Shown one piece after another: positions 1 through 32,000 of a stretch of DNA of 32,000 nucleotides (position 1 is the stretch's first letter; each line of letters begins with the position of its first letter). The notes under the pieces were generated by a model that made no database searches, was not told the DNA's origin, and saw nothing but the letters and a program-made list of their open reading frames with translations. Source of the DNA: Promethearchaeota archaeon (GTDB lineage Archaea; Asgardarchaeota; Thorarchaeia; Thorarchaeales; Thorarchaeaceae). Where the stretch lies: assembly GCA_027031765.1 (NCBI GenBank), contig JALVPN010000217.1:27719-59718 (forward strand), in the 5' to 3' direction. The position numbers and the translations under genes are program-made.

Positions 1-636
1 CATGACTCAAAGATGGAAACCTTCGAGGAGCAGTTGGACACGCTCAGCGAGATACGCATGCTCGTCCACACACAACCAAGACTTGCGGCTGTGCCGAAGA
101 AGAGGCCAGATGTTACAGAGTACAAGGTAGGGGCCTCCAGCGTACAGGAGGCTTTCGAGTACGCGAGAGAAATCCTTGGGACAGATGTACGTGTTGCTGA
201 TGTCCTCCAAGAGGGGACACTGGTAGACACTATTGCTGTGACCAAGGGGCACGGGTTCCAAGGCCCTGTCAGACGGTGGGGCGTCAGGATACTCCAGCAC
301 AAGTCACGTAAGACAAAGAGGGGTGTCGGGTGCATCGGGCCGTGGACACCCACGAACATACGCTACACAGTCCCACGTGCAGGACAGACAGGGTTCCACA
401 CACGCACAAGCTTCAACAACGAGGTCTTGCGGATGGGTGAGCGAGGCGAAGAGATTACCCCTGCAGGTGGCTTCGTGAACTATGGTGTGATAAGGGGAGA
501 CTATGTGTTGCTGTGGGGCTCTGTGCCGGGCCCTGTGAAGAGGCCAGTCCGGATGCGATACGCCATCCGCCCGCGACGCTCACACCTTGGTACGGTGACG
601 AATGTGACATACATCAGTACGGCGTCGAAGCAGTAG
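1..636 (+). CDS. rpl3: 50S ribosomal protein L3 (uL3), 5'-truncated by window edge
   Basis: Frame open from position 1. Contains uL3 motifs (AVTKGHGFQGPVRRWG, GCIGPWTP, RAGQTGFHTRT). First gene of the L3-L4-L23-L2 block. Confidence 0.97.
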   Translation, partial: HDSKMETFEEQLDTLSEIRMLVHTQPRLAAVPKKRPDVTEYKVGASSVQEAFEYAREILGTDVRVADVLQEGTLVDTIAVTKGHGFQGPVRRWGVRILQHKSRKTKRGVGCIGPWTPTNIRYTVPRAGQTGFHTRTSFNNEVLRMGERGEEITPAGGFVNYGVIRGDYVLLWGSVPGPVKRPVRMRYAIRPRRSHLGTVTNVTYISTASKQ

Positions 637-653
637 AGGAGGGCTGAAGGACA

Positions 654-1442
654 ATGACTAGAGTAAAGACCTACTCGCTCAAGGGCAAGGCAGGTAAGGA
701 AGTGGAGTTACCACCACAGTTCGAGACCCCTTTCCGCCCAGATGTGATAAAGCGAGCTGTGCTGTCAATACAGTCGTACCGGCGCCAGCCACATGGTGTG
801 GACGAGCTGGCAGGGAAGCGCACGACGGCAGAGAGCTGGCAGACGGGACACGGGCGGTCACGTGTACCCCGGGTCAAGGGTGCAGGGACGCGGGCTGCGA
901 ACTCGGGCGCGTTCGCACCAGGGACTGTTGGTGGTCGGGTCGCACACCCACCTGAAAGCCGCAAGGTGATTGTTGAGCGCATCAACAAGAAGGAGAAGCG
1001 ACTGGCAGTCCGCTCAGCAATTGCAGCCACTGCCGACCGCAGGATTGTTGCATCTAGAGGACACAGGATTGACGGCGTGCCCGAAATCCCACTGGTCGTA
1101 TCTGACGACCTTGAAGGGCTGCAGACGACACGTGAGGTGAAGGAGTTCGCATTGCGACTCGGTCTGGACGAAGACCTCAGGCGCGCAGTCAGCGGCAGGA
1201 AAATCCGGGCTGGAAAAGGCAAGATGAGAGGACGCCGGCTCAAGACACCCAAGTCGTTCCTGATAGTGGTCGGCAGAGACCGCGGGGTCTTGAGGGCGGC
1301 TAGGAACATCCCCGGGGTCGATGTGTGCGAGGTGCACGGCCTCAACGCGGAGCTCCTAGCACCAGGGACGCATCCGGGACGGCTCGTAGTCTGGACGAGG
1401 TCGGCAATCGAACGCCTCGCCTCAGAGGGGCTGTTCATGTAG
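654..1442 (+). CDS. rpl4: 50S ribosomal protein L4 (uL4)
   Basis: AESWQTGHGRSRVPR, GGRVAHPP, RAGKGKMRGRR and LLAPGTHPGRL motifs; synteny. Confidence 0.97.
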   Translation: MTRVKTYSLKGKAGKEVELPPQFETPFRPDVIKRAVLSIQSYRRQPHGVDELAGKRTTAESWQTGHGRSRVPRVKGAGTRAANSGAFAPGTVGGRVAHPPESRKVIVERINKKEKRLAVRSAIAATADRRIVASRGHRIDGVPEIPLVVSDDLEGLQTTREVKEFALRLGLDEDLRRAVSGRKIRAGKGKMRGRRLKTPKSFLIVVGRDRGVLRAARNIPGVDVCEVHGLNAELLAPGTHPGRLVVWTRSAIERLASEGLFM

Positions 1443-1455
1443 GAGGTGACAGGAA

Positions 1456-1719
1456 GTGAGAGACCCAAGCCAAGTCATAATCCGTCCAGTGGTCACCGAG
1501 GCCAGCCTCGATGCGGTGGAGAACGAGAACAAGCTCATCTTCTATGTTGACAGGCGTGCGAATAAACACACGATACGCTGGGCCGTAGAAACACTGTACG
1601 AGGTGGTAGTCGAAAAAGTGAACACCCTCATCATGCCAGATGGAAAGAAGAAAGCGCTCGTGAAGTTGAGCCCAGAGTACAGTGCTGCGGATGTTGCGAC
1701 CCAGCTGGGAATATTCTAG
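1456..1719 (+). CDS. rpl23: 50S ribosomal protein L23 (uL23), GTG start
   Basis: IIRPVVTE, NKLIFYVD and KKALVKL motifs. GGAGGTGA Shine-Dalgarno upstream. Confidence 0.96.
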   Translation: MRDPSQVIIRPVVTEASLDAVENENKLIFYVDRRANKHTIRWAVETLYEVVVEKVNTLIMPDGKKKALVKLSPEYSAADVATQLGIF

Positions 1720-1729
1720 GGGTGGTCAG

Positions 1730-2449
1730 ATGGGAAGAAGAATCCTTGTCCAGAGAAAGGGACGCGGCACAGACCAGTGGCAGTCACCGGGCCACAAGAA
1801 GATTGCTCCCGTCCGACATCCCAAGTGGGCACCCGGGAAGACCTATGTCGGTCGGATCACTGCACTGTACCACGAGCCCGGACGCGGCGCACCACTCGCA
1901 GAAGTGCAGTTCGAGGGGGAGAATAAGCCGCACTACATGATAGCCCCTGAGGGGGCCTATGTGGGCCAAGTGATTGAGTGTGGGGAGGACGCTGCGCTTG
2001 CTAGTGGCAACACTCTGATGTTGCAACACATCCCAGAGGGAACCCCGATATACAATATAGAGATTAAGCCAGGGGACGGCGGGAAGCTTGTGAGGTCTTC
2101 GGGCCTGGCGGGGACGCTGGTCTCAATAGACGCCACTAAGGCTATTGTCAGACTGCCGAGTCGACAACAGAAGGCCCTGAGCCCGAGGTGCAGGGCCACA
2201 ATTGGAATTGTTGCGGGTGGCGGCAGGCCGGAAAAACCGTTCCTGAAGGCTGGCGCTGTGTTCCACCACGTGAGAGGCAGGGCCCGTAAGTGGCCGGTGG
2301 TCAGGGGCGCGGCTATGAACGCCTGCTCACATCCACACGGTGGAGGTGCACACCAGAGCCCAGGACGACCGACAACTGTGAGCAGACATGCACCGCCCGG
2401 CCGCAAAGTAGGTTCAATAGCAGCTAGGAGAACGGGGCGGCGGCGATAG
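1730..2449 (+). CDS. rpl2: 50S ribosomal protein L2 (uL2)
   Basis: MGRRILVQRKGRG start, HEPGRGAP, VRGAAMNACSHPHGGG. Start moved to ATG 1730 (GGGGTGG SD) to avoid overlapping rpl23. Confidence 0.96.
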   Translation: MGRRILVQRKGRGTDQWQSPGHKKIAPVRHPKWAPGKTYVGRITALYHEPGRGAPLAEVQFEGENKPHYMIAPEGAYVGQVIECGEDAALASGNTLMLQHIPEGTPIYNIEIKPGDGGKLVRSSGLAGTLVSIDATKAIVRLPSRQQKALSPRCRATIGIVAGGGRPEKPFLKAGAVFHHVRGRARKWPVVRGAAMNACSHPHGGGAHQSPGRPTTVSRHAPPGRKVGSIAARRTGRRR

Positions 2450-2567
2450 ACAGACCGCCAGGACCTGTGCTGACGACCGTGTGACCAACATGGTCGCAGC
2501 ACAACCACCCCCACATTTACTTGGAATAACAGCCGGCCCTCCAATCAACATACTCCAGTGCAACCCT

Positions 2568-2598
2568 CGCCCCCGTCCATCGATTGGACATGGGGGCG
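2568..2598. other. GC-rich imperfect inverted repeat/hairpin in the rpl2-cdrS spacer
   Basis: CGCCCCC-GTCCA-tcgat-TGGAC-at-GGGGGCG read directly. Function unknown. Confidence 0.4.
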
Positions 2599-2659
2599 GC
2601 ATCTCATTTTGGTACAGGCACGTAATACTCACACCAATAACTGGGCCGTCAGTGCGTGT

Positions 2660-2672
2660 ACTTGTGACAAGT
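2660..2672. promoter_or_regulatory. Perfect dyad ACTTGT-G-ACAAGT immediately before the RHH gene start; candidate operator
   Basis: Sequence read directly. It ends 1 nt before ATG 2674. The operator role is inference. Confidence 0.35.
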
Positions 2673-2673
2673 C

Positions 2674-2835
2674 ATGCGTCTGATTGCAGTACATATCCCG
2701 GAGCGGTATGAGGCAGACCTGCAGCGGCTTGTGGACATGAGCCAATACCCGAACCGTTCCGAGGTGATCCGGATTGCAATACGCGACCTGCTGAAACGAG
2801 AGCTGTGGGGGCGGGTGCCCACAACAAGGCCATGA
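2674..2835 (+). CDS. cdrS: Ribbon-helix-helix (CopG/Arc/MetJ) regulator, CdrS-like, 53 aa; absent from the ORF track
   Basis: Hand translation: MRLIAVHIPERYEADLQRLVDMSQYPNRSEVIRIAIRDLLKRELWGRVPTTRP. Has the RHH beta-strand plus NRSEVIRxAIRDLL helix, and lies 18 nt upstream of ftsZ like haloarchaeal cdrS-ftsZ2. Confidence 0.88.
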   Translation: MRLIAVHIPERYEADLQRLVDMSQYPNRSEVIRIAIRDLLKRELWGRVPTTRP

Positions 2836-2853
2836 CCGGAGGCGGACAACAAG

Positions 2854-4125
2854 ATGAGATCCTTGATTGATGCAGCGAGGGAACACAGTAGGAGTGAGAG
2901 GACAGCAAACACACCACTCGACATGGGACAGGCAAGGATATTGGTTGTCGGCTGTGGTGGCGCGGGCAACAACACGGTCAAACGACTGATGACCATTGGG
3001 ATACAGGGGGCCGAGTGTATTGCAATCAACACGGACAAGCAACACCTCGCCGTGACAACTGCCCATAGGAAGCTGCTGATTGGTGAGAAGATAACGCGGG
3101 GACTGGGCGCAGGAGGATATCCCCATGTCGGTCAGGCAGCTGCCGAGGAGTCTGCCCACGAGCTCGCGGAGATGCTGAGAGATGCCGACCTTGTGTTCAT
3201 CGCCGCAGGGATGGGAGGCGGGACTGGTACTGGCAGCGCACCCGTAGTGGCGGAGATTGCCAAACAGAACGACGCCATTGTCGTAGGCGTGGTGACAATG
3301 CCGTTCAAATTGGAACGGACAAGGATTGACAAGGCGAAGGCAGGACTGGCGCGGCTGCAGGAGAATGCAGACACTGTTGTCGTCATTGACAACCAGCGCC
3401 TGATGGAACTAGTCCCAGACCTCCCCCTTGAGGAGGCATTTGGTGTTGCCGATGAGGTGCTGGCTGGAATGGTCAAGGGAATCACCGAGACCATCACCAT
3501 GCCAAGCCTAATCAACTTGGACTATGCCGATGTGAGGTCAATCATATGTAACGGTGGCGTAGCCCTTGTGGGACTGGGAGAGGCGTCAGGTGAGGGACGT
3601 GCCGAGGCCGCAATAAAGAATGCCCTCAACAGTCCACTACTTGATGTGGAGTGGAGCGGCGCTACGGGAGCCCTAATCCACATCACCGGGGGGCCAGACA
3701 TGTCCTTGGCTGAGGCCAATAGCGTGGGGATGATGGTGTCCGAGAGGATGTCATCGGACGCGAACGTGATATGGGGTGCGCGTGTTGAGCCCAGATTGAC
3801 CGGGGTGCTCAGGGTGATGCTAATCCTGACCGGGGTAAAGAGCCCGCAACTACTGCCGCGTGCCCGGGAGGAACGACGGGGGGCCTCAACAAAGTACCGG
3901 CGGCTGGCTGAACTTGGTCTGCTCAGTGCAACGACGCAGACATCCCCAAAGATGGGGGGCTACGCGCCACTGGCACTCGGGAAGGTGCCGCAGGCCTCTC
4001 GTAGACCTGCGTGGGAAGACCGGCTGAAGCCGGCGGACAGACACATGACGCCCAGGGAAAGGGGGACGAGCGCGACGGATAGGAGCAGGTTGTTAGACGA
4101 ACTCGGACTGCGGAAACTGTTCTAA
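2854..4125 (+). CDS. ftsZ: Cell division protein FtsZ (probably FtsZ2-type from the cdrS linkage)
   Basis: VVGCGGAGNN, GMGGGTGTG tubulin signature, INLDYADV T7 loop, about 90-aa C-terminal tail. Confidence 0.97.
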   Translation: MRSLIDAAREHSRSERTANTPLDMGQARILVVGCGGAGNNTVKRLMTIGIQGAECIAINTDKQHLAVTTAHRKLLIGEKITRGLGAGGYPHVGQAAAEESAHELAEMLRDADLVFIAAGMGGGTGTGSAPVVAEIAKQNDAIVVGVVTMPFKLERTRIDKAKAGLARLQENADTVVVIDNQRLMELVPDLPLEEAFGVADEVLAGMVKGITETITMPSLINLDYADVRSIICNGGVALVGLGEASGEGRAEAAIKNALNSPLLDVEWSGATGALIHITGGPDMSLAEANSVGMMVSERMSSDANVIWGARVEPRLTGVLRVMLILTGVKSPQLLPRAREERRGASTKYRRLAELGLLSATTQTSPKMGGYAPLALGKVPQASRRPAWEDRLKPADRHMTPRERGTSATDRSRLLDELGLRKLF

Positions 4126-4228
4126 CACCAACGTAGATATGCGGGCACCACATGTAGTGTCGACTCGCGGGACACACGGGAGAGCCACCCAAGGCAAACA
4201 CCGGACTGTAGTTAGCAGACGAAACGAG

Positions 4229-4663
4229 CTACTCCAGACCAATCTCTTCCTTCCACGCCTCGTAGACCTCACGCACACGTTCGGCGAGGGGGCCCGTACC
4301 ATCTACACCATCGCGGGTGATGCGGATTTTATTGAGTACTACTATAATCTGCGTATCTGGGAAGTATGTGACACCACCTGGTGGGAACTGTTTCTCCAAC
4401 TGTTTTGCCAGGCCCTCAAGACTGAGCTCCTTTTCGGCCAGCGAGAAGGACACTATTGAACGCCCGTAGAGGAACAGTTTTGGAATCCACTCGTCAGTGC
4501 CCTCTACAGTCACGTCTGCAAGTACAATGCTCAGAGACTGGGGGTCAATCCCACGGAGGGTGCCAGAGTATACCTTACCACCTGTGGTTTCAACCTTCAC
4601 CGACGCCCCAACAATGGCAGCCATCTCCCGGTTGAAGGCACGCATCGCAGCAACTTCAGACAT
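4229..4663 (-). CDS. Sm-like (Lsm) protein with C-terminal extension domain, SmAP3-type
   Basis: Sm1/Sm2 motifs (VKVETTGGKVYSGTLRGID, LFLYGRSI) plus about 65-aa C-terminal domain; 144 aa. Confidence 0.85.
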   Translation of the reverse strand: MSEVAAMRAFNREMAAIVGASVKVETTGGKVYSGTLRGIDPQSLSIVLADVTVEGTDEWIPKLFLYGRSIVSFSLAEKELSLEGLAKQLEKQFPPGGVTYFPDTQIIVVLNKIRITRDGVDGTGPLAERVREVYEAWKEEIGLE

Positions 4664-4714
4664 CTGATATCACCTAGTACATATTCGCAGTCGTGGAGGC
4701 CTCACAGGCAGGTC

Positions 4715-4722
4715 TATTAAAA
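4715..4722 (-). promoter_or_regulatory. TATA box (TTTTAATA) for the Lsm gene
   Basis: AT-rich box in a GC-rich spacer about 50 nt upstream of the Lsm start. Confidence 0.5.
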
Positions 4723-4808
4723 GTGATGCTGGTCGAGGCATCAGGGGTCTTGCCTCCGAAGTATCACATATATGACATCGCGATAGGCACGACAGTGGCG
4801 GTAGTACA

Positions 4809-5636
4809 TTGACAGCAACAGAGGCACATTTTGCAGTGAAGTACCTCAGAGAGGAAGCACTGCCAACACCGTTCTGTCCGGGGTGTGGCAACGGAATAAT
4901 AACCAATGCCTTTCTGAAGGCCGTACAAGACCTCGGGCACGAGGACCTGCACGGGTTCGCCTTTGTTTCTGGGATTGGCTGTGGTGCGTGGATACCATCC
5001 CCACACTTCAATGCCGACACCCTCCACACCACACATGGCCGGGCAATAGCCTTTGCTACGGGACTCAAGATGGCGAGGCCAGAACTCAACGTCGTCGTGA
5101 TAAGCGGGGACGGTGACCTTGCAGCAATAGGTGGCAACCACCTCATTCACGCTGCAAGACGGAACATCGACCTTACAGTCATCTGCAGTAACAACTACAT
5201 CTACGGGATGACCGGTGGGCAGGTGGGCCCGACGACCTTCACCGGCGACCGCACATCGACCACCCCATATGGCAACCCAGAACGGCCATTTGACCTTGCG
5301 CGGCTGGTGGCAGCAGCTGGTGCCAACTATGTGGCCCGATGGACGACTGCTCACCCAGTCCAGATGGCACGGGCAATTCGTGTCGCACTCGAACGCAAGG
5401 GCTTCTCATTCATAGAGGTGCTGTCACAGTGCCCAACAGCATATGGACGACGTTCCAGACGTGGCGATGCCATCAGACTGATGGGCTGGTTCAAGACGCT
5501 CAGGGTCAGGAAACCGGACGAGCCAATCCACTACCAGACACCAACAGCGGAAACACTGGACCTTGGAGTGTTTGCGGACAGGAATGAGAAGACCTTCAGC
5601 GAGTCGCTCGCAGAGATTGCTGCAGCGAGGAGGTGA
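4809..5636 (+). CDS. korB: 2-oxoacid:ferredoxin oxidoreductase subunit beta
   Basis: FCPGCG, VSGIGC, HTTHGRA, GDGD TPP-binding motif, NNYIYGMTGGQ, EVLSQCPT. TTG start. Substrate specificity not determinable. Confidence 0.92.
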   Translation: MTATEAHFAVKYLREEALPTPFCPGCGNGIITNAFLKAVQDLGHEDLHGFAFVSGIGCGAWIPSPHFNADTLHTTHGRAIAFATGLKMARPELNVVVISGDGDLAAIGGNHLIHAARRNIDLTVICSNNYIYGMTGGQVGPTTFTGDRTSTTPYGNPERPFDLARLVAAAGANYVARWTTAHPVQMARAIRVALERKGFSFIEVLSQCPTAYGRRSRRGDAIRLMGWFKTLRVRKPDEPIHYQTPTAETLDLGVFADRNEKTFSESLAEIAAARR

Positions 5637-6169
5637 CAGCGGTGAGGGTTGAGATCCGGATAGCGGGGACAGGTGGGATGGGGGTCGTGCTCGCGGGAGT
5701 GATTGTAGGTCATGCAGCCGTTGTATACGCTGGGCTTGATGCTGTGCAGACCCAGAGCTATGGGTCTGAGGCCCGGGGGACTGCAGCAAAGAGCGAGGTC
5801 ATAATCAGCGACCGGCCAATCAGGTACCCGAAGGTCAGGAGATCAGACTATCTCATTGCGATGAGCCAAAAGGCACTTGATACCTACATCGAGGGGGCAG
5901 CACCCAAGAGCAACGTGATCATAGACGCCGACCTGGTCGACGGGACTGGGCTCGACGACATGTACACAGTCATAAGAGTCCCAGCAATGAGGACTGCTGA
6001 GGAGCTCGGGAAGAGCATGGTCGCAAACATGGTCATGCTTGGGGCGCTGGCCAAGAAGATAGATGTACTCGGGACGGAGGCTCTCAAGAAGGGGGTTGCA
6101 GACCTTGTGCCCCCCGAAACGGTGGAACTGAACTTGCGGGCACTGCGGGCCGGTGCGGGTCTTGTCTAG
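5633..6169 (+). CDS. korC: 2-oxoacid:ferredoxin oxidoreductase subunit gamma
   Basis: EIRIAGTGGMGV, YGSEARG, NMVMLGAL. GTGA overlap with the beta gene. Confidence 0.92.
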   Translation: MTAVRVEIRIAGTGGMGVVLAGVIVGHAAVVYAGLDAVQTQSYGSEARGTAAKSEVIISDRPIRYPKVRRSDYLIAMSQKALDTYIEGAAPKSNVIIDADLVDGTGLDDMYTVIRVPAMRTAEELGKSMVANMVMLGALAKKIDVLGTEALKKGVADLVPPETVELNLRALRAGAGLV

Positions 6170-6441
6170 CCACCGTGGATCAGTGGGAGGACGACTATCA
6201 CATCGTCATTGGACACGAGAGTATCAAGACCATCCAAGAGTGCTATGTCAGTGTCATTACGCATGACCAGTGCATCACGTTCGATGTCGTCCGGGTGTGA
6301 CCACACTGAGGCCAGCTGTGGCACCGAACGCAACAGTTCATGGAAGACCTCCCTTACGGACACTTGACCATCGGTCTGTACAACAAACTCGGTTGTACCG
6401 CCATCTGGAGAGATGGGGCCACGGAAACGGATGCACACCAT
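6166..6441 (-). CDS. MoaD/ThiS/SAMP ubiquitin-like sulfur carrier
   Basis: 91 aa, beta-grasp pattern (VMRNDTDI...LDGLDTLV..DVIVVLP) and C-terminal IHGG. Confidence 0.88.
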   Translation of the reverse strand: MVCIRFRGPISPDGGTTEFVVQTDGQVSVREVFHELLRSVPQLASVWSHPDDIERDALVMRNDTDIALLDGLDTLVSNDDVIVVLPLIHGG

Positions 6442-6578
6442 ACTGGACGACCCGGTGCGACACAGCCGGGCACCCAGATAAAGGGCGCGCTCTAGTAGCC
6501 CGAGGACACCATTGGAGCAGGGGGCAAGTCAATGGCATCAGGGAAGGACAGTCATGCCTGAGGGGTCGCCTGACAGGG

Positions 6579-7613
6579 TCAGAACCGGAAGAGCTCTTCG
6601 TATGGCTCCATCTTGCACGCATCAAGTAGCGAGAGCAGTCTTGTCCTTAGCGACCCGATTGACTCCGAGAGGATCTGTGGACTGACTGCTCCTGCATGGT
6701 AGATGTCCTTGGTCGTCACATCGTTGACCGTCATCTCAGCAGGACTGAACAGTGCGGGATCCACCTTGTAGAAGTCGAAACCAACCGACTTGAACAACTG
6801 ATAGAAGGGGGTGCCATGCTGAGGAGAGTGTGACGACACCGCCCGCTGGACAATTGACGCCAAGTCACGCCCCTCTTGGGGACGTACAAAGAAGAATGTT
6901 GAACCACCATACAGTATGCAGTCATTAGTAAGGCCCATCGCTTTTGCATCACTATCGGCCACCGGGGCAACGGGTGCTACACCATAGCCCCTGCGGAACT
7001 CTGGCGGTGTGAGGCCCAGCTGGTGGAGCCTGTGGACACCGACCTCAACAATGCGGGAAGCTATCTGCACCGAGCCACAGAGGGAGGCCGTTGGTACCAC
7101 CACACAGTACAGGTCAGCAGGTGACACCCCACACAGCCCGGCAATCTTGCTGGTCACGGTTGGGGGCGGTATCTCCCGCGACTCTATGACAAGGACAGCG
7201 ACGGTTGAGTCATCATGATAGCCGAGTTCATCAAAGAGGTCCTGTTCGACCCGGGCCAGTGCACGTGCAGGCCCTGATGCCATTGCCACATACCCGTCAA
7301 TCTTGAGCCTCCAACCTGCGAGCTGAGACCCAAGTGTAGCGAGTGCGACGTCACGTGTGGCCACAACAGCAGCGGGAAACGTCAGGTCACCCAGATGGAC
7401 ACGAGAGATGCGCACACTGCCGAGGCCACCCATGCACACTTCGCCAAGAAGACGTCCGGCCTCTACACTGCCAGGCACATTGACACCTGCGTCGACCACC
7501 GTGGCACCATTGTCTTGCTCCCGCACCTCACAGCCGAGGGCCTCTTGGCGGGCCATTACACTCTCAAGTCTTTCAAGGGCGCAGTCATTGAGCCGGTATG
7601 AGCGCTCAGTCAT
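6579..7613 (-). CDS. mch: Methenyl-H4MPT cyclohydrolase
   Basis: VVDAGV, ATLGSQLAGW, SGPARAL, ESREIP, SVQIASRIVE, NDCILYGG, DFYKVD. Start set at ATG 7613, which overlaps the fwdC stop. Confidence 0.94.
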   Translation of the reverse strand: MTERSYRLNDCALERLESVMARQEALGCEVREQDNGATVVDAGVNVPGSVEAGRLLGEVCMGGLGSVRISRVHLGDLTFPAAVVATRDVALATLGSQLAGWRLKIDGYVAMASGPARALARVEQDLFDELGYHDDSTVAVLVIESREIPPPTVTSKIAGLCGVSPADLYCVVVPTASLCGSVQIASRIVEVGVHRLHQLGLTPPEFRRGYGVAPVAPVADSDAKAMGLTNDCILYGGSTFFFVRPQEGRDLASIVQRAVSSHSPQHGTPFYQLFKSVGFDFYKVDPALFSPAEMTVNDVTTKDIYHAGAVSPQILSESIGSLRTRLLSLLDACKMEPYEELFRF

Positions 7614-8461
7614 CTCTGTTCGTCCTCTCGCCAGTGCACATAGATCTCTGCACGTGGACGCGGCCCCGAGAAGTCGCCAATATACTTTGTCCAGAGAGCG
7701 TCTGGAGCAACAATGTCGCTGTTGAAGTCTGGTCGACGCCCCCACACATACCGCAGGTAGTAGTGGATGAACTCTCTTGGAGCTGTGCCACTGAAGCGGA
7801 AGGTGGGGAATACCCGAACCGCCCCTCCGACAAGGACCACCATACCGCGTGTGGCACCAACGCCCAAGCGTGGACCGGCCTGCCCGAAGACAACTATGGT
7901 GCCCCCCTGCATCCCGCATGCAGCATCTGGCCCCACATTGCCGCGCACGACGACCAGACCTCGCCGCATACGCGACGCCATCTCCGCCCCCACATCTCCG
8001 GCCACATAGACCCGGCCCCCTCGCATCCCCTCAAGGCTCCCAGGATATGCACCACACAGATGGTCGCCGGCATCTCCCTCGACCTGAATGTTGCCCCCTC
8101 GCATCTCGGCACCGGCCCAGGGGCCAACAGACCCGTTGACACGAATCCGGCCCGCAATCATTCCAGCCCCAAGGTGCGCCCCGGCACTGCCCTCCACTAC
8201 GAGGACACCCCCGTCCATATGTGCACCGAGCATCTTGAACCGTTGCAGATTGCCGTGGACTACGACCTCAGTCGACGATGCAGATGGGCCGGCGCTGCCC
8301 TCCACCTCAAAGAACGAGGCAAGGGGTAGTGTACGGTTCCCCTGTCGGACAGGTAGTGCTGCAATCTCATCTGCCGTCTTTCCTGCGAGGCGGGTAGGAG
8401 AGATCACCTCGGCCTCCACGGGGATGTCCACACTGTCACGGAGTCGGAGGGTAACAGGCAT
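7610..8461 (-). CDS. fwdC: Formylmethanofuran dehydrogenase subunit C (FwdC/FmdC/FhcC, GXGXG repeats)
   Basis: Repeated GxxMxGGxIxVxG motifs, N-terminal IPVEAEVISP; adjacent to mch and ftr. Confidence 0.9.
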   Translation of the reverse strand: MPVTLRLRDSVDIPVEAEVISPTRLAGKTADEIAALPVRQGNRTLPLASFFEVEGSAGPSASSTEVVVHGNLQRFKMLGAHMDGGVLVVEGSAGAHLGAGMIAGRIRVNGSVGPWAGAEMRGGNIQVEGDAGDHLCGAYPGSLEGMRGGRVYVAGDVGAEMASRMRRGLVVVRGNVGPDAACGMQGGTIVVFGQAGPRLGVGATRGMVVLVGGAVRVFPTFRFSGTAPREFIHYYLRYVWGRRPDFNSDIVAPDALWTKYIGDFSGPRPRAEIYVHWREDEQR

Positions 8462-8600
8462 AGTGGAGTCGACACCAAGCAGGAGTACGGCGGTGCACTG
8501 GATAAAAACCCTGACCTCTCATCGTACACGGCCCACAACCAGAGGACGACAAGGGTAGGAGTCAAAAGGGACTTTGGGACAGACCGCTGCGGTGGCCAAC

Positions 8601-9494
8601 ATGAAGGTCAATGGTGTACCCATAGAGGACACATTTGCAGAAGCATTCTCGATGCATATGAACAGGACACTGATAACAGCCTGGGATGCCGAGTGGGCAC
8701 GCATCACCGCACTGGAGGCCACTGGGTTTGCCACTTCGGTCATCATGGCCCCCGCTGAGGCAGGGATTGAGTGCACGGTCAGAGCAGAAGATACACCAGA
8801 CGGTAGACCGGGGATCCGGGTAATCTTTGCTACCGCAAGGAAGCAAGACCTCAAGGAGCAATTGCTTGCCCGCATAGGCCAGTGTGTCCTCACAAGTCCC
8901 ACTGCCTGTGCATACGATGCGACACCAAGTCCGAAAGAGACATATCCTATTGGTAAGCAACTGGCACTCTTTGGGGACGGGTACCAAGTGAAGAAGGGGC
9001 CCATTGGGGGGAGGGTTCTCTGGCTGATACCAAGGATGAGTGGGACGTTTGTTGTCCAGGAGTCATTTGGCCGTACCAAAGGAGTAGCCGGCGGGAACAT
9101 GATCTACTTCTGTGAGAGTGTGGAGTCGGGGATGCAGAGTGGGCGGGCTGCAGTTGCACGCATAGAGGAAGTCGAGGGGGCCTATACGCCGTTCCCCGGA
9201 GGACTCGTGGGTGCCGGCTCGAAGCCCGGCTCGCGGTACAAGGCACTCCGTGCATCTACGAACGAGTACTTCTGTCCGACAATCCGTGCGCTTGTTGATG
9301 GGACACATGTCCCGACCAACTGTGAGTTCGTAATGGAGATTGTCATCAACGGGCTGGACGAGCATGCAGTGGCAGATGCGATGCGTGTTGCAATAGAAGA
9401 AGTATGCAGACACCACGGAGTCCTTGGCGTGACAGCAGGGAATTTCGGGGGCAAGCTCGGGAAGTACAAAATCCACCTCCATGACCTCTTCTAG
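8601..9494 (+). CDS. ftr: Formylmethanofuran:H4MPT formyltransferase
   Basis: MKVNGVPIEDTFAEAF, TGFATSVIMAPAEAG, RIGQCVLT, GVAGGN, AGNFGGKLG. Alternative upstream start at 8574. Confidence 0.96.
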   Translation: MKVNGVPIEDTFAEAFSMHMNRTLITAWDAEWARITALEATGFATSVIMAPAEAGIECTVRAEDTPDGRPGIRVIFATARKQDLKEQLLARIGQCVLTSPTACAYDATPSPKETYPIGKQLALFGDGYQVKKGPIGGRVLWLIPRMSGTFVVQESFGRTKGVAGGNMIYFCESVESGMQSGRAAVARIEEVEGAYTPFPGGLVGAGSKPGSRYKALRASTNEYFCPTIRALVDGTHVPTNCEFVMEIVINGLDEHAVADAMRVAIEEVCRHHGVLGVTAGNFGGKLGKYKIHLHDLF

Positions 9495-9669
9495 CACAGG
9501 ACACCGGGAGCCGCCCCGACGTTGGACAGCACCGCTAGCACCTTGGCTGCTACGACGAGGTGGGACTGGGGGCCATACGTGGCATATTGGACCCATCACG
9601 ACCCGGATGACCATGGTCAGACGGCCGAGTAGAAATCTTTATCTCCAACTTTTCGGCGGGTAGCCTCAG

Positions 9670-9777
9670 GCCCCAGTAGCTCAGACAGGTTAGATCGCCT
9701 CCTTGGTAAGGAGGAAGATGCGACCTGATTTCCAGATTGCAGCCGAATCGCGGGTTCAAATCCCGCCTGGGGCTCCA
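9670..9777 (+). tRNA. tRNA-Thr(GGU) with encoded CCA and a 30-nt non-canonical intron (about 9718-9747) in the variable loop
   Basis: Acceptor GCCCCAG/CTGGGGC, anticodon arm CCTCC-TTGGTAA-GGAGG, T arm GCGGG-TTCAAAT-CCCGC, U73. The 35-nt variable region reduces to AAGTC after intron removal. One D-stem mismatch (C11.U24). TATA-like CTTTATCT upstream. Confidence 0.92.
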
Positions 9778-9821
9778 TTTCAGCCCTATTCTTGTCTTGG
9801 ACAGGACACCGCATTATGGGA

Positions 9822-10058
9822 CTAGTGTTCCTGTTGTGCCCCACGTCGGCGACGCGACCGGCGACGCGCATCAGCCAGCAGTCTGTGTGCCTCCGCGGGC
9901 CCGAGTTCCTTTGACAGCCGTGAGAGGGCCTCTTCCTCATCGAACTCATCGAGCAGCCGGTCGACCTCGCGCTGCAGCTCAGGCGACAGGTCACGGGCGA
10001 GTTTCCTCATCCGCCCTCTGCGGCCTAGGCCAAAGTCATCAGGGCCTAACAGACTCAA
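9822..10058 (-). CDS. Small hypothetical helical protein (78 aa)
   Basis: TTG start preceded by GAGGTGAT SD. Protein-like charged amphipathic composition. Fills an otherwise empty gap. Confidence 0.65.
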   Translation of the reverse strand: MSLLGPDDFGLGRRGRMRKLARDLSPELQREVDRLLDEFDEEEALSRLSKELGPAEAHRLLADARRRSRRRRGAQQEH

Positions 10059-10264
10059 CTATGATCACCTCAACACCACACTATATGGTGGCTCTGCGCT
10101 TATAAGGTTCGGCAGGGGCAATGTGGGGCAATAGGCCAGTGGCGAGCAGCCAGGTCCATCTGGTTGAAGCAGGTCCAAGCACCGACAGGGGTAGTGGATG
10201 CAGACTGGTCGGGTGGTGAGACCACATCGATTCCTTTAACCGGCCACAAGAGTACTGTGAGTAC

Positions 10265-11860
10265 ATGGCACACCCCGAGTACGAACTCTACCGTACAATA
10301 ATCGAAGAAATCCTGTCTGCAGGGAGTGGACTTGACAGGCATTCGGTCAACCGGATCAAGAACAGGGTCTGTGCACGACTCGGGGTCGAGAAAGTGCCGT
10401 CCAATGCAGACATAATGACCGCTGCAGTCCCCGAAGAGCTTGAGGTCTTGCAACCATTGTTGGTAAAGAGGCCTGTGAGGACTGCATCTGGTGTGGCGGT
10501 TGTTGCAGTCATGACTGCACCCCAGAAGTGCCCACACGGGAGATGTGTCTACTGTCCGGGGGGGCCGGAAGAGGGTGTGCCACAGAGTTACACGGGCTAC
10601 GAGCCAGCAGCAATGCGTGGGCTGGAACACGACTTCGACCCATATCTCCAAGTGTCAAACAGGCTCCATCAGTTGAGGACACTGGGGCATTCGGTTCAGA
10701 AAGTGGAACTCATCGTAATGGGTGGGGACTGGTGTTCGAAGGAACGGGACTACAGGGTGGCATTTGTCAAGGGATGCCTAGACGCACTGAACGGGAGCAC
10801 GAGCACCACAGTGGCCGAGGCCATCCGCACGAACGAAACAGCACCTGTACGGAACGTCGGGATGACGTTCGAGACCCGCCCCGACTATGTCACACCTGAC
10901 AGCATTGATGAGATGCTAGAGCTGGGTGCCACCCGTGTAGAGCTTGGTGTACAGTCACTATCAGACGAAATCCTTGAGACAATGAAGAGGGGTCATGGTG
11001 TTGATGCAACCGTTAGTGCAATCAAGCTGCTCCGGGACAGTGGGCTCAAGGTGTGCCTACACATGATGCCTGGACTGCCAGGTAGCAGCCCAGAGCGAGA
11101 CCTTGAGGACTTTGACACGTTGTTCAGAGACCCGCGGTTCAGGCCCGACATGCTGAAGATATACCCGACTGTTGTCATTGAGGGCACAGAACTATACGAG
11201 TGGTGGAAGTCTGGGAGGTATGTACCATATACGACCGACGAGATAGTGGAGCTGGTCGGTACAGCAGTGAGTAGGATGCCAGAGTACGTACGGATCCAGC
11301 GGATGCAACGTGACATCCCGCTACACCGGATTGAGGCGGGACTGGACAAGGGGAACCTGAGAGAACTGGTGCAGCAGTGGATGCAACAGCGGGGACTGCG
11401 AAACCCGACTATAAGATACAGGGAGGTCGGCCACTTCAGGATGCGGTCGGACGAGCCACTGGACGAGGAGAGGATACGGCTGGTCCGTCGCGACTACGAG
11501 GCTGCTGATGGAAGAGAGGTATTCCTGTCATTCGAGGACCCAGAGCTGGATGTCCTGTTTGCGTTCCTGCGACTGAGGTGGCCGAGCGAGGACGCGCACA
11601 GACGAGAGATACGACAAGTGCCGTGTATGGTCATCAGGGAGCTCCGGGTATATGGGCCAGCTGTCAACCTTGGTGAGAGAAGAGATGGGGCGTGGCAGCA
11701 TACTGGCATGGGAGAAAGACTACTCGAAGCTGCTGAGGAGATTGCTGGTAGCGCGGGGGCCTCAAGGGTGCTTGTCAATAGCGGCATAGGAGTACGCGAG
11801 TACTACCGGAAACACGGGTATGTTAGCATCGGGCCCTATCTAGCAAAAGACATTGGCTGA
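10265..11860 (+). CDS. elp3: tRNA uridine(34) acetyltransferase Elp3 (radical SAM + KAT)
   Basis: RTASGVAVVAVMT, CPHGRCVYCPGG, ETRPD, ELGVQS, KIYPT, RELRVYG, WQHTGMG. Confidence 0.96.
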   Translation: MAHPEYELYRTIIEEILSAGSGLDRHSVNRIKNRVCARLGVEKVPSNADIMTAAVPEELEVLQPLLVKRPVRTASGVAVVAVMTAPQKCPHGRCVYCPGGPEEGVPQSYTGYEPAAMRGLEHDFDPYLQVSNRLHQLRTLGHSVQKVELIVMGGDWCSKERDYRVAFVKGCLDALNGSTSTTVAEAIRTNETAPVRNVGMTFETRPDYVTPDSIDEMLELGATRVELGVQSLSDEILETMKRGHGVDATVSAIKLLRDSGLKVCLHMMPGLPGSSPERDLEDFDTLFRDPRFRPDMLKIYPTVVIEGTELYEWWKSGRYVPYTTDEIVELVGTAVSRMPEYVRIQRMQRDIPLHRIEAGLDKGNLRELVQQWMQQRGLRNPTIRYREVGHFRMRSDEPLDEERIRLVRRDYEAADGREVFLSFEDPELDVLFAFLRLRWPSEDAHRREIRQVPCMVIRELRVYGPAVNLGERRDGAWQHTGMGERLLEAAEEIAGSAGASRVLVNSGIGVREYYRKHGYVSIGPYLAKDIG

Positions 11861-11874
11861 CCCCCATCCACAGA

Positions 11875-11963
11875 TGGCGCCGAGGGGGAGATTTGAACTC
11901 CCGAGTGCGAACGCACACTGGTTTTCAAGACCAGCGCCGTGGTCCGGGCTTGGCTACCTCGGC
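11875..11963 (-). tRNA. tRNA-Ser(UGA) with encoded CCA, no intron
   Basis: Reverse complement gives acceptor GCCGAGG/CCTCGGC, G73, anticodon arm CTGGT-CTTGAAA-ACCAG, a long variable arm and T arm GGGAG-TTCAAAT-CTCCC. Confidence 0.96.
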
Positions 11964-12068
11964 GGTCATCAGTAGGATGTGCCAGTCAGGGTAGAGGCGT
12001 CGCAAACGCCTTTTAAGCTTCGTGGAGGGTAGGTCCTGCTCAGAGAAGACAATGCGAGGAAAGATACG

Positions 12069-12530
12069 ATGTCAGGACTGGACAATGGCAGCAGAGCTCA
12101 GGACCGGGGTTTTAGGTATCACGAACACACAGCCGACATAACAATAGAGTGTTGGGGGCCAACAATGGAGGCTGCATTCGAACAGGCGGCCGTGGCAACA
12201 TTCGAAGTGATTGTGGACACGTCGACTGTGGAGGCAATTGACATGGAGGAAATCCGGGTCGAGGGGATAGACCTTGAGGAGTTGCTCGTTGAGTGGGTGG
12301 GACAACTGATAGCACTTATAGACCTCACAGAGAGGTTCTATTCAAGGTTCGAGGTCACACGCATTGCTGAGGAGGACGGGAGGATGGGACTGGTCGGGCG
12401 GGCATGGGGCGAGACGATAGACCTCTCACGTCACGATGTGAGGACTGAGGTCAAGGCGATGACCTATGCGGACATGAGCATCAAGGAGGAAGGGGAACTC
12501 GTACGACTGAGGTTCACGCTGGACCTCTAG
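12069..12530 (+). CDS. Archease (RtcB tRNA ligase cofactor)
   Basis: FRYHEHTADI, EVKAMTY, C-terminal FTLDL. Confidence 0.93.
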   Translation: MSGLDNGSRAQDRGFRYHEHTADITIECWGPTMEAAFEQAAVATFEVIVDTSTVEAIDMEEIRVEGIDLEELLVEWVGQLIALIDLTERFYSRFEVTRIAEEDGRMGLVGRAWGETIDLSRHDVRTEVKAMTYADMSIKEEGELVRLRFTLDL

Positions 12531-12549
12531 TGCCGAGGAGACGAGGGGC

Positions 12550-13407
12550 ATGCCACTGACTGTTGCAATCCCTGACTCGTCCCTGGTCGACTGCAATGGT
12601 CTGAGAGAGAAGACCGTAAGAGCAGGGCAGTTTGCGAGGGCCTTTGCCGTGTTCCGTGTCGAGCGTGTCGTAGTATATGGCACCAAAGAGATGAGGGGTG
12701 GGCAGTCAAGGGACAGGGATCTGCTCGTCAGACTGTTGCAGTACATGGACACGCCCCAGTACTTGCGACGACACGTATTCGCCCGGACACCTTCACTCAA
12801 GTATGCAGGCCTCTTGCCGCCACTGCGCACCCGGAGCCACCCCCTTGCAGCCAGAGTGGCAGACCTGCGCCCCGGGGACACCCGGTGGGGGATGCTGGTC
12901 GGGAGCAACACTGTTGACCTTGGCCTAGACGAAAAAGTGAGATACTCTGGAACCATTGACAGACACACCCCGCAGCTCTTCAGGGTCGTAAGAACAGAGC
13001 CCATGGTGGAGATAGAAGCAGTCAGTAGGGGGGAGGTGGACGTATACTGGGGTTTCGAAACGGACACCATACAGGACTTGCCGGCACTGCTCAAGAGCCA
13101 CCGAGAACACACTGTGATTGTCTTCTCCAGGAGGGGGACAGTCTTCAACAGTCTGCGCGACAAGATCATAGCATCAATAAGTCACGAGAACAATGTGCTT
13201 GCAGTCTTTGGGGGGCCGAAACGCGGAGTGCACGAACTTGTGGGGTCGGGACACCCCAGCATGGAACAGGTCGGCTACTGGGTCAACAGTGTAGTTGGAC
13301 AGGGAACGGAAACTGTCCGGCTGGAGGAGGCCATATTGATAGGTCTGGGGTTGCTCAATGATGCTGCGGGGCACCTGTATGCCAGACCGGGCTACTATGA
13401 TGCCTGA
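12550..13407 (+). CDS. SPOUT-class RNA methyltransferase (COG2106/MTH1-like)
   Basis: LTVAIPDS, YMDTPQYLR, LKYAGLLPPLRT, VFGGP, QGTETVRLEEA. Confidence 0.9.
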   Translation: MPLTVAIPDSSLVDCNGLREKTVRAGQFARAFAVFRVERVVVYGTKEMRGGQSRDRDLLVRLLQYMDTPQYLRRHVFARTPSLKYAGLLPPLRTRSHPLAARVADLRPGDTRWGMLVGSNTVDLGLDEKVRYSGTIDRHTPQLFRVVRTEPMVEIEAVSRGEVDVYWGFETDTIQDLPALLKSHREHTVIVFSRRGTVFNSLRDKIIASISHENNVLAVFGGPKRGVHELVGSGHPSMEQVGYWVNSVVGQGTETVRLEEAILIGLGLLNDAAGHLYARPGYYDA

Positions 13408-13462
13408 CGGGCATCTGACGCCCCATACCGACATCTTAAGAAAAGTGGTCTGCAGTGGCCAC

Positions 13463-14377
13463 ATGAGCCCAATGTCCCCGACACCACCACCAGACCTGCT
13501 ACGCGCTGGACAGATTGCAGCCCATGTCAGGGACGCCGTTGAACGGAGGGTGCGCCCGGGAGTAAAGGTCATCGACATATGTACGTTTGTGGAGAAGGAG
13601 ATTGTGCATCTTGGTGCGCGCCCGGCGTTCCCCTGCAATGTTTCCATCAACAGTATTGCAGCCCACTACACGTCTCCTCACAACGATGAGCAGACCGTCC
13701 CAGAGACCGGCCTCGTCAAGGTCGACCTTGGTGCCAATGTCAATGGATACCTATCGGACACAGCCGTCACCATTGACCTTGACGACTCTCACAGACAGTT
13801 TGTTGATGCGGTCAACTCAGCACTCCAAGATGCAATCAGGGAGGTACGACCGGGTGTCAGACTGGGCCATGTCGGGGCGGTGATTGAGAGGACGATACGG
13901 ACAAGAGGGCTCAGGCCAGTCCACCAGCTCACAGGGCACCAGATGACACGTTGGACGCTGCATGCAGGGAAGACGGTTCCCAATGTACGGACACGCACGA
14001 CTGGGAAGATGCATGCAGGCGAAGTGTATGCAATCGAGCCCTTTGCAACAGACGGGAGCGGTACAATCAGGGCAGCTACGGCCAGTTACATCTTTTCCAC
14101 CACGATGCCGTTCAAGAAACAACTCGACCCCCTATCAGAAGAGGTGTACGAGAGGACACAGGGCCAGTACAGGTCACTCCCATGGGCCTCAAGGTGGCTC
14201 TATGAGGGTGGTGCCAAGCGGGACTATGATGCTGCACTGCGGAGGCTCATCCGCGCAGGGGCCATCAGGGGGTACCCGGTCCTGCTGGAGGGGCGGGGAC
14301 GGCTTGTGTCACAGGCTGAACACACAATCATCGTGGATACCGATGGGGCCATCGTCACAACACTGGGGGGGACGTGA
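13463..14377 (+). CDS. map: Type II methionine aminopeptidase
   Basis: AFPCNVSIN, AAHYT, DLG, DTA, LTGH, AIEPF and AEHT metal ligands. Start uncertain (13400-13472). Confidence 0.94.
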   Translation: MSPMSPTPPPDLLRAGQIAAHVRDAVERRVRPGVKVIDICTFVEKEIVHLGARPAFPCNVSINSIAAHYTSPHNDEQTVPETGLVKVDLGANVNGYLSDTAVTIDLDDSHRQFVDAVNSALQDAIREVRPGVRLGHVGAVIERTIRTRGLRPVHQLTGHQMTRWTLHAGKTVPNVRTRTTGKMHAGEVYAIEPFATDGSGTIRAATASYIFSTTMPFKKQLDPLSEEVYERTQGQYRSLPWASRWLYEGGAKRDYDAALRRLIRAGAIRGYPVLLEGRGRLVSQAEHTIIVDTDGAIVTTLGGT

Positions 14378-14499
14378 TGTTACTGGTGGAGAGGGCATGG
14401 TAAGACAGTCGGTGGACTGGGGGACTACAACGACTGCTCAGACATCCAAAAGATAGAAGAGATGGATGATGAGAGAGTGTGTTGTGGGAGATGGTGACA

Positions 14500-15174
14500 A
14501 TGCAGATAACGTACCTTGGTCATGCAGCATTCAAGATAGAGGCCGACGGAAAGGTAGTCCTGATAGACCCGTGGCTTGAGGGGCCCACATCCCCTGTGAA
14601 GACCCAAGACATTGGACATGCTGATATTGTGCTCGTGACGCACGACCATGGTGACCATGGTTATGCGGAAGGCGTGGAGATATGCAAAAGGACCGGTGCG
14701 TTCTTCATTGCAATCAACGAACTCGGCATCCAGGCGCACGAACAGGGTGTGGAGCATGTACACACCCTGAACATTGGCGGGGGGGTCACGGTCGACGGGG
14801 TAACGGTGACGCTTGTACAGGCGCTACACTCATGCTCGAAAGGGGCACCGACCGGGTTTGTGATACAGTTCCCGAGTGGCACAGTGTACCACGCAGGAGA
14901 TACGGGCATTTTCTCCAGCATGGAAACAATTGGTGAGCTGTACTCACCAGATGTGGCGCTGCTCCCGATTGGGGGCTACTACACAATGGGCGTCAGAGAA
15001 GCAGTAATGGCAGTCAGACTGATCCGCCCGCGATACGTAATACCGATGCACTACAACACCTTTCCCGTGATAGAGGCAGACCCACAGGAGTTCAAGAACC
15101 TAGTGGCCCAGCAGGCTCCAGAAACGAGAGTAGAAGTTGTCGCCCCGGGCGGGACTGTCGAACTCGAACTGTAG
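14500..15174 (+). CDS. Metallo-beta-lactamase-fold hydrolase (UPF0173-like)
   Basis: ITYLGHA, THDHGDH, YHAGDT, LLPIGG, PMHYNTF. Confidence 0.92.
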   Translation: MQITYLGHAAFKIEADGKVVLIDPWLEGPTSPVKTQDIGHADIVLVTHDHGDHGYAEGVEICKRTGAFFIAINELGIQAHEQGVEHVHTLNIGGGVTVDGVTVTLVQALHSCSKGAPTGFVIQFPSGTVYHAGDTGIFSSMETIGELYSPDVALLPIGGYYTMGVREAVMAVRLIRPRYVIPMHYNTFPVIEADPQEFKNLVAQQAPETRVEVVAPGGTVELEL

Positions 15175-15321
15175 TTGATGGTGGCCGACACCTGTACCCC
15201 AACACACTAACTCCCGACATCATGGCATCAGAGGTTTCCTCTGGCTCCGTCGAGCTGTCTCGTGGCGGGAAACGCGGTGCCGGCCTACCTGCCAATGTAC
15301 GAGCCGGTGGTGACCCGCATG

Positions 15322-15609
15322 TCATCTGTGAGAGTCCTCTCCCATCAACCGGGTCCGTTGCGGCTCGCCCATCGAGTACTTGGCAGGCCGTGCCCGGGCT
15401 GTTTCCCGCACCTTGCACCACGCCTCATCGAACGACTCCGCGCGCCCTCGAATGCGGGAGGCTGTCGCCCAGACGGGAGAGCAGTTCGCCCGTGTCAATA
15501 TTAGGGTTGCGAAGGCGGGCACTAGGAGAACAGCGGGGCAGCACAATACACCACGTGGACACACCACAGCGGGACTTGGCGGCAGGGACGCATCAGCAGT
15601 TATGGACAC
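15322..15609 (-). pseudogene. Possible degenerate DUF1922 (MTH1184-like) zinc-ribbon gene
   Basis: RIRGRAESFDEAWCKVRE resembles the MTH1184 C-terminal motif as I recall it. The CxxC pairs are not intact in frame. By-eye similarity only. Confidence 0.25.
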
Positions 15610-15935
15610 CAGTGCAGAGGGTCGTCCATGTTGACAGCGACAGCTTCAAATAAGACTCCGTGATAGTCACATGTGGACTGCGGGGCCTGGTGGATGGCCC
15701 CGTTTACACTAATCACCATTCGGATGGCAGGATGCCACGGGGTCAAGTCCAGAGAGTTAGTCATTGGAGCACCCCGCGCAAGTTGCTGGACGATTACCGC
15801 TCACAGGATCATCACTCATCACATCACGTACTCACTCACGGGGACTGAAAGACACCACATAACTGGTCAGATGTGAAGAAGTCCGTAGAACTTCGCAGGA
15901 TGGGGACGGATCCAGACCGACCGGGCTAGGGCGCC

Positions 15936-17261
15936 GTGGCAGCCCGACCGAGTTCAAGGGAACAGGAGACGTGCATTGCAATCGGGAGCGATTTTGATTC
16001 GAGCACCGCCAAGTATGTCATACGAGCGCGGATTGATGTGGACGGCGTTGTGGACAAACCGGATGTGATTGGGGCAATCTTTGGTCAGACCGAGGGGCTC
16101 TTGGGTGAGGACCTCGACCTGCGGGAACTGCAGCGTACCGGAAGGATTGGGCGCATACAGATTGTGATAAAGTCTGAGGGGGGACACAGCAGGGGAGAGA
16201 TTGTAATCCCGGTATCCCTCAACAAGACGGCCACTGCAATCCTTGCTGCAGCCCTTGAGACCGTCGAGAGGGTGGGCCCCTGCACAGCAAAGATTAGCAT
16301 AGAGAAACTGGAAGACATAAGAGGAGCCAAAAGACGACGAGTCGTCAGCAGGGCAATAAGCATCCTCAAAGGATGGGAGGAAGAGGTCGCACCGGGCACC
16401 GAGGAGATCACAGCAGCTGTCACCATGGGCAAGAGGCGTCAGGTCGTGAAGTATGGACCAGACAGGCTGCCCGCAGGCCCCGGACTAGAAGACAGTGATG
16501 AGATAATAATTGTGGAAGGACGCGCGGATGTGGTGAACCTTCTCAAGAGCGGCATTGACAACACGGTCGCTGTAGAGGGGACACACATCCCAAAGTCAAT
16601 TGCCGACCTCACCAGGCAGGAAGGAAAGACTGTCATCGCCTTTCTAGACGGGGACCGCGGGGGAGACCTCATCCTCCGGGAGCTCATGCAGGTAGCAAAG
16701 ATAGACTACATAGCCCGTGCGCCCGAAGGGAAGGAAGTAGAGAACCTTACCAAGCGTGAGATTCTGAAGGCACTGCAGGCGAAGGTTCCAGCGGAGCAGG
16801 CACTGGCCATAGTGAGCGGGCGGAGGGCAGCCCATACCAAGCGTAAGCGTGGGGCACGCAAGACCAGCCAGACAAAGAAGGAAGAGGCAGCGGCAGAGGC
16901 CACGACTCGTGGCAGAGAGAAACCGACACGCCGGACGCGAGGAGGACGACGTGCCACTGCACGGCAGGTCAGTCCTGCGTACGTATCGCGGATTGACGAG
17001 GTGCGTGACACATTCCAAGCACTCCTACTCGATGAGAACGCACAGGACATAGTCAAGTGCAGCGTGTCGGAGCTTGCCAAGGTAATGGAGGAGGCGGACG
17101 ACGTGAGTGCTGTGGTGTTCGACGGAGTGATAACACAGCGCCTCGTCGACATCGCTGGCAAGAAACGAACCCGCCTCCTCATCGGTGCTGCTATGACTGA
17201 CATTGAAGACCGGCCGCCAGGACTTGAGATGTACACCTTTGACGAACTGGTTCCAGCCTAG
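15936..17261 (+). CDS. dnaG: Archaeal DnaG (TOPRIM; primase/exosome-associated)
   Basis: KYVIRA, VDKPDVIGAIFGQTEGLLG, LRELQRTGRIGRI, IIVEGRADV, DGDRGG, VFDGVITQRL. Confidence 0.96.
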   Translation: MAARPSSREQETCIAIGSDFDSSTAKYVIRARIDVDGVVDKPDVIGAIFGQTEGLLGEDLDLRELQRTGRIGRIQIVIKSEGGHSRGEIVIPVSLNKTATAILAAALETVERVGPCTAKISIEKLEDIRGAKRRRVVSRAISILKGWEEEVAPGTEEITAAVTMGKRRQVVKYGPDRLPAGPGLEDSDEIIIVEGRADVVNLLKSGIDNTVAVEGTHIPKSIADLTRQEGKTVIAFLDGDRGGDLILRELMQVAKIDYIARAPEGKEVENLTKREILKALQAKVPAEQALAIVSGRRAAHTKRKRGARKTSQTKKEEAAAEATTRGREKPTRRTRGGRRATARQVSPAYVSRIDEVRDTFQALLLDENAQDIVKCSVSELAKVMEEADDVSAVVFDGVITQRLVDIAGKKRTRLLIGAAMTDIEDRPPGLEMYTFDELVPA

Positions 17262-17400
17262 GACGGGGCGACCTGAAACCACCAGCAACACAGTACATTG
17301 GTACACTGGACTACCGCGCCCGGCCACCGATGCAGTGGTCGGGCCGTTTCACCTCTGTATTACTCACAGTTATCACAGACGACAGGGCACCAGGTGCAGG

Positions 17401-18852
17401 ATGAGGCAGACCGTCATGCTGGACGCTCTCGACGGGGTTGAGTCCACGGCCCAGATACAGCTCAGCAAAGACCCCTTTGAGAGGATAGTGGGACAGGACC
17501 ACGCAGTTGTGCTTGTGAAGTCAGCGGTCATGCAGCGTCGACATGTCCTCCTGTGTGGTGTCCCCGGCATTGGAAAGTCGATGCTGGCACAGGCTGCTGC
17601 GACCCTATTGCCCCAGCCCAAGGAGGAGGTTTGCATCCGGCGCAACCCTTCATGTGAAGACAGACCCCTTGTGACCGTCCACAGACGGACTGCCGTTGAG
17701 GCGCCCACACCAGGGCCGATAGATGAGGACACCAGATACGTCAGGCCAGAAGAACTACCAGTTGCAGTCGCCATTAGGATGGGGTACCGCTGCCCCATGT
17801 GCACAGCGCTGTCGAGTCCCGTGCGGGGGAGGTGTACAGCCTGTGGGGCGAGAAAGCGGGCGTCAGTATCGGGCAGTGCAGCGTACCTCCAGTTGTTCAG
17901 GACGCTAGATGTCATGCCAGACCCGGCTGAAGAGAGTGTCACTATTGATGTAGAGGAGGAGGGGTACCATACAAGGGTGACATACGAACACGAGGCTGAC
18001 GGCATGATCAGGGTCACAAGGACCCGCCGGGCGGCACCTGAACCAAGGCAGGCCCCCGCAGACAGGGAAGAGCACATCCTTGTGGCATGGGACACACCAC
18101 GTTTCGTGCGGCTGAGTGGTGCAAGCCCGACGGAGCTCCTGGGGGATGTCAGACACGACCCCTATGGGGGTGTGGAAGGGCTCGGTGTCCCTCCGCACAA
18201 GAGAGTGGTCGCCGGGGCTGTCCACGAGGCACACGAGGGCATCCTCTACATTGACGAGCTGGCCACACTGGGGCCATTGCAGAAGCACCTCCTCACTGCA
18301 ATGCAGGAACGAAAGTATCCTATCGTCGGTAGGAACCCACACAGCGCCGGAGCTGCAGTGAGGGTTGATGATGTGCCATGCGACTTCATTCTGTTCGCGT
18401 CCTGTAACCTTGAGGACCTGCCAAACATTCTACCACCCTTACGCTCACGCATCAGGGGGTACGGGTACGAGGTAATGTTGTCCTCGTGGATGGAGAAGAG
18501 CCCCGAGAGTGCTGGACATCTAGTGAGGTTCATTGCACAGACAATTGCAGAGGACGGACGAATACCGCACATGTCAGTCGATGCAATTGAGGAGGTGCTG
18601 GACGCAGCCGAGAAGATTGCGTACCAGATGGACAGGCAGAGGGACGCGTTCACGCTTAGGCTGAGGGAGTTGGGAGGCATAGTGCGGATTGCTGGTGACG
18701 TGGCCTGCCAAGAGGGGGATGTACTGATACGGGCGTCCCATGTGCGCAGTGCGGTCAAGTTGAACCAGATGATGGGCCAGTTGCCCTCTGCACAGAGGGA
18801 CGGCTTGGACACAAGTGGGAGTCGTGACACCTACGGAGACTATTTCTTCTAG
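17401..18852 (+). CDS. LonB-related AAA+ ATPase with Zn-ribbon insert, lacking the protease domain
   Basis: DPFERIVGQD, Walker A GVPGIGKS, LLGDVRHDPYGG, Walker B ILYIDE, LRSRIRGYG, LRLRELGGIVR. Insert has CPMC...CTAC. The ORF ends soon after the lid region. Confidence 0.85.
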   Translation: MRQTVMLDALDGVESTAQIQLSKDPFERIVGQDHAVVLVKSAVMQRRHVLLCGVPGIGKSMLAQAAATLLPQPKEEVCIRRNPSCEDRPLVTVHRRTAVEAPTPGPIDEDTRYVRPEELPVAVAIRMGYRCPMCTALSSPVRGRCTACGARKRASVSGSAAYLQLFRTLDVMPDPAEESVTIDVEEEGYHTRVTYEHEADGMIRVTRTRRAAPEPRQAPADREEHILVAWDTPRFVRLSGASPTELLGDVRHDPYGGVEGLGVPPHKRVVAGAVHEAHEGILYIDELATLGPLQKHLLTAMQERKYPIVGRNPHSAGAAVRVDDVPCDFILFASCNLEDLPNILPPLRSRIRGYGYEVMLSSWMEKSPESAGHLVRFIAQTIAEDGRIPHMSVDAIEEVLDAAEKIAYQMDRQRDAFTLRLRELGGIVRIAGDVACQEGDVLIRASHVRSAVKLNQMMGQLPSAQRDGLDTSGSRDTYGDYFF

Positions 18853-18877
18853 CCCCTGCAAGCGGCCATGAGGCACC

Positions 18878-19966
18878 GTGAAAATCCTGAAGCGAGTACC
18901 CAAAGAGGGGAAGATAACAGTCAAGGTTGAGAACCTCGATGACCTGTGGCACCTCTACAACGTAGTGCTACCGGGGGATGTTGTGATAGCACGCACCACC
19001 AGGAGGGTACGGATTGGCAACGAGGACGCTAGGAAGCAGGAGAGCGTGCGCAAGCCAATGACCCTTGTCCTGAGAGTGGAGGATGTCAGTTTTCATAACT
19101 TCAGCAACAGGGTGCGTGTGCAGGGCGTAATCCTTGACGGGCCCACAGACCTAGTGAGCATAGGTTCACACCACACATTCAACATTGAGATTGGCAGCGT
19201 CCTTACGGTAATCAAGGAACAGTGGCCGGACTACATGGTACAGCGACTCCGCGACGCTGAGAAACGGGGTGCGAGCCCGATATGTCTCATTGTCACAATA
19301 GAGGACGGCGTTGCAGAGCTCTTCTTGGCGGCCGACTTCGGTCTCACTCAAGTGGTACGTGTGAGGACAGGGATTTCGAGGAAGCGTGGTGACCAGAAGA
19401 CCTACGAGGCGTCAATAAGAGAGTTCTTCGACGAGGTCACTACTGCCGTGAGGGCCCAGTTGGGCCAGCACGACGCGCAGCTGGTCGTGGTAGCTGGACC
19501 GGGGTTTGTGAAAGAGCACTTTGCAGAACACCTGAAGCGCAGTGGCATCAAGGGGCTCCCACCGGTGGTGGTCGAGCCCACCAGCTCGATTGGGTTGCCT
19601 GGCGCAAAGGAGGTGTTACACAGGGGCGTGATTTCGCAAGCGGTCGCCGAGCTGAAAGTGGAAACTGAAACACGCTTAGTAGAGGAGCTAATTGAACACA
19701 TAGCACGGGACGACGGCCTTGGGGCCTATGGTGACGAAGAGGTCATGAGAGCAGTACAGTTTGGGGCCGTGGAAGACCTGCTCGTCACGGATGTCCGGCT
19801 GAGGAGTGGGGACGAGCAGCAGCGCCGCTGGATGGACACGCTGATACATGGTGCTGAACAGACACGTGGACATGTGCATGTGGTGTCGACCAACCATCCG
19901 GCAGGAGATCAGCTGCAACGACTTGGTGGGATTGGTGCAGTCCTCAGGTTCCCACTGAAGGGCTGA
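18878..19966 (+). CDS. pelA: Pelota/Dom34 ribosome rescue factor
   Basis: ENLDDLWHLY, RVRVQG, HHTFNI, AGPGF, GAVEDLL, QLQRLGGIGAVLRF. GTG start. Confidence 0.96.
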   Translation: MKILKRVPKEGKITVKVENLDDLWHLYNVVLPGDVVIARTTRRVRIGNEDARKQESVRKPMTLVLRVEDVSFHNFSNRVRVQGVILDGPTDLVSIGSHHTFNIEIGSVLTVIKEQWPDYMVQRLRDAEKRGASPICLIVTIEDGVAELFLAADFGLTQVVRVRTGISRKRGDQKTYEASIREFFDEVTTAVRAQLGQHDAQLVVVAGPGFVKEHFAEHLKRSGIKGLPPVVVEPTSSIGLPGAKEVLHRGVISQAVAELKVETETRLVEELIEHIARDDGLGAYGDEEVMRAVQFGAVEDLLVTDVRLRSGDEQQRRWMDTLIHGAEQTRGHVHVVSTNHPAGDQLQRLGGIGAVLRFPLKG

Positions 19967-19974
19967 ACCACAGC

Positions 19975-21099
19975 TTACAATGGGTCGAACATTGTCTGGA
20001 GGCGGTCCCAAGATGGATACTCGTATGCGATGCCAATCTCAAGGGCGGGGGTGTCAGGGAAGACTATGCGGAGCTCGTCAGCAATCTCCATGAGAATCCA
20101 AGGTGCAATCTCAATCCGCCGGCGGCCATAGTCCACATTCATCATGTCTGGTGGCACATCGAAGTCATCAACGAGCACCCTGTAGAGCATGTCGAGGGTG
20201 TCCGTTGAGAGGGCCGAGCCATGTGGTGCCCGGACTATTCCAATGATTAGCAGTGGTTCAGAGCTGTCCCGTTCCTCAAATGGGCGGATGGTATTGTTCA
20301 GGCGCCGTTCGAGCCTGTTACGGATCTGTACAGTATCCTTGAACCGTGCTGAACAGTAGTGTACCGACAGCGATAGATGTCCGGCAGCCCACTGCACTAC
20401 TTCATGTGCAGCCTCAGCACTGCCAGCAATACTACTGCTCGATAGGTCTGTGAGACGGTATCCCCGGCCCACAAGGTTCTGGAAGTTGGTCTCACTCGCC
20501 TCAAGTTCGTTGATGTTGATGAACCCCACACCAATCTGCTCAGCCCTGATGGCCAGCTGTCGCAGGCGTGGGGCGGACTGTGGGAGTGCCGGCACTTCAA
20601 GGCCAACATCGAGGCCGGCCCTGAGAGCAGTGCGGACAGCACGCCAGTCTGTCGTCTGTGGGTGGAACCGGATCTCGTCAAGCCCGGCAGCTGCCAGTGC
20701 TTGGACTACGGACTCATCGGCGTCCGTCTGGCTTGTATAGAGGTGGACATGGAACTCGGGCCCAAAACGGGACTTCAATAGTTGGATGTAGTGTATGGTG
20801 CGATCCAGTGAGCACAGCGGGTCACCGCCGCTGATGCCTACACCCTCTGCCCCGATTGCCTCGGCCTCATAGACCACATCTGTATCGGACACGACGGGCA
20901 TCTCGTCGGCGAATATCACATCTTGGTGGGCACGGTCGTTCGAGAGAGGGCAGTAGAAGCAGTTGCTCTCACACACTCCCGTAACAAACAGTACCATCTT
21001 CGACCCGCGTCCGCACAGTTCGCAGCCGCGGGGAAGGCGTCCACAGAGTAGCGAGCCGCCAGCGAGCTCCTGTACTTCTCGACCGGGCGGCAATGTCAA
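19975..21099 (-). CDS. Uncharacterised radical SAM protein (COG2108-like)
   Basis: LPRGCELC, CESNCFYC (CxxxCxxC), GISGGDPL, LDEIRFHP, FININELE, VHYC. Confidence 0.88.
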   Translation of the reverse strand: MTLPPGREVQELAGGSLLCGRLPRGCELCGRGSKMVLFVTGVCESNCFYCPLSNDRAHQDVIFADEMPVVSDTDVVYEAEAIGAEGVGISGGDPLCSLDRTIHYIQLLKSRFGPEFHVHLYTSQTDADESVVQALAAAGLDEIRFHPQTTDWRAVRTALRAGLDVGLEVPALPQSAPRLRQLAIRAEQIGVGFININELEASETNFQNLVGRGYRLTDLSSSSIAGSAEAAHEVVQWAAGHLSLSVHYCSARFKDTVQIRNRLERRLNNTIRPFEERDSSEPLLIIGIVRAPHGSALSTDTLDMLYRVLVDDFDVPPDMMNVDYGRRRIEIAPWILMEIADELRIVFPDTPALEIGIAYEYPSWDRLQTMFDPL

Positions 21100-21800
21100 C
21101 GCCTCCGTCGGATTGTCCTGCGCACTGCGGGGTCGCGGTCTTCAATCATCCTGACCACAGCCTCGAAGCTGGAGTCGGGGGGCACCGGTCTTGTGAGGTA
21201 GACTCCAGTACGGCCCAGCTCATCACGTCGGAGGAGGACACGCACACGTTCATGTGCAATATCAGGACTCACACCCAAGAGGTCAGCCACCTCGGCCTCG
21301 TGCCCAAGCACACTGGACTCGACGTGTCCGACATCGGTGGGCTCAATCAGCAGCAGGTGTTTGTCAACACCGGGGACTCGCTTGCCTTCGCGGAGCCCGT
21401 CAAGGTCGAGCTGACCGCCCCATGTGTAGAACTCCATCTCCCGTGGTCGCATCTTGAAGAGTGGGAACGATACGACAACACTGTCCTCCAAGTAGATGTG
21501 GCCCTTCAACACCATGGACGGAGTCGCCTGGACGATTTCACGCCGGAGTATGGGGTCAAGAGCGATTTCCAGTCGGTAGCTCGAGATCGGGCGGAGCACC
21601 ACAATGTCAATGTCCGAGGCAGGCCGTACGTCGCCCCTTGCAACCGACCCGTACACGACCGAGGAGATACCGTGGGCCTTGAGCCGGGACATCACATCGA
21701 CGGCCCGGGCCCTGAGTTGAGCGAGCAGCCGCCATCGCTGCGGGTCATATGTAATAGTCCTGGGCTCACGGAGATGTTCGGGACGTGTAGCCAACTCCAA
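21096..21800 (-). CDS. Predicted nucleotidyltransferase (COG2413-like)
   Basis: VYGSVARGDVRPASDIDI Pol-beta NTase motif; RVPGVDKHL; GRTGV. Confidence 0.85.
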   Translation of the reverse strand: MELATRPEHLREPRTITYDPQRWRLLAQLRARAVDVMSRLKAHGISSVVYGSVARGDVRPASDIDIVVLRPISSYRLEIALDPILRREIVQATPSMVLKGHIYLEDSVVVSFPLFKMRPREMEFYTWGGQLDLDGLREGKRVPGVDKHLLLIEPTDVGHVESSVLGHEAEVADLLGVSPDIAHERVRVLLRRDELGRTGVYLTRPVPPDSSFEAVVRMIEDRDPAVRRTIRRRR

Positions 21801-22730
21801 TCACCAGCTCCTGATACTATCGAGGATTGAACATACCTTGCACACACTGACGGAGGTCGGCGCACCACAACGTTCGCACCGGAGGACAGACATGTTTGGC
21901 GATGATGCATTGAGCGCAGCCGCAATGGACTCGGCCGAGTGGAGGACTGCAAGCATGGTCCCAGGGTGCCGGTGCTCCATATGGTTCAGGAAACGACGGA
22001 CATCTGAGCGGTATGCCTCAGCCGCGTATGGACACGGGAAGGAGTGGTACGATAGAGAGAGGTGGTGTGCATATGCCACAACATCACGCTCTGACAGCTC
22101 CATGATTGGCTTCACACGTGATACCAAACCCGGGACTGGCCGTGAGCGCGGACGGTAGTTCCGAGCTATGCGATAGGGGTCTCCACGTAACAGGTTCATG
22201 AGGACTGTCTGTGTCTCATCGTCCATGATGTGTCCGGTGGCCACGACATCAGCCTGCAGGACAGTTGCAGCGTGGTTCATTGCACGCCGTCGCAGCACTC
22301 CACAGTAAGAGCATGCGCCAAGTGCATGTGGAGGCCGGCGGGCCACCAAAGTGTCAAGTGTGATGCCGAAGAGCTCCTCAAATGAGAACACCCTGAGGGT
22401 GAGGCCGTGACCCATGACAAGGGCCTTGGCACAGTCAATCGCAGCATCACGATAGCCACGTATGCCTTCATCAACTGTGAAGGGCACCAGTTCTGCACGG
22501 GGGAACTTTTCCTCGATACGGCACAGCACATCAAGGAGGACAGCACTGTCCTTCCCTCCGGAAACCGCCACTGCAATGCGGTCATCTGGCCTGAGCATCC
22601 TGTGCCGGTTGATGGTACGGCGTACCCTATTGAGCGTAGTCGACACGAGGCAGCTGACACAGAGACGTTCGGATGTGTAGCGTCGTAGGTATACAGCTGG
22701 AGCGCCACACCTAGTGCAGTGTGGGGTCAT
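21801..22730 (-). CDS. ttuA: tRNA 2-thiolation protein TtuA/NcsA (PP-loop)
   Basis: N-terminal CTRC/CVSC, SGGKDS PP-loop, CSYCGVLRR, ATGHxxDD, CPY, C-terminal CERC/CKVC. Start set at ATG 22730. Confidence 0.9.
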   Translation of the reverse strand: MTPHCTRCGAPAVYLRRYTSERLCVSCLVSTTLNRVRRTINRHRMLRPDDRIAVAVSGGKDSAVLLDVLCRIEEKFPRAELVPFTVDEGIRGYRDAAIDCAKALVMGHGLTLRVFSFEELFGITLDTLVARRPPHALGACSYCGVLRRRAMNHAATVLQADVVATGHIMDDETQTVLMNLLRGDPYRIARNYRPRSRPVPGLVSRVKPIMELSERDVVAYAHHLSLSYHSFPCPYAAEAYRSDVRRFLNHMEHRHPGTMLAVLHSAESIAAALNASSPNMSVLRCERCGAPTSVSVCKVCSILDSIRSW

Positions 22731-22787
22731 GTGTTGCACGGTGGTCGCACAGGAAACTGTGTAGTTAAGACTTCGGTTAGGCGGCAC

Positions 22788-23957
22788 CTATGCAATACCT
22801 TTACCCATGAGGAATGACAGCAGGACATTCAACACAATGATGAGGACAGCCGCAGTCCTTGCGGCCCACTGCAATGCACGCACGACCTGTTCATTATCTG
22901 TGGCCATGCGTAGAGCATCCAACAGGAGCCGGTCGCCGTCAAGTGCGGGGATTGGTAGCAGGTTTAGGAGCGCCACGGAAATCAGTATCAGGAAGACCCA
23001 GCTGAGTGTCCGGCCCAAGTGAAACACGAACATGGGGCCACCGGGAACCCACTCCCATCCTGGTCGTGGGGTCCAATAGTCAGCACCATAAATCCCAATA
23101 TATCCTCGTGATGCGTTCGCGGGACTTGCAGCCAAGGTTATGTTGAACGACCCGCGCAGAGTATGTACTGTCAGTGATGCACCGGCGGGTGCTGAGTACA
23201 TGAACCGTCCTACATCAGCCCAGTTTTCAATTGTGGTGTCGTTCAGACCCACTATGACATCCCCGACTTGCAGTGTGTGGGATGCGGGGGTGTCTGCAGC
23301 TATGTCGTATATGTATGCACCGCCCGGCGGTACGAAACCAATTGACATTAGGGCCCCAAAGTTCAGGAGCAGTAGGAAGACGAAACCGCCCCATATCAGG
23401 TTCGAGAACGACCCTGCTGCAAGCACGCGCATGCGTTGTTGCGGAGAGGATGACTTCTCGAACACTTCGTCGTCGGTTTCGACAAAGCCGCCGAACAGCA
23501 CGAGAAAGAACACCAGCCCGGAGCTCTTGATGGGGATGCCATCGCAGGCGGCTGCAAGGCCGTGAGCGAACTCGTGGGTCAGGAGGGTGATTGCAAGGCC
23601 AACGGCCATGTATACAAGTTGCAGGCCGCTGATTGTCACGCCAGGGACGATGGGTACGACGCCCCCTGCTTGTTCCGGCCTGAAGAAGAACCACACCAGG
23701 TTCTGACCGAACAACCAGAAGCCAGCAATCATCCCACCAAATGCCACAACCACACCGGCACTGAAGAAAGCACGTGGAAACCTCTGGCCGAGCCGGGTAA
23801 GGAAGTCGTTCAGGCGTGCTGTCTTGACCATCAGGAAGAATGGGGTGCCGGCCTCGATGCCGCGTTCTTTCAGTCGGTCAATGCCAACCGCCTGTGCAAT
23901 GAAGTATATCAGCAGGTACAGTACGGCAACGAGTACGAGGACAGTGATGGGATCCAT
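22788..23957 (-). CDS. Site-2 protease (M50) with PDZ domain
   Basis: HEFAH, AAGSFSN, NLLPIPALDG, several hydrophobic segments, PDZ-like GDVIVGLN. Start set at ATG 23957. Confidence 0.93.
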   Translation of the reverse strand: MDPITVLVLVAVLYLLIYFIAQAVGIDRLKERGIEAGTPFFLMVKTARLNDFLTRLGQRFPRAFFSAGVVVAFGGMIAGFWLFGQNLVWFFFRPEQAGGVVPIVPGVTISGLQLVYMAVGLAITLLTHEFAHGLAAACDGIPIKSSGLVFFLVLFGGFVETDDEVFEKSSSPQQRMRVLAAGSFSNLIWGGFVFLLLLNFGALMSIGFVPPGGAYIYDIAADTPASHTLQVGDVIVGLNDTTIENWADVGRFMYSAPAGASLTVHTLRGSFNITLAASPANASRGYIGIYGADYWTPRPGWEWVPGGPMFVFHLGRTLSWVFLILISVALLNLLPIPALDGDRLLLDALRMATDNEQVVRALQWAARTAAVLIIVLNVLLSFLMGKGIA

Positions 23958-24195
23958 AACATGGCACTTCCACGGGCGTCTGGCGCTCACACTGCTGCGA
24001 TGTTATAATGGTTACGCAAAGGGCGTGCGGGCTTGTTGACACGACAAAGAGAGGGATGTGAGGTGTTGAGTGATAGACCAGGCATGACAGCATCCCATCA
24101 GATAACGTACCACAAGCCTCATAAAGTGACCATTATTGCTACGGGGCGGCCGATATCCGAGTGAGATTGATGGCTCGTAAGGTAGGCGATGTTAG

Positions 24196-24579
24196 TTGCC
24201 GTACAAACTCTCAATATCAGACCCTGACACAGGAAAGGCGGTTCAGTACGAGCTAGATGATACCAAGACAAATGCGTTGATGGGCCGGACTGTAGGGGAC
24301 ATTGTAGAGGGGGACATCATTGGTCTCCCAGGGTATAGACTGAAGATTACCGGGGGGAGTGATAGTTCGGGGTTCCCGATAAGGCCGGACGTACATGGTA
24401 GCGGAAAGAAGCGTATACTCATGCGTGGGCCCCCGGGATACCGCCCAAGGCGCAAGGGAGTTGCGCGCCGCAAGATGGTCAGGGGCAGGGAGTTGGGGTC
24501 GGACATTGTCCAGGTCAACATGAAAATAGTAGAGAGGGGCAGCACGCCAATTGAAGACCTCATCATGAAGGCAGCGTAG
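24196..24579 (+). CDS. rps6e: 30S ribosomal protein S6e
   Basis: KLSISDP, LKITGGSDSSGFP, RKMVRG, QVNMKI. TTG start. Confidence 0.95.
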   Translation: MPYKLSISDPDTGKAVQYELDDTKTNALMGRTVGDIVEGDIIGLPGYRLKITGGSDSSGFPIRPDVHGSGKKRILMRGPPGYRPRRKGVARRKMVRGRELGSDIVQVNMKIVERGSTPIEDLIMKAA

Positions 24580-24649
24580 GGTTCATATGGGCGCTGTCGG
24601 TGGATGGCGTGATACACACCCGACGAAACCCCGCGGAAGTGAGGAATAG

Positions 24650-25891
24650 GTGAGCCCAAAGTACGAAGGACAGTCAGAAGTCAGCATTGGAACACTGGGA
24701 CACGTTGACCACGGCAAGACAACGCTGGTGGAGTATCTTACAGGAGAATGGACTGACCGGCACTCCGATGAGGTGCGGAGAGGGATATCAATTCGTCTGG
24801 GATATGCTGCAACTACCATTTTGAAGTGCAGGTCGTGTCCCGAGCCAGAGGCATACACGACGTCGCACCTCGCAAAGGACGGCAGGTGCCCGAGGTGTGG
24901 TGGAGAGCTGGAGAAGTTGCGGGAGGTGTCCTTCGTAGACAGTCCGGGCCACGAGTCGCTTATGGCCACCTGCCTCAGTGGTGCCAGCCTGATGGACGGG
25001 GCAATCCTCGTAGTCGCGGCCAACGAGCGCTGCCCAATGCCCCAGACATCCGAGCACCTGCGGGCCCTTGAGATAGTCGGGGTGAAGAACATCATCATTG
25101 TCCAGAACAAAATCGAGCTGGTAAGTCCAGAGAGGGCCCGGGAGCACTATCAGGAGATAAGGGAGTTCATCAAAGGGACTGCAGCAGAGGGTGCACCAAT
25201 AATACCGGTCTCGGCGGTCTTTGGTGCAAACATAGACCTGTTGATTCAAAAGATAGAGGAAATCATACCGACGCCAGAGAGAGATGCAGATGCCCCACCC
25301 AAGATGTTCGTGGCACGCTCTTTTGACATAAACAAGCCTGGAACCCCACCACAAGAACTGAAGGGCGGAGTTATCGGCGGGTCCATAGTTCAGGGCAGAC
25401 TCAGGGTTGGCGATGAAATCGAGATTGCGCCGGGTTTCAAGACGAGCAAAGGGTTCAAGCCCATTCGGGCGAAGATAGTAAGCTTGGTCTCGGGCAGTGG
25501 GAACCGGTTACAAGAGGCATACCCCGGGGGACTCATAGGTGTGGGCACGGCGCTTGACCCGGCGTATACACGGGCAGACAGACTGGTCGGGAATGTCGTT
25601 GGAAGGGTCGGGAAGATGCCAAAGACGATGCACAAACTCATGTTCAGACCAGTCCTCATGGAACGCGTTGTTGGGATGGAAACGAAGAAAGAGGTGGAGA
25701 ACCTCAGACTCAAGGAGCCACTTATGCTGGTGGTAGGCACTGCAGCCACAGTCGGGATAATCACAAGACTACATGGCGACGAGATTGAACTCACACTGAA
25801 ACGTCCGGTCGCCGCTGAGAAGGGGCAGCGGGTTGCAATTGGGAGGCGTGTCGAGAACAAGTGGCGACTGATTGGATATGCAGAGATATGA
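24650..25891 (+). CDS. eif2g: Translation initiation factor aIF2 gamma
   Basis: [17 protein letters not shown], Zn-knuckle, [25 protein letters not shown]. Confidence 0.97.
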
Positions 25892-25927
25892 CCACACCAA
25901 CATGTGGATGGCGGCATGTGATGGGCA

Positions 25928-26329
25928 TTGCCATTGGCAGTCGTTGTAGACACTAACTTTCTGCTGGTGCCTGCACAGTTTGGCATTGACATCTTCGAAG
26001 AGGCCGAACGGGTTCTGGAGCGCCGGATTGAGATGATAGTAATTCCAGCGGTGGTGCGCGAGGTGACACGGGGACTGAGAGAGGCACCCAGCACGACTGT
26101 GAAACGTCACTTCCGCATCGCGCAGGGCCTGTTGAGCAGGTGCACTCTGATAACACATGAGCCCCCAGGGAGTACGACAGACGAGCAGGTGCTCAACCTT
26201 GCGCGGTCTACAGGGGGTGTACTCGCCACCAATGACCGCGCGTTACGTGTACGGGCACGTCATCATGGGGTACCGGTGCTATACATGCGTTCAAGGAAAC
26301 ACCTCGCACTTGATGGTGATGTCGTGTAA
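25928..26329 (+). CDS. PIN-domain protein (Fcf1/Utp24-like, COG1412)
   Basis: VVVDTNFL, TDE, LATND, VPVLYMR; conserved position after eIF2g. Confidence 0.9.
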   Translation: MPLAVVVDTNFLLVPAQFGIDIFEEAERVLERRIEMIVIPAVVREVTRGLREAPSTTVKRHFRIAQGLLSRCTLITHEPPGSTTDEQVLNLARSTGGVLATNDRALRVRARHHGVPVLYMRSRKHLALDGDVV

Positions 26330-26596
26330 CTGTCACAACCCGACAGGTGGGGCATGCAGTGGCGTGGATCCCGGTCGGGTGTTTGGTGGGCCACACGAGT
26401 GTGTCTGTCCGGCAGGGCGAATTGGACTTCTTGCCAAAACGCTCCACCAGTGTGGCATGCATGTGACCCCTGACGATAGAGGAACCTTTTTATTGTGACC
26501 AAAGGAACGGGCCCTGAGCCGTCAGGTTCAGACCTGGGAGCCCCTAGTGTCTGATTGTTCTAGATGCTTGTTGTACGAGTAGAGGAGCCCTTCATA

Positions 26597-27166
26597 ATGT
26601 ACAGCATCGTCACTGTGCGGGACAAAGTACGAATCCCCCCTCGGGACTTTGGGAAACCAATCAGAGAGTCAGCACTACAGTACTTGAGGAAGACAAGCGA
26701 GAATGTACTCGACCGTGACATCGGCCTGATGATTGCAGTGATTGATATTGAGGACATAGGGCCCGGAAAACTGATACCCGGGGACGGGGCCACATACCAC
26801 TCAGTTGTGTACAAGGTGCTTGCATTCAAGCCAATACGTGGCGAGGTGGTCGAGGGGAGTGTTGTCGAGATAATGGACTTTGGAGCCTTTGTGAGAGTGG
26901 GACCTCTTGACGGCCTGTGTCATGTTTCACAGATCTGTGACGACTTTATTACGCAGGACCAGAAGGGCAACGCGTTGTTGGGCAAGGAGACCGGCCGGAT
27001 ACTCTCAGAGGGGGACTATGTCCGTGCATGTATTACATCAATTAGCGGCGAGGCCGGGGACCGGTCAGGAGAGCTGGGTCTTCCAATGCGGCAGCGGTTC
27101 CTGGGCAAGACTGGGCCCGACCAGTCCTGGGTCGAGGAGGACCTGAAGCGTGCACGGGGAGAGTAG
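26597..27166 (+). CDS. rpoE1: RNA polymerase subunit Rpo7 (E')
   Basis: DKVRIPP, GDGATY, GEVVEG, FGAFV, DGLCHVSQI. GAGGAG SD before ATG 26597. Confidence 0.94.
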   Translation: MYSIVTVRDKVRIPPRDFGKPIRESALQYLRKTSENVLDRDIGLMIAVIDIEDIGPGKLIPGDGATYHSVVYKVLAFKPIRGEVVEGSVVEIMDFGAFVRVGPLDGLCHVSQICDDFITQDQKGNALLGKETGRILSEGDYVRACITSISGEAGDRSGELGLPMRQRFLGKTGPDQSWVEEDLKRARGE

Positions 27167-27180
27167 GGAGGAGGACGACT

Positions 27181-27393
27181 ATGGCGAAGCTGAAAGCATG
27201 TCGAGAGTGTCACTTCCTGACCACTGAGAACCAGTGTCCTAACTGCAAGAGCACGAACCTGAGCACATCGTTTACGGGGATTGTAGTCATCCTTCCTGGT
27301 CGAGACCCTCACGAAGACCCACGAAAGACCTCATACATCGCTGAGCGGCTCAACATCGACAAGCCCGGCAAGTACGCGCTCAAGGTAAGATAG
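27181..27393 (+). CDS. spt4: Transcription elongation factor Spt4 (RpoE'')
   Basis: KACRECH...CPNC zinc finger, PGKYALKVR. Confidence 0.94.
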   Translation: MAKLKACRECHFLTTENQCPNCKSTNLSTSFTGIVVILPGRDPHEDPRKTSYIAERLNIDKPGKYALKVR

Positions 27394-27752
27394 AAGGGCA
27401 TGAGGCCTCAGCAGAGCAGGCCACTGAGCGACTGCACCGATGGAGGTGCCCCCAGACGGGAAGTGGTAGGGAGAACAGTGCAAACACTTATGCCTCTACC
27501 TGCCCTGCACCGGGGATACGCTGAACGTTGGGGCCTGACATGTCCAGCAGTTGGTCGAGCCTGGCGCCTACGCAGGACATCGAGCTATGCCCGTAAGATT
27601 GATTGGCTGAAAGATTGAGACACCGCAACTGAGAGAGAAACGCCATCCCTGTAGCTGGACAACTGAGCGGAACGTAACTCCTGACCCTAAGCTTTATTAG
27701 ACCACTGCAGGTGGGTCCGCTGACCTGCCTGATACTTGAGCGTGATGCCAAG

Positions 27753-28046
27753 ATGGAGATTGAAATCCTGAGAGAACGCGAGAACAGGACGCTCTCACGG
27801 AGGGAAATAGAGTTCAGGGTGGACCACAGTGGGAACACTACACCCAGCAGAGCGGATGTCCGTGCGAAAATCAGTGCAATGTTCAATGCGGACGTAGAGT
27901 CGGTAATCATCAAGGAGATGCACACATGTTTTGGGGCAGGGATTACTGGTGGTGAAGCCCGTATATACTCAAGTCCAGAGCAGGCACGACGGGTCGAGCT
28001 TGACTACGTAATAAGAAGGCACGAACCAAAGGAGGAGGCACGTTGA
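27753..28046 (+). CDS. rps24e: 30S ribosomal protein S24e
   Basis: [29 protein letters not shown] box near 27695. Confidence 0.92.
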
Positions 28047-28210
28047 CGTACAAGTACTACCGCGTGGACAAGAGTGGAAAAGTAACATGTCTCAAACGAC
28101 CATGTCCACGCTGTGAGAAGGGGACATTCATGGCCGAGCACTATAACAGGTTCTCATGCGGACGCTGCGGCTACACGGAGTTCAAGCGAAAGGGTAGGGG
28201 CGGCACATAG
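28043..28210 (+). CDS. rps27ae: 30S ribosomal protein S27ae (eS31), 55 aa; absent from the ORF track
   Basis: Hand translation from TTG: [59 protein letters not shown] overlap with rps24e. Confidence 0.93.
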
Positions 28211-28252
28211 CAGATGACGACATAAGCTGGAACTACACTCCCACCGACTGTT

Positions 28253-28558
28253 CTAGTCGGCCACCACAGTCATAATCCAGCGGGTGCCAAACAGCAGCAT
28301 CATGACTAGACCCAGCGAAAGGTCGACATATACCACATAGTCTACAAGGGCAGCCGTCAGCATGAGGGACAGGAGGATGGAGAGTGGAAATGTGACTATG
28401 AACGTTACAGTGGGGACTAGCAACGAAATGACATCGGTGGCCACCATCGCACAGACTAGCGAAACTGTCCACACAAAGTAGATACCGACAAGTAGTGCTA
28501 GGGTGGGGATCACTGCTGTCACACTCGATGGGGGACATGTGGTCGACAGGAAGACCAC
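28253..28558 (-). CDS. Hypothetical membrane protein
   Basis: 101-aa almost entirely hydrophobic ORF with no overlap with known genes. Start uncertain. Confidence 0.45.
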   Translation of the reverse strand: MVFLSTTCPPSSVTAVIPTLALLVGIYFVWTVSLVCAMVATDVISLLVPTVTFIVTFPLSILLSLMLTAALVDYVVYVDLSLGLVMMLLFGTRWIMTVVAD

Positions 28559-28695
28559 TGTACAGCACCCATGGCTGCAGGAGCAGTCCTGTCTGCACTA
28601 TCGTATGCGCACCTGCATTTTAAACACCCGGGGTTGCTGTCCTGATGCAGCCCCAGTGACCGGCAGAGCTGTGGAGTACGGGCTGACGACAGTAT

Positions 28696-28709
28696 GAAAA
28701 GCCTTAAAA
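28696..28709 (+). promoter_or_regulatory. BRE-TATA (GAAAAG-CC-TTAAAA) for the initiator tRNA
   Basis: Canonical purine-rich BRE plus TATA about 35 nt upstream of the tRNA 5' end. Confidence 0.6.
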
Positions 28710-28743
28710 CTCCACTCAGCAACGAATATCCCAGCCCAGAGAA

Positions 28744-28853
28744 AGCGGGTTGGGGAAGCCAGAAGACGATTGGACTGCCCATCGTCTGCCGAAGTCTATC
28801 CCGCGGGGCTCATAACCCCGAGATCAGTGGTTCAAATCCACTACCCGCTACCA
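28744..28853 (+). tRNA. Initiator tRNA-Met(CAU) with encoded CCA and a 31-nt intron (28763-28793) in the D-loop
   Basis: A1-U72 acceptor AGCGGGT/ACCCGCT, GGG/CCC anticodon-stem pairs, loop CTCATAA, T arm AGTGG-TTCAAAT-CCACT. Removing the insert restores G18G19 (AGCCAG|GTCTA). Confidence 0.93.
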
Positions 28854-29092
28854 TCCTATTCTTGTTCTAGTCTTCTGCTGTGGCCATAGCTGGATGAGGC
28901 TGGTCGCAGGCATATCCAAGCACATGACCAGACGATGAGGACTAACACGACCTGCACCTTACGTATCAGCCGATGGTACACACTGCGTCTAGCCCGGTGG
29001 GGAAATACGAGGACATACAATAGCGCCCAGCAAGACTGTGTACCAAGGTGCATTGTGTGGTCAGAGCGGCCGCCGCCAAGGTAGTCCCGGGG

Positions 29093-29413
29093 CTAGTCAT
29101 CGGAGCTGGTGTCAGAGTCCCGATGGCCGATTATGAGGGGACGGGCATCATAGATAGCTCTGGCGACCTTCGAACGGGCACTGGCTAGAAGGCGCCACAC
29201 TGTCCCACGGCTGACCCCCATGGCGCGCCCGGCATCCTCCTGGTACAGGCCCTCAATGTCTACAAGACGGAGTACCTCAGCCTCTGCAAGATCCAGTACG
29301 AGGGGCTCGGGACTCCCCAGAGGATGCGGATCCATCCGTCTGGCCGCAGGCACCTTGCGGATTACAGGCTGGATTGGATACCGGCCACGACAACCACGTC
29401 TTCGTCTGTGCAT
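29093..29413 (-). CDS. DUF134 (UPF0251) predicted DNA-binding protein
   Basis: LDLAEAEVLRLVDIEGLYQEDAGRAMGVSRGTVWRLLASARSKVARA HTH pattern; Arg-rich N-terminus. Alternative GTG start at 29419. Confidence 0.9.
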   Translation of the reverse strand: MHRRRRGCRGRYPIQPVIRKVPAARRMDPHPLGSPEPLVLDLAEAEVLRLVDIEGLYQEDAGRAMGVSRGTVWRLLASARSKVARAIYDARPLIIGHRDSDTSSDD

Positions 29414-29503
29414 GTCCACTCAACTCGTTACCATCGTACCGTCCCACCGCTAGCCTTATATCTGTTCGTATGCACAGAAATATTGTGAGAGTATGCACAG
29501 AAA
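29405..29503. promoter_or_regulatory. Three imperfect copies of palindrome TCTGTGCATATGCACAGA around a TATA box (29456-29461); candidate operator array
   Basis: Copies at 29405-29422, 29461-29478 and 29484-29501, each 14/18 by hand count. Exact 13-bp direct repeat GTATGCACAGAAA at 29468-29480 and 29491-29503. Confidence 0.65.
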
Positions 29504-29515
29504 AGGTGATGTGAT

Positions 29516-29830
29516 GTGAGCTACCCATATGGATTTGGACATGGCAGGGCCGCGGGACGGGGCCGCGGCGGGAACTGGGGAATGTGGCCCGGCAATGGGC
29601 CATTCCGGCACCTGCCCCCGTGGGAACGACCAGGCTGGCTGTACGGCCCCGGCTCATGCTGGACACTTGGCTACTGGGGACGGGCCACAACGCCACCGCC
29701 AGTGGCACCTGGCGTCACTGACGTCCAAGTGCTACAGCGCCAGAAGGAGATTATCGAGGCGCAGCTTGAGTCGCTACGGACGGCCCTGGCCGATATCGAG
29801 AAGAAACTCAGAGAGCTCAGTGAAGAGTAG
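29516..29830 (+). CDS. DUF5320-like protein (Gly/Arg-rich N-terminus, coiled-coil C-terminus)
   Basis: GFGHGRAAGRGRGG, PPWERPGW, then LQRQKEIIEAQLESLRTALADIEKKL. AGGTGAT SD before the GTG start. Confidence 0.75.
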   Translation: MSYPYGFGHGRAAGRGRGGNWGMWPGNGPFRHLPPWERPGWLYGPGSCWTLGYWGRATTPPPVAPGVTDVQVLQRQKEIIEAQLESLRTALADIEKKLRELSEE

Positions 29831-29877
29831 AGAAGAGCGGGTGGATGGCCTGCTGGACAGACAGGAGCAACGCCGGT

Positions 29878-30741
29878 TCAGTGGGCCATCCCAATGACCC
29901 GGTCCCACATCTCAACTATTCTCTCTGTCATGGAGTGAGAGGGGGCATATTCCGGGAGCGGGAGCGCGGCGACCATAGAGTCTGTTGTGACCGTGTCGAA
30001 GGGGAGCCGGCCCAGCACCTCCACACTACGGCCTTGGCACATGTCCTCAATCTTCCGGGTGTTGTCAACATTGAGGTCGTACTTGTTGATCACGACCGTT
30101 GCGGGAACCCTGAAGCGCTCGAGGAGAGAGAGGATACGGTCGAGGTCGTGAAGACCGCTCATCGTTGGCTCCGTGACCACCACAGCCAGCTGGAGACCAG
30201 TAACGGTGGCGATGACGGGGCAACCAATCCCTGGCGACCCGTCGATAAGAATGGTGTCAGAACCAGTGGCATTTGCGATTCGTTCGCCCAGCTTGCGCAC
30301 CTCAGTCACAAGACGGCCCGAGTTGCCCTCGCCAGGCAACAGGCGCGCATGGGCCATGGGACCATAGCGGGTGGCAGACTCGAAGATGTATCCAGAGAGC
30401 CGGGGAGAGAGGTCTATTGCGTCCACCGGGCAGACATGTGCACAGACACCGCACCCCTCGCAGGACAGGGCATCAATCTCAGGCACATCCACTGCACCGA
30501 ACCTGCAATGGGTCTCACACAGTCCGCAGCGAGTACACTTGTCCACATCGATTGACGCGACCTTGGAGCCACTGAACTCAGACTCACTCTTGACGACAGG
30601 ATGGAGCAGGATGTGGAGGTCGGGGGCATCAACGTCACAGTCAACGAGGACGACATCGTCCGCAGCTGCTGCGAAGGAAGCGGTGAGTGTCGTCTTGCCC
30701 GTTCCACCCTTTCCACTGACTATGCCTATCTGGACTGCCAT
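29878..30741 (-). CDS. MinD-superfamily P-loop ATPase with inserted 2x[4Fe-4S] ferredoxin domain (COG1149)
   Basis: SGKGGTGKT, DCDVDAPD, CTRCGLC/CEGCGVC..CP, DGSPGIGCP, VTEPT. Confidence 0.92.
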   Translation of the reverse strand: MAVQIGIVSGKGGTGKTTLTASFAAAADDVVLVDCDVDAPDLHILLHPVVKSESEFSGSKVASIDVDKCTRCGLCETHCRFGAVDVPEIDALSCEGCGVCAHVCPVDAIDLSPRLSGYIFESATRYGPMAHARLLPGEGNSGRLVTEVRKLGERIANATGSDTILIDGSPGIGCPVIATVTGLQLAVVVTEPTMSGLHDLDRILSLLERFRVPATVVINKYDLNVDNTRKIEDMCQGRSVEVLGRLPFDTVTTDSMVAALPLPEYAPSHSMTERIVEMWDRVIGMAH

Positions 30742-30743
30742 GT

Positions 30744-31589
30744 CTAGACCATCTCACGGATTTGCTCGAACATCTCACGGAACCGCCGGCGCCACTCAGC
30801 ATCCCCCCTCACAAAGGGGATTCCAGCAGAGTACAGCTCTGCAATCCGACGTTCGAAGGGGATTTCCATAAGGACAGGGATGTCATTCTCCCTACAGAAC
30901 TGGTGTAGCCTGTCATCACCAATACCAGCCCGGTTCACTATTACGCCATATGGGATGCCCAGCGTACTGATTACCTCAACGGTCATCGAGAGGTCATGCA
31001 CACCAAAAGGTGTTGGTTCCGAAACGAGGACGACAAAGTCGGAGCCCCTGATACTTTCGATTACCGGACATGCGGTGCCAGGCGGTGCATCCACCACGAC
31101 ATCACCACTACCGGCCTCTGCCTTGACAGCCCTGATTACAGATGTCGCCACAGGCTCACCAATCTTCAGTTCACCATACACGAGTCGGATGCCGTCAATG
31201 TTAGCGGTGTGCACCCACCCCACCCTGCGGGGCCTCTCGCTTATTGCGTGGGTCGGACAGACCATCGCGCAACCACCACAGCTGTGGCACAGCTCCTCAT
31301 ATACAATGGTCTTTGTCTTGCCTACAAAGATTGCATTGAACTGACAGAAGTCGGCACAGGCCCCACAGTGGCTGCACGAGTCCTGGTCAACGACGGGGGT
31401 GGGGACTGTTACGGGTGTGGACTCGAATGTCGGGGGATGGAGCAGAGTATGTGCATTTGGCTCCTCAACATCGCAGTCAAGCAGGGTCACATCGCCAAGT
31501 GCAACTGCCAGGTTGACTGCAACTGTAGTCTTACCAGTACCACCTTTCCCACTTGCGACTGTGACCAGCAACGAAGCACACCCAGCCAT
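30744..31589 (-). CDS. MinD-superfamily P-loop ATPase with inserted 2x[4Fe-4S] ferredoxin domain (COG1149), paralog
   Basis: SGKGGTGKT, DCDVEEPN, CSHCGAC/CHSCGGC..CP, DAPPGTACP, VSEPTPFG. Confidence 0.92.
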   Translation of the reverse strand: MAGCASLLVTVASGKGGTGKTTVAVNLAVALGDVTLLDCDVEEPNAHTLLHPPTFESTPVTVPTPVVDQDSCSHCGACADFCQFNAIFVGKTKTIVYEELCHSCGGCAMVCPTHAISERPRRVGWVHTANIDGIRLVYGELKIGEPVATSVIRAVKAEAGSGDVVVDAPPGTACPVIESIRGSDFVVLVSEPTPFGVHDLSMTVEVISTLGIPYGVIVNRAGIGDDRLHQFCRENDIPVLMEIPFERRIAELYSAGIPFVRGDAEWRRRFREMFEQIREMV

Positions 31590-31955
31590 TCAGTGCCTAG
31601 CATCAACACAGCCTTCTGTAAGCTCCACGAGCTCGCCCCGGACGAACGCGTCCAGGATCTCGTCAGTGCGTACTGTGTTCGCCTTCAGAACCGCAATGCG
31701 CTGATCCTGGAAGCTCATCAGGCCACGCGGGCCCATGCCCTGCACAATTACGACATCGGGCCTGTGAGCGAGGACATTGTCGTGCGCATGACCACGACCA
31801 CCAGAGTGCTCACCGGTATTTGGGAACACCTCTCGCCGTGACACAGTGCCATCGTCGTCGAGTTCTACTAGGAGGAAGTATGGGGCACGGCCGAAGTGCC
31901 CCGAGATGACATCCCCATCAGCTGACTGGACTGGGAGCAGCAGTCTTGGACACAA
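31590..31955 (-). CDS. NifB/NifX-family (COG1433, IssA/ORP-like) protein
   Basis: ISGHFGRAPYFL, VVIVQGMGP, C-terminal Cys/His. Start set at TTG 31955 after the GGAGGTGG SD. Confidence 0.88.
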   Translation of the reverse strand: MCPRLLLPVQSADGDVISGHFGRAPYFLLVELDDDGTVSRREVFPNTGEHSGGRGHAHDNVLAHRPDVVIVQGMGPRGLMSFQDQRIAVLKANTVRTDEILDAFVRGELVELTEGCVDARH

Positions 31956-32000
31956 GGGGTTACCACCTCCTCCGCCCACGACCCCCACGACCCATGCCCC

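Follow-up and report, generated by a model that had tools for sequence, protein, structure and literature searches.

Analysis of the window (the whole stretch of 32,000 nucleotides, which forms the final 32 kb of contig C217 in a 2.95 Mb assembly of 59% G+C) identified two copies of a palindromic element at 29461–29478 and 29484–29501 that, judged by their conservation in related genomes, are real regulatory sites on the promoter of a gene encoding a DUF5320 protein. We infer that the two copies form a tandem operator of the adjacent DUF134 protein, a putative dimeric repressor of DUF5320 and probably also of its own gene, and we assign this combined reading of binder, repression and autoregulation a probability of about 0.7.

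The candidate regulator gene (29093–29413, minus strand) encodes a DUF134 protein of 106 aa that starts with MHRRRR and was recognized by matches to PF02001 and Sigma70_r4, and the gene under the operator (29516–29830, plus strand) has a GTG start and encodes a DUF5320 protein of 104 aa, recognized by PF17253 together with its orthologues. The 102-bp region between the two genes contains one TATA-like box, TTATAT at 29456–29461, and by direct reading the extended box TTATATCT (29456–29463) is the sole AT-rich box of this region and probably serves both directions. Site 1 (TCTGTTCGTATGCACAGA, plus strand, core 29463–29476) lies between the TATA box and the expected DUF5320 transcription start, and it overlaps the position predicted for a BRE of the divergent DUF134 promoter. 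Site 2 (plus strand), with an exact right half ATGCACAGA and a degenerate left half that matches 4/7, spans the same expected start. The preliminary description had placed two copies directly after TTATAT and 23 bp apart, and this arrangement was confirmed, as the pair extends from the last base of TTATAT to 14 nt before the DUF5320 start codon with 23 bp from one site to the next. A Shine-Dalgarno-like GGTGAT (29505–29510, plus strand; direct reading) follows 5 nt ahead of the GTG start.

The 9-mer ATGCACAGA occurred exactly three times in the window, at 29405–29413 (minus strand), 29470–29478 (plus strand) and 29493–29501 (plus strand), all within 97 bp, with no further copy elsewhere in the 32 kb. 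The 2.95 Mb genome holds 19 copies, which is approximately the chance level, and their sole cluster is the DUF134/DUF5320 region, where three copies within 100 bp correspond to p ~1e-5 by our own Poisson estimate. The preliminary description had reported three 14/18 matches to an 18-mer palindrome in less than 100 bp; the three copies were indeed present, with 14/18 matches by direct reading at 29484–29501 and 29405–29422, and the match at 29461–29478 was better than described (16/18).

A 22-nt matrix was built from 26 sites found in relatives only, with our own genome kept out of the training set, and was scanned over ~5.9 million genome positions. The two promoter copies ranked first (site 1, 26.7 bits) and second (site 2, 22.9 bits), and the third-best position reached 18.1 bits. 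A purely fortuitous repetition of the three copies could appeal to the lack of genome-wide enrichment of the 9-mer, whose 19 copies are about the number expected, but 3 of these 19 fall in 97 bp, the independent matrix places two of them at the top of the genome and sites recur in nearly all related loci of the same layout (44/45; see below), so that chance is refuted for the two promoter copies and is a negligible explanation for the cluster. The genome-wide motif scan proposed in the preliminary description returned the promoter pair as its two best positions, and the next matrix matches in this genome were all unconvincing as members of a wider regulon. Three of them were considered as additional sites and rejected: C165:36672 is a TATA-like AT-rich stretch with five core mismatches, C71:2109 falls within an ORF and C40:130925 is GC-flanked. 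Searching our genome for the 14-mer with at most two mismatches gave 6 matches vs 9 for the reversed control, which corresponds to the chance level, and the extra 14-mer matches in five relatives were scattered singletons with no second cluster. A strong-looking site in a genome that lacks DUF134 (G030) lies inside a thiolase gene and was dismissed as a counter-example.

The third copy (29405–29422), which covers the DUF134 start codon and had been put forward as an operator, did not withstand this analysis. It is a half-site only with a matrix score of just 3.1 bits, and the first nine bases of DUF134 vary synonymously in 47 Thorarchaeota orthologues (ATGCATAGA in 14, ATGCACAGA in 9, ATGCACAGG in 6, and others in the remainder), which explains the copy as Met-His-Arg coding sequence. 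Chance is the best reading for this copy, and it was accordingly judged a coding coincidence and rejected as a third operator.

Among sequenced samples, our DNA was matched only by a hydrothermal-vent metagenome, which may be the source sample. In a scan of one genome per species, the closest DUF134 loci were found in records labelled Thorarchaeota. DUF134 orthologues of 54–69% identity were present in most genomes of the same family, where DUF5320 is usually the divergent neighbour. The promoter layout of these relatives is that of our locus: a TTATAT/TTAAAT box leads directly into site 1, the second site follows ~24 bp on, and GGTGA precedes the DUF5320 start. An anchored line-up of 45 loci demonstrated a TTATAT or TTAAAT box before site 1 in most Thorarchaeota and Bathyarchaeia loci, and the anchored line-up also showed that GGTGA or GAGGTGA occupies the place equivalent to our Shine-Dalgarno-like sequence in relatives. 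The position of site 1 is kept in relatives and the spacing of the paired sites varies only from 23 to 25 bp, with the second site usually the stronger of the two and forming a near-perfect palindrome of core TGTGCATATGCACA and consensus TTGTGCATATGCACAAAA.

The DUF134-alignment scan of one genome per species yielded 407 loci that were confirmed through the peptide pattern M[GN][VIL]SRGT[IV]W, and the best 80 of these were analysed. Among the best 80, divergent DUF134/DUF5320 loci possessed at least one site of at least 18 bits within 300 bp of DUF134 in 44 of 45 cases and two such sites in 33 of 45, and in the sole exception the pair adjoins DUF5320, 500 bp away. Loci without an adjacent DUF5320 gene, again among the best 80, had a site in 6 of 34 cases and none in 28 of 34, and the background in the same loci was 5 matches of at least 18 bits in 384 kb. 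Conservation of the motif beside DUF134 orthologues, which the preliminary description had named as a test of its proposal, was therefore found in the divergent DUF134/DUF5320 arrangement, and far less often where DUF5320 is not adjacent.

Sites were also found in 23 of the 26 loci L139–L164, with the core TGTGCATAAGCACA, and none of these loci was in the matrix training set. Their records are mostly labelled Bathyarchaeia, Thermoproteota, Terraquivivens or Archaeoglobales, with two Asgard records among them. Because these loci from outside the training set carry sites, the comparison indicates that the operator element is conserved over three archaeal phyla, represented by Thorarchaeota, Bathyarchaeia and Archaeoglobales loci. 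Four loci (L150, L156, L158 and L164; two labelled Archaeoglobales and two labelled only 'uncultured archaeon') showed a different arrangement, with a weaker site TTGTGCAAAAGC upstream of and overlapping the TATA box and a strong site 15 bp after the box; operator geometry thus differs between phyla with the core sequence kept.

In one genome (G008) the site pair sits with DUF5320 and DUF134 is on another contig (L049), and in another (G023) the pair adjoins DUF5320 at 1.1 kb from DUF134 (L059). Two small genomes of the same phylum have the pair ahead of a string of DUF5320-like, nifX-like and DUF134 genes (L042, L043, L082, L084), and one genome of the same taxonomic order (L028) has a site directly ahead of a NifX-like gene. 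A search of 41 genomes found no DUF5320 in the absence of this DUF134 clade. In a Thorarchaeota subset of seven loci (L085, L088, L090, L094, L097, L115 and L138) DUF5320 is gone and DUF134 stands directly after nifX-minD-minD on the same strand; three of these seven (L085, L088 and L090) have one operator-like site ~90 bp upstream of DUF134. Three further genomes of the same family, 92–93% complete (G005, G007 and G022), have a DUF134 orthologue next to an Obg-like GTPase gene, but searches of the whole genomes found neither DUF5320 nor a paired strong site; the explanation is either an unassembled locus or a different set of DUF134 targets in these three.

DUF134 is most likely the protein that binds the promoter pair. 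It is the best candidate because no other DNA-binding protein is always encoded close by, because its recognition helix is invariant (alignment A1) across exactly the loci that share the site, because a single site stays upstream of DUF134 where DUF5320 has been lost (L085, L088, L090) and because DUF5320 never occurs without this DUF134 clade in the 41 genomes. As all 407 loci were found through the recognition-helix pattern and five residues of this helix are invariant in alignment A1, an invariant helix accompanies an invariant site. It counts against DUF134 that the motif is tied to the DUF5320 promoter no less closely than to DUF134, that the regulator is present in G005, G007 and G022, where neither DUF5320 nor a site pair was found, and that the left half of site 2 is degenerate in our genome. 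An alternative interpretation is that the pair is a genuine DUF5320 operator bound by another factor encoded elsewhere, such as a global regulator of the CRP/FNR-like or another type with specificity for TGTG-N6-CACA. Such a factor would account for the motif staying with DUF5320 when DUF134 is on another contig (L049) and for the 28 of 34 DUF134 loci without adjacent DUF5320 that have no site, and the core does resemble CRP-type sites; the genome has a single HTH_Crp_2 match barely above the Pfam cut-off and three below it. A global regulator should, however, have many sites, and the pair is unique in the genome, the next matches being coding or TATA-like; moreover, conservation of the site goes along with that of the DUF134 recognition helix over three phyla, single sites persist upstream of DUF134 after DUF5320 loss and no DUF5320 was found without DUF134 in those 41 genomes. 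We consequently regard binding by another factor as unlikely and continue with DUF134 as the candidate binder.

The properties of the DUF134 protein are in agreement with this role. The HTH-like segment mentioned in the preliminary description was verified by a Sigma70_r4 match (Pfam, 29.2 bits) and by a structural model with an HTH core. The family match to Pfam PF02001 scored 73.2 bits against a cut-off of 27 and covered residues 6–96, and the NCBIfam model PRK04217 matched with 88.9 bits, which is below its equivalog cut-off of 115. The structural model has a mean pLDDT of 98 over residues 41–80 (block means), is confident over 38–95 and predicts a strand-three-helix-strand core with helices at 42–53, 58–65 and 69–89. 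The recognition helix is GVSRGTVWRLL (residues 66–76), in which S68, R69, G70, W73 and R74 are invariant in alignment A1. A profile search of the PDB matched residues 45–82 to the DNA-binding domain of DeoR (7bhy, E 9.8e-5). Foldseek against the PDB returned nothing at E 0.001 or better and gave local HTH matches only, to sigma region 4, DeoR and EnfR, with an rmsd of ~0.6 Å over 40–50 columns in the best rows.

A DUF134 homodimer was modelled with a score of 0.86, compared with 0.00 for the best of three controls; among proteins of known structure, 20 of 30 same-chain pairs attained this mark, as did 1 of 23 single chains. The dimer runs showed 100% contact agreement and a partner pLDDT of 82, and the predicted interface comprises residues 20–33, 45–53 and 77–95, with the recognition helix (66–76) outside the interface contacts. 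This modelling supports, but does not show, that DUF134 is a symmetric homodimer suited to a dyad site.

In the mechanism that we propose, a symmetric homodimer of DUF134, encoded 50 bp away on the other strand, would occupy every 14-bp dyad (TGTG-N6-CACA; consensus TGTGCATATGCACA). The long third helix would enter the major groove with its N-terminal half, and further DNA contacts may come from the Arg-rich N-terminal arm. Since the pair stretches from the end of the TATA box to a little beyond the expected transcription start, occupied sites would be expected to block the assembly of TBP, TFB and RNA polymerase and hence to repress DUF5320. Archaeal repressors that prevent formation of the pre-initiation complex classically bind in this region. 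The known archaeal repressors MDR1, LrpA, Phr, NrpR and TrmB have dyad sites that lie on or after the TATA box and extend over the start, frequently with autoregulation, and the DUF134/DUF5320 pair resembles them in having dyad sites after the TATA box and over the expected start. Their folds are DtxR, Lrp/AsnC, winged helix and TrmB, and none of the five is known to be a DUF134 protein. As this DUF134 clade has no conserved cysteine, the inducing signal may reach DUF134 via a partner or a small ligand.

The location of the repeats also allows them to be viewed as core-promoter or initiator elements, or as an RNA structure in the DUF5320 leader, in place of protein sites, since site 2 is probably within the first transcribed bases and palindromes can form hairpins. 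This explanation appears very unlikely: there was no Rfam match, the RNA fold was no better than that of shuffled sequences (z = +0.22), site 1 starts at the TATA box and hence lies upstream of the expected start, and the motif is unique to the DUF5320 promoter and not general to promoters. The conserved sequence, dyad symmetry and fixed spacing are instead typical of sites for dimeric proteins.

Repression by DUF134 probably extends to its own gene, through the shared TATA box and site 1. Autorepression is considered probable here because a single TATA-like box is present and site 1 covers the place of the DUF134 BRE; this only box must also serve DUF134, or else the DUF134 promoter would lie within the operator. 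The preliminary description had likewise proposed that DUF134 autorepresses, which is plausible by this route and not by way of the start-codon copy. In relatives (L004, L010 and L012 among them), the DUF134 strand was observed to carry a conserved AT-rich element of approximate sequence CGAAnAGATAnTA, ~40 bp ahead of DUF134 and 25–35 bp from site 1. The equivalent in our genome, CGAACAGATATAAGG (29455–29471, minus strand), falls on the DUF5320 TATA box together with the left half of site 1, and it looks as if two promoters had merged in a shortened intergenic region (102 bp vs an estimated 120–150 bp in most relatives). The separate element in relatives indicates that autoregulation may be particular to our genome.

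The same element raises the question of whether DUF134 binds the pair but mainly activates, or is dual, for example by activating its own divergent promoter from upstream. In most relatives site 1 is ~30–35 bp upstream of the separate AT-rich element ahead of DUF134, and archaeal regulators can activate from such an upstream position. On the DUF5320 side, nevertheless, the sites of every lineage follow the TATA box and precede the start codon, the classical place for repression, and site 1 of our own genome overlaps the only TATA/BRE region, so that a mainly activating or dual role is rated as quite improbable and repression is retained as the preferred activity of DUF134.

Downstream of DUF5320, a convergent operon (29878–31988, minus strand; Pfam Nitro_FeMo-Co, CbiA/ParA and Fer4) encodes a nifX-like protein and two MinD/2x[4Fe-4S] ATPases. 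The nifX-like gene (31590–31988 or longer, minus strand; Nitro_FeMo-Co) is followed by the first ATPase gene (30744–31589, minus strand) and then by the ATPase gene adjoining DUF5320 (29878–30741, minus strand), both with CbiA/ParA and Fer4 matches. The operon converges on DUF5320 with the same gene order in relatives, and the nifX-like and MinD/ferredoxin genes have a weak NCBIfam similarity to the MrpORP model. Control of this Fe-S ATPase/NifX locus by DUF134 had been proposed previously, but the operon is convergent with its own promoter, and no site of at least 13 bits was found upstream of nifX in eight relatives for which 10 kb of context was available; within the Thorarchaeota lineage direct control is consequently not supported by the sequences. 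The NifX-like frame of our genome (31590–32000) has no ATG and is open to the contig end, which is also the window end, and its true start and promoter are therefore outside the assembly; no other contig of this genome overlaps the contig end beyond nifX. The 47-bp gap between the stop codons of DUF5320 and the adjoining MinD-type ATPase (29831–29877) was observed to have no T-rich stretch, in contrast to the short T-rich runs at this place in relatives. Transcription of DUF5320 might continue in antisense into the ATPase operon.

The DUF5320 protein was matched to Pfam PF17253 with an E of 2.6e-4, a match under the family cut-off, and its orthologues share 51–66% identity and the same divergent position. 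Its N-terminus is rich in Gly, Arg and Trp and contains a GPGSCW motif, and its C-terminus is predicted to be helical and heptad-like. One tentative and somewhat doubtful interpretation is that DUF134 and DUF5320 make up a conserved two-gene sensing loop of anaerobes, in which DUF134 would be the DNA-binding half and DUF5320, with its Cys/Trp-rich head and helical heptad-like tail, a co-regulator or signal-relay partner tied to the adjacent ORP-like Fe-S/metal-cluster machinery. As a variant, DUF134 would control the ATPase operon indirectly via the antisense read-through.

Comparison with characterized regulators identified three partial parallels. In EnfR (TON_1525), a small archaeal regulator of the Tfx family, a sigma-70 region-4-type HTH precedes a long dimerising helix (PMC10570040; PDB 8hno/8hnp); the N-terminal residues of EnfR aid DNA binding, and EnfR represses from a pseudo-palindromic core-promoter site of 36 bp to control a CO dehydrogenase cluster (PMC10570040). 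The DUF134 model aligns locally to 8hno, and contacts by the C-terminal half of the long helix are likewise part of the predicted DUF134 dimer. DUF134 differs in giving no sequence match to 8hno at E up to 1, in having 40 extra N-terminal residues that include the Arg-rich arm, and in lacking the Tfx C-terminal alpha+beta domain (no Pfam match), since it ends 17 residues past the long helix; the EnfR site is also unrelated in sequence.

The second parallel is Bacillus subtilis DeoR of the SorC family, in which a region-4-like HTH reads a short palindrome, TTGAACAAAATTCAA, that overlaps the promoter (PMC11229326; PDB 7bhy, 8r7y). The deoR gene adjoins its target with the operator between them at -60 to -21, and the bacterial protein has 318 aa and a sugar-phosphate effector domain, binding as a tetramer to two half-operators (PMC11229326). 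Although 7bhy is the best sequence match of DUF134 among solved structures, only the HTH matches, and the 106-aa DUF134 is without an effector domain. DUF134 is proposed to work in the manner of EnfR and the DeoR DNA-binding domain but belongs to neither Tfx nor SorC/DeoR, because the C-terminal domains that define these families are absent.

The third is OrpR of Desulfovibrio vulgaris Hildenborough, a local regulator whose regulon is confined to its own anaerobe-specific Fe-S cluster with sites in a divergent intergenic region, and which belongs to the sigma-54 enhancer-binding activators and senses through a [4Fe-4S] PAS domain (PMC8359166, PMC3897727). The genes next to our locus resemble the ORP cluster in their NifX-like and MinD/ferredoxin products, a likeness based on the weak match to the MrpORP model. 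In contrast to OrpR, DUF134 is a minimal archaeal HTH protein without PAS, AAA+ or sigma-54 enhancer-binding features, and unlike the orp system, the Thorarchaeota operator is on DUF5320 and not on the NifX/ATPase operon.

DUF134 (UPF0251, COG1342) is an old uncharacterised family found widely among anaerobic archaea and bacteria. A full-text literature search, judged by title and abstract, found no published DUF134 target and no DUF134/DUF5320 characterisation, in agreement with the preliminary description, which knew of no characterised DUF134 site. The mechanism proposed is thus a classical one, and the regulator family and its site are those for which this search found no published description. 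The locus provides the DUF134 family with a testable target that consists of a 106-aa protein and a 45-bp fragment, and the consensus TGTGCATATGCACA is offered for one DUF134 clade, defined by the recognition helix SRGT[IV]WR. As the Thorarchaeota gene under the operator is DUF5320 and not the NifX/Fe-S ATPase genes, the question shifts to a second uncharacterised family. Should the tentative sensing loop be true, a single experiment would give both uncharacterised families a function, because operator and recognition helix are nearly unchanged from Asgard to Bathyarchaeia and Archaeoglobales, and it would supply the first defined transcription-factor/operator pair for Asgard archaea, for which we know of no defined regulator–operator pair.

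A second DUF134 paralogue with the helix VSQPTFNRIL was also noted in our genome (G000:C110:14775–15053; L001:1444–1836, minus strand), with relatives at L173–L188, L031 and L032 that have a C-terminal zinc ribbon. A TGAAT-N4-ATTCA dyad (at most two mismatches) was present in a fixed position, 18–26 bp before the start, in 7 of 19 paralogue loci, perfect in three, and was absent from the copy in our own genome. The loose pattern also occurred in 13 of 27 AT-rich orthologue upstream regions, and its specificity is unproven. At L187 the perfect TGAATATATATTCA lies 19 bp before a DUF134 paralogue with the helix SQPTLHR (SQPTFNR-type clade), and because this sequence precedes a paralogue with a different recognition helix, the observation fits clade-specific DUF134 sites.
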